Notes: generated from the letters alone by a model not told the origin. A stretch of DNA of 64,000 nucleotides from Candidatus Eiseniibacteriota bacterium (GCA_963717505.1 OY970342.1:2400001-2464000), one strand, 5' to 3'; shown: positions 1 through 64,000, numbered from the stretch's first letter. A program made the numbers and translations.

Positions 1-3000
1 GAGATCGACCCGCGCCGGTTCAAGTACATCAACGGCGTCGAGAGCAACAAGACCCTGTTCCCGTTCCCCGACACCGAGGACCTGAACCTGAACGATCGTC
101 CCGACTCGACCGAGAACTACTTCGAGTACACGATCGAGCTGGGCGACTCGGCATCGCGCTACCTGATCACCGACGTCCAGCGCGAGTTCGGCAGCTGCGT
201 CCAGTGTCCCTACCCGCCGACGCCGGACAACGGCTGGCGGCGGTACCGCATCCCGATCGCCGACTCGGCCCGGGTCGCGTTCGGCAATCCCGACCTGGCC
301 CTGACCCGTCACGTCCGGGTCTGGGTCGAGGGCATTCGCACGGTCGACGACACGGTGGCAACCTCGCTGATCGTCAAACCGCTGATGATGCTCGGCGGCC
401 TCGAAATCGTCGGCAGCCGCTGGCGCACCGTCGAACTCTCCGACAGCCTCCGCGACCTGGGTTCGACGCTGACGCTCAACGCCGTCAACTCGATCGACAA
501 CGCCGACATCTACATCCCGCCGTTCGATCCCGGCGAGACCCGCAGCGGCAACCAGGCGATCACCCGGCGCGAGCAATCCATGGCGCTGGAGTTCGAGAAG
601 CTACTGCCCGGCCAGACCCTCGAGGCGTTCAAGTCGTTCTCGATCGACGAGGACTACACCCGCTACGGGCGCCTGGCCTGGTTCGCGGCTTCCTTCGCGA
701 TCGATGGCTACGACCCGCTGCTGGACGCGGGTCTGGACTACTTCGTGCGTTTCGCCTCCGACGACATCGGCAACAGCTACTACGAATACCGGGCCCGGCT
801 GCCGCGGTCTTCGGACCCGCGCGACATCAACTGGGACGAGGTGAATCTGGCGCTGACCATGATGTCGAATCTCAAGCTGACCGTGCCGGCCGGATCCAGC
901 CGCGACACCATCACCGGGCCCGGTCCGCGTCCGGGCGATATCCTCAGCGTGGTCGGGCGGCCGTCGTTCACCCGCATCCGCCGCATCTCGTTCGGGTTGA
1001 TCAACCAGACCTCGCGGGAGGTCGCGAGCGGGTCGCTGTGGTTCAACGAGCTGCGCGCCCTCGACGTCGACAAGTCGGCCGGATACGCCGAGCGCGTCCT
1101 GGTCAACGGCCGATTGTCGAACCTGCTCCAGTACACCGCCAGCTTCGACGGCCGCGACGAGAACTTCGTCAGCGTCGGCGAAGCCCGCGGGCGCGGCAGC
1201 GCCACCGGGCGCTTCGCGGCCAACGGCACCCTCGACGCCCACCGCTTCTTCGAGGGCACCGGGATCATCCTGCCGGTCAGCTATGCCTACAATAGCAACG
1301 GCGACAAGCCGCGCTTCACGGTCGGCGACGACGTCTTCCGCAGCGGCGCGTTCGCTGCCGCGAGCGAATCGCGGTCGGTCCAGCAGTCGTGGTCGACCAG
1401 TTATTCGCGGAACTGGAGCGAGCGGTCGAATCCTTTGCTCCGCTACACCCTGGGTGGCATCACCGGCGCGATGAGCCGGAGCTGGCAGAACAGCCAGTCG
1501 CCCAGCCAGGTCGACACCTCGTCGCAATTCTCCGCCAATCTCGCCTATCGCCAGACCTTCCGGAAGCTGGCCCAGATCCCCCTGCCCTTCACCAAGGGCA
1601 AGTTGTTCCCGATGCCGTCGAACGTGTCCATGACCTACAACACGGTGGAGTCGAAGTCGCATTCCTACGATCGGCAGCGCGACTCGACCGGCAGCCTGAT
1701 TCCGCGCAGCTTCTCCTCCGGCCGCGCCACGTCGCTGCTCATGGCCATGGACGTCCAGCCGGTCGATCCGATCACGTACCACATCGATGCGATCCGCAAC
1801 CTGTCGCTGCCGGTCGAGTTGAGCGAATCGGTCGGGAACGTGAACATCGGCCGGGTGGTGGCGGTCCGCCAGGCCACGACCTGGGGCTGGCAGCTGAACC
1901 GGGGCACCTGGATCAGGCCCCGGCTGGGGTGGAACACCGGATACCAGCAGAACAACGGCCCGGCGTTGTCGAGTGATCTGAGTGTTCGCGAGGTGAGCAA
2001 CAACCAGAACTATACGGCGCAGTGGACCCTGCCGTTCGAGGGTCTGTATCGCAGCGTGACCGCGAATCCGCGCGACACCTCGCGGACCCGGGCCCGCGTG
2101 CCGCCGATTCGCTTCCTGCTTTCGCGCCTCGGCTCGATCAACCTCGATGGCTCGATCGTGCGCATGTCGAGCCACTCGCGCATCAACGGCACTCCGGACG
2201 CCGCCTACCTGTTCGGGTTCACGCAAGACCCCGGATTCGGCGAGCGGACCCGAGCGGTGTATGGCAACCAGTCGTCGCAGTCGGAGGGCTGGGATGCTCG
2301 CGGCAATACCCGGCTCCAGTTGTTGTTCGGCTCCTCGGTGACCACCACGGCTGACTTCCGCTCGCGCCGCTCCACCAGCAGCCAGGTGACCAACCGGCAG
2401 GACGATTCGCGCTTCCCCGATTTCACGATCGACTACGGACGTCTGGCGACCGCCCTGAGGATCGATCGCGTTCTCAAGACCCCGCAACTGCGAACCGCCT
2501 ACAACCGCAGCTCCTCGACCGCCTACCTGAACAGTGCGTTGACCCCGAGCACGATCCGCACCAGCAGCCAGTGGCAGCCGTTGCTCAATCTGCGGGGCGA
2601 CCTCAAGGACGGCACCAAGGTTGACCTGGGGATCGAGCGCCGAAACACGCAGACCGAGTCGTTCCAGGTCGGGCACTCGATCACCAACGAGCGCTTCACC
2701 AACGTGAACCTGAGCCTGAACAAGTCGTATTCGCGAGGCCAGCAGGTCTCGGTGCTTGGCAAGACCAGCACCGTGAAGAGCTCGGTGGCGCTCGGTTTCA
2801 CCGGGAGCTACGAGAAGCGCAGCGGCGAAACCGTGATCAAAGCGTCCCCGCAGGCGGGCGGTGGCGTCCGGAACCCGAACGACAACGATCGCCTGAGCCT
2901 GAACCTGAACGGCCAGTACGGTTTCAGCAACAACATCACCGGCAACCTGGTCCTCGGCTTCTCTCAGGACCGCGACCTGCAACGGGAGATCATCCGCCGG

Positions 3001-3039
3001 CAGATTCGCATCGAAGCGCGCGGGTCGTTTACCTTCTAG
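1..3039 (+). CDS. sprA: Cell surface protein SprA-like / T9SS outer-membrane translocon (5'-truncated by window)
   Basis: Frame 1 is open from base 1. PDTEDLNLN..ENYFEYTI, GWRRYRIP, GNPDL..RHVRVW and WFNELR resemble SprA motifs. Long amphipathic beta-strand region ending in SFTF. Confidence 0.8.
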   Translation, partial: EIDPRRFKYINGVESNKTLFPFPDTEDLNLNDRPDSTENYFEYTIELGDSASRYLITDVQREFGSCVQCPYPPTPDNGWRRYRIPIADSARVAFGNPDLALTRHVRVWVEGIRTVDDTVATSLIVKPLMMLGGLEIVGSRWRTVELSDSLRDLGSTLTLNAVNSIDNADIYIPPFDPGETRSGNQAITRREQSMALEFEKLLPGQTLEAFKSFSIDEDYTRYGRLAWFAASFAIDGYDPLLDAGLDYFVRFASDDIGNSYYEYRARLPRSSDPRDINWDEVNLALTMMSNLKLTVPAGSSRDTITGPGPRPGDILSVVGRPSFTRIRRISFGLINQTSREVASGSLWFNELRALDVDKSAGYAERVLVNGRLSNLLQYTASFDGRDENFVSVGEARGRGSATGRFAANGTLDAHRFFEGTGIILPVSYAYNSNGDKPRFTVGDDVFRSGAFAAASESRSVQQSWSTSYSRNWSERSNPLLRYTLGGITGAMSRSWQNSQSPSQVDTSSQFSANLAYRQTFRKLAQIPLPFTKGKLFPMPSNVSMTYNTVESKSHSYDRQRDSTGSLIPRSFSSGRATSLLMAMDVQPVDPITYHIDAIRNLSLPVELSESVGNVNIGRVVAVRQATTWGWQLNRGTWIRPRLGWNTGYQQNNGPALSSDLSVREVSNNQNYTAQWTLPFEGLYRSVTANPRDTSRTRARVPPIRFLLSRLGSINLDGSIVRMSSHSRINGTPDAAYLFGFTQDPGFGERTRAVYGNQSSQSEGWDARGNTRLQLLFGSSVTTTADFRSRRSTSSQVTNRQDDSRFPDFTIDYGRLATALRIDRVLKTPQLRTAYNRSSSTAYLNSALTPSTIRTSSQWQPLLNLRGDLKDGTKVDLGIERRNTQTESFQVGHSITNERFTNVNLSLNKSYSRGQQVSVLGKTSTVKSSVALGFTGSYEKRSGETVIKASPQAGGGVRNPNDNDRLSLNLNGQYGFSNNITGNLVLGFSQDRDLQREIIRRQIRIEARGSFTF

Positions 3040-3042
3040 CGC

Positions 3043-3975
3043 GTGACCACTCGCGGCGGCTCCCAGGTGCGACGCAGGGCAGGCGTCGTGGTTCCGGTCG
3101 TGGCCGGACTGGTGATGTGCGCCGTGCGTTGCGCGGCCCCGCTCGAAGTCGACGGCGAGCGCGCGCTCGAGCGGGTCCGCCACCAAGTTGCGGCCGGGCC
3201 GCGGATTCCGGGAAGTCCTGCACACGCGGCGATCGCGGATTGGATCGCGGCGGAAGTCGGCCGCCTGGGCGGTGCGGTCGAGCGCCAGACCTTCACCGAC
3301 AGCACCTTGGGCCGGCCCCTCGAGCTGACCAACCTCATCGGTCGCTTCGGTCCGAGCGACCCGGGTCGCCTGATCCTGGTGGCGCACTGGGACACGCGCG
3401 CGCGGGCCGATCGCGATCCCGATTCCACGCGGCGCTCCGATCCGGTGCCGGGCGCCAATGACGGCGCCTCCGGGGTCGCGATCCTGTTGGAAGTCGCCGA
3501 GCTGATGCACCGCCGCCCTCCGCGGGTCGGGGTCGATCTCGTGTTCGTCGACGGCGAGGATCAAGGCGAGAGCAGCCGCATGGAGGAATTCTGCCTCGGG
3601 TCGGGGCACTACGCGGCTTCGTTGCCGCGCGGCTATGCCAAAGCGGCGTTCGTGTTCGACATGGTCGGCGACAAAGACCTCGCGATTCATCCCGAAGTCA
3701 GCTCGTCGCGCCGGGCCGCGAACCTGGTGCAGATCGTGCTCGAAGCCGCGCGCGCGACCGGTGCGGTGCACTTCCACGAGGCGCCGCGCTTTCGTGTCCA
3801 CGACGACCACGTTCCATTGCTCGATGCCGGGATTCCCGCGGTCGACATCATCGACTTCGACTACCCGGCGTGGCACACGACCCGCGACACGCCGGATCAG
3901 GTGTCGGCGGCGAGCCTGGCCGAAGTGGCCCGGGTGGCGGCGTGGCTGGTCTACCGGAGCCCCCTGTCGCGCTAG
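3043..3975 (+). CDS. M28-family peptidase / glutaminyl cyclase-like, exported
   Basis: AHWDTR, GANDGASGV, DGED, FDMVG, DDH and WHT motifs. N-terminal hydrophobic signal. Confidence 0.85.
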   Translation: MTTRGGSQVRRRAGVVVPVVAGLVMCAVRCAAPLEVDGERALERVRHQVAAGPRIPGSPAHAAIADWIAAEVGRLGGAVERQTFTDSTLGRPLELTNLIGRFGPSDPGRLILVAHWDTRARADRDPDSTRRSDPVPGANDGASGVAILLEVAELMHRRPPRVGVDLVFVDGEDQGESSRMEEFCLGSGHYAASLPRGYAKAAFVFDMVGDKDLAIHPEVSSSRRAANLVQIVLEAARATGAVHFHEAPRFRVHDDHVPLLDAGIPAVDIIDFDYPAWHTTRDTPDQVSAASLAEVARVAAWLVYRSPLSR

Positions 3976-4114
3976 AGGCCGCCCCGGCCGCGCGTTCCGC
4001 GATCGGCGGAGCTTCAGCCCCGCGCTTGACAGGCCCTTGTCACTGTGGTTGGCGCCGGCACCGGGGCGAGCCCGCTTGCCACATCGGGCTCGACTGAGAT
4101 AAGTTTCCGCCCCT

Positions 4115-4148
4115 GGAGTGGGGCAGGTGCAACCACTCCGTTTTGTTT
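4115..4148 (+). terminator. rimP-leader attenuator-type hairpin
   Basis: GGAGTGG-N11-CCACTCC followed by GTTTTGTTT immediately upstream of rimP. Confidence 0.65.
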
Positions 4149-4165
4149 CGAGTTCCGGAGCGGAA

Positions 4166-4663
4166 TTGAAAGTCCTGGAAGAGGTTCGGCGGCTCGCCGA
4201 GCCGCTTGCCGAAGAGTCCGGCTACGAGCTGGTCGACGTCGAGCATGCGGTTCTCGGTAGCCGGATGGTCGTGCGTGTCCTGCTGGACAAGCCGGGCGGC
4301 ATCACCGTCGGCGACTGCGCGCGATTCAGCCGGCGTCTTTCGGATTGTATGGACATGAACCAGATCGTACCCGGGCAGTATCAGCTGGAAGTCAGCTCTC
4401 CCGGGATCGAGCGCCGGTTGAACACGCTGGATTCGGTGGCGAGGTTCTCCGGTCGCAAGGCGACCGTCACGACCCTGGAGCCGCGGGACGGGCGACGCAA
4501 CTGGGAGGGCATCCTGATCGGACCGGAGGGTGGCCAGGTCGGACTCCGGACCGACGACGGAAACGAGCACTGGTTCGGATGGGCCGAGGTCAAACAGGCG
4601 CGGCTCGTCATGACGGACCCGTGGAAGCGGGGCAGTGGCCCCGATCGAGGAGGATCGAAGTGA
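4166..4663 (+). CDS. rimP: Ribosome maturation factor RimP
   Basis: GYELVDVE, DKPGGITVGDC and YQLEVSSPGIER motifs. A TTG start at 4166 downstream of the leader hairpin is preferred over 4118. Confidence 0.93.
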   Translation: MKVLEEVRRLAEPLAEESGYELVDVEHAVLGSRMVVRVLLDKPGGITVGDCARFSRRLSDCMDMNQIVPGQYQLEVSSPGIERRLNTLDSVARFSGRKATVTTLEPRDGRRNWEGILIGPEGGQVGLRTDDGNEHWFGWAEVKQARLVMTDPWKRGSGPDRGGSK

Positions 4664-6144
4664 ACCACGACATTCTTGACGCGTTGAGCCAGATCACGCG
4701 CGAAAAGAGCGTGGATCGCGCGATGCTCATCGAAACCCTCGAAGTCGGGCTGGCGAGTGCGGTCCGCCGCAAGTACGGCATGACCGCCGACGTCCAGGTC
4801 GCGTTCGCCAACGACACCGGCTCGATCTCGATCGTGCTGCGCAAGACCGTGGCCGAGACCATCGAAGATCCGGCCCTGCAGATGACGGTCGAGGAGGCGC
4901 GCGCCCATCGGCGCGACGCGAAGGTCGGCGACGTCCTGTCGTTCCCGCTGCCGATTGCCGAGTTCGGTCGCAACGCGATCCAGACCGCGAAGCAGGTGCT
5001 GATCCAGCGCGTGCGCGAGGCCGAGCGCGAGCGCGTGTTCCGCGAATACGCCGACAAGATCGGCACGCTGGTGCGTGGCGTGGTCCAGCAGGTGGATCGC
5101 GGCAACGTGATCGTCAAACTCGACCATAGTGAAGGGCTGCTGCCGGCGCGCGAGCAGATCCCGCGCTCCTATCACCGCCAGGGCGACTACGTGCGCGCGG
5201 TGGTGATCAACGTCGACAAGCTGGCCAAGGGCCCGCAGGTGATCCTGTCGCGGACGCACCCGGACTTCCTGCGCCGCCTGTTCGAGAGCGAAGTGCCGGA
5301 GATCGCCGACAGCATCGTCGAGATCAAGGCGGTCGCGCGCGAAGCCGGGGCCCGGTCCAAGATCTCGGTGTTCTCCAACGATCCGCGGGTCGACGCGGTC
5401 GGCTCGTGCGTCGGGCTCAAGGGCTCGCGGGTGCAGAGCATCGTGCGCGAGCTGGGCGGCGAGCGCATCGACATCGTGCCGTGGTCCCACGAGCCGAACG
5501 TGTTCGTGTCGCGCGCCCTGGCGCCGGCGCGGGTGCTCGACGTGCGGGTGCACGAGGCCGACAAGGCCATGCAGGTGATCGTCGCCGACGACCAGCTGTC
5601 ACTGGCGATCGGCAAGGGCGGGCAGAACGCCCGGCTGGCGGCCAAGCTCACCGGCTGGAAGATCGACCTGGTGTCGAAGACCGAGGAGAAGAAGCGCCAC
5701 GAGCTGGAGCGCGCCAGCCGCATCGAAGTCGAGAAGCTCGAGTTGGGCGAAGCCACCACCGAAAAGCTGATTTCGGCGGGGATCGAAACCGTGCAGGAGC
5801 TGATCGCGGTCCCGCTCGAGAAGCTGGTGGACATTCCGGGCATCGGCGAGAAGACCGCGGAGAAGATCCTGGCCGTGGCGCAGGAGTACATCGTGGCGCA
5901 CCCGCCGGTCGCGGCCGTGGAAACGGCGGCGGCTAACGGCGGGGGTGGCGCCGATGCAGCGGCGATCGACGCCGATGCGATGTTGGACGAGTCGGTTGCG
6001 ACCGACGAGTCCGAGGGAACCGACCTCTTGCAGGCGGCCGAAGGGCCCGCGGCTTCCGACCAGCCGGCGGCCTCCGATGCGCCGCCGGCGTCCGACGAGC
6101 CGGCCGAGGCCACCACACCGGACGGGAGCGAGCATCGTGGCTAA
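4660..6144 (+). CDS. nusA: Transcription termination/antitermination factor NusA
   Basis: FGRNAIQTAKQV, S1 and KH domains, SLAIGKGGQNARLAAKLTGWKID, HhH domain and acidic tail. GTG start overlaps the rimP stop. Confidence 0.97.
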   Translation: MNHDILDALSQITREKSVDRAMLIETLEVGLASAVRRKYGMTADVQVAFANDTGSISIVLRKTVAETIEDPALQMTVEEARAHRRDAKVGDVLSFPLPIAEFGRNAIQTAKQVLIQRVREAERERVFREYADKIGTLVRGVVQQVDRGNVIVKLDHSEGLLPAREQIPRSYHRQGDYVRAVVINVDKLAKGPQVILSRTHPDFLRRLFESEVPEIADSIVEIKAVAREAGARSKISVFSNDPRVDAVGSCVGLKGSRVQSIVRELGGERIDIVPWSHEPNVFVSRALAPARVLDVRVHEADKAMQVIVADDQLSLAIGKGGQNARLAAKLTGWKIDLVSKTEEKKRHELERASRIEVEKLELGEATTEKLISAGIETVQELIAVPLEKLVDIPGIGEKTAEKILAVAQEYIVAHPPVAAVETAAANGGGGADAAAIDADAMLDESVATDESEGTDLLQAAEGPAASDQPAASDAPPASDEPAEATTPDGSEHRG

Positions 6145-8440
6145 AGCCGCCGCCAAGAAGGTTCGGATCTACGAGGTCGCCAAGGACCTCGGCATGTCGA
6201 GCGAAGCCGTGCTCCAGATCGTCAAACGCATGGGCGCCGACGTCAAGAACCACATGAGCACGCTCGAACCGCAGGTGGTCGAGAAGGTCCGCGCCGAGTT
6301 GGCGCAGGAGATGACTGCGGTGCGCGAGGCCGAGCACCGCAAGATCGAGCACGAACAGCAGCGGGCCCGCGAAGAGCGTGCGCGCGTTCAGCAGGCGGCG
6401 CAGAAGTCCGTGCAGTCGGCGGCGGCGCACGCGCCGGCGCATGCGCCCGCCAAGCCTCAGGTCTCGTCCCCGGCGGCGGCCCGCCCGGCGGTGTCGACGC
6501 CGTCGCGCCCCATGTTCCGCGGCCCGGACCGCGGCCCGCGGCGCCGCGACAAGAAGAAGAAGAAGGTCGACCAGAAGCTGGTTGCCGACAGCGTGCGCAA
6601 GACCCTGGCCAGCCTGGACTCGGGCGGCGCCCGCCGGCGCACCCGGCGACGCGACGACGAGAACGGCGAGGTCGCGGTCGAAGAATCGAAAGTTCTGCGC
6701 GCCGCCGAGTTCATCACCGTCGCCGAGCTGGCGAACCTGATGGAGGTGCGGCCGCAGGAAGTGATCGCGACCTGCATGCGGCTCGGTTTGATGGCGACCA
6801 TGAACAAGCGCCTGGACAAGGACTCGTTGATGACCGTCGCCGACGAGTTCGGCTACACGGTCGAGATCGTTTCGGAGTACGGCGAGGAGGAGGTCGGCGC
6901 CGAGGAGGAAGTCGCGACCGAAAGCCTCGAGTCGCGGCCGCCGGTGGTCACGGTCATGGGTCACGTCGACCACGGCAAGACCTCGCTGCTCGACCATATT
7001 CGGAAGACCAACGTCATCGCCGGCGAATCGGGCGGAATCACGCAGCACATCGGCGCTTACGAGGTGACGCTGCCCGCGGGCAAGCGGATCACGTTCCTCG
7101 ACACGCCCGGCCACGAGGCGTTCACGGCGATGCGCGCGCGCGGAGCCCAGGCCACCGACATCGTGGTCCTGGTGGTCGCGGCCGATGATCGCGTGATGCC
7201 GCAGACCATCGAAGCGATCGATCATGCCCGGGCGGCGGACGTGCCGCTCGTGGTCGCAATCAACAAGATCGACCTGCCGGCGGCCCGGCCCGACCTGGTC
7301 AAGCAGGAGCTGGCCCAGCGCGGCGTCGTGGTCGAGGAGTACGGCGGCAAGAACGTCAGCGTCGAAATCTCGGCGAAGAAGGGCACCAACGTCGATCGCC
7401 TGCTCGAGATGATCCTGCTGGTTTCCGACATGCTCGACCTCAAGGCCGATCCCCACCGGCGTGCGCGCGGGGTGGTGCTCGAGGCGCGCGTCGAACAGGG
7501 GCGCGGCATCGTGGTCAGCGTGCTGGTCGAACAGGGCACCCTGCGGATCGGCGATTCGTTCGTCGCCGGACAGCAGCACGGACGCGTGCGGGCCATGTTC
7601 GACGAGCGCGGGCACGCGGTGCGCGAAGCCGGGCCGTCGACGCCGGTCGAGGTCCTGGGCTGGGGCGGAACGCCGGCGGCCGGCGACCAGATCGTCGCCT
7701 TCGAGGACGAGCGCGAAGCGCGCGAGATGGCGACCAAGCGCCAGGCGCTGGCGCGCGAGCACGAGTTCCGTGCCGCGCGGACCATCAAGCTGTCGTCGTT
7801 CCACGAGCGCATGGCGCAGGGCGAGGCCAACGAGCTCAAGATGGTGATCAAGGGCGACGTCGACGGCTCGGTCGAGGCGCTGTCGGAGTCGCTGACCAAG
7901 CTGAGCACCGCCGAAGTCCAGGTGCGCATCATCCGGCAGGCGGTCGGCCAGATCACCGAGTCCGACGTGCTGCTCGCCCAGGCTTCGGGCGCGATCATCG
8001 TCGGCTTCCACGTACGGCCCGACGTCCGTGCGCGCGAGTTGGCCGAGCGCGAGGGCATCGAGATTCGCCTCTACGACATCATCTACAAGGCGGTCGAGGA
8101 GGTGAAGCAGGCGCTCGAGGGTCTGCTCAAACCCGAGCTCAAGGAGGTCGTGATTGGCACCGCCGAGGTCCGTCAGACCTTCAAGATCTCGAAGACCGGC
8201 ATGATCGCCGGCTGCATGGTGACTTCGGGTTCGATCCCGCGCACCGCGAAGGTGCGTCTGAACCGTGGCGGCGAAACCGTGTGGACCGGCCGGATCGAGA
8301 CGCTCAAGCGCTTCAAGGACGACGTCCGTGAGGTCCAGAACGGCTTCGAGTGCGGCATCAGTCTCGACGGCATGAGGGACATCCAGGTCGGGGACACGAT
8401 CGAGGCCTTCACGATCGAGGAGCTGGCGCGGACGCTGTAG
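6137..8440 (+). CDS. infB: Translation initiation factor IF-2
   Basis: [11 protein letters not shown]-domain; [22 protein letters not shown] and NKID motifs. Confidence 0.98.
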
Positions 8441-8468
8441 CAGCTCCGGCCGACCGGCGCGCACTTCC

Positions 8469-8750
8469 ATGTTCGTGGGCATCGTCCGCATCGAGCTGCA
8501 CGTGCCCGCGGCCGGGTCGCTCAAGGACAAACGCGCCGTGATCCGATCCCTCAAGGAGCGCATTCGCAACCGGGTTCAGGCCTCGGTCGCCGAGGTGGAC
8601 CACCACGACCTCTGGCAGCGTGCCGCACTCGGGGTGGCGCTGGTTTCCTCCGAGAATCATCACCTGACGGAGTTGCTACAGAGCGTCCGAAACATCGTCG
8701 AGTCGGAGCCGGCGGCTACGGTGCTCGACTGGCAGGAGCAACGACTGTGA
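8469..8750 (+). CDS. DUF503 (YlxP) family protein
   Basis: SLKDKRAVIRSL and SVAEVDHHDLWQRA; canonical position after infB. Confidence 0.9.
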   Translation: MFVGIVRIELHVPAAGSLKDKRAVIRSLKERIRNRVQASVAEVDHHDLWQRAALGVALVSSENHHLTELLQSVRNIVESEPAATVLDWQEQRL

Positions 8751-9118
8751 GAATCCGTCCCGAGCGCGTCGCGCAGCGCATCCAGCGCGAGGCCGCCGAC
8801 ATCCTCGGCAATCGGTTGCGCGATCCCCAGGTCTCGCAATGGGTGAGCGTCACCGACGTCGAAGTGACCCACGACCTCTCGGTCGCCCGCATCTTCGTCA
8901 GCATCCTGCCCGAGGGCGATGAGCGACGCCGCACGCTCCTTGCCCTCGAACGCGCCACGCCGTTCGTGCGGCGCGAGTTGGCCAGCCGTCTGTCGCTGCG
9001 CGAAGTGCCTGAGATCCGCTTCCTGCTCGACACCTCGATCGAGCGCGGGGCGCGGGTCGAGGAGCTGCTCAGGCGGATCGAGAGCGGCACGCCGCCGGAG
9101 GACGAGGAGGAGGCGTGA
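8747..9118 (+). CDS. rbfA: 30S ribosome-binding factor A
   Basis: LRDP..VSVTDVEVTHDLSVARIFVS and LREVPEIRF.D.SIERG. Confidence 0.95.
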   Translation: MRIRPERVAQRIQREAADILGNRLRDPQVSQWVSVTDVEVTHDLSVARIFVSILPEGDERRRTLLALERATPFVRRELASRLSLREVPEIRFLLDTSIERGARVEELLRRIESGTPPEDEEEA

Positions 9119-10155
9119 GCGTGGTCGAACCGTCGGCGCCGCCGCTCGCCGTCGTGCCTTCGGCCGGTCCGCCGCCGCGCTGCGGGGTCCTGGTCGTCGA
9201 CAAGTCGGCGGGCATCACCTCGCACGATGTGGTCGACGTCGTCCGCCGCCGATTCCGCGAGAAAGCCGCCGGCCACCTGGGGACACTCGATCCCGGGGCC
9301 AGCGGGCTGCTGGCGCTCGCGCTCGGTGCCGCGACCCGCTGCGTTCCGGTCTGGCAGGGCGGCGAGAAGACCTACGAAGGCACGGTTCGCCTCGGTGTCG
9401 TCACCTCGACCCAGGACCTGGCCGGCGAGGTCGTCGAGGAACGGCCGGTCGCCGTCACCGAAGCCGAAGTGCGCGAGGCCTCGGTCGCACTCACCGGCGA
9501 TTTGCTCCAGGTGCCGCCGATGGTCTCAGCGATCCGCGTGCGCGGCGAGCGGCTGTACCGGCTCGCGCGCCGCGGCATCACCGTCGATCGCGCGCCGCGC
9601 CCGGTGCATGTCGCGTCGTGGGAATGGACCTGGTTCGCGCTCCCCGAAGCCACGTTCCGGGTCCGCTGCTCGAGCGGCACCTACGTGCGCACGCTCGCGC
9701 ACGATCTCGGCGCGCGCCTCGGCTGCGGCGGAGCGCTCAAGTCCCTGCGTCGCCTGCGCAGCGAGCCGTTCGATTTGTCGCGCGCCACGACGCTGCGCGA
9801 CCTGTATGAGCGGACTCCGGACGAAGTCTGGGCGCTCGCCGGAATTCCCCTCGACCAGGCGCTGAACGTGCTGCCGGGGGTCGTGTTCGGTGCCGCCGAT
9901 GCGGAGGGCCTGGGCTTCGGCCGTGCGATCCCGCTGGATCGCGCTGCCCTCGAGGGCGTGCCGCGGGCCGCCGGACCGCGTTCGGTCGTGTTCCGCGACG
10001 CGCTCGGACACGCGCTGGCGCTCGGGGAGGTCGTCGTCCACGACGCGGGGCACCCTCCGGGGACCGACGCATTCGAGGGTGAAATGATGTTCGCCCGGCC
10101 GCACGTGATCTTCCCCTGGGCGGTGCGTCAGGGACGCGGCGGGGCGGTCGCGTGA
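9115..10155 (+). CDS. truB: tRNA pseudouridine(55) synthase
   Basis: DKSAGITSHDVV, GHLGTLDP, QVPPMVSA and CSSGTYVR. Confidence 0.95.
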   Translation: MSVVEPSAPPLAVVPSAGPPPRCGVLVVDKSAGITSHDVVDVVRRRFREKAAGHLGTLDPGASGLLALALGAATRCVPVWQGGEKTYEGTVRLGVVTSTQDLAGEVVEERPVAVTEAEVREASVALTGDLLQVPPMVSAIRVRGERLYRLARRGITVDRAPRPVHVASWEWTWFALPEATFRVRCSSGTYVRTLAHDLGARLGCGGALKSLRRLRSEPFDLSRATTLRDLYERTPDEVWALAGIPLDQALNVLPGVVFGAADAEGLGFGRAIPLDRAALEGVPRAAGPRSVVFRDALGHALALGEVVVHDAGHPPGTDAFEGEMMFARPHVIFPWAVRQGRGGAVA

Positions 10156-11061
10156 ACGCTGCGGTCGCGGTCGGCGTCTTCGACGGCCTGCACCTCGGGC
10201 ATCAGCGAATCCTCGCCCGCGCGCTCGAGCGCGCCCAGGCCCGCGGCGCCCGGACGGTCGTGGTCAGCTTCGATCCGCACCCGGACGTGGTGCTGTCGAG
10301 CCCGTTTCGCGCCCTGCCACCGCTGACGCCGCACACCGAGCGCCGCGCGCGCCTGGCGGCCCTCGGCATCGATCACTACGAGGTGTTGCCGTTCACGCGC
10401 GAGCTGGCGGCAACCGAGCCCGAGACGTTCGTCGAACGTCACCTGATCGCACCGTTCGGAATGCGCGACCTGGTCGTCGGCCAGTCCTTCGCCCTCGGGC
10501 GCAAGCGCGCCGGCAACGTGCCCAGGCTGCGCGAGATCGGCGCCACCCGCGGATTCGAAGTCGAAGAAGTGCCGCTGCTCGAGATCGGGGGCGCCCCGGT
10601 GAGCAGCACCCGGATTCGCGAGCTGCTGGCCGCCGGGCGGGTCGAGAGCCTGCCCGAGCTGCTCGGTCGTCGCTACAGCCTCGGCGGACGCGTCGTGCGC
10701 GGCGAACAGATCGGCCGAACGCTGGGGGTTCCGACCGCCAACTCTGCAGCTCCACGAAGAGAAGCTGATCCCGGCCGACGGCATCTACGCGGTGTGGGCG
10801 GGAATCGACGGTGAGCCGGTGCGCCGCCCGGCGGCGATGAGCATCGGCGTGCGTCCGACGTTCGGCGGCGAGCGCCGCACGCTCGAGGTCCATCTGCTGG
10901 ACTGGAGCGGAGACCTGGTCGATCGCGAAGTCGAAGTCGAGTTCGCGAGCTGGCTCAGGCCCGAGATCAAGTTCGACGGGGTCGAGGCGCTCAAACGAGC
11001 CATGCAGGACGATCTGGCGCGTACGCGCGAACTGCTCGGGGGTGCTCCACAAAAAGCCTGA
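10152..11061 (+). CDS. ribF: Bifunctional riboflavin kinase/FAD synthetase (one apparent extra base near 10743)
   Basis: GVFDGLHLGH, VSSTRIR and GVPTAN in one frame; LIPADGIYA, GVRPTF, EVHLLD and LRPEIKF continue in the +1 frame. Confidence 0.9.
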
Positions 11062-11091
11062 GGCCCCGGTTGCGGGCACCGGGGCCTCGGG
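11051..11091 (-). terminator. Intrinsic terminator between convergent genes
   Basis: GAGGCCCCGGT-N7-ACCGGGGCCTC with an AAAAA run on the left (U-tract on the minus strand). Confidence 0.75.
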
Positions 11092-11107
11092 GGGCGCTAA
11101 GGTGAGT

Positions 11108-11926
11108 CTAGGCGTTCGCGCGCGCGCGAACCACGGTCACCGCACCCGTGCCCAACATCGCGATCGCCATCAGTGCCAGCGCGATGTCGTTCGCGCCCGG
11201 AAGCGACGGAACGATCGGGAAGGTGCTGTGAACTTCCAGATCGTCGACGTCCTGGAAGGTCGTGGTCACCGCCGCCTGGCGGAAGGCGTACTGGTCGATG
11301 GCCTCACCGGCAGCCAGGGCGAACGGGCCGCTGGTCGCCGAGGTGCTGGCCGAGCTGGTCGGGTTGACCCACATCTGCGACGTGCCGGCCACCGGATCGT
11401 ACGATGTGACCACGGTGTACTGGGTGTTGTACGACAGGTCGGTGGGGAATGCCACCGGCGGGCTGGTACCCGACGAGGTCACGCTGATGTAGAGACCGAA
11501 GTTGCCGCCGCCGGTCGGCGGCCCGACGTAGACGCGGGCGCGGAAGTTGTTCGGGTTGATCGACGGACGCGCGTGCGCGAAGTAGTCCGCCGTGGCGTGG
11601 ACGGGAGCACCACCGCCCGGCGCGATCGACGGAACCGTGAGCTTGAACATCGCGAACGACGTGGACGTTGCGGCGAACGCGGCATGCGGACGATTGACGT
11701 CCTGGCCGGATCCCGCGCTCTGGTTGAGGCGGATCGCGCCGCCCGTCACCAGAATCGGCTTGTCGGTGATGAGACCGCTGTGAAGCGCCCAGCCACCCTG
11801 TCCGATGAGATTGCCGTCCGGATAGGAGAAGGGCTCCGACATGACGAGGGCGGAGAATGCCAGCGACGGGGAGACGGCCAGGGCCGCCACGGCGCACGCC
11901 AGCGCGAATCGGGGTCTGTGTTTCAT
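11108..11926 (-). CDS. Secreted protein with IPTL/PEP-CTERM-like C-terminal anchor
   Basis: Signal peptide; EPFSYPDGNL.GQGGW start typical of PEP-CTERM-type beta-sandwich proteins; ends IVPSL + TM helix + RAR. Confidence 0.7.
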   Translation of the reverse strand: MKHRPRFALACAVAALAVSPSLAFSALVMSEPFSYPDGNLIGQGGWALHSGLITDKPILVTGGAIRLNQSAGSGQDVNRPHAAFAATSTSFAMFKLTVPSIAPGGGAPVHATADYFAHARPSINPNNFRARVYVGPPTGGGNFGLYISVTSSGTSPPVAFPTDLSYNTQYTVVTSYDPVAGTSQMWVNPTSSASTSATSGPFALAAGEAIDQYAFRQAAVTTTFQDVDDLEVHSTFPIVPSLPGANDIALALMAIAMLGTGAVTVVRARANA

Positions 11927-12182
11927 CGCGCACTCCTAGTGGGGTCAGGAAGCTGTAGAGGAGATGGACGCCTCAATCCTACCTGCCTCGACCGGGTCGG
12001 CGACAGCGCTATTTGATGACAAGAGCGTTACATGCGCGATTTGGGTCGCGCGGTTAAGACGAAGAAAACATTGTTGCCCACTGATTCCTCGGGTGGCGGA
12101 TCGAGCCCTCCTCGATCCGTCGAACTGGCGGTCGAGGGCGAGCCATGTTATTTTGCCGGGTCACTTTGGCCAGGGTATGGAA

Positions 12183-12255
12183 CCCAGAGCCGCTCGGGCA
12201 TCCGGGAGCTGGAACCCGGTGCGCTGGGCCACTCCGCACACTCTCCAGCAGGAGG
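12183..12255 (+). promoter_or_regulatory. Structured rpsO 5' leader (candidate S15 autoregulatory RNA)
   Basis: CCCAG(12183)/CTGGG(12224) and GCATCCGGG(12198)/CCCGGTGC(12215) stems just upstream of SD GGAGG (12251). Confidence 0.5.
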
Positions 12256-12262
12256 TGGCGCC

Positions 12263-12532
12263 TTGACGCTCTCCAAGGAGCAGAAACAGGGCATCATCGG
12301 CAAGTACAAGATTCACGAGGGTGACTCCGGATCTCCCGAGGTCCAGATCGCCTTGCTGACCGAAAAGATTCACTACCTGACCGACCACTTCAAGAGTCAC
12401 CCGCGGGATCACGCGTCGCGCCGCGGCCTGCTGCGCATGGTGGGACAGCGCCGTCGGCTGCTCGACTATCTCAAGGCGACGAAGGTCGATCGCTACCGCA
12501 AGGTGGTCAAGGATCTGGGACTGCGCCGCTAG
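12263..12532 (+). CDS. rpsO: 30S ribosomal protein S15
   Basis: [16 protein letters not shown] and [21 protein letters not shown]; TTG start after GGAGG. Confidence 0.97.
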
Positions 12533-12547
12533 CGCGGACCCAACACG

Positions 12548-12573
12548 GGACCGCGGGCAAAGGCCCGCGGTTC
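12548..12573 (+). terminator. Hairpin after rpsO
   Basis: GGACCGCGGGC-AAAG-GCCCGCGGTTC; weak U-tail. Confidence 0.5.
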
Positions 12574-12688
12574 ACACTACGGCGCGGACCGTCATGGTTC
12601 GCGCGGCACCCGCTCCGGGATCGCACGACGGCGGGGGTCAGGCTTTCCGGCGGGCTGCCGGATGCGTGCGAGAGGAAAACATTCGTTG

Positions 12689-14881
12689 ATGAACGAGCAA
12701 AAAGAAACCCTCGATCTCGGAGGACAAACCCTCACGATCAGCACCGGGAAGATGGCGAAGCTCGCCGGCGGCTCGGCGGTCGTGCAGCTGGGCGACACCA
12801 TCGTTCTGGTCGCCACGAGCGCGGCCAAGTCTCCCACGCTGGGCCGGGACTTCGTCCCGCTCACCGTGGACTACCGCGAGCGCACCTACGCCGCGGGACG
12901 CATCCCGGGTGGCTTCTTCAAGCGCGAAGGCCGGCCGACCGAGAAGGAAGTCCTGAGTTCACGGCTCAGCGACCGGCCGATCCGTCCGTTGTTCTCGAAG
13001 AACTTCCCCTACGAAACCCAGATCATGGCTACGGTCATGTCTTCGGACCAGGAGAACGACGCCGACGTGCTGGCGCTGATCGGCGCCTCGGCATCGATCA
13101 ACCTGTCCGACATTCCGTTCCCTGAGCCGGTGGCAGGCGTTCGCGTCGGGCGGGTCAACGGCGAGTTCGTGATCATGCCGACGGTCAGCCAGCTCGACGA
13201 GAGCGACATGGACATCATCGTCGCCGGCACCGCCGACAACATCATCATGGTCGAGGGTGGCACTCGTGAAATCAGCGAGCAGGACCTGATCGCCGCCCTC
13301 GAGTTCGCGATGGAGCACATCCGACGCATCGTCGACGCGCAGCGCAAGCTGATGGCGCGCTGCGGCAAGACCAAGCGGCCGACGCTGACGCCGACCGATG
13401 TCTCCGAGCTGCGCAACCGTCTCGAGTCGTCGTATCGCGACCGCCTGCGCCAGGCCATCCGGATCCCGGCCAAGGAGGCGCGCCAGGAGGAGATCGACCG
13501 GATCCGTGAGGAAGCGGTCGCCGCGTTGGCGGAGAGTTTCCCCGATCAGGGCCCGTACGTCGGCAAGATCCTTCACGACGTCGAGCGCGACGAGATGCGC
13601 AACATGGTCCTGGTCGAGGGCGTGCGCGCCGACGGCCGCGGACTCAACGACATCCGGCCGATCACCATCGAGGTCGGAGCCCTGCCGCGTACTCACGGCT
13701 CATGCCTCTTCACCCGCGGCGAGACCCAGGCAATGGCCGTGGCGACGCTCGGGACCAAGAGCGACGAGCAGCGGGTCGAGGAGCTGGAAGGGCAGTCGTG
13801 GAAGTCGTACATGCTGCACTACAACTTCCCGCCGTTCAGCGTCGGTGAGGTGCGGCCGATTCGCGGCCCGGGCCGGCGCGAGATCGGACACGGTGCGCTG
13901 GCCGAGCGTTCGATCGAGCCGGTGATCCCGGCCGAGGGCCAGTTCCCCTACACCATCCGCATCGTCAGCGACATCCTCGAGTCCAACGGCAGCTCGTCGA
14001 TGGCGACGGTGTGCGCCGGAGCCATGGCGCTCATGGACGCGGGGGTGCCGATCAAGTCGCCGGTCGCGGGCATCGCGATGGGCCTGATCAAGGAAGGCGA
14101 CAAGGTCGCCGTGCTCACCGACATCCTCGGCGTCGAAGATCATCTCGGCGACATGGACTTCAAGGTGACCGGCACCCGCGAGGGCGTCACCGCCTTCCAG
14201 ATGGACACCAAGATCGGTGGCATCTCGTTCCAGGTGCTGGGCGAAGCACTCGACCGCGCGCGCCAGGGGCGGCTGTTCATTCTCGACAAGATGGCGCAAA
14301 CCCTGTCCGCGCCGCGTTCCGAGATGTCGCCGTTCGCACCGCGGATCACGATCATCACCATCCACCCGGACAAGATCCGCGAAGTCATCGGACCGGGGGG
14401 CAAGATCATCAAGCGCATCACCGAGGAGACCGGTTGTCAGATCGACATCGACGACAGCGGCGAGGTTCGCATTGCCGCGGTCAATGTCGAAGGCAGTCGG
14501 CGCGCCGAGGAGATGATCCGCAACATCACCGAGGATCCGGAGCCCGGCCGCGTCTACCAGGGCAAGGTCCGCAGCGTGGTCACGTTCGGAGCGTTCATCG
14601 AGATCGTTCCGGGCCGCGACGGCCTGCTGCACATTTCGGAGATCGACCACCATCGCATCGCCCGCACTGAGGACGTGCTCAACGTCGGCGACATGGTGAT
14701 GGTCAAGGTGATCGGAGTCGATCGGGACGGCAAGATCCGCCTGTCGCGCAAGGCGCTCCTGCCGGAGCCGGAAGGCGTGGTCGCGGGATCCGGCGGTCGC
14801 GAGGACTATCCTCCTCGTGGCGGCGATCGGGATCGTGACCGTGGCGGTCGCGACCGGGATCGGGGACGCGGGCGACGCTAA
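12689..14881 (+). CDS. pnp: Polyribonucleotide nucleotidyltransferase
   Basis: PLTVDYRE, GGFFKREGRP, RREIGHG, ESNGSSSMA, DHLGDMDFKV, KH and S1 domains. Confidence 0.98.
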   Translation: MNEQKETLDLGGQTLTISTGKMAKLAGGSAVVQLGDTIVLVATSAAKSPTLGRDFVPLTVDYRERTYAAGRIPGGFFKREGRPTEKEVLSSRLSDRPIRPLFSKNFPYETQIMATVMSSDQENDADVLALIGASASINLSDIPFPEPVAGVRVGRVNGEFVIMPTVSQLDESDMDIIVAGTADNIIMVEGGTREISEQDLIAALEFAMEHIRRIVDAQRKLMARCGKTKRPTLTPTDVSELRNRLESSYRDRLRQAIRIPAKEARQEEIDRIREEAVAALAESFPDQGPYVGKILHDVERDEMRNMVLVEGVRADGRGLNDIRPITIEVGALPRTHGSCLFTRGETQAMAVATLGTKSDEQRVEELEGQSWKSYMLHYNFPPFSVGEVRPIRGPGRREIGHGALAERSIEPVIPAEGQFPYTIRIVSDILESNGSSSMATVCAGAMALMDAGVPIKSPVAGIAMGLIKEGDKVAVLTDILGVEDHLGDMDFKVTGTREGVTAFQMDTKIGGISFQVLGEALDRARQGRLFILDKMAQTLSAPRSEMSPFAPRITIITIHPDKIREVIGPGGKIIKRITEETGCQIDIDDSGEVRIAAVNVEGSRRAEEMIRNITEDPEPGRVYQGKVRSVVTFGAFIEIVPGRDGLLHISEIDHHRIARTEDVLNVGDMVMVKVIGVDRDGKIRLSRKALLPEPEGVVAGSGGREDYPPRGGDRDRDRGGRDRDRGRGRR

Positions 14882-14912
14882 TCCGCGACCTCGAGTCTGA
14901 AGTGGTGTACGC

Positions 14913-14944
14913 GCGTGGCAGGGCAACCTGCCACGCCGTATTTT
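14913..14944 (+). terminator. Intrinsic terminator after pnp
   Basis: GCGTGGCAGG-GCAA-CCTGCCACGC followed by CGTATTTT. Confidence 0.75.
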
Positions 14945-14963
14945 CAGGCCAGGGACGAGTGAC

Positions 14964-16250
14964 GTGACCACGACCAAGCCAACGGAAACCATCGAGCTGG
15001 CCCCCGGGATCCGGCGGTCCGTGCTGCCGTCCGGACTCACCGTGCTGTCCGAGACCATTCCCGACCGGCATTCGGTTTCGGTCGGGACCTGGGTGAAGAG
15101 CGGCGCTCGCGACGAGCCGAACGAGCGGCTCGGCGTGTCGCATTTCATCGAGCACATGTTGTTCAAGGGCACCGAGCGCCGCGACGCGCGGGCGATCGCC
15201 CAGAGCCTGGAGTCGCTCGGCGGCCATCTCGACGCCTTCACCGGCCGCGAGCAGGTCTGCTACTACGCCCGCGCCCTGGCCGAGCACCTGCCACAAGTAG
15301 TCGACGTGCTCGCCGACCTGGTGTCGCGGCCGCGCTTCGCACCGGCCGACGTGACCCGCGAACAATCGGTGGTGCGTGAGGAGATCCTCGCCGCCGAAGA
15401 CAACCCCGAGGACAAGGCTTCGGAGCTGTTGAGTGGACAGGTGTGGGGCGACCACCCGCTCGGTCGTCCGATCCTGGGCACGCTCGAAACCGTGGCGGCG
15501 CTCGACGCGGGATCGATTCGCGAGTACTACGCCCACCGCTATCGGCCGCAAGAGCTGGTGCTGATCGGCGCCGGGGGCTTCGAGCACGAACAGCTGGTCG
15601 ACCTGGCCGAGACGGCCTATGGCTTGCCGGACGGTTCGCCCCGCAAGCCGCCGGCGGGACCCGGAGCGTTCGCTCCCGAGGTGCGCTACAGCGTGCGTCC
15701 CGAGCTCCAGCAGCTCTATTTGTCGCTCGGCACCCGCACCATTCCCTATGCGCACGAGCAGCGTACCGCGCTCGTGGTGTTGAGCACGCTGCTCGGGGGT
15801 GGCATGAGTTCGCGACTGTTCCAGAGCGTGCGCGAAGAGGCCGGGCTCGCCTACTCCGTCTATTCGGCGGCCGACTTCTTCACCGACTGCGGAATGCTCT
15901 CGATCCATCTCGGCGTGTCGCCCGACCGCGGCGCCGAGGCGCTGGCCCTGGTCCGGAACGAGCTCGAGGCCCTGGCGGAGCGAGGGCCCGGGGCCGACGA
16001 AGTCGCCGACGTCCGCCGCCAGCTGCGCGGCAGCATCCTGATCGGGGCCGAGAGCGTCTCCGGGCGCATGTACCACCTGGCCCACGAGGAGATGTACGCC
16101 GAGCGCTTCACCACCCAAATGGAGCACGTGACGCGGGTCGAGGCGGTGACGGTCGAGCAGGTGGCCGAGGTCGCGCGCCGCTATCTGTCGCCGGGCGGAT
16201 TCACGCTCGCGGCGCTGGGGCCGGAGAGCTCACGGAACTTGAGCTGGTAG
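14964..16250 (+). CDS. M16 (pitrilysin) family zinc protease
   Basis: HFIEHMLFKGT and LGGGMSSRLFQ.VREE.GLAYSV; usual position after pnp. Confidence 0.92.
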   Translation: MTTTKPTETIELAPGIRRSVLPSGLTVLSETIPDRHSVSVGTWVKSGARDEPNERLGVSHFIEHMLFKGTERRDARAIAQSLESLGGHLDAFTGREQVCYYARALAEHLPQVVDVLADLVSRPRFAPADVTREQSVVREEILAAEDNPEDKASELLSGQVWGDHPLGRPILGTLETVAALDAGSIREYYAHRYRPQELVLIGAGGFEHEQLVDLAETAYGLPDGSPRKPPAGPGAFAPEVRYSVRPELQQLYLSLGTRTIPYAHEQRTALVVLSTLLGGGMSSRLFQSVREEAGLAYSVYSAADFFTDCGMLSIHLGVSPDRGAEALALVRNELEALAERGPGADEVADVRRQLRGSILIGAESVSGRMYHLAHEEMYAERFTTQMEHVTRVEAVTVEQVAEVARRYLSPGGFTLAALGPESSRNLSW

Positions 16251-16297
16251 TTCCCGGTCGGCCGCGGACCCCCGCATCCGCGCGGTACCGCCGAAAC

Positions 16298-17510
16298 TCA
16301 ATACGCGAACCCCGCCTCTTTCATCCTGTTCGTCGCCTCGCGCAACCGCTCCTCGGTCACGCACAGCGCGATCCGCACGTAGCCCTCGCCGGATTTGCCG
16401 AACCCCGAGCCCGGTGCCACCACCACGCCGGTCTTGTCCAGCAAGTCCTTGGTGAACTCCATCGAGCTCGTGTACCGGCGTGGGATCGGCAGCCACACGT
16501 AGAGCGATGCGAGCGGTGTCGGCACCGGGTAGCCGAGCGGGCGCACCCCCTCGAGGAACACGTCGCGACGCTTGCGGTAGATCGCCGAGACCTCGGCGCA
16601 GTAGTCCTGCGGGCCCAAGAGCACCGCGGCCGCCGCGCGCTGGATCGCCATGAACACACCGAAGTCCATGTTCGATTTGATCTTGGTCAGGTTGGCGATC
16701 GCATCGCGGTTTCCGGCGGCGAACGCCACGCGCCAGCCCGGCATCGAGTAACTCTTGGAGAACGAGTGGAACTCGATCGTACGCTCCTTGTCGCGGTCGA
16801 ACTCGAGGAACGAGCGCGCGCGGTAGGAGGGATCGAGCGACAGGTCGCAATAGGCGATGTCCGAGACCACGAACAGGTCGTGCTCGCGTGCGTAGCGCAG
16901 GACTTCCTCGTAGAACGCAAGCGTTTCGACGCCGCCGGTCGGGTTGCCGGGGAAGTTGATGCACAGGATCTTCGCCCGGCGCGCGTCCTCGACCGGGATC
17001 GCCTTCAGATCGGGGCGGAATTCGTTCTTGGCGGTCAACGGCACTTCGACGACGCGCAGCTGCGCGATCGCGGCGACGCCGATGTAGGCCGGGTAGCAGG
17101 GCGCGCACTGGAGGATGGTGTCGCCGGGGTTGAAGTGCGCCAGGAAGAACTTGGCGATGCCTTCCTTGGAGCCGACCAGCGCCATGGCCTCGGACGCGGG
17201 GTCGACTTCGACCCCGAAACGATTCGCGTACCACGTCGAGATCGCGGCCCGGTACTCGGGCAGGCCGTTGAAGCTCGGATAGCGGTGGTTCTGGATGGCC
17301 GGGTCGTCCAGGGCCGCCTTCAGGGCCTCGACGGCGTGCTGCCGGAGGACGCATGTCGGGATTCCCCACCCCGAGGTCGATAACATCCACGCCCTGCCGC
17401 AGCTTTTCGTCGCGATCCTGAAACACTTTGGCCAGGGCATAGGGCGGAAGGTTCAGGAGTCGTTCAGAAGGCCCAAGTGTGGGTTTGACAGCCGATTGGC
17501 TCGTGGACAT
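16298..17510 (-). CDS. dapL: LL-diaminopimelate aminotransferase-like class I/II aminotransferase (apparent extra base near 17343)
   Basis: LPPY..DVIDLGVGNPD in one frame; GSKEGIA, NFPGNPTG, DIAY and EFHSFSKSYSMPGWR in the next. Confidence 0.75.
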
Positions 17511-17568
17511 AGTGGCCTTTCCCCATGGCCGTGGAAGGACGGCACCGCTATTGCGTAGCTTCATCACC

Positions 17569-18452
17569 ATGATGAATGCGACGAGTCATTCTAGGAGCCG
17601 GGGGCGCTCGAAGCCAAGCCTGTTCCTGCCGGCGGTGTTCCTGCTGGCCCTCGCGGTCTATGCGCTCGCTGCCCGTGCCGCGGACGACGACGAAGTCGAG
17701 GCTCCTCCCGACTCGGCCGACATCGCCCTGGACGCCACCATCTCACGGCCTCCGGACGGCGTGATCGAGGTGTTGCCCGAGGTTCCGGTCCCCTTCAAGC
17801 AGGGCGAGTCCCTCAAGTTCAGCGTCCAGTACGGCGTCATCCACGCCGGAACGGCGTGGCTCGAAGTGCCCGAGGAGAAGAAGGTCAAAGGCCGGCCGAC
17901 GCTGATCGCTGCTGGCGCGCGCCGAATCGAACAAGTTCTTCAGCGTGTTCTACAAGGTGCGCAATCGGATCGAGTCGACCTGGGATCGCGAGGAGCAGTC
18001 CAGCCTGCGCTACACCGAGAATCGGCGCGAGGGCGGCCACAAGGCGCGCAGCGAAATCAACTTCGACTACGGCATCCACCAGGCGCACTACGACAACGGC
18101 CAGACCTACCCGATCCCGCCGCAGGTCCAGGACGCCCTGTCGTCGTTCTACTTCACGCGCTACCAGGCGCTGCCGGTCGGCGGCAGCATCGTCTTCGACT
18201 ATCATGCCAGCCGGAAGACCAAGCCGCTCGAGGTCCGAGTGCTCGGGCGCGAGCAGATCAAGACTCCGGCCGGGACGTTCGACTGCGTGGCCCTCGAGCC
18301 GATTCTCAAGGCCGGTGGCATCTTCAAGAAAACGGGGCGACTCGTGATCTGGATCACCGACGACGAACGACGCATGCCGGTGCTCATGAAGAGCAAGGTC
18401 GTCGATCGGCTCGATCAGCGTGATCCTGCAGGAAGCCAGGCCGGGCGCCTGA
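17569..18452 (+). CDS. DUF3108 domain exported protein (apparent extra bases near 17905 and 18404)
   Basis: PF..GESLKF.V.YG.I.AG.A, QDALSSFY, E.IKTPAGTFDC, IWITDDERRMPV and IGSI joined across frames. Confidence 0.75.
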
Positions 18453-19419
18453 TGGGACGTTACCCCGAGGCCGACTTCTCACGGCTCGCCGTGGGTCGAG
18501 TTTCCGATCGCCCGACCAAGGTCTCGGTCGAGGATTTCGCCCGTCCGCTCGATCCGGCTCACGCCGAGGCGGTGCTCGCGTCCCTGCCGCGCCAGCTCGC
18601 GGCCGAGTCGCTGCGCGAGGTGGTCGAGCGCACGATCGCCGCGCGCCAAGCCGGCCGGCCGGTGTTCGCGATGTGCGGCGGACACGTGATCAAGGTCGGC
18701 GTCACCCCGTGTCTGATCGCGCTCGTCGAGCGCGGGCTCCTGACCCACTTCGTGATGAACGGCGCCGCGGCGATCCACGACGTCGAGATCGCGCTCACCG
18801 GCCGCACCTCCGAGGACGTCGAGGCCCATCTGCACCAGGGCACGATTCGGCATGGTCGACGAGACCGGCGACTTCATGAACGGCGCGATGATCGACGGCC
18901 GCGACGCGCGGCGAGGGACTCGGCGAGTGCTGGGGCCGAGCACTGGTCGAAGCGCAAGGCGCCGCATCGCCGACGTCAGCCTGCTGGCCGACGGCCTACG
19001 CGCGCTCGCTGCCGGCCACGGTTCATGTCGCGATCGGCACCGACACGATCCACCATCATCCGCGCTGCGACGGTGCGGCGCTCGGCGAGACCACGCTGCG
19101 CGATTTCCGGATCCTGGCGGCGGCGATGGCCGAGGCGCGCGGTGCGGTGGTGCTCAACTTCGGCTCGGCGGTGCTGCTGCCCGAGGTATTTCTCAAGGCA
19201 TTGTCGGTCGCGCGCAATCTCGGCGCGGATCTCTCGGGGTTGACCACGGTCAACTTCGACCAGATCCAGCACTATCGGCCGCGCGTGAACGTGGTCGAGC
19301 GCCCGACCAAGGCGCCCGGGGCGCGCGGCTTCGCGATCACCGGCCACCACGAGATCATGGTGCCGTTGTTCGCCGGCTGTCTGCTGGCGCGGGCGAGCGC
19401 CGTCGGGCTCGAGCCGTGA
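18452..19419 (+). CDS. Deoxyhypusine-synthase-like fold protein of unknown function (several apparent indels at 18845-18995)
   Basis: GGHVIKVG, MNGAAAIHDVEIA..G.TSEDV, FGM.DETG, TVHVAIGTD, NFGSAVLLPEVFLKA and GHHEIMVP. Confidence 0.65.
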
Positions 19420-20130
19420 CTTCCCGGGACGGTCGGCCGCGTCCTGGTGGTGATCCCGGCGCTCAACGAAGAGGCGAGCCTGTCGCGCACCCTCGCCGAG
19501 GTTCGCTCGAGTGCGCCGGGCTACGACATCCTGGTGGTCGACGACGGCTCGCAGGATCGGACTTCCGAAGTTGCCCGCAGCACCGGTGTCGCGGTGGTGC
19601 GACATCCCTTCAACCTGGGCGTCGGTGCCGCTCTCCAGACCGGCTTTCGCTGGGCGCTCGCCAACGGATACGCGATCGCCGTCCAGCTCGATGCCGACGG
19701 CCAGCACGATCCACGCTTCCTGGACGCCCTGATCGAACCGGTTCGCTCGGGCGCCTGCGACGTAGCGATCGGCTCACGCTACGTCGAGTCGACCGGCTAT
19801 CACGCCCCGATCCTTCGCCGACTCGGCATGCTGCTGTTCGCGTTCGTGGTGCGGCTGGCGGTCGGCCAGCGAATCGCCGATACCACTTCGGGATTTCGCG
19901 CCTACGGCCGTTCGGTGCTCGAGGTCTGCCAGCACGACTTCCCGCGCGACTTCCCCGACGCGCCGCTCCTGATCGCGCTCGCGCGCCGCGGATTTCGGCT
20001 GCTCGAAGTACCGGTGGTCATGCGCGAGCGCCAGGCGGGGCGTTCCTTCTACACTCTGGGCAAGTCGCTCTACTACCCGTACAAGAACCTGGTCGCATCG
20101 CTCATGGCGTGGATCCAGCACCGTCCCTGA
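19416..20130 (+). CDS. GT2 (DPM1-like) glycosyltransferase
   Basis: IPALNEE, VVDDGSQD, QLDADGQHDP and DTTSGFRAY; start region probably carries an indel. Confidence 0.88.
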
Positions 20131-20175
20131 TCGGACGCCCCGGGCCGCTGGGCCCGGTGTCGTCGTGGAGGTCCC

Positions 20176-20544
20176 ATGGAGTTCCTGTCGCGCACTCAGG
20201 TCATCATCGCATTCGCGTCGGTCGGTCTCGCGCTCTACGTGCTCGACCTGGTGCGGCGCCGCAAGCTGTCCGAGGAGTATTCGCTGCTCTGGGTCGGCGC
20301 CAGCCTGACCATCGCGTTCCTCGGCTTCGCGACCCCGGTGCTGCGCTTCCTGACGCGCGCGTTCGGCATGTTGTTCGAAAGCTCGACGGTGTTCGCGCTC
20401 GGCCTGGCGTTCGCGGTCGCCATGCTGTTGTTCCAGTCGGTCAAGCTCTCGCGACTCGGGCAGGAGAACCTGCTGCTGGCGCGCGAGCTGGCCCTGCTGC
20501 GCGAGCGCGTCGAACGGACCTCGGCCCCCCAGGGGAGCGCGTGA
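20176..20544 (+). CDS. DUF2304 membrane protein
   Basis: LVRRRKLSEEYSLLW; 3 TM segments; LARELALL; typical partner of the upstream GT2. Confidence 0.8.
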   Translation: MEFLSRTQVIIAFASVGLALYVLDLVRRRKLSEEYSLLWVGASLTIAFLGFATPVLRFLTRAFGMLFESSTVFALGLAFAVAMLLFQSVKLSRLGQENLLLARELALLRERVERTSAPQGSA

Positions 20545-21544
20545 GCGGACGCCTCAAGCTCGCGATCGGGATCGTCATCTCGGCCGTCTGCGTGTGGCTG
20601 TCGATGCGCGACGTGCGCATCGCCGAGGTCTGGGCGGCCCTGCTCCAGGCGCGGCCGCTGGGTGTCGTCGGCATCTTCTGCACCACGCTGGTCGGCTTCT
20701 GGATCCGGGCGTTTCGCTGGCGCTGGCTCCTGCCGCGCGAGAAGCCGGTCTCGCTCGACAGCCTGTACAGCGCCACCATGATCGGGTTCATGGCCAACAA
20801 CCTGTTGCCGCTCCGGCTCGGCGAGTTCGTGCGCGCCTGGGCGCTCGGCCGGCGCGAGAATCTGTCCAAGACTCGCGGTGTTCGCCACCGTGGTGGTCGA
20901 ACGAGTCGTCGACATGCTGACGCTGATCGCGATCCTCGGCATCGCGCTGCTGGTCCGCCCGCTGACCGAGGAGACCGAGGCCGGCCGCCTGATCCAGCTC
21001 GGCGCGCGCATCCTGGTGACGACCTGCGTCGGCGCTGACCGCGGTGATCGTGATCCTCGAGCACCAGCCCCGCCTGATGACCGCCGTGGTCCGATTTCTC
21101 ACGTCGCCACTTCCGGCCGGCGTGCGCGATCGCTCGCGCCACCTGATGGATCAGTTCCTGGAAGGGCTCGGACTGTTCCGCGACATTCCACGGCTGCTCT
21201 GGGTGTTCGTGCTGTCGTTCACCATGTTCGGCGTGGTCGTGCTCGGACTGCATGCGAGCCTGTGGGCGCTGCGCATCGACGTGCCCTGGTACGGCGGGCT
21301 CCTGATGCTGGTGATCACCGCGATCGGCATCATGGTGCCCGCGGCTCCGGGCTACATCGGCACCATGAACCTGGCGTGCATCGCCGGGCTCGCGCTGTTC
21401 GGCGTCGGCCGCGAGGCGGCGGTGCCGTTCTCGTGGCTCTACTGGGCGGGGCAGTGGATCCCGGTGACGTTGGTCGGGATCTACTACCTGAGGCGTGAGG
21501 GACTGTCGCTGCGTTCGCTCGGCGAAGCCACGCAAGCCACGTGA
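20541..21544 (+). CDS. Lysylphosphatidylglycerol synthase TM / UPF0104 flippase-like protein (frameshifted)
   Basis: RAFRWRWLL, GFMANNLLPLRLGEFVRA, TVVVERVVD and PAAPGYIG across three frames. Confidence 0.8.
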
Positions 21545-23116
21545 GCGAATCGGTGCCCGGGGCGCCGCCCACCGGCGGGCCGGCCGAAGGTTCAACGCCC
21601 GGCGCGCCGCCACGCGCTGGCGGACCGATCGATGGTCCAGCGCCCGGCGCGCCGCCGCCGGCGCCCGCGCGGTGCTGGTTCGCCATTCCGCCGGTTTTGC
21701 CCTGAGTCTCTATGTCGCGCGCGTGTTCATGCTCGCGCGTGGCTGGGCGGCGGCTCTCGCCACTCGGGCCTCACGGTTACGGGCTCTGGAACACCCTGAA
21801 TCTAATATTTGACTACGGCTCGTACGCATCGTTGGGGGCGGTCCAGGGGCTCGACCTGGAACTGCCGGCCGCCAACGCGCGCCGCGATGGTCCGCGCGCG
21901 CAGACGTTGATGCGCGGCGCCTGGTCGGTGATCGCGGTCGGCGCGATGGCGTTCAGCGTCGGGGTCGTGGCGTTACTCGCGCTCCGGCCGCAGATGGCCG
22001 AGCTTGCCGGCGCCGGGGCTCGTCGGACTGATGTTGCTGGCCGCACTGCTCCAGCTCGCGTTCCAGTATCACGCCGCAGCACTGCGCGCCGCCGGACGCG
22101 TGCCCGCGGTGAGTGCGGCGCAGGCGGTGCAGGCGGTGGCCGGCGCGGGTCTCGGGCTGGCGCTGGTCTGGAGCCAGGGTTTGTGGGGACTGCTCTACGG
22201 CTGGATCGCAGGCACGCTGCTGGCGCTCGCGCTCATGCGACGCGATGGCCCCGACGTGCCGCTGATCCCGGGAGACTGGCGCGAAGGTGTGGCACTGGCG
22301 CGCATCGGGTTTCCCGTGTTCGCGTTCTACGTCGCGTCGTTGGTGCTGCGCTCGGTCGATCGTCTGGCGCTCGTTCGATTTGGCACTGCCGAGACGCTCG
22401 GTCTCTACAGTCTGGGGTTGATGGTCACCGGTTCGCTGCTGCACCTGCCCGAGTCTGCCGCGTTCGTGCTGTTCCCGCGGGTGGCGGCCGCGTATCGCGC
22501 CGGCGCCGACGTCGAGGCGGTGCGATCGTTGGTGTTGCGCACCCAGCGCGTGATCGTGGCGTTCATGCCGCTGGTGGTCGGGCTCGCGATGATATGGACC
22601 GGCCCGGTGGTCGAAGCTCTGCTGCCCGACTATCGAGGCGGCGTGCGCGCGATCCAGATGCTGTGTATCGCGGCCATGGTGTTGTCGACCGCGACCGTGC
22701 CCAGTTATTTCTTGCTTGGGTCGGGAGATCAAAAGAAAGTTCTCCTGCTCGGCGTGATCGCCGCGGCGTTGGCGGCGGTGATCGTGTTTCGCGCGGCATC
22801 GATTCGCCCGGACCCATTGGGAGTGGCCACGGCCGCGACCATGGGCTACGGATGTTTCGTCGGTCCGGTGCTGATCCTGGCGTCGATCCGGCTGTGCCAG
22901 GGCATCGCGTCGCGGGTGGGATTCGTCGCGCTCAGTCTGCTGCCGCCGGCGCTGCTCGCGGGATTCGCGTTGGTGCTGCTGCACGTCGCACCGGGGCAGG
23001 GCGCAATGAGATCGCTGATGGGAACCCTATTCTTCCTGCTGATCGGCGTGCCGGCCGCGTTCGGAGTCCTTCGCGGCGCGGCACGCCGCCGCGCCCCTAG
23101 TGATAGCGGGCCTTGA
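21541..23116 (+). CDS. Wzx/MATE-like oligosaccharide flippase (frameshifted N-terminal part)
   Basis: LGPHGYGLW, GFP....VDRL and LGLYSLG..LFPR; many TM segments. Confidence 0.72.
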
Positions 23117-23744
23117 GCCTGCCCCAGGAGGTCGGGACCACCGGCGTGGTCCTGTCCTGCAGGACATAGCTCCCCTGGTAGACCCAATCGTTCTCGTTAC
23201 CACCACCTCCGTCGGACGCCATCCCCGAGAAGTAGAAGTGAATGCTGCCGGTTTCCTGGGCCGGCGCCGTCCACTGGAACTGCCAGGTCACCGGGGACGC
23301 TTCACCTTCGTGGTTCTGCGTTCCAACCTCGATGTATTGCCGCGTCGAGAAGGCATTGCGGCCGGTCGTGATCGTCGTGCCCTGCCCCGTCATGTTGGCG
23401 AAAGTCCCGATGCCGGAGCCATTCACGGGATCGACCGCCGTGATCTGGAAGCCCCACCTTCTTCCGCTGTTGGACGCAGTCTGATTGGATGCCACCTGCA
23501 AGGTCAGCGTATAGGTGGTGCCCGCGCTGTAGTAGGTGGGCGGGTCAATCAGGGACACCGAGCCACCGAGGTTGACCGAGAATGAATCATGGCAGTCCAT
23601 GCAAAGACCCTCGGCGGGCGTCGACCCCACCGCCGGTGCACCAGTTCTGCTCCGCGGCGGACTCCCGTCGTCGACCACGGCTGCGACGACCCCGAACATC
23701 AGGAAGAGGGAAGCCCCAAGGCGAGCCAAAATACGGAGTCTCAT
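23097..23744 (-). CDS. Secreted Reeler/choice-of-anchor-V-like protein with CxxCH and C-terminal SWGRLK tail
   Basis: Signal peptide; RTGAP..EGLCMDCH; RWGFQIT; WQFQWTAP; ends PVVPTSWGRLKARYH. Confidence 0.7.
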   Translation of the reverse strand: MRLRILARLGASLFLMFGVVAAVVDDGSPPRSRTGAPAVGSTPAEGLCMDCHDSFSVNLGGSVSLIDPPTYYSAGTTYTLTLQVASNQTASNSGRRWGFQITAVDPVNGSGIGTFANMTGQGTTITTGRNAFSTRQYIEVGTQNHEGEASPVTWQFQWTAPAQETGSIHFYFSGMASDGGGGNENDWVYQGSYVLQDRTTPVVPTSWGRLKARYH

Positions 23745-24392
23745 CGCAGTCCTCCTTCGGTGAACACGCAAAGCTGCGCGACCTAGACTCTTTCCGCCTG
23801 CGTTTCGCTGCAATTCGCAATCGTCGTGCCACAGGATCTCCGCCGAAGGGGGGGCACCGAAATCGCAAGGCAGCCAAGAGGTTGATCGTTTCTCGAGGAC
23901 GAATTTCGGCCTTCTGCACCCGCGTCGAGGGGGCAACCGGCTGGAGGGAACCGACAATGCTGCAGGGCCGTCTGACAGAATGTCTCGCCACTCGGCCGTT
24001 GCCGGCGGCCACGGCCGCGGCCATGTGGGTGCGCCGGTTGCGTTCGTGATTGCGAGGATGACGTCTCGACGAACTTGAACCGAGTGGCGTTCGGACTCGT
24101 TTGCGTGCAACGAGAATCTTGTCATTACGAAGAATTGACTTGACGCCCGCCAAGCCGCTGGCTCGCAGCCTTCGCGAACGATTCCGCAACAGCGCGCTGT
24201 CGCGCCTACGTTGCGCCCTGAGCCCAGGTCTTCAGCCGGCGAGACTGAACGCTCTCCACACTCCGGTTTGTGCGGACGCCGAGGCTACACGAGCGCCGAA
24301 AACACGTGTGCTCTAATCGGTGAGCCCCAACGGGTCGGGTAGGACACCCGGCCGCAGCATCAGGCTCGCCCCCGAGTCAGGAAGTGCGAATC

Positions 24393-25700
24393 ATGCACGC
24401 CTACTCGTTGTCCCACTTGAGCGACTCCGATGTGCTCCGAAGTGCGGCTGAGTACAACAGCCAGGAGCGAGGCAGTGCGGCGATGCTCATTGCTCACATC
24501 GCCGAGATCGAGGCCCGTCGGCTGTACCTGCCGGCTGGCTATCCTTCGACGTTCGAGTATTGCGTCAGGGAGCTGAAGTTGTCCGAGGACTCCGCCCTGA
24601 AGCGCCTTCAGGTGGCGATGGCCGCCCGGAACTTTCCGGTTCTCTTTTCGGCGTTGGCGGACGGGCGAATCCATCTGACCGGGGCGCGTCTCATCGCACC
24701 GCATTTGACTGCGGAGAACGTGGGCGAGGTGCTCGCGGCAGCTACCCACCGGCGCAAGTCCGAGATCGAGGAGATGGTGGTCGCGCGCTTCGGCAGCTCG
24801 GAACGCGCTCGACCGATGACGTCGATTACTCCTGTGAAAGTTTTACATGCCCCGGGGCATGTAATTCCTACACTGTTGGACTCGGTCGCCGAACCTGCCC
24901 CGGCTTCGACGGACGAACCCCAGGCGGAAGAACCGGTCCAGGAGCCGCCAGCCCCGCCGCCCGTGTGTTTCAAGCTCCAAGTCGTGATCGAGAAGAGCAC
25001 GCACGACAAGTTGCGGCATCTCCAAGGGCTGCTCAGCCATGCGCTCCCCTCCGGCGACGTGGCACAGGTTCTCGACCGGTCGTTCGATGCCTTGATTGCT
25101 CAGCTCGAGCGACGGAAGTTCGCGGCAACGGCGAAGGCGCGACGCACGGGCCCCTCGAGCGCCGACCCCCGACACATACCCGCCCACGTGAAGCGAGCCG
25201 TACGAGAGCGGGATCAAGGGCAGTGCACCTTCGTGAGCAACACCGGCCACCGCTGCGGTGCGCGAAAATTCATCGAGTACGACCATATCGACCCGGTGGC
25301 CCGCGGCGGCCAATCGACCGTGGATAACCTGCGTCTGCGCTGCCGGGCCCACAACCAATACGAGGCCGAACGTGTGTTCGGAGAGAGCTTCATGGACCAG
25401 AAGCGAGAGGCGGCTCGAAGCGCGGTGGTGAGTCGTGCGCAGGCACCGGCGGTGGAATCCCGCGCTCGGGCCGAAGCCGGGGAAGCACGTGCATGCTCCG
25501 CCGAGGAGCATTCCAAAGACATCATCGCTGGTCTGCGAGAACTCGGCTTTCGCGCCGACCAGGCGCGACGCGCGGCCGAGTATTGTGCGACCCTGCACAA
25601 CGCCACGCTTGAAGCCCGCATGCGGGCCGCACTCAAGTTCCTGTGCCCCAAGCGATCACACCCACCCAACGCGCTTGCGCACCAGAACCACAGATTGTGA
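24393..25700 (+). CDS. DUF222-like/HNH endonuclease (13E12/RuvA-C-tailed type), probably mobile
   Basis: HIAEIEARRLYLPAGYPS.FEYC N-region; RHIPAHVKRAV.ERD.GQC..C..EYDHIDPVARGG.ST.DNLRLRCRAHN; GLRELGF C-domain. Confidence 0.85.
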   Translation: MHAYSLSHLSDSDVLRSAAEYNSQERGSAAMLIAHIAEIEARRLYLPAGYPSTFEYCVRELKLSEDSALKRLQVAMAARNFPVLFSALADGRIHLTGARLIAPHLTAENVGEVLAAATHRRKSEIEEMVVARFGSSERARPMTSITPVKVLHAPGHVIPTLLDSVAEPAPASTDEPQAEEPVQEPPAPPPVCFKLQVVIEKSTHDKLRHLQGLLSHALPSGDVAQVLDRSFDALIAQLERRKFAATAKARRTGPSSADPRHIPAHVKRAVRERDQGQCTFVSNTGHRCGARKFIEYDHIDPVARGGQSTVDNLRLRCRAHNQYEAERVFGESFMDQKREAARSAVVSRAQAPAVESRARAEAGEARACSAEEHSKDIIAGLRELGFRADQARRAAEYCATLHNATLEARMRAALKFLCPKRSHPPNALAHQNHRL

Positions 25701-25724
25701 AACCTATCCCGCCACTTCTGGAGC
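25656..25724. repeat. Direct copy of 29459-29528 (3' end of GT2 gene)
   Basis: TCACACCCACCCAAC...CCACAGATTGTGAAACC.ATCCCGCCACTTCTGGAGC occurs at both sites; 4 substitutions and a 1-nt indel. Confidence 0.95.
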
Positions 25725-25784
25725 ACGGGGCCTGCGCTTCGGCGAAGTGCACATTCCCTACGGCGAGCGCGTCGGCACGGTGAA
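25725..25784. repeat. Inverted copy of 29529-29588
   Basis: 60-bp reverse complement with 1 mismatch; both encode RGLRFGEVHIPYGERVGTV. Confidence 0.95.
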
Positions 25785-25867
25785 TGAACCCCGGGATTTG
25801 CTTGACAACCCCATGGCATGAGGGAAGCTTTGAGGTAGCGGAGCGGAAGCCCGACGGGGGCACCTGA

Positions 25868-28270
25868 ATGCAGCTTTCGGTTCAACTCGGCGTATCGGGG
25901 CGGAGAGACGATGTTGGGGTCCTTCTGGCCAGGGCCCGTTGGTTTCTGCTCGTCCTAGGACTAACAAGTATTGCGCAGCCATCTCCGACGCTGGCAGCGC
26001 TGGATGTCGAGGATCAGGGCCCGACCGTTACAGTCGGCGGTTTCTCGATGCGGGTCACTAACGCAGGCATTCTTGGAAACGCTTTCTTCGACGTGGGCCG
26101 ATCCTTCGACCCATCGTTCGAGTTTCCGTCTCATTCCGGTAACGAATGCCTGAACTACGGAGCCCTCTGGGTCGGGGCAAGGCTTCCCTCGGGGCGGGTG
26201 CGGGTCAGCGGCGGGCCAATCCTCGAGTGGCGACCGACCCTCGCGGAGGACGACCGGGTTCGGATCGCAGCGACCGGACACCTGGGGACTACCCGGCTAG
26301 TCGACGATGATGGCGACCGAGAAATCGACGAAGAGTGGCTCGATGGCCGTGACGACGACGGCGATCTTCGCGTAGACGAGGACCTCGGACTCGATGCGGA
26401 TCAGGTTGCCTTCGCAACCTTTTCAGATTTCGAACAGGCTGCGACTACCGGATCCTATCCCGGTGGAGAAGCTCACGAGCCATTGGGCCTGGTGGTGCGG
26501 CAAACGGCAATGGCTTGGACGAACCCGTCCTTGCGCGGAATCGCTGGCATACGGTTCGAGATCACCAATGTTGGCGATCAGCCCCTCTACGATGTTTACG
26601 TCGGCGTGTATTCAGACCTGGATTCTCGCAGGCGGTCCGATGTTGCAGGGCACCTGAACGATCGCCTTGTGCGCGGAACCGAACAGGTGGTCATCCCGAC
26701 CGGACGATCCGGGGTGACTGCCGGTGGTCGGGCAACGATTCTGGACTGCCAGGATGAGCTGGCTGCGGATTACGTCGCCGTCCTTGACGGTGTCCTTGGA
26801 ACCAACCTTCCGGCGGTGGCGGTAGTGCCGCTGGCACACACGCTGGATCCTCTGGCCTGGATTCCCGCAGGCCAAGCGTATGCCACGACACCACGTGAGC
26901 TGCAGTTCTCGACCACAGTGTTCCTTCCCGCGGGCTCGGCGTCGCGTGGCTTTGTGCCCATCTTCGATACCGACCGATATTCGGCGCTACGGGGGGAGTA
27001 TCCGGATGCGCCTGCGGACGTCCGCGGCGACTTCAGCACGTTGGTGAGTTGCGGTCCCTTTTCTCCACTCCAGCCGGGGCGAGCAATTCAGTTTGCGGTT
27101 GCTATTGTCGCGGCATCCGCCGCCGACAGCATCCCTACGGCCGTCCGCCGCGTGCTCTCCCTCTACAACGGCATCACGGTCAACTTGCTTCCCGACTCGA
27201 TTCCAGTGTCCGAGCGGGATCAATTCCGTTCAGGCGCAACCGGGACCTTCGGACACGAAGTGTGTGTCGAGCCTCCGCCCGGAGTGACGTTCACGGCGGA
27301 TCCTCACTGCACCTCTTACTTTTCGTCCGCGGAAGGCGCGCCATTGTCGGAACCTGCGCTCTATGCGCCCGGTTCTTGCGTGTGGACGAACGCCGACTGC
27401 GACCTTTGTACCGGTATGAACGGGAACGAGACGCGATTGCATTGGTTCGATGGCATCATCGCAGCTCCATCGCCCGGGCAGACAACCACGCCGGGTGATC
27501 ATCAGGTCCAGATCGCGTGGGACAACCTGCCCGAGGTTCTCTCGGCCGCGGGACAGCTGGGACCCTGGCCGAATCACGTGGTGGGCTACCGCGTGTGGAA
27601 ACTGGCGGACTGGCGCCGCAGGTCGGCCGCCTTGCCACCTCGCGAGAACTGGGCACTCATGGCGGCATTTGCCTTCGGATCCGGCGATACACTCTTCGGC
27701 GAGCAAAACATGCTGGCGGCGACCGATTCGTCATTGGACTATCGAGAGATCCTGTACGAGAGGAAGTGGTATCCGGTTGGCCGTTATCGAATCACGGACC
27801 GTGAAGTGCACAACGGCTTCGACTACGTCTATCGGGTCACGACCGTGTCCGAGCTCGAGGTGATCATGGCGGGCGAGAGGGCGGGTCGTGAAAATGGAAA
27901 CACCCCTGGTCGCAATGTGACCGATGTCGTCGTGCCCCATGCAGGCGCCTCGAGCATCGCGGGTGCGGTCTGGGTCGTTCCGAATCCGTATCGGGGTCAC
28001 GCCGACTGGGACCGTCCACCGGTTGCCGGCAATCCGATCGGTCAACATGTCGACTTCATGGGCCTGCCACAGGCGCGGGCGACGATCAAGATCTGGACGG
28101 TGTCAGGCGACTTCGTTGCTCAGGTCGATCATGACGGCACCGCCGGAGACGGCCAAGCCGCTTGGAATCTGGTATCGAGAAACGGCCAGGACGTCGTATC
28201 GGGAATCTACCTGTTCACGGTGACATCAGCGCTGGGTAGTCAGGCCGGAAGATTCGTGATCATCCGATGA
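25868..28270 (+). CDS. Large secreted protein with T9SS-type C-terminal domain and acidic DDDGD repeats
   Basis: VVPNPY, LP..ATIKIWTVSGDFV, WNLVSRNGQDVVSGIYLF and GRFVIIR; DDDGDREIDEE/DDDGDLRVDED. Confidence 0.75.
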   Translation: MQLSVQLGVSGRRDDVGVLLARARWFLLVLGLTSIAQPSPTLAALDVEDQGPTVTVGGFSMRVTNAGILGNAFFDVGRSFDPSFEFPSHSGNECLNYGALWVGARLPSGRVRVSGGPILEWRPTLAEDDRVRIAATGHLGTTRLVDDDGDREIDEEWLDGRDDDGDLRVDEDLGLDADQVAFATFSDFEQAATTGSYPGGEAHEPLGLVVRQTAMAWTNPSLRGIAGIRFEITNVGDQPLYDVYVGVYSDLDSRRRSDVAGHLNDRLVRGTEQVVIPTGRSGVTAGGRATILDCQDELAADYVAVLDGVLGTNLPAVAVVPLAHTLDPLAWIPAGQAYATTPRELQFSTTVFLPAGSASRGFVPIFDTDRYSALRGEYPDAPADVRGDFSTLVSCGPFSPLQPGRAIQFAVAIVAASAADSIPTAVRRVLSLYNGITVNLLPDSIPVSERDQFRSGATGTFGHEVCVEPPPGVTFTADPHCTSYFSSAEGAPLSEPALYAPGSCVWTNADCDLCTGMNGNETRLHWFDGIIAAPSPGQTTTPGDHQVQIAWDNLPEVLSAAGQLGPWPNHVVGYRVWKLADWRRRSAALPPRENWALMAAFAFGSGDTLFGEQNMLAATDSSLDYREILYERKWYPVGRYRITDREVHNGFDYVYRVTTVSELEVIMAGERAGRENGNTPGRNVTDVVVPHAGASSIAGAVWVVPNPYRGHADWDRPPVAGNPIGQHVDFMGLPQARATIKIWTVSGDFVAQVDHDGTAGDGQAAWNLVSRNGQDVVSGIYLFTVTSALGSQAGRFVIIR

Positions 28271-29448
28271 AAGCACAAGTCACAGTGGTTGTAGTGACTG
28301 CCCTCGTTCTGGCGTCGTGCGAGGAGGCCTCGCCGCCTCCGGCAGCGCCCGTGCCGCCGCCACCTGCGATCGCCGAGGTGTCGCCAGAACCTCGGAGCAC
28401 GGGCGTCCGGGACGATGCCGGGATCCGGGTGCAGTTCAGCGAGGCCATGGATCCGACCACGCTGAGCCCTAGGAACGTTTCCGTGCGCGTGGATGAGCGA
28501 TACGTCGACGTTCGCCTGGCCTGGGACCCGCAGACGTGGGAGCTGCGCATCGACCCCGTCGATAACATGGTGCTCAGCAGGACCCACACCGTCCGACTCG
28601 AAACTGGCATCCGTTCTGCGAAGGGTCTTGCCCTCACGAGCCCATACTGGTGGCAGTTCACCACGATTGGTATCCGGAGTCCGCGGGCACCATGGCCCCC
28701 GAATGATACCGATGGCGAGTCGCCATTCGTACGGCTTGCGTGGCAGCACGCGGATGTCGGGGAGCAGCAGATACAGTATCTCCTGTTTGCTAACGTGGAT
28801 TCGGCGAAGGTTGCAGAGCGGATCGGGGGGCCAATCGCGGCGACAACGGCCCCATTGTTCCTGCCGACCAGCCGGTGGCCCCAGGGAGTTCGCAACTACT
28901 GGGCAGTGACAGCCCGAAACCTATCCACGGGAGAGCAGGTCGATGGGCCAGTGTGGAGCTTCCGGACGTTTTCTACAGAGAGCGCGACTGAGACCGTCGA
29001 GCTACCACTCTCCGATTGGTCGTTTCTCACGTACCTAGGAGATCAGCTGTGCTTCGGCGCATCCTTCGAGACGGGTGGCGAGGTCAGCAACTGCGCGATC
29101 CGGTGGGACCTGCGTCCACTGGGGCCCAGGAAGCTGGCCTCGGCTCAGATGGTCCTGGGGCAGATCGGAACCAGCTCCGCACGCACCAACGTCTATTCGT
29201 CGAACGACTGGCGGGCGTGCTTCCTACAGACCCCCGGGCCGCCCCATTCGGTCTCCCTCATGGGGAGCGGGGTCAGTGACGGAACGGCCATCACCGTGGC
29301 ATCCGACGTCCTGACAGCGCACCTCGAAGCCACGATGCGGTACCGAGGTTACTTCGGGTATGTCCTCAGTTCGTCGGCCCACCGCGTGTACCCGGCTTCA
29401 CAATGTCGGCTGGTCCTGACCCTCTACCGGGAGGGCGCTGCGAACTAG
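28267..29448 (+). CDS. Ig-like (Big_5) domain lipoprotein
   Basis: Lipobox LASC; I.V.FSEAMDPTT; WQFTT; GPVWSFRT; ATGA overlap with upstream gene. Confidence 0.7.
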   Translation: MKAQVTVVVVTALVLASCEEASPPPAAPVPPPPAIAEVSPEPRSTGVRDDAGIRVQFSEAMDPTTLSPRNVSVRVDERYVDVRLAWDPQTWELRIDPVDNMVLSRTHTVRLETGIRSAKGLALTSPYWWQFTTIGIRSPRAPWPPNDTDGESPFVRLAWQHADVGEQQIQYLLFANVDSAKVAERIGGPIAATTAPLFLPTSRWPQGVRNYWAVTARNLSTGEQVDGPVWSFRTFSTESATETVELPLSDWSFLTYLGDQLCFGASFETGGEVSNCAIRWDLRPLGPRKLASAQMVLGQIGTSSARTNVYSSNDWRACFLQTPGPPHSVSLMGSGVSDGTAITVASDVLTAHLEATMRYRGYFGYVLSSSAHRVYPASQCRLVLTLYREGAAN

Positions 29449-29458
29449 CTCTCGGGAC

Positions 29459-30133
29459 TCACACCCACCCAACCCGTTTCCGCACCAGGAACCACAGATT
29501 GTGAAACCCATCCCGCCACTTCTGGAGCTTCACCGTGCCGACCCGCTCGCCGTAGGGAATGTGCACTTCGCCGAAGCGCAGGCCCCGTAGGATCGCTTCG
29601 ATCTTGATTTCCTCGCTGAACGCCATCCCCGGCGAGGTCAGTTTGAGCCGGGGGAGGATCGACCGGCGAAACACCCACATGCCCGACTGGCTGTCGCGGA
29701 TCGAGCGCCAATAGAGCACGCGCGTCGCCTGAGTCAGGATCCAGTTGCCGAGCTGGTTGGTGCCGCTCATCGCCGACGGCTCGGCGAGCGGGAAGCGGCA
29801 GGCCGAGAGAAAGTCCCATTGGCGATCTTCCAGCTGGCCGACCAGACGCGGAATCTCTTCCGGCGGGTAGGTGGCGTCGCCGTCGAGCGACACGATCACG
29901 TCGCCGGTCGCCGCCGCGAAGCCTCCGGCCAGGGCTGCGCCATAGCCGCGGGTCTCGACCGGGATCACGCGCGCGCCCATCGAGCGCGCGACCTCGGCGG
30001 TGCGATCCGTGCTGCGGTTGTCGGCGACCACGATTTCGTCGACGCGGACCGGCATGCGCAGGATCACCTGGCGAATGCCGCCTTCTTCGTTGAAGCACGG
30101 AACTACGGCGCTGATGCGCAGGTTACGGATCAT
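29459..30133 (-). CDS. GT2 (DPM1-like) glycosyltransferase
   Basis: VVPCFNEE, DNRSTDRT, RGYGAA, DGDATYP, DSQSGM and Y.ERVG.VKL..WRDGF. Confidence 0.9.
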   Translation of the reverse strand: MIRNLRISAVVPCFNEEGGIRQVILRMPVRVDEIVVADNRSTDRTAEVARSMGARVIPVETRGYGAALAGGFAAATGDVIVSLDGDATYPPEEIPRLVGQLEDRQWDFLSACRFPLAEPSAMSGTNQLGNWILTQATRVLYWRSIRDSQSGMWVFRRSILPRLKLTSPGMAFSEEIKIEAILRGLRFGEVHIPYGERVGTVKLQKWRDGFHNLWFLVRKRVGWV

Positions 30134-30279
30134 GAGCCGTGGAGCGGTACCGGAAGTGACGGGTCTTTGACAAGTAATCCTGCAAATTCAGCGCATTCCT
30201 GTGCTAGTTTGCGGCAACGGTCCGCAGGGAGCGGGCCATCCGGACCTTCTCCGCCTCCACGGCGCGCCGGATTCAGGAC

Positions 30280-31455
30280 ATGGACGATCAGCCCATCCGT
30301 CTCACCCTCGTGGATCTCTCGCGCGGCATCGGCCTGGCCGAGCGCTCGCTGTGGGAGCTGGCGACCCGACTGCGCCGCGGGCGCTATGAAGTCCGCGCCT
30401 GGCTTTCGGGATCTTCCGACCTCGACGACCTGGCCTGGGCGTTGAGCGACCAGGACGTCACGGTCGAGCGCTTCGAGACCGATTCCAGCCGCTGGAACTG
30501 GCGGACACCGTTCGGCCAGTGGCTTCAGCTCCGCCGCGAGCGTCCCCGTCTGGTCCACGTGCATCACGCGCCCGGCGCCGGTTCGCTGCGGGTCGCGCGC
30601 CTGGCGTCGGCGGACGGCATTCCGGTGGTGGTCAGCTGCCATGCGGACATTCCGGCCCTGGTCACCGACACGAACGCCAAGCGGGTCTACGAGTGCGCCG
30701 ACCTGGTCACCACCTCGACCCAGGGCGACGCCGAGCAATTGGTTCATGGCTGGGGCGTCGATCGCGCGCGGGTTCGCGCGATTCCCTATGGCGCCGACCT
30801 GCCCGACGACGACTTCGAGCGGCCCGAGGCTCTGGCCTGGCGTGCGCGAATGGGGGCTCGGCCAGTGCGCCCGCTGTGGGTGTGTCCGCTGAGGCTCGAG
30901 CCACGGCGCGGCATCGAAGTCCTGCTCGGCGCACTTGCCGAGCTGCGCGAACGCGGCATCCTGTTCGTCGCGGCATTCTCGGGTTCGGGGCCCGAGCGCA
31001 TGGCGCTCGAGCAGCGCGCCGAGTCCATGGGGCTCGGCGCCGACGTTCGTTTTCTCGAGCCGGTCGAGCCGCAGGGGCCGCTGTTGGCCGCGGCCGACCT
31101 CACGATCTTCCCATCGCTCGACGGGCCGGTGCCGCTGTCGCTGCTCGACGCCCTGGCGCGCGGCCGTCCGGTGGTCGCGACCTCGGTGCCGGCGGTCAAG
31201 GATCTGATTCGCGACGGCGTCGACGGCCGACTCGTGCCCCCGGGCGATGCCGGCGCCCTGGCGGCGACGCTCGAGGACATGCATCGCCGCCCCGATGCCG
31301 CGGGACGCATGGGTGCTGAGGCCGCGTGGCGAGCGCGCGACGAGTTCTCGTGGGGCCGCGTGGTCGAGCAATTCGAGGATTCCTACGACGAAGTCCTCGG
31401 GCTCGCCAGCTTCTCGACGGCGACGCGGTCGCCGGGCCGGCACTCGAACCGCTAG
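30280..31455 (+). CDS. GT4-fold glycosyltransferase (degenerate motifs)
   Basis: GSGPER..LE and ADL.IFPS...LLDALARGRPVVAT...DGVDGRLVPPGD. Confidence 0.8.
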   Translation: MDDQPIRLTLVDLSRGIGLAERSLWELATRLRRGRYEVRAWLSGSSDLDDLAWALSDQDVTVERFETDSSRWNWRTPFGQWLQLRRERPRLVHVHHAPGAGSLRVARLASADGIPVVVSCHADIPALVTDTNAKRVYECADLVTTSTQGDAEQLVHGWGVDRARVRAIPYGADLPDDDFERPEALAWRARMGARPVRPLWVCPLRLEPRRGIEVLLGALAELRERGILFVAAFSGSGPERMALEQRAESMGLGADVRFLEPVEPQGPLLAAADLTIFPSLDGPVPLSLLDALARGRPVVATSVPAVKDLIRDGVDGRLVPPGDAGALAATLEDMHRRPDAAGRMGAEAAWRARDEFSWGRVVEQFEDSYDEVLGLASFSTATRSPGRHSNR

Positions 31456-31466
31456 TATCCGGTCGC

Positions 31467-32519
31467 ATGTCCCAACGATTCGCGCTGGTGCTCGCCGGAG
31501 GGCGCGGCGAGCGATTCTGGCCGTGGAGCACGCCCGCCCGTCCCAAGCAGCTGCTGCCGCTGGCCAAGGGCGGGCGCACGCTGTTGGCCGCCACCCTCGA
31601 TCGAGCGCTGGCGCTGGCGCCGGCCGACCACGTGCTGGTGCTGACCGCGGCCGATCTGGTCGATGCCGTGCGCCGCGAGTGCGGCTCACTCGGCGTCCAG
31701 ATCGTGGGGGAGCCGATGATGCGCAACACCGCGGCCGCGATCGGTGCGGCGGCGGCGTGGTTTTCGGCGCGCGACCCCGGGGCGGTGTTCGCAGTTTTGC
31801 CCGCGGACCATGCCATCGACGACCAGTCTGCCTTCACTGCCGATCTCTCTCGAGCCATGGACGTCGCGTCCAAAGAAGCCGCGTTGCTGACCTTCGGGAT
31901 CAAGCCGACCGGGCCGGACACCAACTTTGGCTATATCCGCACCGGGGACACGTTGGGTGAGAGACTGTTCCGGGTCGCCCAGTTCACCGAGAAACCCAAT
32001 CTCGAGCGGGCGCGGGAGTGGGTTGCGACTGGCCGATACTTCTGGAACAGCGGCATCTTCGTGTGGCGGGCCGGGGTTTTTCTAGAGGCGCTCGATTCCT
32101 CGCGCCCGCTGCTCGCAGGTCCACTGAGGTCGCTGGCGCGCCCGGTGGGGGAGGCCGAGTTTTCTCGGGGGCTCGCCGAGGTCTTCCCAGGATTGGAGTC
32201 GATTTCCGTGGATTATGCCGTGCTCGAGCACGCACCCAACACGCTGATGATCGAGGCCTCGTTCGACTGGGACGATCTCGGCTCGTGGAGCGCCTGGGCC
32301 CGCCGGCAGCCGCGCGACGAGCGTGGCAACGTGGTCTACGGTCAGGCGCTGGCGGTCGAGTGTGACCGCTGCGTCGTGGTCGGCGACGGCGGACTCGCAG
32401 CGGCATTCGGGCTTGCAGATATGGTCGTCGTCCACGTGAATGGCTCGACCCTGACTTGCAAGACTTCCGACAGCGACCAGGTGCGCAAGGTCAGCGAAGC
32501 CGTACGGAGGCGTTCATGA
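31467..32519 (+). CDS. manC: Mannose-1-phosphate guanylyltransferase
   Basis: LAGGRGERFWP, PKQLL, EP..RNTA, PADH, FGYI, FTEKP, WNSGIF, SVDYAVLE and WDDLGSW. Confidence 0.92.
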   Translation: MSQRFALVLAGGRGERFWPWSTPARPKQLLPLAKGGRTLLAATLDRALALAPADHVLVLTAADLVDAVRRECGSLGVQIVGEPMMRNTAAAIGAAAAWFSARDPGAVFAVLPADHAIDDQSAFTADLSRAMDVASKEAALLTFGIKPTGPDTNFGYIRTGDTLGERLFRVAQFTEKPNLERAREWVATGRYFWNSGIFVWRAGVFLEALDSSRPLLAGPLRSLARPVGEAEFSRGLAEVFPGLESISVDYAVLEHAPNTLMIEASFDWDDLGSWSAWARRQPRDERGNVVYGQALAVECDRCVVVGDGGLAAAFGLADMVVVHVNGSTLTCKTSDSDQVRKVSEAVRRRS

Positions 32520-33295
32520 CGATTCGCGGCGGGTGCGACCGGTCGCGCGAACGACGCATCCCCGGCGCGATCCTGGTCACGCTGGTCGGCGCGATGCTCT
32601 CGCTTGCCGCGTGCGCGCCAATGGCGCCGCAGGCGCCACCAAAGACCCAGCCGGGAGCACCGGCGCCCGGTACGGCGCAGAAGCCGCCGGCGACCACGCC
32701 CACGCGCGCGGCCGTCGACAGCACGCCGTCGGCCGATGCGCTCGCCGTGCTCGGCACGATTCCCGAGCCGCTCGCGGCGGGTGAACGCGTGCCGCCGCCG
32801 GATGTTCCGGTGCCGTCGGGAACTTCGGTCGCCCCTTCTGTAGGCGGGGGCGCCGACGCGGGATCGGGCGACGTCCCTGTCCCGGCCACCGTGCCGGTGT
32901 TGGGCGAGCGGACGAATCCAGCCCTCGATGCCGCGACCGACTCGACGGGCGCCGACAGCGCCGCGGCGCGCACGGTTCCTCCGTCGAGTTCTGCCGCCGG
33001 CTCGTCAGCGTCGGGCTCGCCGCCCGCCTCGTCCGGCGCGCCGCCCAAGCCCGCGGCGACATCGGGGCCCTGTTGGCGGGTTCAATTCGCAGCACCCACC
33101 GATCGCGACGAAGCCGAAGGGCGCCGCAAGGCCGCCGAGTCCCTGTTGCTGGTCCCGATCGTGATCGAGACCGAGCGCGGGCTCCACAAGGTGCGTACCC
33201 GCGACTGCTATCCGCGCGATGCCGCCGACCGCTTGCGCGAGCGCGCGGTGCAGTCGGGTTTCGACGGCGCGTTCCCGCTCGGGGTCCCGAAGTGA
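32516..33295 (+). CDS. SPOR-domain lipoprotein with Pro/Ala-rich linker
   Basis: Lipobox LAAC; C-terminal WRVQFAA...HKVR...GFDGAF. Confidence 0.7.
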   Translation: MTIRGGCDRSRERRIPGAILVTLVGAMLSLAACAPMAPQAPPKTQPGAPAPGTAQKPPATTPTRAAVDSTPSADALAVLGTIPEPLAAGERVPPPDVPVPSGTSVAPSVGGGADAGSGDVPVPATVPVLGERTNPALDAATDSTGADSAAARTVPPSSSAAGSSASGSPPASSGAPPKPAATSGPCWRVQFAAPTDRDEAEGRRKAAESLLLVPIVIETERGLHKVRTRDCYPRDAADRLRERAVQSGFDGAFPLGVPK

Positions 33296-34530
33296 GCACC
33301 GCGCTGGTCGTCTTCGAGGACTCGAACTGGCGCGACCTGCGTCCCCTGACCGACGTGCTCCCGGTCCCGGCACTGGCGTTCGGCGCCGGCACGCTGGTTC
33401 AGCGCTGGCGGCGGACGGCGAAGCTGCCGTTGTTCGGGGTCACCGCGCGGCCCGATGCGCTCGCGGCCTGGGATGCGCCGGCCCCCGATCCCCAGGCCGC
33501 CTCGTGCGATCAGATCGTCTCGGTGAATGCGGCGGCACTTCCGGGCCCATGGTTCGACAAGGTGCTCAACGCTCGCCAGCCGGCCCGCTTCGTCGCGGGC
33601 GACGTTCTGGTCGCGGTGCGCATGCCGGCCCAGATGCTGCGGGGCAAGTCGGCCGACGGGTCGAGCGACCTGCCGGAGATCCAGGTCGACGCCAAGCGTC
33701 TCGAGTTCCCCTGGGACTTCGTGGCTGGGAATGCGCGTGCGATCGAGGAGGACCTGACCTTCCTGGCGCCGGCCCGCGAGGGCGAGATCCACCCGCGCGC
33801 CACCCTGATCGTTCCCGAGCGAGTCGCTGTGCGCAGCGGCGCCATCATCGACCCGTACGCGATTCTGGACGCGCGCGGCGGGGCGATCCTGGTCGACGAG
33901 GGGGCGCGCATCCTGCCGCATACCGTGGTGATCGGCCCGTGCGTCGTGGGCGCCAGGACCGAGCTCCTGGGCGGCGTGATCGCGCGCTCGACTTTCGGCC
34001 CCGACTGCCGAATCGCCGGTGAGGTCGAGGACAGCGTGTGGCAGGGCTACGCGAACAAGCGCCATCACGGCTTCGTCGGCCACAGCGTGATCGGCGAGTG
34101 GGTCAACCTCGGGGCGCTGACCACGACCAGCGATCTCAAGAACAACTACGGCAACGTGCGGGTCTGGGTCGACGGCAGCGAGCGCGACACGGGTTCGCCC
34201 AAGGTCGGCTCGTTTCTCGGCGCCCACGTCAAAACCGGCATCGGCACGCTGTTTCCGACCGGCGCCAACGTGGGCGTGGGGTCGAACCTGTTCGGCGGCG
34301 GCCGATTCACGCCCAAGGTTGTACCGCCGTTCTCGTGGTGGGACGGCGAGCGGCTCGAAGATCATCGGATCGACGCATTCATTGCGACCGCGCGCATTGC
34401 CATGGATCGGCGCCGGCGTGCCCTGTCGTCGGCCCAGGAGAACCAACTGAAGGCACTGTTCATCTGGACGGCGGCGGAACGCCGGACCGACCCTCTGGCC
34501 GCAACTGCACATCCGTTCCGCCGGTCTTGA
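33292..34530 (+). CDS. Putative sugar-nucleotidyltransferase / GlmU-like with left-handed beta-helix (FCB type)
   Basis: LRPLT; GEVEDS...NKRHHGFVGHSVIGEWVNLGA.TTTSDLKNNYG; KTGIGT. Confidence 0.85.
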   Translation: MSTALVVFEDSNWRDLRPLTDVLPVPALAFGAGTLVQRWRRTAKLPLFGVTARPDALAAWDAPAPDPQAASCDQIVSVNAAALPGPWFDKVLNARQPARFVAGDVLVAVRMPAQMLRGKSADGSSDLPEIQVDAKRLEFPWDFVAGNARAIEEDLTFLAPAREGEIHPRATLIVPERVAVRSGAIIDPYAILDARGGAILVDEGARILPHTVVIGPCVVGARTELLGGVIARSTFGPDCRIAGEVEDSVWQGYANKRHHGFVGHSVIGEWVNLGALTTTSDLKNNYGNVRVWVDGSERDTGSPKVGSFLGAHVKTGIGTLFPTGANVGVGSNLFGGGRFTPKVVPPFSWWDGERLEDHRIDAFIATARIAMDRRRRALSSAQENQLKALFIWTAAERRTDPLAATAHPFRRS

Positions 34531-34622
34531 CCCCCGTCCGACCGACTTCATAGACTCCTACGTTCCCCGTGGGCCGCCGCGGGTTCCCTGGCCCGCGATC
34601 CGAATCCCGCCCGAGGGCATTG

Positions 34623-35633
34623 ATGCCGGAACTGAGGAAGGACCCCGTGGTGGGTCGCTGGGTCATCATCTCGACCGAGCGCAGCCGGCGCCCCACGCAC
34701 TTCACCGCCCCGGCTCACGGCAAGACCGCCTACGCCTGCCCGTTCTGCCCCGGGAGCGAGGACCGCACCCCGCCCGAGGTCTACGCCTACCGGCCCGGCC
34801 ACGAAGCCCCGAACTCGCCCGGCTGGCAGGTGCGCGTGGTGCCCAACAAGTTCCCGGCACTTCAGATCGAGGGCTCGCTCGAGCGCCGCGGCGAGGGGCT
34901 CTACGACAAGATGAACGGCATCGGCGCCCATGAAGTAGTGATCGAGGGCCCGGAGCACGAGCAGGACCTGGCCGACCTCTCGGTCGAGCACCTGCACCAG
35001 GTGCTGCGCGCCTACCGCGAGCGACTGATCGACCTGCACCGCGACCGGCGCTTCCGTTACGTACTGGTGTTCAAGAATCACGGTGCCCAGGCCGGCGCCA
35101 CCCTCGAGCACACCCACACCCAGCTGATCGCGACCCCGATCATTCCGCTGTCGATCCAGGAGGAGCTGAACGGGGCGCTGCGCTACTACGAACTCAAAGA
35201 GCGCTGCGTGTTCTGCGACATCATCGACCAGGAGACCTCGACCGAGAACGGACGGCGCGTGGTGTCGCAGAGCGACGGCTTCGTGGTGATCGAGCCGTTC
35301 GCGCCGCGGTTCCCGTTCGAGACCTGGATCCTGCCGCGCCAGCACGACGACAGCTTCCAGCAGGTCGAGTCCGAGGACGAGTTCCTCGACCTGGCGGGGG
35401 TGCTCAAGGACACGCTGCAGCGGCTGAACCGCGCACTCGATCGGCCGCCGTTCAATTTCGTGATCCACACCGCGCCGATTCGCGAGGGGAAGCTCGAGCA
35501 CTACCACTGGCACATCGAGATCATGCCCACGCTAACCCGGGTCGCCGGGTTCGAGATCGGATCCGGCTTCCACATCAATCCGACGCCCCCCGAGGACGCC
35601 GCGCAGTACCTGAGGGAAATCGCCGTCGATTGA
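34623..35633 (+). CDS. galT: Galactose-1-phosphate uridylyltransferase (GalT/HIT family)
   Basis: ELRKDP, CPFCPG, RVVPNKFPAL, FKNHG..AGATLEHTHTQ and HWHIEI. Confidence 0.9.
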   Translation: MPELRKDPVVGRWVIISTERSRRPTHFTAPAHGKTAYACPFCPGSEDRTPPEVYAYRPGHEAPNSPGWQVRVVPNKFPALQIEGSLERRGEGLYDKMNGIGAHEVVIEGPEHEQDLADLSVEHLHQVLRAYRERLIDLHRDRRFRYVLVFKNHGAQAGATLEHTHTQLIATPIIPLSIQEELNGALRYYELKERCVFCDIIDQETSTENGRRVVSQSDGFVVIEPFAPRFPFETWILPRQHDDSFQQVESEDEFLDLAGVLKDTLQRLNRALDRPPFNFVIHTAPIREGKLEHYHWHIEIMPTLTRVAGFEIGSGFHINPTPPEDAAQYLREIAVD

Positions 35634-35678
35634 GGTCGAGGGCGCGCCGTCTCGCGCCGATCCCTGCGGCGAGGAAAG

Positions 35679-37238
35679 ATGAGCAACCGATTGCGGATCG
35701 TCCATGTCGCGAGCGAGATGGCCCCCCTGGTCAAGGTCGGCGGCCTGGGGGATATGGTTGCAGCACTGGCCGGCGAGCAGGCCCGGCGCGGACATCGCGT
35801 GGTCGTGGCGCTGCCCGGGTACTCGACCCTGGCGACGCCGCCGGACGCCGAACGCGGCGTGGTCGCGCGCTGCCGGGTGCCGTGGGGGATGAGCACCGAG
35901 CCCGCGCGGCTCGAGCTGATCCGCCTGGCGGTGCCGGGCGCCGAGGGCGATGGCGCCTCGGGCGGATCGCTGCAGGTCCTCACCGTCCATCACGAGGGCG
36001 ACCGCCGCTTCTTCGACCGCCCCGGCATCTACGACGACCCGCGCACTGGCGAGGGCTACCCCGACAACGCCGAGCGCTTCCTGTTCTTCTGTCGCGCGGC
36101 GATCGAGGGGCTGGCCCGGCTGGGAGAAGGCTTCGACATCGTTCACGCCCACGACCATCAGGCCGCCTGGGTGCCGTGCTTCCTGCGTACGCACGAAACC
36201 TACGAGCTGCCGTTCGACGGCACGGCCAGCGTGTTCACCATCCACAATCTCGGCTACCAGGGGATCTACGAGCCGTTCGTCCTGGCGCTCGCCGGCTTCG
36301 GCAGCGAGGTGTTCTACGCCACCGGCCCGTTCGAGTTCTTCGGGCGGGTGAACTACATGAAGGTCGGCCTCGGCTTCGCCGACCTGCTCTCGACCGTGAG
36401 CCCCCGATACGCCAAGGAGATCCAGAGCAGCGCCGAAATGGGCTTCGGCCTCGAGGGCGTGCTCGCCCGGCGCAAAGCCGACCTGCGCGGCATCCTGAAC
36501 GGCATCGACACCACCGTGTGGAATCCGGCGACCGATCCCGAGCTGGTGGCCAACTACGACGTGAGCCGATTGGACGACAAGGTGAAGGTGCGCGCGGCGC
36601 TGGCCCAGGAGTGCGGTTTCCCCGCCGATTCGCTGCCGCTGATCGGCATGGTCTCGCGCCTCGCGGAGCAGAAGGGCTTCGACCTGATGGAGCAGGCCCG
36701 CGCCGATCTGCTCAAGCTCGAAGCCCGCTTCGTGATCCTCGGCTCGGGCTCACCGCGCTACGTCGAGCTGATCCGCGACCTGGTGGCCGAGCGGCCAGAC
36801 CGCTTCTATTACCGGCACGGCCACGACGAGCCCTTCGCCCACCGGATCGAGGGCGGGAGCGATCTCTTCTTCATGCCGTCGCGCTACGAGCCGTGCGGGC
36901 TGAACCAGATGTACAGCATGCACTACGGCACGGTGCCCGTGGTGCGCGAGACGGGGGGCCTGGCCGACACGGTGGCCGAATTCGACCCGGTGTCCCGCAC
37001 CGGGACCGGCTTCCTGTTCCACCGCTTCGACGCCGCCGAAATGATCGGCGCCCTGCGCCGCGCGATCGCCATGCATCGCCAGGGCGCGATGTGGCGGCGC
37101 ATCCAGGAAAACGGCATGCGCCAGGACTTCTCGTGGCGGCGCAGCGCCGACGCCTACGACGCGCTCTACGCCGAGGCCCGCGCCCGCGTCGCGCGTGGCG
37201 AACTGCGCACGATCGAGCGGGTGCGGGCCACGATCTAG
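35679..37238 (+). CDS. glgA: Glycogen synthase
   Basis: KVGGLGD, AHDHQ, FTIHNLGYQG, GILNGID, QKGFD, PSRYEPCGLNQ and TGGLADTV. Confidence 0.95.
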   Translation: MSNRLRIVHVASEMAPLVKVGGLGDMVAALAGEQARRGHRVVVALPGYSTLATPPDAERGVVARCRVPWGMSTEPARLELIRLAVPGAEGDGASGGSLQVLTVHHEGDRRFFDRPGIYDDPRTGEGYPDNAERFLFFCRAAIEGLARLGEGFDIVHAHDHQAAWVPCFLRTHETYELPFDGTASVFTIHNLGYQGIYEPFVLALAGFGSEVFYATGPFEFFGRVNYMKVGLGFADLLSTVSPRYAKEIQSSAEMGFGLEGVLARRKADLRGILNGIDTTVWNPATDPELVANYDVSRLDDKVKVRAALAQECGFPADSLPLIGMVSRLAEQKGFDLMEQARADLLKLEARFVILGSGSPRYVELIRDLVAERPDRFYYRHGHDEPFAHRIEGGSDLFFMPSRYEPCGLNQMYSMHYGTVPVVRETGGLADTVAEFDPVSRTGTGFLFHRFDAAEMIGALRRAIAMHRQGAMWRRIQENGMRQDFSWRRSADAYDALYAEARARVARGELRTIERVRATI

Positions 37239-37244
37239 CGTCGC

Positions 37245-38804
37245 CTACTGCTTCCCGCCGGTCTGCAGCGCCTCGAGCGCCTGGTCGATCGAGAAGCTGC
37301 CGGGCCTCTGGCTGGGTGGGAACTCCTTGAAGGTGGACAGGAACTGGGCGACGTACGCCTGGGCGGGGTAGAGCAGGAAGACGTGCTCGACGCGCCAGCG
37401 TTCGTAGTCCATGCCTTCGTGGTCGGCGGTCTCGAACGGATCCGAACGCAGGTTGAAGAGCTTGGGCAGGCGCAGCGGCACGAACGGCTCCTCCCACACC
37501 TCCATCCCATGCGCGCGCTGCTCCGCGAACACGACCTTCCATTGGTCGTAGCGCAGCCCGACCAGCGAGCCATCGTCGTTGAAATAGAAGAACTCCCGGC
37601 GCGGGCTCGGCTGCTTGCCGGCGAGTGCTTGGGTCAGGTCGTACCCATCGAGGTGGACCTTGAACGTCTTGGCGCCGGCCTTGTGGCCCTTCAGCAGTTT
37701 TCCCTTGATGTCCGGGACGCCGGCCGCGGCGAGCAACGTCGGCAGCATGTCCTCGTGGGCGAAGATGTCGTTGAGCACGGTGCCAGGCTGGGTCACCCCC
37801 GGCCAGCGGATGGCGCACGGCACGCGATAGCCGCCTTCCCAGTTGGTGTTCTTCTCGCCGCGGAACGGCGACTGCCCACCGTCGGGCCAGGTGAACTTCT
37901 CGGCGCCGTTGTCGGTCGAATACATCACGATCGTGTTCTCGGCGAGTCCCAGCTCGTCGAGGGCCGCGAGCACCTCGCCGACCAGCGCGTCGTGCTCGAC
38001 CATGCCGTCGGGGTAGATGCCGAGGCCGGTCTTGCCTTGGCTCTCGGCCTTGAGCCGGGTCCAGACGTGCATGCGGGTCGAGTTCCACCACAGGAAGAAC
38101 GGCTGGTCCGCGTCTTTGGCTTCGCGCATGAAGCGGATCGCCTCGCGCGTGAACTCCTCGTCGATCGTCTCCATGCGCTTCTTGGTCAGCGGCCCGGTGC
38201 TCTCGATGCGCTGCGGACCCTTGGCGTTGGCCCACGAGTGGATCACTCCGCGAGTGCCATACCGCTTTCGCATCTCGGGGTCCTTGAAGTAGTCCGGATG
38301 CTCCGGCTCGTCCTCGGCGTTCAGGTGGTAGAGCGAGCCGAAGAACTCATCGAATCCGTGCGCGGTCGGCAGGTGCTCGTCGCGGTCGCCGAGGTGATTC
38401 TTGCCGAACTGGCCGGTCCGGTAGCCCTGGGCCTTGAGCAGCTCGGCGATGGTCACGTCGCGCGCCATCAGCCCTTCCTTGGCGCCCGGCATGCCGACCT
38501 TGAGCATTCCGGTGCGGAATCCGACCTGGCCGGTGATGAAGCTCGCGCGCCCGGCGGTGCAGCTCTGTTGCCCGTACCAGTCGGTGAACAGGACGCCCTC
38601 TTTGGCGATGCGGTCGATGTTCGGCGTCTTGTAGCCCATCATCCCCTGGTTGTAGGCGCTGACGTTCCAGAAGCCGATGTCGTCGCCCCAGATGATCAGG
38701 ATGTTGGGCTTGTCCGCGGCGTGCGCAGAAACCGCGCCGATGAGTGACGTTGCCGCGAGTGTGGCGAGCAAAACCGCTGCGGCGATGGCTGATCGTTGTT
38801 TCAT
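37245..38804 (-). CDS. Exported formylglycine-dependent (S1) arylsulfatase
   Basis: Signal peptide; KPNIL..GDD; SCTAGRAS; GKNHLG; TDNG; WEGGYRVP. Confidence 0.92.
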   Translation of the reverse strand: MKQRSAIAAAVLLATLAATSLIGAVSAHAADKPNILIIWGDDIGFWNVSAYNQGMMGYKTPNIDRIAKEGVLFTDWYGQQSCTAGRASFITGQVGFRTGMLKVGMPGAKEGLMARDVTIAELLKAQGYRTGQFGKNHLGDRDEHLPTAHGFDEFFGSLYHLNAEDEPEHPDYFKDPEMRKRYGTRGVIHSWANAKGPQRIESTGPLTKKRMETIDEEFTREAIRFMREAKDADQPFFLWWNSTRMHVWTRLKAESQGKTGLGIYPDGMVEHDALVGEVLAALDELGLAENTIVMYSTDNGAEKFTWPDGGQSPFRGEKNTNWEGGYRVPCAIRWPGVTQPGTVLNDIFAHEDMLPTLLAAAGVPDIKGKLLKGHKAGAKTFKVHLDGYDLTQALAGKQPSPRREFFYFNDDGSLVGLRYDQWKVVFAEQRAHGMEVWEEPFVPLRLPKLFNLRSDPFETADHEGMDYERWRVEHVFLLYPAQAYVAQFLSTFKEFPPSQRPGSFSIDQALEALQTGGKQ

Positions 38805-38920
38805 GGGCGCCTTTCGACGACTCGTGCAGGGGGCACACGGCGATTCCGCCGCGGCGCTGCTCGACCGGAGTTCCGGCAGTGTACATCGCGGCGAGTAGAA
38901 AGCTGCGACTCGCAGTCGAT

Positions 38921-40174
38921 CTACGCTGGTGAGGTCGGCGCCGCCAGGAACGCCTCGTGGAGTGCCCGCACCGCGTCGTCGGTGCGTTCGCCCGCGACGC
39001 GGAACACCAGTGCCGTCGGCGTGACCCTGAGCGCGATCACCGTGATGCCGGCGCGCTCCAGTGCCTCTTCGGCGCGCGCCGCCTCGGCGCCGCCCAGCCC
39101 CAGCCCGACCAGCGAAACGAACCCGCAGCCGTGTTGAACGTCGAGGCGCCATTCCATGCCCGGCCCGCGCAGTTCGTTGAAGCGGGCTTTGAGCGTCTCG
39201 GCATCCTCACGGTTGCCCACCCACACCAGGGCGTGATGAGCGCCACCTTCCTGCTCGTGCGCGACCAGGTCCATCTCGGGCAGCGCGCTGGCGACCGAGG
39301 CGATGATCGACCGGGCCTCGCCGCGCCCCCCGGCGTTGCCTTCGGCGATCGCGATCGAAGCGTCGGCCTGGTGTGCAATGGCGGTGATGGTCGGGGCTTC
39401 GATGGGCTCCATGGATCCTCCGGATTCGTGGGCGCCGCCGGCGCCGTTGGTGACGCGCGTGCCTTCGTGTTCTTCGAACGACGAGCGAACGACCACCGGC
39501 ACGCCGTGGCGCGCGGCGAGATCGACCGAGCGCGCGTGCAGCACGCGGCCGCCCAGGTGCGCGATGGTCGAGCACAGTCGATAGGACAGGCGTGGGACGA
39601 CGCGAGCCGAGGAAACCAGTCGCGGATCGGCGGTCATCACCCCGCGCACGTCGGTCAGGATCTCGCAGGACGAGGCTCCGAGTGCGGCGGCCAGGGCGAC
39701 CGCGGTCGTGTCCGAGCCGCCGCGTCCCAGGGTCGTGATCTCGCGGGTCGTGGGGTTCACGCCCTGAAATCCAGCGACGATCACCACCCGGCGCCGGTCC
39801 AGCTCGGCGCGGATCCGGTCGGGCCGGATGTCGGTGATGCGCGCGGTGCGATGGTGGTCCGAGGTCAGGATGCCGCTCTGCGATCCGGTGAACGAGATCG
39901 CGGCGGTTCCGAGATCCTGAAGGGCCATCGCCAGCAGCGACATCGACACGCGCTCGCCAACGGTCAGCAGCATGTCCAACTCGCGGCCGCTCGGGACGCG
40001 AGCGACTTTGTGAGCGAGTGCCAGCAGCTCATCGGTGGTCTGTCCCATGGCCGAAACCACGACCACCAGGTCGTGACCGGCGCGGCGGGCGGCGGCGATC
40101 CGTTCGGCCACCGCGCGCAATCGCTCGGGGCCGGCCACCGAAGTGCCGCCGTACTTCTGGACGATGAGGGCCAT
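38921..40174 (-). CDS. lysC: Aspartate kinase with divergent ACT region
   Basis: [36 protein letters not shown] and TADPR. Confidence 0.88.
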
Positions 40175-40242
40175 CGGCAGGAGTTATAAGGGGTTGGCTC
40201 CGGAGGGGAAAGCAGGCTATATTTCCCGCCGCCAAGTTTCGG

Positions 40243-40319
40243 GCGGAAGTAGCTCAGCCCGGTAGAGCTCCACCTTGCCAAGGTGGTTGTCGCGGGTTCA
40301 AATCCCGTCTTCCGCTCCA
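40243..40319 (+). tRNA. tRNA-Gly(GCC)
   Basis: GCGGAAG/CTTCCGC acceptor stem, CCACC-TTGCCAA-GGTGG anticodon arm, GGTTCAAATC T-loop, encoded CCA. Confidence 0.96.
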
Positions 40320-40328
40320 TTTTCCGCG

Positions 40329-40357
40329 ACGGGGCCGGCCTACAGCCGGCCCCGTTC
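40329..40357 (+). terminator. Hairpin after tRNA
   Basis: ACGGGGCCGGC-CTACA-GCCGGCCCCGT. Confidence 0.55.
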
Positions 40358-40398
40358 GTCACTTGTGCCCCTGGCGGGCCAGCGATCTGGAGGTCCTC

Positions 40399-40950
40399 GT
40401 GTCTCCGGAAAAGGACCGTTCCGCCGCCGAACGCGCGGTTGCCGACCTGATCCGCGCGCTCGGCCTGGATTCCAAATCGGAGCCGGAGCTGGCCGAGACT
40501 CCGGCGCGAGTCGCCGACTTCTATGCCGAGGCGTTCGTCGGCCTCGACCCGGCGGCGGAGCCGGATCTGGCCGTGTTCCCCAACACCGGCACCGGGCGAG
40601 AGCTGGTCGAGGTCCGCGACCTCGAGTTTCACTCGCTATGCGTGCACCACTTCGCTCCGTTCTTCGGCGTGGCGCACATCGCGTACCTGCCGGATCGGCA
40701 CCTGATCGGCATCAGCGCTCCGGCCCGGCTGGTCGAGCGCTACTCGCGCCGGCCGCAGCTCCAGGAGCGCATGGGCCAGCAGATTGCCGAACATCTGACG
40801 CGATTGGCGAAGCCGCGGGGTGTGGCGGTCACGCTGGTGGCGCGACATCTGTGCATGGAAATGCGCGGCGTTCGCCGCCGAGGCGACGTGGTGACCCGGG
40901 TGCGCACCGGCGAGCTGGAGAAACCGGAGTGGTCGTCGCTGTTGCCGTGA
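40399..40950 (+). CDS. folE: GTP cyclohydrolase I
   Basis: ETPARVA, SLCVHH..PFFG.AHIAY, RRPQLQER and HLCMEMRG; GGAGG before the GTG start. Confidence 0.88.
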   Translation: MSPEKDRSAAERAVADLIRALGLDSKSEPELAETPARVADFYAEAFVGLDPAAEPDLAVFPNTGTGRELVEVRDLEFHSLCVHHFAPFFGVAHIAYLPDRHLIGISAPARLVERYSRRPQLQERMGQQIAEHLTRLAKPRGVAVTLVARHLCMEMRGVRRRGDVVTRVRTGELEKPEWSSLLP

Positions 40951-40960
40951 CGGCGCGCGC

Positions 40961-41881
40961 ATGGCGGAAGCGCTCGAGCTGCTGATCGTCGGCGCCGGCC
41001 CATCCGGCGTGTCGGCCGCCCTGTGGTCCCGGACCCTCGGGCTTGGCGCGCGACTGCTCGAATCCGGAGTGCGGATCGGTGGCCAGCTGCACCTGATCCA
41101 CTTCCATCCGCTCGAGATCCCCGGGGTCGGTGCCGGCGACGGTCCGGCGATCGCCGCCATCTGCGAGCGACAGCTCGCGGAGGCCGGGATCGAGGTTCGA
41201 ACCGGAAGCCGAGCCGTGCTTCTCGAGCGGGCTCAGGGCCTGGGCTGGCGGGTGCACACTGCGAGCGGCGAGACGCACGACGCGCACGCCGTGCTGGTCG
41301 CGACCGGGCTCAGCCGGCGCCGGCTCGACGTGCCCGGCGAGGTCGAGTTCGACGATCGCGGGGTCTCGTATTCGGCGCGCCGGGATCGCGAGCGCCTCGC
41401 CGGGGGAGACGTGGTCGTGGTCGGCGGCGGCGACGGCGCGTACGAGAACGCGCTCTTGCTCGCCGAGGTGGGATGCCGCGTCACCGTCCTGGTGCGCGAC
41501 GAAGTGCGCGCCCGCCCGATGTTTCGCGAGCGGGTTGCCGCGGAGCCGCGCGTCACCGTGGTGCGCGACGCGCGGGTGGTCGGACTCGAGGGGAGGGAGC
41601 GCCTCGAAGTCGTTCGCTATCAGCGCGAAGGCCGCACGGTCGATCAGCCGGCGACCGCGATCGTGATCAAGATCGGGATGGACCCCAATACCGAATGGTG
41701 CTCCGTTCTGGTGCGCGACCCCGACGGCTACGTCGTCGCCGACGCCCGCGGACGAACGTCGGCGGGCGGTGTTTGGGTTGCCGGCGACGTGGCGCGCCCG
41801 CGCCTGCCGAGTGTCTCGACCGCCCAGGGCTCGGGTGCCGTGGCCGCCGCCGACATTCACGCGGCGCTGCGCATCTTCTAA
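40961..41881 (+). CDS. Thioredoxin-reductase-like NAD(P)/FAD oxidoreductase (no CxxC)
   Basis: GAGPSG, GGQL, VATG, VVGGGDGAYE and AGDV; GVSYSA replaces GVSYCAxCD. Confidence 0.82.
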   Translation: MAEALELLIVGAGPSGVSAALWSRTLGLGARLLESGVRIGGQLHLIHFHPLEIPGVGAGDGPAIAAICERQLAEAGIEVRTGSRAVLLERAQGLGWRVHTASGETHDAHAVLVATGLSRRRLDVPGEVEFDDRGVSYSARRDRERLAGGDVVVVGGGDGAYENALLLAEVGCRVTVLVRDEVRARPMFRERVAAEPRVTVVRDARVVGLEGRERLEVVRYQREGRTVDQPATAIVIKIGMDPNTEWCSVLVRDPDGYVVADARGRTSAGGVWVAGDVARPRLPSVSTAQGSGAVAAADIHAALRIF

Positions 41882-42018
41882 CCCAGGCCACCCCCCGCAG
41901 CCCCATTCCTCAAGGCGGTTTCGCGTTTTGCCGATGACACGCGAGCAGGCTGGCCGCGGCGCGCCCGTAGGGCTTCGCCGCCTTGGGTCGTTTGGCCGGC
42001 CTCGGCGCGGAGAACGGC

Positions 42019-44247
42019 ATGAGACGGCGGTTCCAGACATCGAACGCTACCGGAGGCGAGGAGCGGCTCGCGGCCCCCCGGCCGGGCCGGTCGCTGTCGG
42101 TCTGGTGGGTTGGCGTTCTGGTCGCCATGACCTGTCTGTGGCTCGCCCAACGGGACACGATTTGGCTGCTGCCCGCCGTCCTGGCGGCAGGAGCCCTGGC
42201 GCTGCGCGCTGGGTCTCGCGCGGAATGGCTGTGGTGGGTCCCGGCTGCGGTGGTGGGCGCATCGGTGCTGGAGGTGGTCACGCCGCTCGCTGGAAGCCGG
42301 CGGTGGGGCGACCTGCACCACGTCGAGCTGCTCGCGATCGCGATCGTGGTCGTCGGGCTGGTGCGCGCGATCGCCCGAGAAGAAACGCCGCGTACCCGGA
42401 CCCTGGCCGACCGGCCGTTGGCGGCATTGCTCGGTCTCTACGCCGCGACGCTGCTGATTCCGGGCACCGCGTCCGACCCATGGCGCCTCACCCGCGACGC
42501 GATGACCATGGGGGTCGTCTTCTTCGCGACCGTCGCAATCGCGAACCGCGGCGGGGCGCGCTGGGCCTGGCTCGCGTTCCCGGCGGCGGCAGGACTCGCC
42601 GGGCTCCTCGCGACGTGGGCCGCGTTCAGCGATCCCAAGGGAGTTGCGGGAATCCTCTCCCGCATCGACGCCGCGTGGCGGACCACCGGCGGCGTTTGGT
42701 TCACATTGCTCGTGTCGGTGCCGCTGGGGTTCGGCCTCGCGATGAAGGCCCATCCGCAAGCACTGCGCCACCTGTGCACGGTGCTCGTGAATCTGGGAGT
42801 GATGGGCGCCATTGCCCTGTTCTTCACGGGTGCGCGGCCGGCTGTCGACGTGGCCGTCCCCGACCGTCCGGCGGATCTTGCGCGCTCGGTCCTGCTGGCC
42901 GCCGCACTCGCCGGCCTGGCGGCGCACGCCGAGTGGAACCGGCGGACTCAGCCCGAGCCTTCGCGGTGGCTGGTGCTCGCGGCGATCTTCTCGCTGTCCG
43001 CCGCGGGTGTTCTGGTCGGGCTCCCCCTCGGAGGTCCAGCGGGACTATTGCTCGCGATCGCGGCGGGACTCGTGGTCGGCGTGCCGCAGGAAGCGCCGCG
43101 GGACCAGTCGGTCGCCGTGCCGCAGCCCGTCGAGGCCTCCGGTCCGGTTCCGGTTTCGGTGCGGGCGCAGGCGCCGGCTCCGGCGCCGGCGGGGCTTCCT
43201 GCGACAGCGCCCGCGCGCCCCGCCGCGAATCTAGCGCCGGCGCGTTCCCTGGCAACGCCAGCGCCCGCTCTGGCCGTGCAAGCGCCGGTCCGAGTGCCAG
43301 AATCCGATGCCGTCGCTCCACCCGCCGGAGAGTTTCACCCCCAAACGCTGATCTCGGTGGTCATCGTCGCGCACCGGGCACTCGGCGCCCTCGGCCCGTG
43401 CTTGTCGTCGCTTGCCGCCGCACGCCTGAGCGTGCCGATGGAAGTCGTCGTGGTCGACAACGACTCCTGCGATGGCACGCTCGACTGGATTCGTCGTGAG
43501 CACCCGTGGGTCGGGACAATCGCCAGCTCGACCAACGTCGGCTTCGCCCGCGGGGTCAATCTCGGGGTGACCGAGGCGTGCGGTGATCTGCTGCTCCTGC
43601 TCAACCCGCATTGTGAGGTCAGCGCCGAGGCGCTGGAGGCGATGTGCGAGACGGCGTCGCGCACGCCGGCGCTCGCGGCCGTCGCACCGATGCTGCTCGA
43701 CCACCGCGGCCGGCTGACGCGTTCTTGCGGGCGCTTCCCCGATCTGTGGACGCTGGGTTGCGACCACTTCGGCCTGTCTCGGGTCTTCCCGCGGTCGCGC
43801 TGGTTCGCGAGACACCAGTACGGCGAACGGCCGATCGATTCCCTGGATCAGGTCGATTGGGCTTCGGCGGCCTGCCTGTTGATTCCGCGAGCGGCCTGGG
43901 ACGCAGTCGGCGCGCTCGACGAGAGCATGTTCCTGTACCTGGAAGAGGTCGACTGGTGCCGGCGCGCCGCGCGCACCGGGCGCAACGTCCGGTTCGTTCC
44001 CGCGGCACGCATCGTCCATCACGGCTCGATGTCGTCGAAACCCGTCCCCGGGGATTCCTACCCGAACGATCTGCGCTCCAGCGTTCTCTATTTCCGCAAG
44101 CACTACGGCGGTCCGATGGCTGTCGCCGTCAAAGCAGTCCTGTTGACCAGTCTCGCGATCAAGTGGGGAGTGAGCTCCATGCGGGTGACCTCGCGCCCGC
44201 TCGCCAACCTCTACGCCCGCGGGGTGACCACGGTATGGATGGCATGA
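42019..44247 (+). CDS. Multi-TM membrane domain + Pro/Ala linker + GT2 (WbbL-like) fusion
   Basis: About 10 hydrophobic segments, then VVVVDNDS.DGT, NVGFARGVN.G, LDE.MFLYLEEVDWC and IVHHG. Confidence 0.75.
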   Translation: MRRRFQTSNATGGEERLAAPRPGRSLSVWWVGVLVAMTCLWLAQRDTIWLLPAVLAAGALALRAGSRAEWLWWVPAAVVGASVLEVVTPLAGSRRWGDLHHVELLAIAIVVVGLVRAIAREETPRTRTLADRPLAALLGLYAATLLIPGTASDPWRLTRDAMTMGVVFFATVAIANRGGARWAWLAFPAAAGLAGLLATWAAFSDPKGVAGILSRIDAAWRTTGGVWFTLLVSVPLGFGLAMKAHPQALRHLCTVLVNLGVMGAIALFFTGARPAVDVAVPDRPADLARSVLLAAALAGLAAHAEWNRRTQPEPSRWLVLAAIFSLSAAGVLVGLPLGGPAGLLLAIAAGLVVGVPQEAPRDQSVAVPQPVEASGPVPVSVRAQAPAPAPAGLPATAPARPAANLAPARSLATPAPALAVQAPVRVPESDAVAPPAGEFHPQTLISVVIVAHRALGALGPCLSSLAAARLSVPMEVVVVDNDSCDGTLDWIRREHPWVGTIASSTNVGFARGVNLGVTEACGDLLLLLNPHCEVSAEALEAMCETASRTPALAAVAPMLLDHRGRLTRSCGRFPDLWTLGCDHFGLSRVFPRSRWFARHQYGERPIDSLDQVDWASAACLLIPRAAWDAVGALDESMFLYLEEVDWCRRAARTGRNVRFVPAARIVHHGSMSSKPVPGDSYPNDLRSSVLYFRKHYGGPMAVAVKAVLLTSLAIKWGVSSMRVTSRPLANLYARGVTTVWMA

Positions 44248-45353
44248 TCGGACCTGGCCGGAACGCGCGGTTCGTCGGGAATCTGGTCGCGATCGTGGCG
44301 GCTCTGGTCGCCTCGTGCGTGGGTGTCGCGAATGCAGCGGCGCCTCCACGGGTCCGGCCCGTGCGCGCGGCGCACCTGCTCCACTACATGCCGGCCGAGC
44401 ACCTGGACGTCCTCGCCGCCAACGGCTTCACCCGCGCATTGATCCTGGTTCATGCCGATTCGCTGCGCGAGCACGATGTGGTTCAGCTGAGGACGTTGGA
44501 CGAACGCGCCCGCGTCTATGGGATGGAACTCGCCCCACAGTTCCAGCTCGAAGCTCCTTCGCGGTTGCAGTCCCGTCCCGAGGACCGCCGTTACACCTGG
44601 GGACGCGACCAGGTCGAGCCGGTCGCCTGCCCCATGGATTCGGTCTGGTGGGCCGATGCCCTGTTGGTGCGCGCCGGGGAGTTCCTGCGCGCGGCACCGG
44701 GCACCATGCGCCTGGCGCTGGACCTGGAGCTGCGCCACGGCCAACGCCAGCACTACGATGCCGGACCCTGCCGCTGCCCGCACTGCCTGCGCGAATACCG
44801 CCCAAACGCGCGCTCGGAGCAACGGGTCCACACCTCTCAGTCGGGGTTGCGCGCGTTCCAGGAGCGGCGGCTCGAGCGGATGCTCGCATCGATCCTGGCC
44901 GACTTCGCCCATCGGCACCCGGGCGTCGAGCTGGGTGTGTACGACCTGGACCTGGATGTGCCGGTCCATCGGGCTCTGGTGCGGGCGCTGGCTCGCGGCC
45001 TGATTCCGGTCGCCGACTACTGCACGCGCTCCTACGAATCCGGCGGCGGTTCCCTGAACCGTGTGCGCGATCGCCTGCATTCCCTGGGAATCGAGCCGGT
45101 GAGCGTGATGGGCGGACTGTGGCTCAAACGGCTCAAGCCGGCGGCCCTCGAGCCCGCGGTCGCCTCGGTGCTGGATCGGGCCGACGGCTACTTCGTGTAC
45201 TCGACCTACAGCCTGTGGCGGGAGCCGCATCAGCTCGTGGGGCCCTACACGCTGCTCGGCGATCAGGACGAGTACTGGTCCGCGCTGCGGCACGCGAACG
45301 GCCCGGCGAGATTTGGTAAGCCACCCATCGCCATCCAGGCCGCGCCCCGCTGA
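44244..45353 (+). CDS. Exported hypothetical protein, possibly a GH-like TIM barrel
   Basis: Signal peptide; ACP.D..WW; LDLE; CRCPHC; DGYFVYS; ATGA overlap with upstream gene. Confidence 0.55.
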   Translation: MIGPGRNARFVGNLVAIVAALVASCVGVANAAAPPRVRPVRAAHLLHYMPAEHLDVLAANGFTRALILVHADSLREHDVVQLRTLDERARVYGMELAPQFQLEAPSRLQSRPEDRRYTWGRDQVEPVACPMDSVWWADALLVRAGEFLRAAPGTMRLALDLELRHGQRQHYDAGPCRCPHCLREYRPNARSEQRVHTSQSGLRAFQERRLERMLASILADFAHRHPGVELGVYDLDLDVPVHRALVRALARGLIPVADYCTRSYESGGGSLNRVRDRLHSLGIEPVSVMGGLWLKRLKPAALEPAVASVLDRADGYFVYSTYSLWREPHQLVGPYTLLGDQDEYWSALRHANGPARFGKPPIAIQAAPR

Positions 45354-45445
45354 TCGAAGTCGCAGGGTCTTCAATACCACTGGGCATTCATATCCTGGAT
45401 TCACATTGCATCTTGCAGTGTGTTCCGGGGACTTGATACTCTCGT

Positions 45446-45654
45446 CGTACGTTGGACGGCCTGAACACCGTGCACCCGCATCGGCACGGTGCCCCGGGTC
45501 GCCGCGGCGGCGAAATGCAGTTCAGGTCCCCAGCGCGCCGCCCCTTGCCGCGCGTTGGCCCGCAACATGGATTCCCGCCGCCGCGGCCGAGTGGCTCGGA
45601 ACGCGCTGGCCGATCCCCTTCGGGCCGGCTCGGACTCGGGCCGCTCGTCTTTTT
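45446..45654 (+). ncRNA. Candidate ~200-nt rod-shaped small RNA (6S-like architecture)
   Basis: Nested stems including a perfect 12-bp 45501-45512/45576-45587 pair; upstream TTGCAG-N16-GATACT; TTTTT at 45650-45654. Confidence 0.4.
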
Positions 45655-45669
45655 GGCCTGCTCGCGGCC

Positions 45670-45689
45670 CGCGCTCCTCGAGGAGCGCG
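45670..45689. terminator. Perfect 20-bp palindrome at the 3' end of the SPFH gene
   Basis: CGCGCTCCTCGAGGAGCGCG. Confidence 0.45.
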
Positions 45690-45703
45690 ACGGCAGGCGT
45701 GAG

Positions 45704-46579
45704 CTAGCGCTTGAGCGGTACCACCGACTTGTCGTCGAGCCCGAGCACGTTCACCAGCTCCGAGCCCGCCGGCACGATGAACTTGGTCTGATTGGCCAGA
45801 ACGTGGTTGGCGACGTCGAGCCGCTTGCTGATCTCGGCCCGCTCCTTGAAGAACTGCTCGGTGGCGTTCGACACCAGCTCGATCGCCTGCGCTTCGGCCT
45901 TGGCTCGGAGCACGCGCGCCTGAGCGTCGCCCTCGGCTTTGAGGATCTCGGATTGCCGGGCGCCCTCGGCCTCGAGGATCTGCGACTGCTTGACCCCTTC
46001 GGCTTCCAGAATGTTCGCGCGCTTGTCGCGTTCGGCCTTCATCTGCCGCGACATCGCTTCGGTGATGTCCGCCGGCGGCTCGATCTTCTGCACCTCGACG
46101 CGCGTCACCTTGACGCCCCACGTGTTCGTGGCTTCGTCGAGCACCGCCCGCAGGTTTGCGTTGATCATGTCGCGCGCGGTCAGCGTTTCGTCGAGCGACT
46201 TGTCGCCGATCAGATTGCGCAGATTGGTCTGCGCGAGTGTCGTGGCGGCGTAGGCGAAGTTCTGGACTTCGAACGTCGCCTTCACCGGATCGCTGATCCG
46301 GTAGTAGATGACCGCATCGACCGTGACCAGGACATTGTCCTTGGTGATGACCTTCTGCGGCTCGACGTTGATCACGCGCTCGCGCATGTCGACCTTGACC
46401 ATGTCCTCGATCACCGGCACCAGGAACGTGAGGCCCGAGTCGACGGTGGCGCGGTAACGCCCGAGCCGCAGGACCAGCCCCTTCTCGTACTGGGCGACGA
46501 TCCGGGCGGAGCGCGCCAGCGAGACCAGCGCGATGAACAGCACGATGACGAGCAGCACGAATCCCAGCTGACCGATCAT
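45704..46579 (-). CDS. SPFH/stomatin (QmcA-like) protein
   Basis: [34 protein letters not shown] and MKAERDKRA. Confidence 0.92.
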
Positions 46580-46581
46580 GG

Positions 46582-47019
46582 CTACCTCACCTGCAGGGTG
46601 ACGCCGTCCACCGCTTGCACGGTGACCACGGTGCCGGGCTCGAAGGGGCCGGCGCCCGCGACGGGCACCGCCCGCCAAACCTCGTCCCGCACGCGCACCT
46701 GGCCGGGCTCGTGGGCCGCGACCCGCAAGTCGACCCGCGCCTCCTGCCCGATCAGGGCATCGGTGTTGCTCGGCGTCGGCCGATGGCGGATCGCGCGGCG
46801 CACCCAATGGCGGCCCACCGCGATGTAGACGACGCACAGCACGCTTGCCACGATCATGCCGACCGGGGCGCTGCCGGCCATCATGCCGATGCCGCCGCCC
46901 AGGACGAACGAAGAACCGATCAGCACCAGGTCGAAGCCGGCGAAACCGCCAAGGGCCACCTCGACCAGGACCAAGAGCGCACCGAGGACGACCAGAACCC
47001 AGTTCCACTGGACCGACAT
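46582..47019 (-). CDS. NfeD-like protein
   Basis: 3 TM segments plus OB-fold ([25 protein letters not shown]); upstream of SPFH. Confidence 0.88.
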
Positions 47020-47186
47020 GGGGTACCTCCTGCGCGCACCGCGCGCGGGCGCGGACGATAGCATTTCCGTGCGCGCCGTGGAGCCCCGGCGACCGCCTCA
47101 AGCGCGTCCGGTTTTTGGCCGAAAACGATGGAGCCCCCCCGGCCGCCGCTTGCCTCTTTCCCGGGGATCCTGACCAAGGAGTGGAC

Positions 47187-47876
47187 ATGATTCGAAGGGA
47201 ACTTCGGCGTCGATCGACCCAACTCGCGCTACTGGCGCTGGCGGTCTTGGCGGCCATGGCGGGGTGCTCTGCCCCAGTGCGCCAGCAGGCCAAGGCCCCC
47301 GGCCAGAACACCCGGGCGGTGCCCAAGTCCAAGACGGCGCGTCAGCCGACCGCCGTGATTCGCGGAACCCTGGGACTGACCGCGACGGCCATGGCCCCGT
47401 ACATCAACTTCGAGGAATCGGTGGTCTTCGTGGCTGCCGCCCCGAAGTCGCCCGCACATCCCGAGCGGGTCGTGGTCGGGCAGACCACGAAAGCTTTCAC
47501 GCCTCGCGTGAGCGTGGTGGCGATCGGAGACACGGTCGTGTTCGAGAATCGCGATCACATCTACCACAGCGTGTTCAGCGTCTCGCCTGCGCGTCGCTTC
47601 GAAATCGGGAGCTATGGGCCAGGTAACAGGCGTAAGGTCGGCTTCGATCGCGAGGGCAACGTCCGGGTCTTCTGTGACATGCACTCGGCGACCTCGGGCT
47701 ACATCTACGTGGTTCCGAGTCGGGTCGCGGTGCGCCCGACCCCGGCGGGGAAGTGGTCTCTACCGCCGTTGCCGCTGGGGCGCTACCAGATTCGTGCCTG
47801 GCATCCGGACCTGGGCGAGCGCCAGTGGACGATCGATCTCACCTCAAAGGGGCTGACCAAGGAACTGAGGTTCTGA
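47187..47876 (+). CDS. Cupredoxin-like (MauL-like) lipoprotein with carboxypeptidase-regulatory-like C-domain
   Basis: Lipobox MAGC; FTPRV..V..GDTVVF.N.D...HSVFS; FCDMH; G.Y.IRAWHP. Confidence 0.7.
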
Positions 47877-47879
47877 GTC

Positions 47880-49676
47880 GTGCGCTTCCCGCTCCGCTCG
47901 CGCATCCTGGTGCTGGCGGTGATTTCGCCGTTGATCATGGCCGCCGGCACCGTATGGCACATCCATCACACGATGGTCAGCCAGGTGAAGCGGGAAGCCA
48001 CCTATTCCCTGGTTCGTGCCTCGCTCGTGCTCGACCACATGCTGAGCGAACGCCGTCGCGGGCTCACCGAGGCCGGCGCGGTCATCGCCCGCGACCCCCG
48101 CTTCTATGCGGCGGTCGCGCTGCCCGGAGGCACCAGCGATCCCGAGGTGAAGGCCACGCTGAAGTTGGTGGCTGCGGAGTTCTCATCCGTCACCCGCGCG
48201 ACCCTGTTCGACGTGCTCGACCGCGAGGGCACGCTCCTCGTCTCGGCACGATCGACGTCGTCCTCCCGTGAAGGGCGGAAGTGGCTGATCCCGCACATCG
48301 TCGGTGGCCGCGCCGCGACCGGGTTCCTGGTCGAGCCCGGGGGTCAGTACCTGGTGGCCGTGACGCCGGTGGTGGTCGATCGCCGCGTGGTCGGCTCGCT
48401 GTTGCTGGGCGACGCGCTCGGGTCCGGACTGGCCGGCGAACTCAAGGTCCTGACCCGCAGCGACGTGACGTTCTTTCGGGACCACGAGGTCACCGGCTCC
48501 ACGCTCGACCACCCGCAAAGCAGCGCGGTGCTCCAGAAAGTGGAACTGGGCCGCGACCTGCCGGTATCGCCGTTCGACGTGCGCTCGGGCGGGGACATCC
48601 TCTTGACCCTCATTCGAGGTCTGCCCGGCGCCGGATCCGAGTACCGGCAGTGGGTGGTACTGCAGCGTTCGCTGGCCGCCGAGACCGTGACGCTGGCCCG
48701 CACCCAGCTCGCGGTTCTGGTGCTCGCCCTCGCCGTGATTGCGATCGCGCTCGCCTTCGGAGTGATGACCGCCAAGCGACTGACTTCGCCTCTGATGCAG
48801 CTGGTGCGCGGCGCCGAGGAGATCGAGAGCGGCAACTACGATCACTCGATCGACATTCGCGGCGACGACGAGTTCGGCTACCTGGCGGCCCGCTTCAACG
48901 CCATGCGCCGGCGGGAGCGCGACTACGTGGCGAGCCTCGAGGAGGCCGCGAGATTGAAGAGCGAGTTCGTCAGCGTCGCCTCGCACGAGCTGCGCACGCC
49001 GATCACGGTGATCCAGGGCTATCACGACCTGTTCCGGCTGGGGACGCTCGGTCCGATGACCGAGGCGCAGCACCAGGCGCTGTCGGCGATGGAGGAGTCG
49101 CTGGCCGGGCTGCTGAGAATCGCCGAGAACGCCGAACGCATGGCGCAGATCGAAGGGGAACGATTGGCGCTGCAGCGGGAGGACAGCGATCTGGCGAGGA
49201 TCATCGGCGAGGCCGTGTCACAGGCGGTGGCCGATGCGCCCGGACGGCGTCTCGAGATCGAGACCGACGTGCCCGAGAACCTGCCCGACTATCACATCGA
49301 CGGAGCGAGGATCCGCCAGGTCCTGGAGAACCTGGTGTGCAACGCGATTCGATTCACACCCGACGGCGGCCAGATCCTGGTGCGCGCGTGGGAGGAGGGT
49401 CCCGGCTTCGCGGTCGAGGTGTGCGACACCGGCATCGGCATCCCCGAGGACAAGCTCGCGCGGCTGTTCGATCGTTCGTTCTCGGTGCGCGAATCGCTCC
49501 AGCACCATTCTTCGACGGTTCTCGACTTCAACTCCGCGGGACTCGGCCTCGGGCTGGGGATCGCACGCGGCATCGTCGAGGCCCACGACGGCACGATTGC
49601 CGTGCGCAGCACCGCGCGCCAGGGAACGACCTTCACGATTCGGATTCCGGGCTGGGCCAAGCCGATGGCGGCCTGA
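47880..49676 (+). CDS. Sensor histidine kinase (Cache-like, HAMP, HisKA, HATPase)
   Basis: Two TM segments; DEFG.LA..FN.M; SHELRTP; NAIRFT; DTGIGI; GLGLG. Confidence 0.92.
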   Translation: MRFPLRSRILVLAVISPLIMAAGTVWHIHHTMVSQVKREATYSLVRASLVLDHMLSERRRGLTEAGAVIARDPRFYAAVALPGGTSDPEVKATLKLVAAEFSSVTRATLFDVLDREGTLLVSARSTSSSREGRKWLIPHIVGGRAATGFLVEPGGQYLVAVTPVVVDRRVVGSLLLGDALGSGLAGELKVLTRSDVTFFRDHEVTGSTLDHPQSSAVLQKVELGRDLPVSPFDVRSGGDILLTLIRGLPGAGSEYRQWVVLQRSLAAETVTLARTQLAVLVLALAVIAIALAFGVMTAKRLTSPLMQLVRGAEEIESGNYDHSIDIRGDDEFGYLAARFNAMRRRERDYVASLEEAARLKSEFVSVASHELRTPITVIQGYHDLFRLGTLGPMTEAQHQALSAMEESLAGLLRIAENAERMAQIEGERLALQREDSDLARIIGEAVSQAVADAPGRRLEIETDVPENLPDYHIDGARIRQVLENLVCNAIRFTPDGGQILVRAWEEGPGFAVEVCDTGIGIPEDKLARLFDRSFSVRESLQHHSSTVLDFNSAGLGLGLGIARGIVEAHDGTIAVRSTARQGTTFTIRIPGWAKPMAA

Positions 49677-49753
49677 CGCCCGATCGAACCGCCGGGCGTG
49701 CCTTCGCGGCCGGCCGCGTTGCCCGGTCCCGTGCCAGCCGCTAACGTGCCGCG

Positions 49754-50914
49754 ATGCGCAACACGTTCCTGCCCTTCTCGCGACCGCTGATCGGCGAAGC
49801 CGAAATCGCCGGCGTGCGGACCTGCCTCGAGTCGGGCTGGCTGACCATGGGCGCCCTGGTCGGCCGCTTCGAGCAGGAATTCGCAGCATTCACCGGCGCC
49901 CGGCACGCGATCGCGGTCAACTCCTGCACCTCCGCCCTGCACCTGGCCCTCGAGGCGGCAGGGGTGGGGCCGGGCGACGAGGTGATCACCTCGCCCATGA
50001 CCTTCTCGGCGACCGCCGCGGTGGTCGAGCATCTGGGCGCGACCCCGGTGTTCGCGGACTGCGACCCCGACTCGCTCAACATCGTGCCGAGCCGGATCGA
50101 GGCGGCGATCACGCCGCGCACCAAGGTGGTCCTGCCGGTGCACTATGGAGGCGAGGCCTGCGACCTGGATGCAATCCAGGCGATCGCCCGCGCGCGCAAA
50201 CTGACCGTGGTCGAGGATGCCGCGCACGCGATACCCACGCGCTATCGCGGCCGGATGGTGGGAGCGATCGGCGACCTGACCTGCTTCAGCTTCTACGCCA
50301 CCAAGAACCTGACCACCGGCGAAGGCGGGATGATCACCACCGACAACGACGCTTGGGCCGAGCGCATGCGCCTGATGCGCCTGCACGGCATGAGCCGTGA
50401 CGCCTGGAAGCGCTACACGCAGGCGGGGTCGTGGCGCTACGAGATCCTCGCCCCGGGGTTCAAATACAACCTGACCGACGTGGCGGCGGCCATTGGCCTA
50501 CCGCAGCTCGCGCGTTGCATGGAGTTCCACGCGCGCCGGCTCGAGATCGCCGGCCGCTACGACGCGGCCTTCGCCGGGCTCCCCGCGATTCGCCGCATCG
50601 CGGTGCGCGACCACGACGAGCACGCCTGGCACCTGTACGTCGTCCAACTCGAACCGGGTCGGCTGACCCTCGACCGCGACGGTTTCGTGCGCGAGATGGC
50701 GGAGCGAAACATCGGCACCTCGGTTCACTTCATTCCGCTGCACCTCCACCCGTACTGGCGCGATCGTTACCGATTGAGTCCCGAACAGCTCCCGGGCGCG
50801 ACCCGCGCCTTCGAGCGCATCGTTTCGCTGCCGATCTACGCCGCCATGAGCGACCGCGACGTCGAGGACGTGATCGAAGCGGTGACCGAGATCGTCGGCG
50901 CGCACTCGCGCTGA
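49754..50914 (+). CDS. DegT/DnrJ/EryC1/StrS sugar aminotransferase
   Basis: NSCTSALHLAL, EDAAHA, FSFYATKNLTTGEGG and GFKYN.TD. Confidence 0.93.
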   Translation: MRNTFLPFSRPLIGEAEIAGVRTCLESGWLTMGALVGRFEQEFAAFTGARHAIAVNSCTSALHLALEAAGVGPGDEVITSPMTFSATAAVVEHLGATPVFADCDPDSLNIVPSRIEAAITPRTKVVLPVHYGGEACDLDAIQAIARARKLTVVEDAAHAIPTRYRGRMVGAIGDLTCFSFYATKNLTTGEGGMITTDNDAWAERMRLMRLHGMSRDAWKRYTQAGSWRYEILAPGFKYNLTDVAAAIGLPQLARCMEFHARRLEIAGRYDAAFAGLPAIRRIAVRDHDEHAWHLYVVQLEPGRLTLDRDGFVREMAERNIGTSVHFIPLHLHPYWRDRYRLSPEQLPGATRAFERIVSLPIYAAMSDRDVEDVIEAVTEIVGAHSR

Positions 50915-50966
50915 ACCGCCTCGCCGTTTGACCGGGTTTCGGCGTTCGCCTAGCGTGCGCCGACCC

Positions 50967-53132
50967 ATGCGCCCCGACGACCTGCTGCAGTTCGTTTGGA
51001 TCGCCGACCCGCAGATCTCGCCGGACGGCAAGGCGGTTGCGTTCACGCACGTTTCGGTCGATCGCGAGCAGGACTCCTACCGGACGGCGCTGTGGCTCGC
51101 CGCCGCCGACCCGGCGCCCGGCGGGGCCGCGCCCGCGGCTCGGCCCCTGACCGCGGGGCCGCGCGATGCGCAACCTCGCTGGTCGCCGGATGGTTCGGCG
51201 ATCGTGTTCGTGCGCGCCGAGCAGGCGGGCAAGCCCGGTCAGCTGTGGCTGCTGCCCATGTCGGGCGGCGAAGCCCGCTGTCTCACGCGCCTCGAGCATG
51301 GAGCGTCGTCACCCTGCTGGTCGCCCGACGGGCGGAGGATCGCGTTCCTGAGCGGCACGAATCCCGAAAAGGATCAGCCCGCGAAGACCAAGCCCAAGAA
51401 CGAGCCGGCGCGCGTCGTGACCCGTCCCGAGTTCCGCTGGAACAACGAAGGCTTCGTGGATTGGGATCACCTGGACCACGTGTGGGTGCTCGACGTCGAC
51501 GAAGCGTTGTCCGGCATGGCGCTCCCGGCGCCGGCAGCGACCGAGGCCTCGAAGGCTGCAGATTCGAGCGCGACCGCCGGGGCCGGGACGGGAGGGGAAA
51601 CGGCCGGCACCCCCGCAATCTCCTCACCGGGAGCGCGCGCGCTCATTCGTGGCGACTACAAGGAAGGATCACTCGCGTGGTCACGCGACGGGGCATGGAT
51701 CCATTTCATATCGGACCGGCGTCCGGAGCCGTGGTTCGGCCTCGAGGACAGCGACCTCTTTGCGGTGAGCCCCGATCTCGCGGCACCCACCGACGGCGAC
51801 GGGCTGAAGACGGTGGTCGATTTCCCGGGAGTGATCACGGTCTACGCCGAGTCGGCCGACGGACGCTGGGCGGTGGTCGGCGGCCATCGGCCGGAACCGC
51901 GCTCCTACTACAAGAGCGACCTGCTGGTGTTCGAGGGCTCCGGCGCCACGGCCCGGAATCGCGTGCTGACCCAGGCCTGGGACGCGGACTTCGGCAGCGA
52001 CGACATCGCGGGCGATCAGCATCCGCCGCGCGGCGGCGGTATCAAGCCGCTGGTCTGGAGCCCCGACGGCAGGCACGTCTACGGCGTCGCGTGTCGTCAC
52101 GGCGCCGCGATGCTGGCTCGGGTCGACGCTCAGTCGGGGGTGGTGGAGGAGCTGACGCCGCCCGATCACGACCTGGTCTGCGGCAGTGCCACGCCCGACG
52201 CCACCCGCTTCGCGCTGACCCTCGGCGGGCTCGCCCGGCCCGGCGATCTCTATTTGTACGATTCCGCGCGCAAGGAGCTGCGCCGGCTATGGGCGCCCAA
52301 CGAAGCCCTGTTCGCCGAACGCCGGCTCGGCGAGATCGAGCCCTTCTGGTGCGACGCGTTCGACGGCAAGAAGCTCCACGGCTGGATCGTCAAGCCGCCC
52401 GACTTCGACGCGAGCAAGCGCTATCCGCTCATCCTCCAGATCCACGGCGGGCCGCACGTGGCCTACGGCTTCGGGTTCTTCCATGAGTTTCGCGTGCTGG
52501 CCGAAGCCGGTTACGTCGTGCTCTACATGAACCCACGCGGAAGCACGACGTACGGCCAGGAATTCGGCAACATCATCCAGTACCGCTATCCGGGCGACGA
52601 CTATCGCGACTTGATGAGCGCAGTCGACCATGTGATCGCGCGCGGCTACATCGACGAGAAACGCATGGGCGTGACCGGCGGCAGCGGTGGCGGGCTCTTG
52701 ACCAACTGGGTGATCGCGCACACTCACCGGTTCGCGGCCGCGATCACACAGCGCTGCGTCTCCGAGTGGATGACCATGTGGTACAGCTCGGACTTCGCCA
52801 TGTTCATGCCCTACTGGTTCCGCAAGGCGCCGTACGAGGATCCCGCCGAGTACGCTGCGCGCTCGCCGATCACGCTCGCCGACAAGATCGAGACCCCGCT
52901 GATGGTGATCCACAGCGAGGAGGACTGGCGGACGCCGATCGGTCAGGGCGAGGCGATGTTCCGCGCGCTGCTCGCACGCCGGAAGCCGGTGGTCATGGTG
53001 CGTTTCCCGGGCGAGAACCACGAGCTGTCGCGCAGCGGCACGCCGTCGCGCCGGGTGCAGAACCAGGAGCACATCCTGCGCTGGTTCGACCGCTGGCTCA
53101 TGGGGAAGCCCGCCCCCGAATACCGGGTGTAG
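50967..53132 (+). CDS. S9 family acylaminoacyl/dipeptidyl peptidase
   Basis: WSPDG propeller repeats; IHGGPH; GGSGGG nucleophile; EDWR; ENHELSRSG. Confidence 0.93.
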   Translation: MRPDDLLQFVWIADPQISPDGKAVAFTHVSVDREQDSYRTALWLAAADPAPGGAAPAARPLTAGPRDAQPRWSPDGSAIVFVRAEQAGKPGQLWLLPMSGGEARCLTRLEHGASSPCWSPDGRRIAFLSGTNPEKDQPAKTKPKNEPARVVTRPEFRWNNEGFVDWDHLDHVWVLDVDEALSGMALPAPAATEASKAADSSATAGAGTGGETAGTPAISSPGARALIRGDYKEGSLAWSRDGAWIHFISDRRPEPWFGLEDSDLFAVSPDLAAPTDGDGLKTVVDFPGVITVYAESADGRWAVVGGHRPEPRSYYKSDLLVFEGSGATARNRVLTQAWDADFGSDDIAGDQHPPRGGGIKPLVWSPDGRHVYGVACRHGAAMLARVDAQSGVVEELTPPDHDLVCGSATPDATRFALTLGGLARPGDLYLYDSARKELRRLWAPNEALFAERRLGEIEPFWCDAFDGKKLHGWIVKPPDFDASKRYPLILQIHGGPHVAYGFGFFHEFRVLAEAGYVVLYMNPRGSTTYGQEFGNIIQYRYPGDDYRDLMSAVDHVIARGYIDEKRMGVTGGSGGGLLTNWVIAHTHRFAAAITQRCVSEWMTMWYSSDFAMFMPYWFRKAPYEDPAEYAARSPITLADKIETPLMVIHSEEDWRTPIGQGEAMFRALLARRKPVVMVRFPGENHELSRSGTPSRRVQNQEHILRWFDRWLMGKPAPEYRV

Positions 53133-53225
53133 CCTGGTCCCTGGTACGCCGCTTGCGGTTCTGGCCGCGGCACGTCCCGCCGGTCGCCACCGCGTCCGGC
53201 CGAACTCCCAGCCGAGGAGGATCCG

Positions 53226-54038
53226 ATGTCCTTGTCCAGCATGGAGAAACCCGTGATCTGGGCGGCCCTACTCGCCGCCGTTTCGTTTGTAGCCGGGTGT
53301 GGAAAAAGTACAACTCCTGTCGCATCCCAGCAGCCCCCCGCGACCAGCGCGGTCACGCAGACCGCGGCCGACGACATCGCCGCCCAGGTTGGCGTCACCC
53401 TGGCCCGCGACTTTGGGCAGGGGCGGGGTGCGATCACTTCGCTGTCGCGGCCCGCACCCGGCGGAGCGCTCGCGGCCACCCAGGTCGTGACCGATTCGTC
53501 CTCGGGCAGCCTCAGCTACACCGTCGTGGTCACGTTCTACGACGCCAACGGGAACGAGCAGGAAACCTACGATCCCGAGACCACGGTGCGTCTGGCGATG
53601 GAACGCCGCGTGCGCGGCACGCTCGATTCGCCGGAACTCGAAGTCCGCATGGGCGGCCGCGCGACGCTCGACATCCACGGCATCGGTTTCCATCAGGACC
53701 GACTGACCACCAACGGCTCGTCCAAGGACACGCTCGATTCACGCTTTGCGGCGCGCAACGGCCACGCGTCGTCGACCTATCACCTGTCGAGCCAGGGTGC
53801 GTTGCTCGAAGTGGTCCAGCTGAAGCCGACCGAACAACACCCGTGGCCCCTGTCGGGAATGCTGACCATGGACGTCCTGGCGGATCGGCTCGACGTCAGC
53901 GACGCCGGCCGGGTCGAGGCGCGCTACGAGTCGCACTTGAAGGTCACGTTCAACGGCACCGCCTATCCCGAGATCGAATTCGAGGAGGGATGGCGGTATC
54001 GCGTGGATCTGCGCACCGGCGAGGTCGAGCGCGTCTGA
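53226..54038 (+). CDS. Hypothetical beta-rich lipoprotein
   Basis: GGAGG RBS; lipobox VAGC; WPLSG and VTFNGT. Confidence 0.7.
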   Translation: MSLSSMEKPVIWAALLAAVSFVAGCGKSTTPVASQQPPATSAVTQTAADDIAAQVGVTLARDFGQGRGAITSLSRPAPGGALAATQVVTDSSSGSLSYTVVVTFYDANGNEQETYDPETTVRLAMERRVRGTLDSPELEVRMGGRATLDIHGIGFHQDRLTTNGSSKDTLDSRFAARNGHASSTYHLSSQGALLEVVQLKPTEQHPWPLSGMLTMDVLADRLDVSDAGRVEARYESHLKVTFNGTAYPEIEFEEGWRYRVDLRTGEVERV

Positions 54039-54056
54039 CCCACGAAGGGAGGGCTC

Positions 54057-54500
54057 GTGAAACGCCTGCCCGTGACGGCGGTGATCGCCGCGGTGGTCTA
54101 CATCGCATCCTGGGTGACCCCGGTGTTGCATGACAAGGCTGGCGACGACGTCTTTGGCTGGGACGCGTTCCGGTTCGCGCTGATGCCGGTCTGGCCGTGG
54201 CGCGGAATGCCGGGCTTCAGGTCGATCCTGGATTTCGTCGGCGTGCTGAGCGCTATGACCAATGTTCTGGTGCCGCTGGCGATCGCTTGGCTGGCGTCGA
54301 CCCGGAAGCGCGGGCAACCCATCGTGTTCGCGACGCTGATCGCGGCTGCCGCCGTCAACACGGTCTGGACCTTCGACAAGGACGTGCGCGAGAGTCTGTT
54401 CGTCGGCTACTTCCTATGGTGGTCCTCGTTCGTGGTGCTCGCCGCCGCGACGCGTCCTAGAACATCGTATAGGTCAGTCCCAGCGCCAGTGTCTCCTTGA
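54057..54500 (+). CDS. Small 4-TM membrane protein
   Basis: Hydrophobic segments; GYFLWWSS; RBS GGAGG. Confidence 0.65.
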   Translation: MKRLPVTAVIAAVVYIASWVTPVLHDKAGDDVFGWDAFRFALMPVWPWRGMPGFRSILDFVGVLSAMTNVLVPLAIAWLASTRKRGQPIVFATLIAAAAVNTVWTFDKDVRESLFVGYFLWWSSFVVLAAATRPRTSYRSVPAPVSP

Positions 54501-55470
54501 ACTGCCCTGCCTTCCGCACGTTCTTGTTGACCTCGTTGGTCAGGTCAGCGAACGGTAACGCCAGGTCGACGTTGGCCGCGGTGTCGAACTTGTCGTAGAT
54601 CAGTTGGGCATAGAGTACGACCTGCAGGTACTTGGTGATCTTGCTGGTGAACGTCGACTGCAGGTTGACGTCGGTCGACTTCCAGAAGTCGGCGACGCTC
54701 TCGTGCCCCGGATCCGCAGCCACGGCCAGCGCGTCATAGTCCTCGAGCGCTTCAGCCTTGGAGTAGAACACCGGCTGGAACACCAGCAGCTGGGCCTTGA
54801 ACTCGATCTTCTTGTCGAACATCGGCTGGACGACGTCAGTCTGCCACTCGAAGCCGCCGTCGTTCGCGGTGAACTGATCCTCGATCACCGCCTGCGTCGA
54901 GGAATCGAGCCTCAGGCCGCGCCCGAAGGTCTGGCGCGCGCCGAAGCCCAGGCGGGTGAGCAGTTCCGAGTCCTCGGTCTTGCGCAGCATGCGCGAGACG
55001 CCGGCCGCTTCCTTGAGCTTGACCGGATTCAAGGTCAGTGCGCCCAGGTCGCCGTAGCTCTCGTCGCGAAACTGCGATTCGGCGCGCAGCGACACGTAGG
55101 GATCGAACCGCCGCGGTCCGGTGAAGCGGGCGAGTGACTCGAACAGGATCTGGTCGGTCGACTTGTCGGGGTGATCCCAGGCCAGGTCGCCGTTGGCGTC
55201 GAGGTTCTGCTCGCTGGTCTGACCGAAGGCGACCTTCAAACTGTTCGCGAGATTGAAGCCGGGGTGGAACTGGCGTTCCGCGCCGAGGTCGAAGTTCAGC
55301 ACCCAAGCGATTTGGCCGCGGTCGCCGCCCGACCAGTTCTTGGTGTACGTACTCTGGGTCAGGTTGAGGGCGGAAGTGCCGGTGTACTTCCACGGGCCGG
55401 GTTCGACGACCTCCTGAGCACGAGCCACAACCGGGGCGAGCAAGAGCAGGAACAGCATCACGGCGCGCAT
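54457..55470 (-). CDS. DUF3078-like outer-membrane beta-barrel protein
   Basis: Signal peptide; LNLTQ..Y..NWSGG; KSTD; ITKYL.V; QFKETLALGLTYTMF. Confidence 0.75.
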   Translation of the reverse strand: MRAVMLFLLLLAPVVARAQEVVEPGPWKYTGTSALNLTQSTYTKNWSGGDRGQIAWVLNFDLGAERQFHPGFNLANSLKVAFGQTSEQNLDANGDLAWDHPDKSTDQILFESLARFTGPRRFDPYVSLRAESQFRDESYGDLGALTLNPVKLKEAAGVSRMLRKTEDSELLTRLGFGARQTFGRGLRLDSSTQAVIEDQFTANDGGFEWQTDVVQPMFDKKIEFKAQLLVFQPVFYSKAEALEDYDALAVAADPGHESVADFWKSTDVNLQSTFTSKITKYLQVVLYAQLIYDKFDTAANVDLALPFADLTNEVNKNVRKAGQFKETLALGLTYTMF

Positions 55471-55509
55471 GACGTCTCCCTTGAGGTGTGTTTCCAGCGG
55501 GGAAAACAT

Positions 55510-55547
55510 CGACCCGGTAGCCTGTGAAACCAGACCACCGGGTCGGC
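55510..55547 (-). terminator. Hairpin between the adhesin-like gene and the DUF3078 gene
   Basis: CGACCCGGT-N20-ACCGGGTCG. Confidence 0.35.
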
Positions 55548-55566
55548 GACGATTTCGAATGCGACG

Positions 55567-58026
55567 CTACTTTACTAGGATCATTCGGGTCGAGCGAGCT
55601 TCCTGGGTGACACCGTTCCTGACCACCGCGCGGGCGAAGTAGACCCCGCTCGGCAGCGTGCGGCCCTGGGCGCGCAGTGCGAAGCGATGCGTGCCGGGTT
55701 CGTACCGGCCTTCGGCCAGACGAGCGACCTCACGCCCCGAGACGTCGTACGCGCGCATCGAAACCTCGGCAGCTTCCGGCAGATCGAGCGCCAGCTCGGC
55801 GCCGCGAGTGTAGAAGCGCAGCGCGCGCGGCGAGACGCGGTCGTCGACGTCGAGTGTGACCGGTTGGATCTGAACGGTGAACGTGGCCTCGTCGTAGATC
55901 GGCACCATCACCAGGCCCGCTCCCGGGTCAGCGCCGACGCACTCGACGAAGGCGCCCTCGTGCGAGCCGAACGCCATGACGCCAAAATCCTGGCCAGCGC
56001 CGGGATTGAAGCCCGCGCCGGTGGCGACCACCAGCCGCCCGTCGAGGTCCGCCGCACCCGAGACCGTGAGGTGACTGAACTGGCTGCCGTCGCTGGACAC
56101 CGCAATCCCGAGCTCGCCCTCGGGAAGCTGGAAGTAGTTGCCGTTGATCGCGAGTCCGGTGCCGGCGTCGGGGATCACGATGCCCGAGTTGTAGACGTCG
56201 GCGGTCACGGTGCCGCGTCCGCGTAGGGCGCCCAGAAGCATGAGCCCCTGGGGCACGGTGAGCGAACCGCCTTCGAGCGCCGTCTCGCCCGAGGTCTGGA
56301 GGTAGTCGGTCGCCGGATCCGCGATGAACGCGCCGCCGGTGGTGATCCTGTTCGTCCCCTCGATCGTGATCTGTGCGCCCTTGGCCCGGGTCGTCTTGCC
56401 GCTCTGGGTGATGAACACGGCGCCGGAACCAATCGTGACGTCTTCGAGAGTCGTTTCGCCGTGATTCCGGAACGAACCCGAGCCCGACCCGCTCAGAACG
56501 CCGCCGACGATCTTCGCCGTCGAGTTCCAGCCGAGCAGGACGTTGCCCTCGGCCACCAGCGTGCCGCCGGTGTTACGCACCGCCGAGCCCTGCTCGAAGC
56601 GCGCCTGGCCGGTCGCGGTGGTGGTCAGGGTGCCTTCATTCACGACGTCGACCGTCTTGACCCACAACGTGCCGCGCTTGACGTTCAGCACGTTCTCGTT
56701 CCGGATGCTTCGATCCTGGATCCATAGGACGCCGCCGGTGCAGTCGACGTCGAGCGTGCCCTGGTTGATCAGGTTGGCGGTGATCGTGCCACAGCCGCGA
56801 ATCGTGTGGCCGGCAGCGTTGGTCAACGGGTAGCCCCGCGGCGTGTTCAGCGTGCCGTTTTCGAGCTGCACCACGCCGCTCCCGGAAAACGCGACGCCGT
56901 TGGTCATGGTTCCGTCGGTGTTGATCTGGCCGGTCACCCGCACCAGGCCGTCGTTGATCAGCGAGCTGCCGGCCGCCATCAAGTCAATCTGGCCGTCGAC
57001 CAGGACCACGCCGTCGGCGGCGATGCGCAGGTTCTGCGGGGTCGCCTGCCACAGACGAACCACGCCGGTGCCGCTGGTCCGATGGACGGTGCCGTTGACC
57101 AATGCGTTCGAGCGGATGCGCAGGTCGCCGCCGTCCGACACCAACTCTCCGGTGGACAGGTTGTCGATCGTGCCCGAGTTGCCGAACGGCAAGTTGATCT
57201 CGAACGCGCCGCCGCCGGCGCCGGCGACGATCTCCCCCGAGTTCTTGACCAGCGGGAAGTCGATTTCCACCAGGCTGCTGTTCGTGACCCGCGTGGTCCC
57301 GGAGTTGAGCAGGTATTGCTTCACGCGCAACGTCTGGCCGGCGTCGGCGTGCAACAGTCCGTAGTTGTCGACCGGAACGATGATGGTTCCGGCGCCGCGG
57401 ACCGTGTGCTGATTGCCGTTGGTCAGCCAGAGCGTGGTCTGGGGCACTCCCAGTCCGCATGCCACGCGGCCGCCTTCGAGCAGCAGCGTGCCACTGCCGA
57501 TCAACACCGTGCTCGAAGTCAGGTGGAGCGCGTTCGTCAGCACCGGACCAATGACAATCGTACCGTCATTGGTGATGGTGCCCGCGGTGGTGATCGAGTC
57601 ACCCGGAGCGCAGCTCAGGATGCCGCCCCCCTGGTTGTGGAACTTCGAGCCGTCGAGCACGCCTCGGTATCGGACGACGGTTCCCGAGTTGTAGACATTG
57701 GTGATCGACGTGGTCGAGTAGCCGGCCAGATCGAGGGTAGCCCCACCAGCCAGCGTGAGCGCGTCGATCGACGGACTGGCATCGAGCGTCACCTGGTAGG
57801 CGCTGCCGAGCGTCGGCAGCACTGCGGTTTCGCCCACCGCATCGGGGACGTTGGCCGGATCCCAATTCCCCGGATCGGACCACACGCCACCCGCGGCGTT
57901 GGTCCAGGTGATCGTCACCGCGGCCGCGGTCGATGCTGCGATGGAACCGACACCCAGTGCCGCCAGGACGACGAGCGTGCACAGCCTCACGGGTGAGAGT
58001 GCCCTGGACGAGGACCGATCGGACAT
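55567..58026 (-). CDS. Secreted beta-helix/adhesin-like protein with T9SS-type CTD
   Basis: W...GG.WSD..NW start; N-x-G-T-rich repeats; LDLPEA..V.MRAYDVSGREVARL..G...G.H...LPSGVYFAR. Confidence 0.8.
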   Translation of the reverse strand: MSDRSSSRALSPVRLCTLVVLAALGVGSIAASTAAAVTITWTNAAGGVWSDPGNWDPANVPDAVGETAVLPTLGSAYQVTLDASPSIDALTLAGGATLDLAGYSTTSITNVYNSGTVVRYRGVLDGSKFHNQGGGILSCAPGDSITTAGTITNDGTIVIGPVLTNALHLTSSTVLIGSGTLLLEGGRVACGLGVPQTTLWLTNGNQHTVRGAGTIIVPVDNYGLLHADAGQTLRVKQYLLNSGTTRVTNSSLVEIDFPLVKNSGEIVAGAGGGAFEINLPFGNSGTIDNLSTGELVSDGGDLRIRSNALVNGTVHRTSGTGVVRLWQATPQNLRIAADGVVLVDGQIDLMAAGSSLINDGLVRVTGQINTDGTMTNGVAFSGSGVVQLENGTLNTPRGYPLTNAAGHTIRGCGTITANLINQGTLDVDCTGGVLWIQDRSIRNENVLNVKRGTLWVKTVDVVNEGTLTTTATGQARFEQGSAVRNTGGTLVAEGNVLLGWNSTAKIVGGVLSGSGSGSFRNHGETTLEDVTIGSGAVFITQSGKTTRAKGAQITIEGTNRITTGGAFIADPATDYLQTSGETALEGGSLTVPQGLMLLGALRGRGTVTADVYNSGIVIPDAGTGLAINGNYFQLPEGELGIAVSSDGSQFSHLTVSGAADLDGRLVVATGAGFNPGAGQDFGVMAFGSHEGAFVECVGADPGAGLVMVPIYDEATFTVQIQPVTLDVDDRVSPRALRFYTRGAELALDLPEAAEVSMRAYDVSGREVARLAEGRYEPGTHRFALRAQGRTLPSGVYFARAVVRNGVTQEARSTRMILVK

Positions 58027-58267
58027 GGACTGCCTCCAAGTCGCCGGGTCCCACGCACTCGCGCGTTCGCGTGGTGCGGGAACCGGGCCCTAGACAGTGG
58101 ATCGCGGATCGACGGGGGTCACGACCGCGAGGCCGTCGAGGATCGGGCTGGCATGGAGCAGTGTCAAGAACTTGTCTTTGGACCGAGTGCTCGGCTATCT
58201 GGCCTTCAAACGTGCGATCCGTGCCGAGTGCGTCCGTCGCAATGGCGATTCGGTTGGAGACTTCGAC

Positions 58268-59800
58268 TCAGCGTCCGTAGCGGACGGTCAGCTCCGCGAG
58301 GCGCTCGGCGAGCGCATCGGTCAACGCATCGGCCGCAAACCGCCAACCCCAGTTGCCCTCCATGCGTCCCGGCAGGTTCATGCGGGCCTCGCTGCCGAGA
58401 TCGAGCACGTCCTGGACCGGCACCACCGAGAGGTCGGCGACCGAGGCGTGCGCCAGTCGAATCAGATCCCAAGTGATGTCACTGCCGTCGCGGCCGAGGT
58501 AGTGCCGCACGTGGTCGCGTTCGTCGGCGGTCGAGGACTGCTGGTACCAGCCGCGCGTCGTGTCGTTGTCGTGCGTGCCGGTGTAGACGACGCAGTTGCG
58601 CTCGTAGTTGTGCGGCAGGAACGGATTGCTCGGATCACCGGAGAACGCGAACTGCAGCACCTTCATGCCGGGGAAGCCGAGCGACTCGCGCAGCGCGGGG
58701 ACTTCCGGCGTCAGCTCGCCGAGATCCTCGGCGATGACCGGGAGCGGGCCCAGGGATCGGCCCATGGCGTCGAATACGGCGCGTCCGGGGCCAGGAACCC
58801 ACCGCCCGCGGATCGCGGTTTCCTCGTGCGCCGGGATCTCCCAGTAGGCCGCGAAGCCGCGGAAGTGGTCGATCCGCACCAGGTCCACGGTCGCGAGCAG
58901 CGACCGCATGCGCTCGATCCACCAACTGTAGCCCGAAGCCGCGAGCGCATCCCATCGATACAGCGGGTTGCCCCAGCGCTGGCCGGTGGGGCTGAAGTAG
59001 TCGGGCGGCACGCCGGCAATGACCGTCGGCCGGCCCTGGGCATCGAGCTCGAACAGCTCCGGGTGCGCCCAGACGTCGGCGCTGTCGTAGGCGACGAAGA
59101 TCGGCAGGTCGCCGAGGATCCGGATTCCCGACTCGTGGCAACGCGCACGGAGCGCCGACCATTGTCGCGCGAACAGGAATTGCTGGAAGTGATGGAACGC
59201 GATCGCGGTCGCCAGCTCTCGGCGCGCGCTGGCCATGGCGTCGGGCCGGCGCAGGGCCAGGGCCGGGTCCCATTCGCTCCACGACCTGGACTCGCGCTCG
59301 TGGATCGCCATGAACAGCGCAAAGTCCTCGAGCCACCCGGCCTGCGCCGCAACGAAGCCGTCGAACTCGCTGCCGAGCCGGCCGGGCCCAGCGCTGAAGC
59401 GCTCGAACGCCGCGCGCAGCACGCGACGCTGGAACGAGATCATCGCCCCGAAGTCGACGCGCTCCCGGGGAAACGCCGGCGCTCCGGCGAGGTCGGCCTC
59501 GCCCAGTAAGCCGTCCGCGACCAGCGCTTCGGGGCTGATCAGGTTCGGGTTGCCGGCGAAGGAGGAGAAAGGCTGGTAAGGGGAGTCGCCGAACCCTGTG
59601 GGCCCGAGCGGCAGCACCTGCCAGACCTTCTGCCGGGCGCGCGCGAGAAAACCGACGAACCGGTGCGCTTCGGGTCCGAGATTCCCGACACCGAACCGTC
59701 CGGGGAGCGAGGTCGGATGGAGGAGGACGCCGGCGGCGCGTGGGTGCGGCGAAGCGTCGATCATCGGGCGGAAGCTAGACATACGCGCAGCCTTCGGCAA
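58268..59800 (-). CDS. malQ: 4-alpha-glucanotransferase (amylomaltase, GH77)
   Basis: GVLLHPTSLP, WQVLPLGP, GVPPDYFS.TGQRWGNP, RIDHFRG, AEDLG and YTGTHDNDT. Confidence 0.96.
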   Translation of the reverse strand: MPKAARMSSFRPMIDASPHPRAAGVLLHPTSLPGRFGVGNLGPEAHRFVGFLARARQKVWQVLPLGPTGFGDSPYQPFSSFAGNPNLISPEALVADGLLGEADLAGAPAFPRERVDFGAMISFQRRVLRAAFERFSAGPGRLGSEFDGFVAAQAGWLEDFALFMAIHERESRSWSEWDPALALRRPDAMASARRELATAIAFHHFQQFLFARQWSALRARCHESGIRILGDLPIFVAYDSADVWAHPELFELDAQGRPTVIAGVPPDYFSPTGQRWGNPLYRWDALAASGYSWWIERMRSLLATVDLVRIDHFRGFAAYWEIPAHEETAIRGRWVPGPGRAVFDAMGRSLGPLPVIAEDLGELTPEVPALRESLGFPGMKVLQFAFSGDPSNPFLPHNYERNCVVYTGTHDNDTTRGWYQQSSTADERDHVRHYLGRDGSDITWDLIRLAHASVADLSVVPVQDVLDLGSEARMNLPGRMEGNWGWRFAADALTDALAERLAELTVRYGR

Positions 59801-59841
59801 ACATGCCCGGCGCGTTCACCGCGGGGGACAGGAGGATTCCG

Positions 59842-60441
59842 ATGTCGGGCGATCGAGCGCTCATCGAGTTCGAAGCGGAGCGGGAGCGAGTCGCTCACGT
59901 GACGCGCCTGGGAATCGGCATGCCGATGGCCGGGTGTCTCTACTGGATTGCGGTCGGCTTCCTGCTCGGCGCGTTCAAGCCGGGGGCGGCGCTGGTCTAC
60001 TCGTTCGCGCTCACCGGCGTGGTGTTCCCGGTCGGATTCCTGCTCACCAAACTGGTGGGTGGCGACCTGTTCGCAAAGAGCGCGTCGCTGACCTCGCTCG
60101 GCATCATCCTGGCTGCGATCCAGCTGTTCTATTGGCCGGTGCTCATGGTCGTGTTCAGCCAGGCGCACGAATGGACGCCGTTCGTGCTCGCGGTCCTGTT
60201 CGGCTCGCACTTCCTGCCCTACCTGTGGCTCTACGCCAGCCGGGGGTACGCGGTCCTGGCGATCTCGACCTGCGTCGTGCCGACCATCGCCGTGATCGTT
60301 CGGCGCGATCCGCTCTACCACCACGTGCCGTGGATCGCCGCCGCCTGCTACGCGGTCGCGGTGTTCATCCTGTGGGGAGAGGTGCAGCGCCGGGCGGCAG
60401 CGCAGGCGCCTCAGGCGGCGAGCGTCTCGGCTTCGACGTAG
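59842..60441 (+). CDS. Hypothetical 6-TM membrane protein (DUF7010-like)
   Basis: GMPMAG.LYW and GSHFLPY.WLY.SR.Y; RBS GGAGG. Confidence 0.65.
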   Translation: MSGDRALIEFEAERERVAHVTRLGIGMPMAGCLYWIAVGFLLGAFKPGAALVYSFALTGVVFPVGFLLTKLVGGDLFAKSASLTSLGIILAAIQLFYWPVLMVVFSQAHEWTPFVLAVLFGSHFLPYLWLYASRGYAVLAISTCVVPTIAVIVRRDPLYHHVPWIAAACYAVAVFILWGEVQRRAAAQAPQAASVSAST

Positions 60442-61232
60442 CTACGCAGACGCTCCAGCTGATCGCGCGGAACGTAGTCGAACGCGACACCAATGCCGCC
60501 GGATCGCTGCCATCCCGGGTGCTGAACCCGGACCACGCGCGCGGACGCCTCGACGCGGTCGCCGTTCTCCAGCTCGATGTCGAGGTCGAGCCGGGTGCCG
60601 ACCGGGATCTCGCCGTTGGTTTCCAACAGGGCGCCGGTGACGCTGATGTCGACGATCCGCATCGCGGTGCTGCGCGCATCGTGGTGGATGACGCCCAGCG
60701 ACCGACGACGACGGCGGCGGGCCGGCGGGGGATCGGGGCCCGGGTGGGGCGGACGCGAACTGGGCGAGACGGCGCGGATCGCTTCGATCTGTTGCCGGAT
60801 CCGCGTGCACGCCGGCGCCAGGGCCGCGCGCAGAGCGTCGTCATTGCGGGCCCCGTGCTCGACGACGATCAGGTCGAGTCCCGAGGGCAGGAGGAACGGG
60901 ATCGTTCCCGGTTGGACCAGGAACGTGCGGCCGCGACCCAATCGGCCCATGAAGTACGCCGATTGCATCACCACCGTGTCGCGAAACGCGAACGCGTGCG
61001 CCGAGGGGCGTGGGACGTCGCCCGGAGCCAGCACGATCGCGGCGAAGTCGAAACGCCGGCCGCACTCCTCGAGTGCTTCGATCGGTCCGAGCGAGAGCAG
61101 CGTGCGCTCGGGGTTCCAGATCGTGCACTCCACGTCGGATTCGAGGTTGGCCTGGATCGCGCGGGCGATCCCATAACCCGCGGGCGACGAAGAGATGGCG
61201 AACAGACGCGAGCGCGGCAGCACGATCTTCAT
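60411..61232 (-). CDS. Cap12/Pycsar-type TIR-like domain fused to PilZ
   Basis: RLF.ISSS, ARAIQ.NL..DVECTIW, FDFAAIVL, RDTVVMQ..FMGRLGR.RTF, LPS.L and ALAPAC..IR, followed by RRRRRR and DISVTG...GVAF. Confidence 0.75.
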   Translation of the reverse strand: MKIVLPRSRLFAISSSPAGYGIARAIQANLESDVECTIWNPERTLLSLGPIEALEECGRRFDFAAIVLAPGDVPRPSAHAFAFRDTVVMQSAYFMGRLGRGRTFLVQPGTIPFLLPSGLDLIVVEHGARNDDALRAALAPACTRIRQQIEAIRAVSPSSRPPHPGPDPPPARRRRRRSLGVIHHDARSTAMRIVDISVTGALLETNGEIPVGTRLDLDIELENGDRVEASARVVRVQHPGWQRSGGIGVAFDYVPRDQLERLRSYVEAETLAA

Positions 61233-61858
61233 GCGATCTTCCGCGACGCGACGCGAACCACTTCGCGGCGCGAGATGCCGTTCGACTTACGCCAGGCCGT
61301 GCTCTCCCGATAGGCGCGCTCGAACTCCTGGACGCAATCCTCGACCCGGACCGGCTTCGGCCATTGTGCGGCTCGTTCCGCGACCGCGCGGGCGTGGACC
61401 GCAGTCGCCGACTGGCCGGGGAGGTGGACCATGGAGTGCCCCGGCCGCTTCTCGAGTCCCGTGTCCTTGGAAGTCGTCCAGCTGTCGCTGTTGCCGTCCT
61501 TCAGATGGCGGCCGATGTCGAACCACTGCCCGACCTGTGGATGCTCGTAGAGCGCTGCGTAGAGCGAGTCGCGGGGGTTGGCCATCAGACGAACCAGGAC
61601 GCCGGGCATCTCCTGGACCTGCCACACACCGCCGTCGAGGTAGCCGAGGCCGCGAAATTCCGCATACGTGGCGTCGGCCAGACCAGCGTTGCGCCACGGG
61701 GCCGGCCCCGCGGCGGACAATTTGATCGTGTCTGGCTGCTTGCCCAGGGCCGCAGCCGCGATCGCACGCCCGCCGACCGCCGCGATGACGAGACGCAGGA
61801 TCGGCTGGAGCAACCAGAGGGCAAGCCAGATCGCCCCCAGAATCAGAATCCACTTCAT
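61229..61858 (-). CDS. Hypothetical N-terminally membrane-anchored protein
   Basis: Hydrophobic N-terminus [17 protein letters not shown]; stop overlaps the TIR-PilZ start (ATGA). Confidence 0.7.
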
Positions 61859-62018
61859 GAGCCCCTCCGTAGGCCCCTCCGAGGCATCCCGGTTATCGGC
61901 CAAAACCCCCACCCGGCTTGAGCCGTCCGTTCACGTCCCGTATTCTCGTTCGCCGCGCGCCCACCGGCCGGCGCGTGGCCGTTCAGGAGCGACTCCCACC
62001 CTTTCAACGGACCGCACG

Positions 62019-63827
62019 ATGAACCGGAACCCGAAGCTCGAAGCATGGGTGCGCGACGTCGCCGCCCTGTGCCAGCCCGAAAGCGTCGTCTGGTGCGACG
62101 GCTCGGAGCAGGAGTACCAGAGGATGCTGAGCCTGATGATCCAGGCGGGCACGGCGATCCCCCTGAATTCCGAGAAGCGGCCCAACAGTATTCTCGTGCG
62201 GTCCGATCCGGCGGACGTCGCCCGGGTCGAGGAGTTCACCTTCATCTGCTCCCGGCATTCCGGCGACGCCGGTCCGACCAACAACTGGCGCGACCCGGAG
62301 AAGACCAAACGCACGCTGACCGAACTGTTCGCCGGCGCCATGCGCGGCCGCATCCTCTACGTGATCCCGTACAGCATGGGGCCGATCGGCTCGCCGATCG
62401 CCGGGATCGGCGTCGAACTCACCGACTCGCCGTACGTGGTCGCCAGCATGCACATCATGGCTCGGGTGGGCTCCCGAGTGCTCGAGGCCCTGAATCAGGA
62501 CGGCGAGTTCGTCCGCGGACTTCATTCCGTGGGCGCGCCGCTCGAGAGCAACGCGCCGGATTCCCCATGGCCTTGCAACGCGAAGACCAAGTACATCGCA
62601 CACTTCCCCGAGACGCGCGAGATCTGGTCGTACGGCTCGGGCTACGGCGGCAACGCGCTGCTCGGCAAGAAATGCCATGCGCTGCGGATCGCCTCGGTCC
62701 AAGCGCGCGACGAAGGCTGGATGGCCGAGCACATGCTGATTCTCGGCATCACCGACCCCAAGGGACGCAAGATCTACGTGGCCGCGGCGTTCCCGTCGGC
62801 CTGTGGCAAGACCAACCTGGCGATGCTCGAGCCGGCGCTGCCCGGCTGGAAGGTCGAGTGCGTCGGCGACGACATCGCGTGGATGAAGTTCGGGCCGGAG
62901 GGCCGGCTGCACGCGATCAATCCCGAGGCCGGCTTCTTCGGGGTCGCTCCGGGCACCAGCATGAAGAGCAACGCCAACGCGATGCGCACCACGGCCAAGA
63001 ACTCCATCTTCACCAACTGCGCGGTGACCTCCGACGGCGACGTCTGGTGGGAGGAGATGACCGAAACGCCGCCGGCAGCGCTGACCGACTGGCTACGCCG
63101 CCCGTGGACGCCGGCGTCCCGGCGCAAGGCGGCACATCCCAACGCGCGGTTCACGACCCCCGCCCGCCAATGTCCGGTGATCTCCTCCGAGTGGGAGAAT
63201 CCGGCCGGCGTGCCGATCTCGGCGATCCTGTTCGGCGGCCGGCGTGCGGGCGTGGTGCCCCTGGTCAACGAAGCCCTGTCGTGGCGCCACGGGACGTTCC
63301 TCGGCTCGATCATGAGCAGCGAAACCACGGCCGCGGCGGCGGGCAAGGTCGGGACGCTCCGGCATGATCCGTTCGCGATGCTGCCGTTCTGCGGCTATCA
63401 CATGGGCGACTACTTCGCGCACTGGCTCGCGATGGGGGAAAAGGCCGACGCCGCCAAGCTGCCGAAGGTTTTCTATGTGAATTGGTTTCGTAAGGATGCG
63501 AACGGCAAGTTCCTGTGGCCGGGCTACTCCGACAACGCGCGCGTGCTCAAGTGGATCTTCGAGCGTGTCACCGGTGGCGGCCAGGCGGTCGACACCCCGA
63601 TCGGGCGACTGCCTGCGCCGGGAGCGCTGGACCTGACCGGGCTCGACCTGACCGACCAGGCGGCGCGCGATCTCCTGCAAGTCGACGTCGAGGGCTGGAC
63701 GGCCGAGCTGCCGGCGATCAAGCAGCACTTCGAGAAATTCGGGGCCAAGTTGCCGGAGGGGTTGCGCGCAGAACTGGCGGCGCTCGAGCAGCGGCTACAG
63801 GTGGCTTCGGTGGCGACGCGCGCCTAG
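62019..63827 (+). CDS. pckG: Phosphoenolpyruvate carboxykinase (GTP)
   Basis: [48 protein letters not shown] and NWFRK. Confidence 0.97.
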
Positions 63828-63841
63828 CGTCGCGACGTTCG

Positions 63842-64000
63842 GTGTCGAGGTCGCGATGGCGATGGGCGGCGCTCGGGGTCGGCAGCCTGCTGCTGGTCGC
63901 CGGGGTCGTCGCCGGAGCGGCGAGCTTCCAGCGACACGAAGGCTACTTCAGCCCGGTGTTCTCGCCCGATGGCCGGAGCGTGTACTTCGTCCAGCGCAAT
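63842..64000 (+). CDS. Partial exported protein with TolB/PD40-like repeat
   Basis: GTG start, hydrophobic segment, then FSPVFSPDGRSVYF; runs off the window. Confidence 0.5.
   Translation, partial: MSRSRWRWAALGVGSLLLVAGVVAGAASFQRHEGYFSPVFSPDGRSVYFVQRN

Follow-up and report, generated by a model that had tools for sequence, protein, structure and literature searches.

The gene at 60411..61232 on the minus strand of the window, by which we mean the whole 64,000-nucleotide stretch of DNA analysed here from Candidatus Eiseniibacteriota bacterium (GCA_963717505.1 OY970342.1:2400001-2464000), encodes a protein of 273 aa (P0001) that we predict, with a probability of about 0.55, to be a cytoplasmic c-di-GMP receptor carrying a non-catalytic TIR as its output domain. 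Judged from its sequence, P0001 is built as a Cap12-type effector and yet lacks what defines Cap12, STING, the catalytic Glu and a CD-NTase being all absent. By comparison with its relatives it belongs, as a derived member, to a TIR-PilZ family, the other members of which still look like c-di-GMP-gated NADases.

The reading frame is intact, running from an ATG start through 273 codons with no stop or frameshift. The preliminary description had taken it for a TIR-PilZ fusion and had proposed a profile search for both families; both were matched above their cut-offs, CAP12-PCTIR_TIR (PF10137) at residues 13-109 (E 9.4e-10, 39 bits, cut-off 24.7) and PilZ (PF07238) at residues 177-267 (E 3e-12, 47.2 bits, cut-off 22.5). 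PADLOC assigned residues 7-153 to the CBASS 'Effector TIR' (2e-22) and to PycTIR (2.5e-18), and the PDB sequences matching the TIR were PycTIR (8jsj, 6.8e-7, the best), Cap12 (9lmq, 1.6e-6) and SfSTING (7un8, 7e-4). Three parts were delimited, all on the minus strand: a Cap12/PycTIR-type TIR domain (residues 8-155, 60768..61211) from PADLOC, the AlphaFold2 (AF2) model and Foldseek, a Pro-rich linker (residues 156-169, 60726..60767) from sequence and low pLDDT, and a PilZ domain with a C-terminal helix (residues 170-268, 60429..60725) from Pfam, the AF2 beta-barrel and Foldseek. The Cap12/PycTIR motif pattern, the Pro-rich linker and the RRRRRR and DISVTG motifs reported earlier were all read in the sequence. 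The STING family gave no Pfam match in P0001 even at E up to 10, the C-terminal half being PilZ, nor did Pfam match the cNMP-binding domain PF00027, which is present in the relatives P0060-P0063. The NCBIfam Cap12 equivalog models scored 38.5 and 18.2 bits and did not reach their cut-off of 450. A GDSL-lipase Pfam match was rejected as under cut-off (E 0.06).

The AF2 model, for which an alignment of 50 relatives served as input, has a mean pLDDT of 85 and presents an alpha/beta domain at residues 8-154, in which strands alternate with helices from E8-14 to H131-154, confidently across most of the domain; the linker region is disordered (pLDDT <50 at 159-175), and the PilZ half forms a beta-barrel (E180-253) followed by a helix (256-272). 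In the Foldseek comparison against the PDB, which the preliminary description had suggested making with TIR-STING, TIR-STING chains rank first (9lmq, 9lmr and 7un8, E 7e-8 to 1e-5), and the barrel matches MotI/DgrA (5vx6, E 2.8e-4, rmsd 2.3 over 100 columns). EF-Tu matches were rejected as a chance Rossmann-plus-barrel overlay (rmsd >=15). The earlier label of TIR-STING-like is right as to the Cap12-type TIR, with 9lmq as first Foldseek match; TIR-STING in particular is only one possible ancestor, the domain being by sequence equally close to PycTIR and to many other Cap12-type TIRs. The substitution of PilZ for STING proposed there agrees with the architecture found: the PilZ domain occupies the place that STING, SAVED or cNMP sensors take in effectors of the Cap12/PycTIR type. 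A dimer prediction with two copies of P0001 and two c-di-GMP reached 0.31 where the mark is 0.42 (the individual runs gave 0.48, 0.15 and 0.31), a result that speaks neither way on oligomerisation.

According to PMC9402430, the NAD+ pocket of SfSTING stacks the nicotinamide with F6, W33, F37 and L47 and holds the phosphates and ribose with S10, R78 and N80; the catalytic role belongs to E84, and D110 is contributed by the dimer mate to complete the active site of the neighbouring TIR. The alphaC helix carries the catalytic Glu and makes the nonpolar core of the TIR dimer. These nine residues, all of which fit the 7un8 chain at an offset of 8, correspond in P0001 to F11, W39, T44, L54, S16, R84, T86, Q90 and G118 (given in the order F6, W33, F37, L47, S10, R78, N80, E84, D110). 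Five of the nine are kept (F11, W39, L54, S16, R84) and four are replaced (T44, T86, Q90, G118), the catalytic Glu and the trans-acting Asp among the latter. On the minus strand, the replaced positions are codon 90 (60963..60965, CAA, Gln, at the E84 position in the alignment to 7un8), codon 86 (60975..60977, Thr, at the ribose- and phosphate-contacting N80), codon 118 (60879..60881, Gly, at D110) and codon 44 (61101..61103, Thr, at the nicotinamide-stacking F37), this last column, taken from the family alignment, being uncertain by one residue as the pairwise alignment gives R43 beside a gap. The Glu-keeping members of the family have N at position 86 in 37 of 39 cases, D at position 118 in 34 of 39 and F at position 44 in 35 of 39.

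The motifs of the P0001 TIR read LFAISSS (family F-IGSS), VECTIW, FDFAA, APGDV (family TPDDV), FRDTVVMQ (family PRDNV.FE), YFMGRLG and LLPSGL (family LPSDL), and the changes from DD to GD and from LPSD to LPSG that had been pointed out are found as APGDV and LLPSGL. P0002, the nearest relative and 84% identical, has the same pocket pattern (N44, S86, Q90, G118) and likewise LPSG. By residue mapping, the TIR should no longer be able to cleave NAD+, the catalytic Glu, the ribose-holding Asn, the trans-acting Asp and a stacking Phe being all replaced; the preliminary description had called the TIR probably inactive, and Q90, T86, G118 and T44 in place of the SfSTING pocket residues point the same way.

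A sequencing slip at codon 90 was rejected as the origin of the Gln, already read as CAA at 60965-60963 in the preliminary description: P0002 also has Gln, a 151-base contig of run X2 spans the codon and is identical to the window (CAA), and a 497-base contig of run X1, 96% identical with 20 differences, reads CAG, which is also Gln. GAA, the Glu codon, which the preliminary description had named as a refuting result if reads showed it, was found in neither contig. The sequencing runs listed as having the sequence include none of RNA, and the DNA runs share only 0.04-0.22 of sampled words.

The same run X1 gave one of two views on selection. Its two short contigs (depth about 2.9, covering 60514-61007 and 61030-61180) show 20 codon differences from the TIR-PilZ gene, 15 synonymous and 5 nonsynonymous; over the stretch of TIR that they span, 8 changes are synonymous and 1 is nonsynonymous, CAA to CAG at codon 90 being among the former. 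The other view came from P0002, of which the TIR is 84%, the PilZ domain 87% and the linker 50% identical to P0001. Against nine Glu-keeping members the window protein is 38% identical in the TIR and 51% in PilZ, whereas the same nine among themselves are 57% and 59% identical, respectively; these values suggest that the TIR of the window lineage may have gone through a burst of change, followed by constraint. The alphaC helix is the best conserved stretch of the TIR in all family members, the Glu-less ones included, with G92, F94, G96, G99 and R102 conserved to >=90% in the family. The evidence for selection, one protein relative (P0002) and one run (X1), is thin, and both lines agree: by these comparisons, the non-catalytic TIR is under purifying selection and not decaying. 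What is apparently maintained in this way is the fold together with alphaC and, out of nine residues lining the NAD pocket, five, which argues that the TIR would be an output module and not a relic.

Turning to the PilZ half, RxxxR and (D/N)xSxxG are the motifs that define c-di-GMP-binding PilZ domains. In P0001 the former is held in the Arg run R172-R177 (60702..60719, minus strand), 18 residues ahead of the latter, DISVTG at D195-G200 (60633..60650, minus strand). Position 172 is Arg in 39 of 39 Glu-keeping members, in 47 of 49 degenerate ones and in the window pair, P0001 and P0002, and S197 and G200 are invariant across all 90 family rows. The NCBIfam model for the Myxococcus PilZ paralogue (TIGR02266) matched P0001 below cut-off. 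From the intact motifs we infer that the PilZ domain and the linker Arg run would bind c-di-GMP.

A word-indexed protein search returned 65 proteins, about 50 of which are full-length TIR-PilZ fusions of 230-333 aa; P0001 is 36-46% identical to P0003-P0037 across 93-100% of the length. In an exhaustive search of 1.84 billion cluster representatives there were 12 matches below 1e-30, and about 17 best matches span nearly the whole query, the rest being TIR-only or PilZ-only. P0001 matches the TIR-PilZ family profile with E 1e-94, with homology over both domains, and its gene is the only match to that profile in the source genome. Viral contigs gave 13 pattern matches and 0 TIR-PilZ relatives.

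For the tree, the search proteins and the translated locus ORFs covering at least 225 profile positions made 104 rows, partial ORFs being left out; removal of 14 duplicates or substrings left 90, to which five TIR-only outgroup proteins were added, and a quick IQ-TREE run was made with SH-aLRT support only. The catalytic Glu is kept in 39 of the 90 non-redundant rows, in answer to the earlier suggestion that homologs be collected to see whether any keep it. The 49 Glu-less rows form one clade (support 100) with R, Q, P, G, H, M or A at the Glu position, and their TIR has deletions and is often under the Pfam threshold. The window pair lies outside this clade (support 100), among Glu-keeping rows and on a stem of 1.3 changes per column, a length that makes its placement unsure and does not affect its exclusion from the 49-row clade. 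The fewest state changes for the loss of Glu on this tree are two and the outgroup is all Glu, which points to two independent losses; the Glu would thus have disappeared on at least two occasions, one in the window lineage and one in the 49-member clade.

Upstream of the TIR-PilZ gene lies an ORF of 227 codons for a membrane protein of 227 aa (61229..61912, minus strand) with no Pfam match and with only 'hypothetical protein' in its Atlas clusters; because its stop overlaps the TIR-PilZ start (ATGA), the two genes are probably co-transcribed. At the other end, the TIR-PilZ gene and a convergent DUF7010 gene share 31 bases at their 3' ends. The neighbours are MalQ (4-alpha-glucanotransferase), the DUF7010 membrane protein, the upstream membrane protein and GTP-PEPCK, and the Pfam scan found no defence gene or cyclase among them; a promoter and terminator scan of 60200-62200 found none. 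The upstream gene is not a conserved, co-evolving partner of TIR-PilZ, because 44 of the taxonomic family's 89 genomes, which otherwise lack TIR-PilZ, have it. In two of the genomes compared (G096 and G097) it keeps its divergent PEPCK neighbour and nothing TIR-PilZ-like follows. Since the upstream gene stands elsewhere without TIR-PilZ, the latter appears to have been added behind an older gene in the window lineage.

The source genome, one 4.16-Mb contig scored 86.68% complete, such that a second PilZ or an unsearched cyclase type could escape, holds a single match to PF10137 and a single detectable PilZ match, both being the TIR-PilZ gene. At least one PilZ match is found in 62 of 89 genomes of the same taxonomic family, and among the phylum's 206 genomes the source genome alone carries full-length TIR-PilZ. 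The gene may be a fairly recent acquisition there and may play a marginal role. Searches of the whole genome gave six GGDEF matches, none of them within the window, and one GGDEF-EAL gene, and the SMODS CD-NTase family PF18144 has no match in it at that completeness; the preliminary description's remark that no cyclase is encoded nearby is in line with this. Its interpretation as a whole is partly supported: a defence effector domesticated into c-di-GMP signalling fits a TIR kept by purifying selection where the genome has ordinary GGDEF signalling, and service of the TIR as an oligomerisation or scaffold module is a candidate role.

A scan of a genome collection for TIR-PilZ loci found six, all titled Acidobacteriota; the locus searches used small alignments, and the peptide patterns favour DIS[VLM][TS]GALL members, so that others are maybe under-sampled. 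Full-length TIR-PilZ is present in 4 of 401 genomes of an Acidobacteriota sample and in 7 of 39 genomes of one order. In the Pfam scan of TIR-PilZ neighbourhoods (15 loci, 106 ORFs), 11 of the 15 loci have a radical-SAM/CofH_C (Mqn-like) gene upstream, a DUF167 gene immediately precedes the Glu-less TIR-PilZ gene in 6, and the downstream side repeatedly has DUF6159, PD40 and enoyl-CoA hydratase genes; none of these ORFs gave a GGDEF or SMODS domain. The 49-row Glu-less clade has a stable chromosomal neighbourhood in Acidobacteriota, which is not a defence island.

The neighbourhoods of Glu-keeping genes come from the two loci with enough flank, L069 and L071. The gene at L069:10000-10842 adjoins asparagine synthase and glycosyltransferase genes and that at L071:3945-4832 adjoins DUF4139 and DUF2950 genes; there is no cyclase near either, a point on which the preliminary description had wanted the homologs compared. 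Their genomes have 12 (G572, for L069) and 10 (G492, for L071) GGDEF matches and no SMODS match above cut-off. G492 carries one Glu-keeping and one Glu-less TIR-PilZ copy, and G572 a Glu-keeping copy together with a PilZ match whose N-terminal half is more degenerate.

Set beside Cap12/TIR-STING of CBASS (SfSTING from Sphingobacterium faecium, 7UN8; 9LMQ/9LMR), P0001 shares the order of an N-terminal PF10137 TIR and a C-terminal c-di-GMP sensor, putative here, and keeps the alphaC helix that makes the TIR dimer core in SfSTING; it differs in having a PilZ beta-barrel instead of STING, in the replacement of the equivalents of the catalytic Glu, N80, D110 and F37, and in having no CD-NTase adjoining or in the genome (PF18144), its host having ordinary GGDEF signalling. 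PycTIR (8JSJ), a Pycsar effector, is the nearest PDB sequence for the TIR, but it combines an N-terminal cNMP sensor with a C-terminal TIR and a pyrimidine cyclase, whereas P0001 runs from TIR to PilZ, with no cNMP domain and no adjacent cyclase. With the two-domain PilZ adaptors YcgR and MotI/DgrA (5VX6) P0001 has in common the PilZ RxxxR in an inter-domain linker and DxSxxG in the barrel, as well as its small size, its cytoplasmic nature and an output that is not expected to be enzymatic; unlike them, it has a TIR and not PilZN or a second PilZ at its N-terminus, and its neighbourhood suggests no flagellar or other target. TirB, TirC and TirD of Dictyostelium, described in a bioRxiv preprint (10.64898/2026.04.30.722052), are likewise Cap12-type immune TIRs moved into other physiology, but they are eukaryotic, keep the Glu and have no PilZ; the oligomerisation and yeast toxicity of TirD are reported there to be independent of the catalytic Glu.

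The TIR-PilZ architecture is visible in databases though unstudied: JGI automatic annotation gives both TIR and PilZ domains for some family members, and we found no paper joining PilZ with a Cap12-type TIR, although subscription journals and preprint supplements may still list it. Two recent TIR surveys covering PF10137 make no mention of PilZ.

In the mechanism that we propose, c-di-GMP supplied by the cell's own GGDEF cyclases would bind the Arg run and the PilZ barrel, and this binding at the linker-PilZ junction would fix the flexible linker and reposition the TIR, which would then change its contacts, either with itself via alphaC, as in TIR-STING, or with a partner protein. The TIR would signal by protein contacts, and P0001 would act as an adaptor like YcgR or MotI and not as an enzyme. 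Self-association of the TIR is a first guess and no more than a guess, made because alphaC forms the SfSTING dimer core and is the best conserved stretch of the TIR.

Four other explanations have to be weighed against this receptor reading. If only the PilZ half worked and the TIR were a neutral, decaying passenger, the greater divergence of the TIR from Glu-keeping relatives (38% identity versus 51% for PilZ, where these members show 57% versus 59% among themselves) and the deleted, often sub-threshold TIR of the other Glu-less clade would follow readily; a TIR 84% identical to that of P0002 next to a linker at 50%, 8 synonymous versus 1 nonsynonymous changes in its covered part, a frame without stop or frameshift and a confident model for most of the domain make this quite unlikely. 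Some PilZ domains do not bind c-di-GMP, and the match to TIGR02266 lies below cut-off, so that the PilZ of P0001 could have another ligand or none and the protein be unrelated to c-di-GMP; we regard this as improbable in view of two intact motifs, nearly invariant in 90 rows, and of a genome encoding enzymes that make and break c-di-GMP.

The remaining two concern the pocket. A still-active c-di-GMP-triggered NADase, acting in abortive infection or growth arrest with Gln or some other residue in place of the Glu, would account for the retained fold and five of nine pocket residues and would sit well with the 39 of 90 relatives that appear catalytically competent. It is nevertheless very improbable: four pocket residues have changed together, the catalytic Glu and the trans Asp included, there is no cyclase partner in a genome that makes c-di-GMP routinely, and, in the amoeba TirC study, a mutant of a Cap12-type TIR at the equivalent Glu had no toxicity and, when no crowding agent was added, no NADase activity (10.64898/2026.04.30.722052). 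The retained F11, W39, L54, S16 and R84 could also mean that the TIR binds a ligand and does not serve purely as a scaffold. A coincidence sensor might be envisaged in which the TIR binds NAD+ or an NAD-derived nucleotide uncleaved and integrates redox or NAD state with c-di-GMP, the window pair having kept these nicotinamide-stacking and phosphate-holding residues and lost the catalytic ones; the equivalents of F37 and N80, pocket residues as well, have changed, however, and folding by itself may account for those that are kept, and we consider such a sensor unlikely.

TIR-STING is taken to be workable since its hosts reserve c-di-GMP for defence. The TIR-PilZ family joins a TIR of the same type to PilZ, the classic receptor for this messenger, in bacteria that make daily use of it, which raises the question of how a c-di-GMP-gated NADase is tolerated and what its purpose is. 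As a tentative reading, towards which we lean less than away, TIR-PilZ may be a second, CBASS-independent meeting of c-di-GMP with a TIR NADase, in which stand-alone Glu-keeping genes, in hosts with 10-12 GGDEF matches, would link the housekeeping messenger directly with the cleavage of NAD+ or with a signal derived from NAD, and from which there would have been at least two conversions to a non-catalytic adaptor, the window protein being one. If this were true, the window protein, with half of the NAD pocket kept, may read NAD state and c-di-GMP jointly, and Patatin-PilZ fusions, the PilZ of which is closely related, would join the same class of effectors mounted on PilZ. The window protein and the Acidobacteriota clade would be two natural cases in which the enzyme is off and the domain retained, comparable, in bacteria, to the adaptor-type TIRs that animals have, and a compact system for the roles of the TIR fold without NAD+ cleavage. 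The wider family, with its stand-alone Glu-keeping genes in bacteria rich in GGDEF and two apparently independent inactivations, is thus more interesting than the window gene alone.

In the window's genome the TIR-PilZ protein is the sole PilZ match, and across the taxonomic family to which this genome belongs PilZ matches usually number one or two per genome, with at least one present in 62 of 89 genomes. The TIR-PilZ protein may have taken the place of the lineage's usual PilZ receptor in this genome. Outside the window, the same contig carries at G000:C1:1264293-1265529 a GGDEF domain followed by an EAL domain, the latter being the only EAL match of the genome. This EAL match is divided over two reading frames near position 1265260; the split may come from a frameshift or from an error in sequencing, or the phosphodiesterase may be broken.

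At its 3′ end the TIR-PilZ gene shares a 31-base overlap (window 60411-60441) with the 3′ end of the convergent DUF7010 gene, and a scan of the stretch 60200-62200 returned no terminator-like site. Elsewhere in the window, the minus strand encodes at 55567-58026 an 819-aa protein, possibly a secreted surface protein, whose N-terminus resembles a signal peptide and whose C-terminus weakly matches the FlgD Ig-like domain (22.7 bits, below the cut-off of 27). In G097, a genome of the same taxonomic family, the alignment of the PEPCK orthologue (L084:350-2132) broke up into several segments that overlap, a pattern like that of a frameshifted gene.

Two genomes, G492 and G572, each harbor a TIR-PilZ that keeps the catalytic Glu together with a paralogue that is Glu-less or further degenerate. 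The G492 pair lies at L070:9578-10669 and L071:3945-4832, and the G572 pair at L069:10000-10842 and in L067; the protein encoded in L071 retains the Glu, preceded by the motif AGN instead of RDN.

The surroundings of the Glu-less TIR-PilZ gene are conserved in Acidobacteriota (L006, L008, L009, L010, L015, L022, L023, L024, L031, L034 and L042). Upstream of it lie Mqn-like radical-SAM genes, often a DUF167/YggU gene and, in L006 and L024, a VitK2_biosynth match. Farther upstream come two more genes, one patatin-like and one purF-like, and DUF6159, PD40 and enoyl-CoA hydratase genes are found downstream.

A further group of metagenome proteins (P0051, P0053, P0055 and P0057; 386-440 aa) consists of fusions between a patatin-like phospholipase and PilZ, whose PilZ domains are 45-53% identical to that of the window protein over the aligned part. 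A patatin-like effector-type domain, CapV, is also known from CBASS. The occurrence of a window-like PilZ in patatin-like phospholipase fusions indicates that the same type of PilZ sensor has been coupled to a second effector-type domain.
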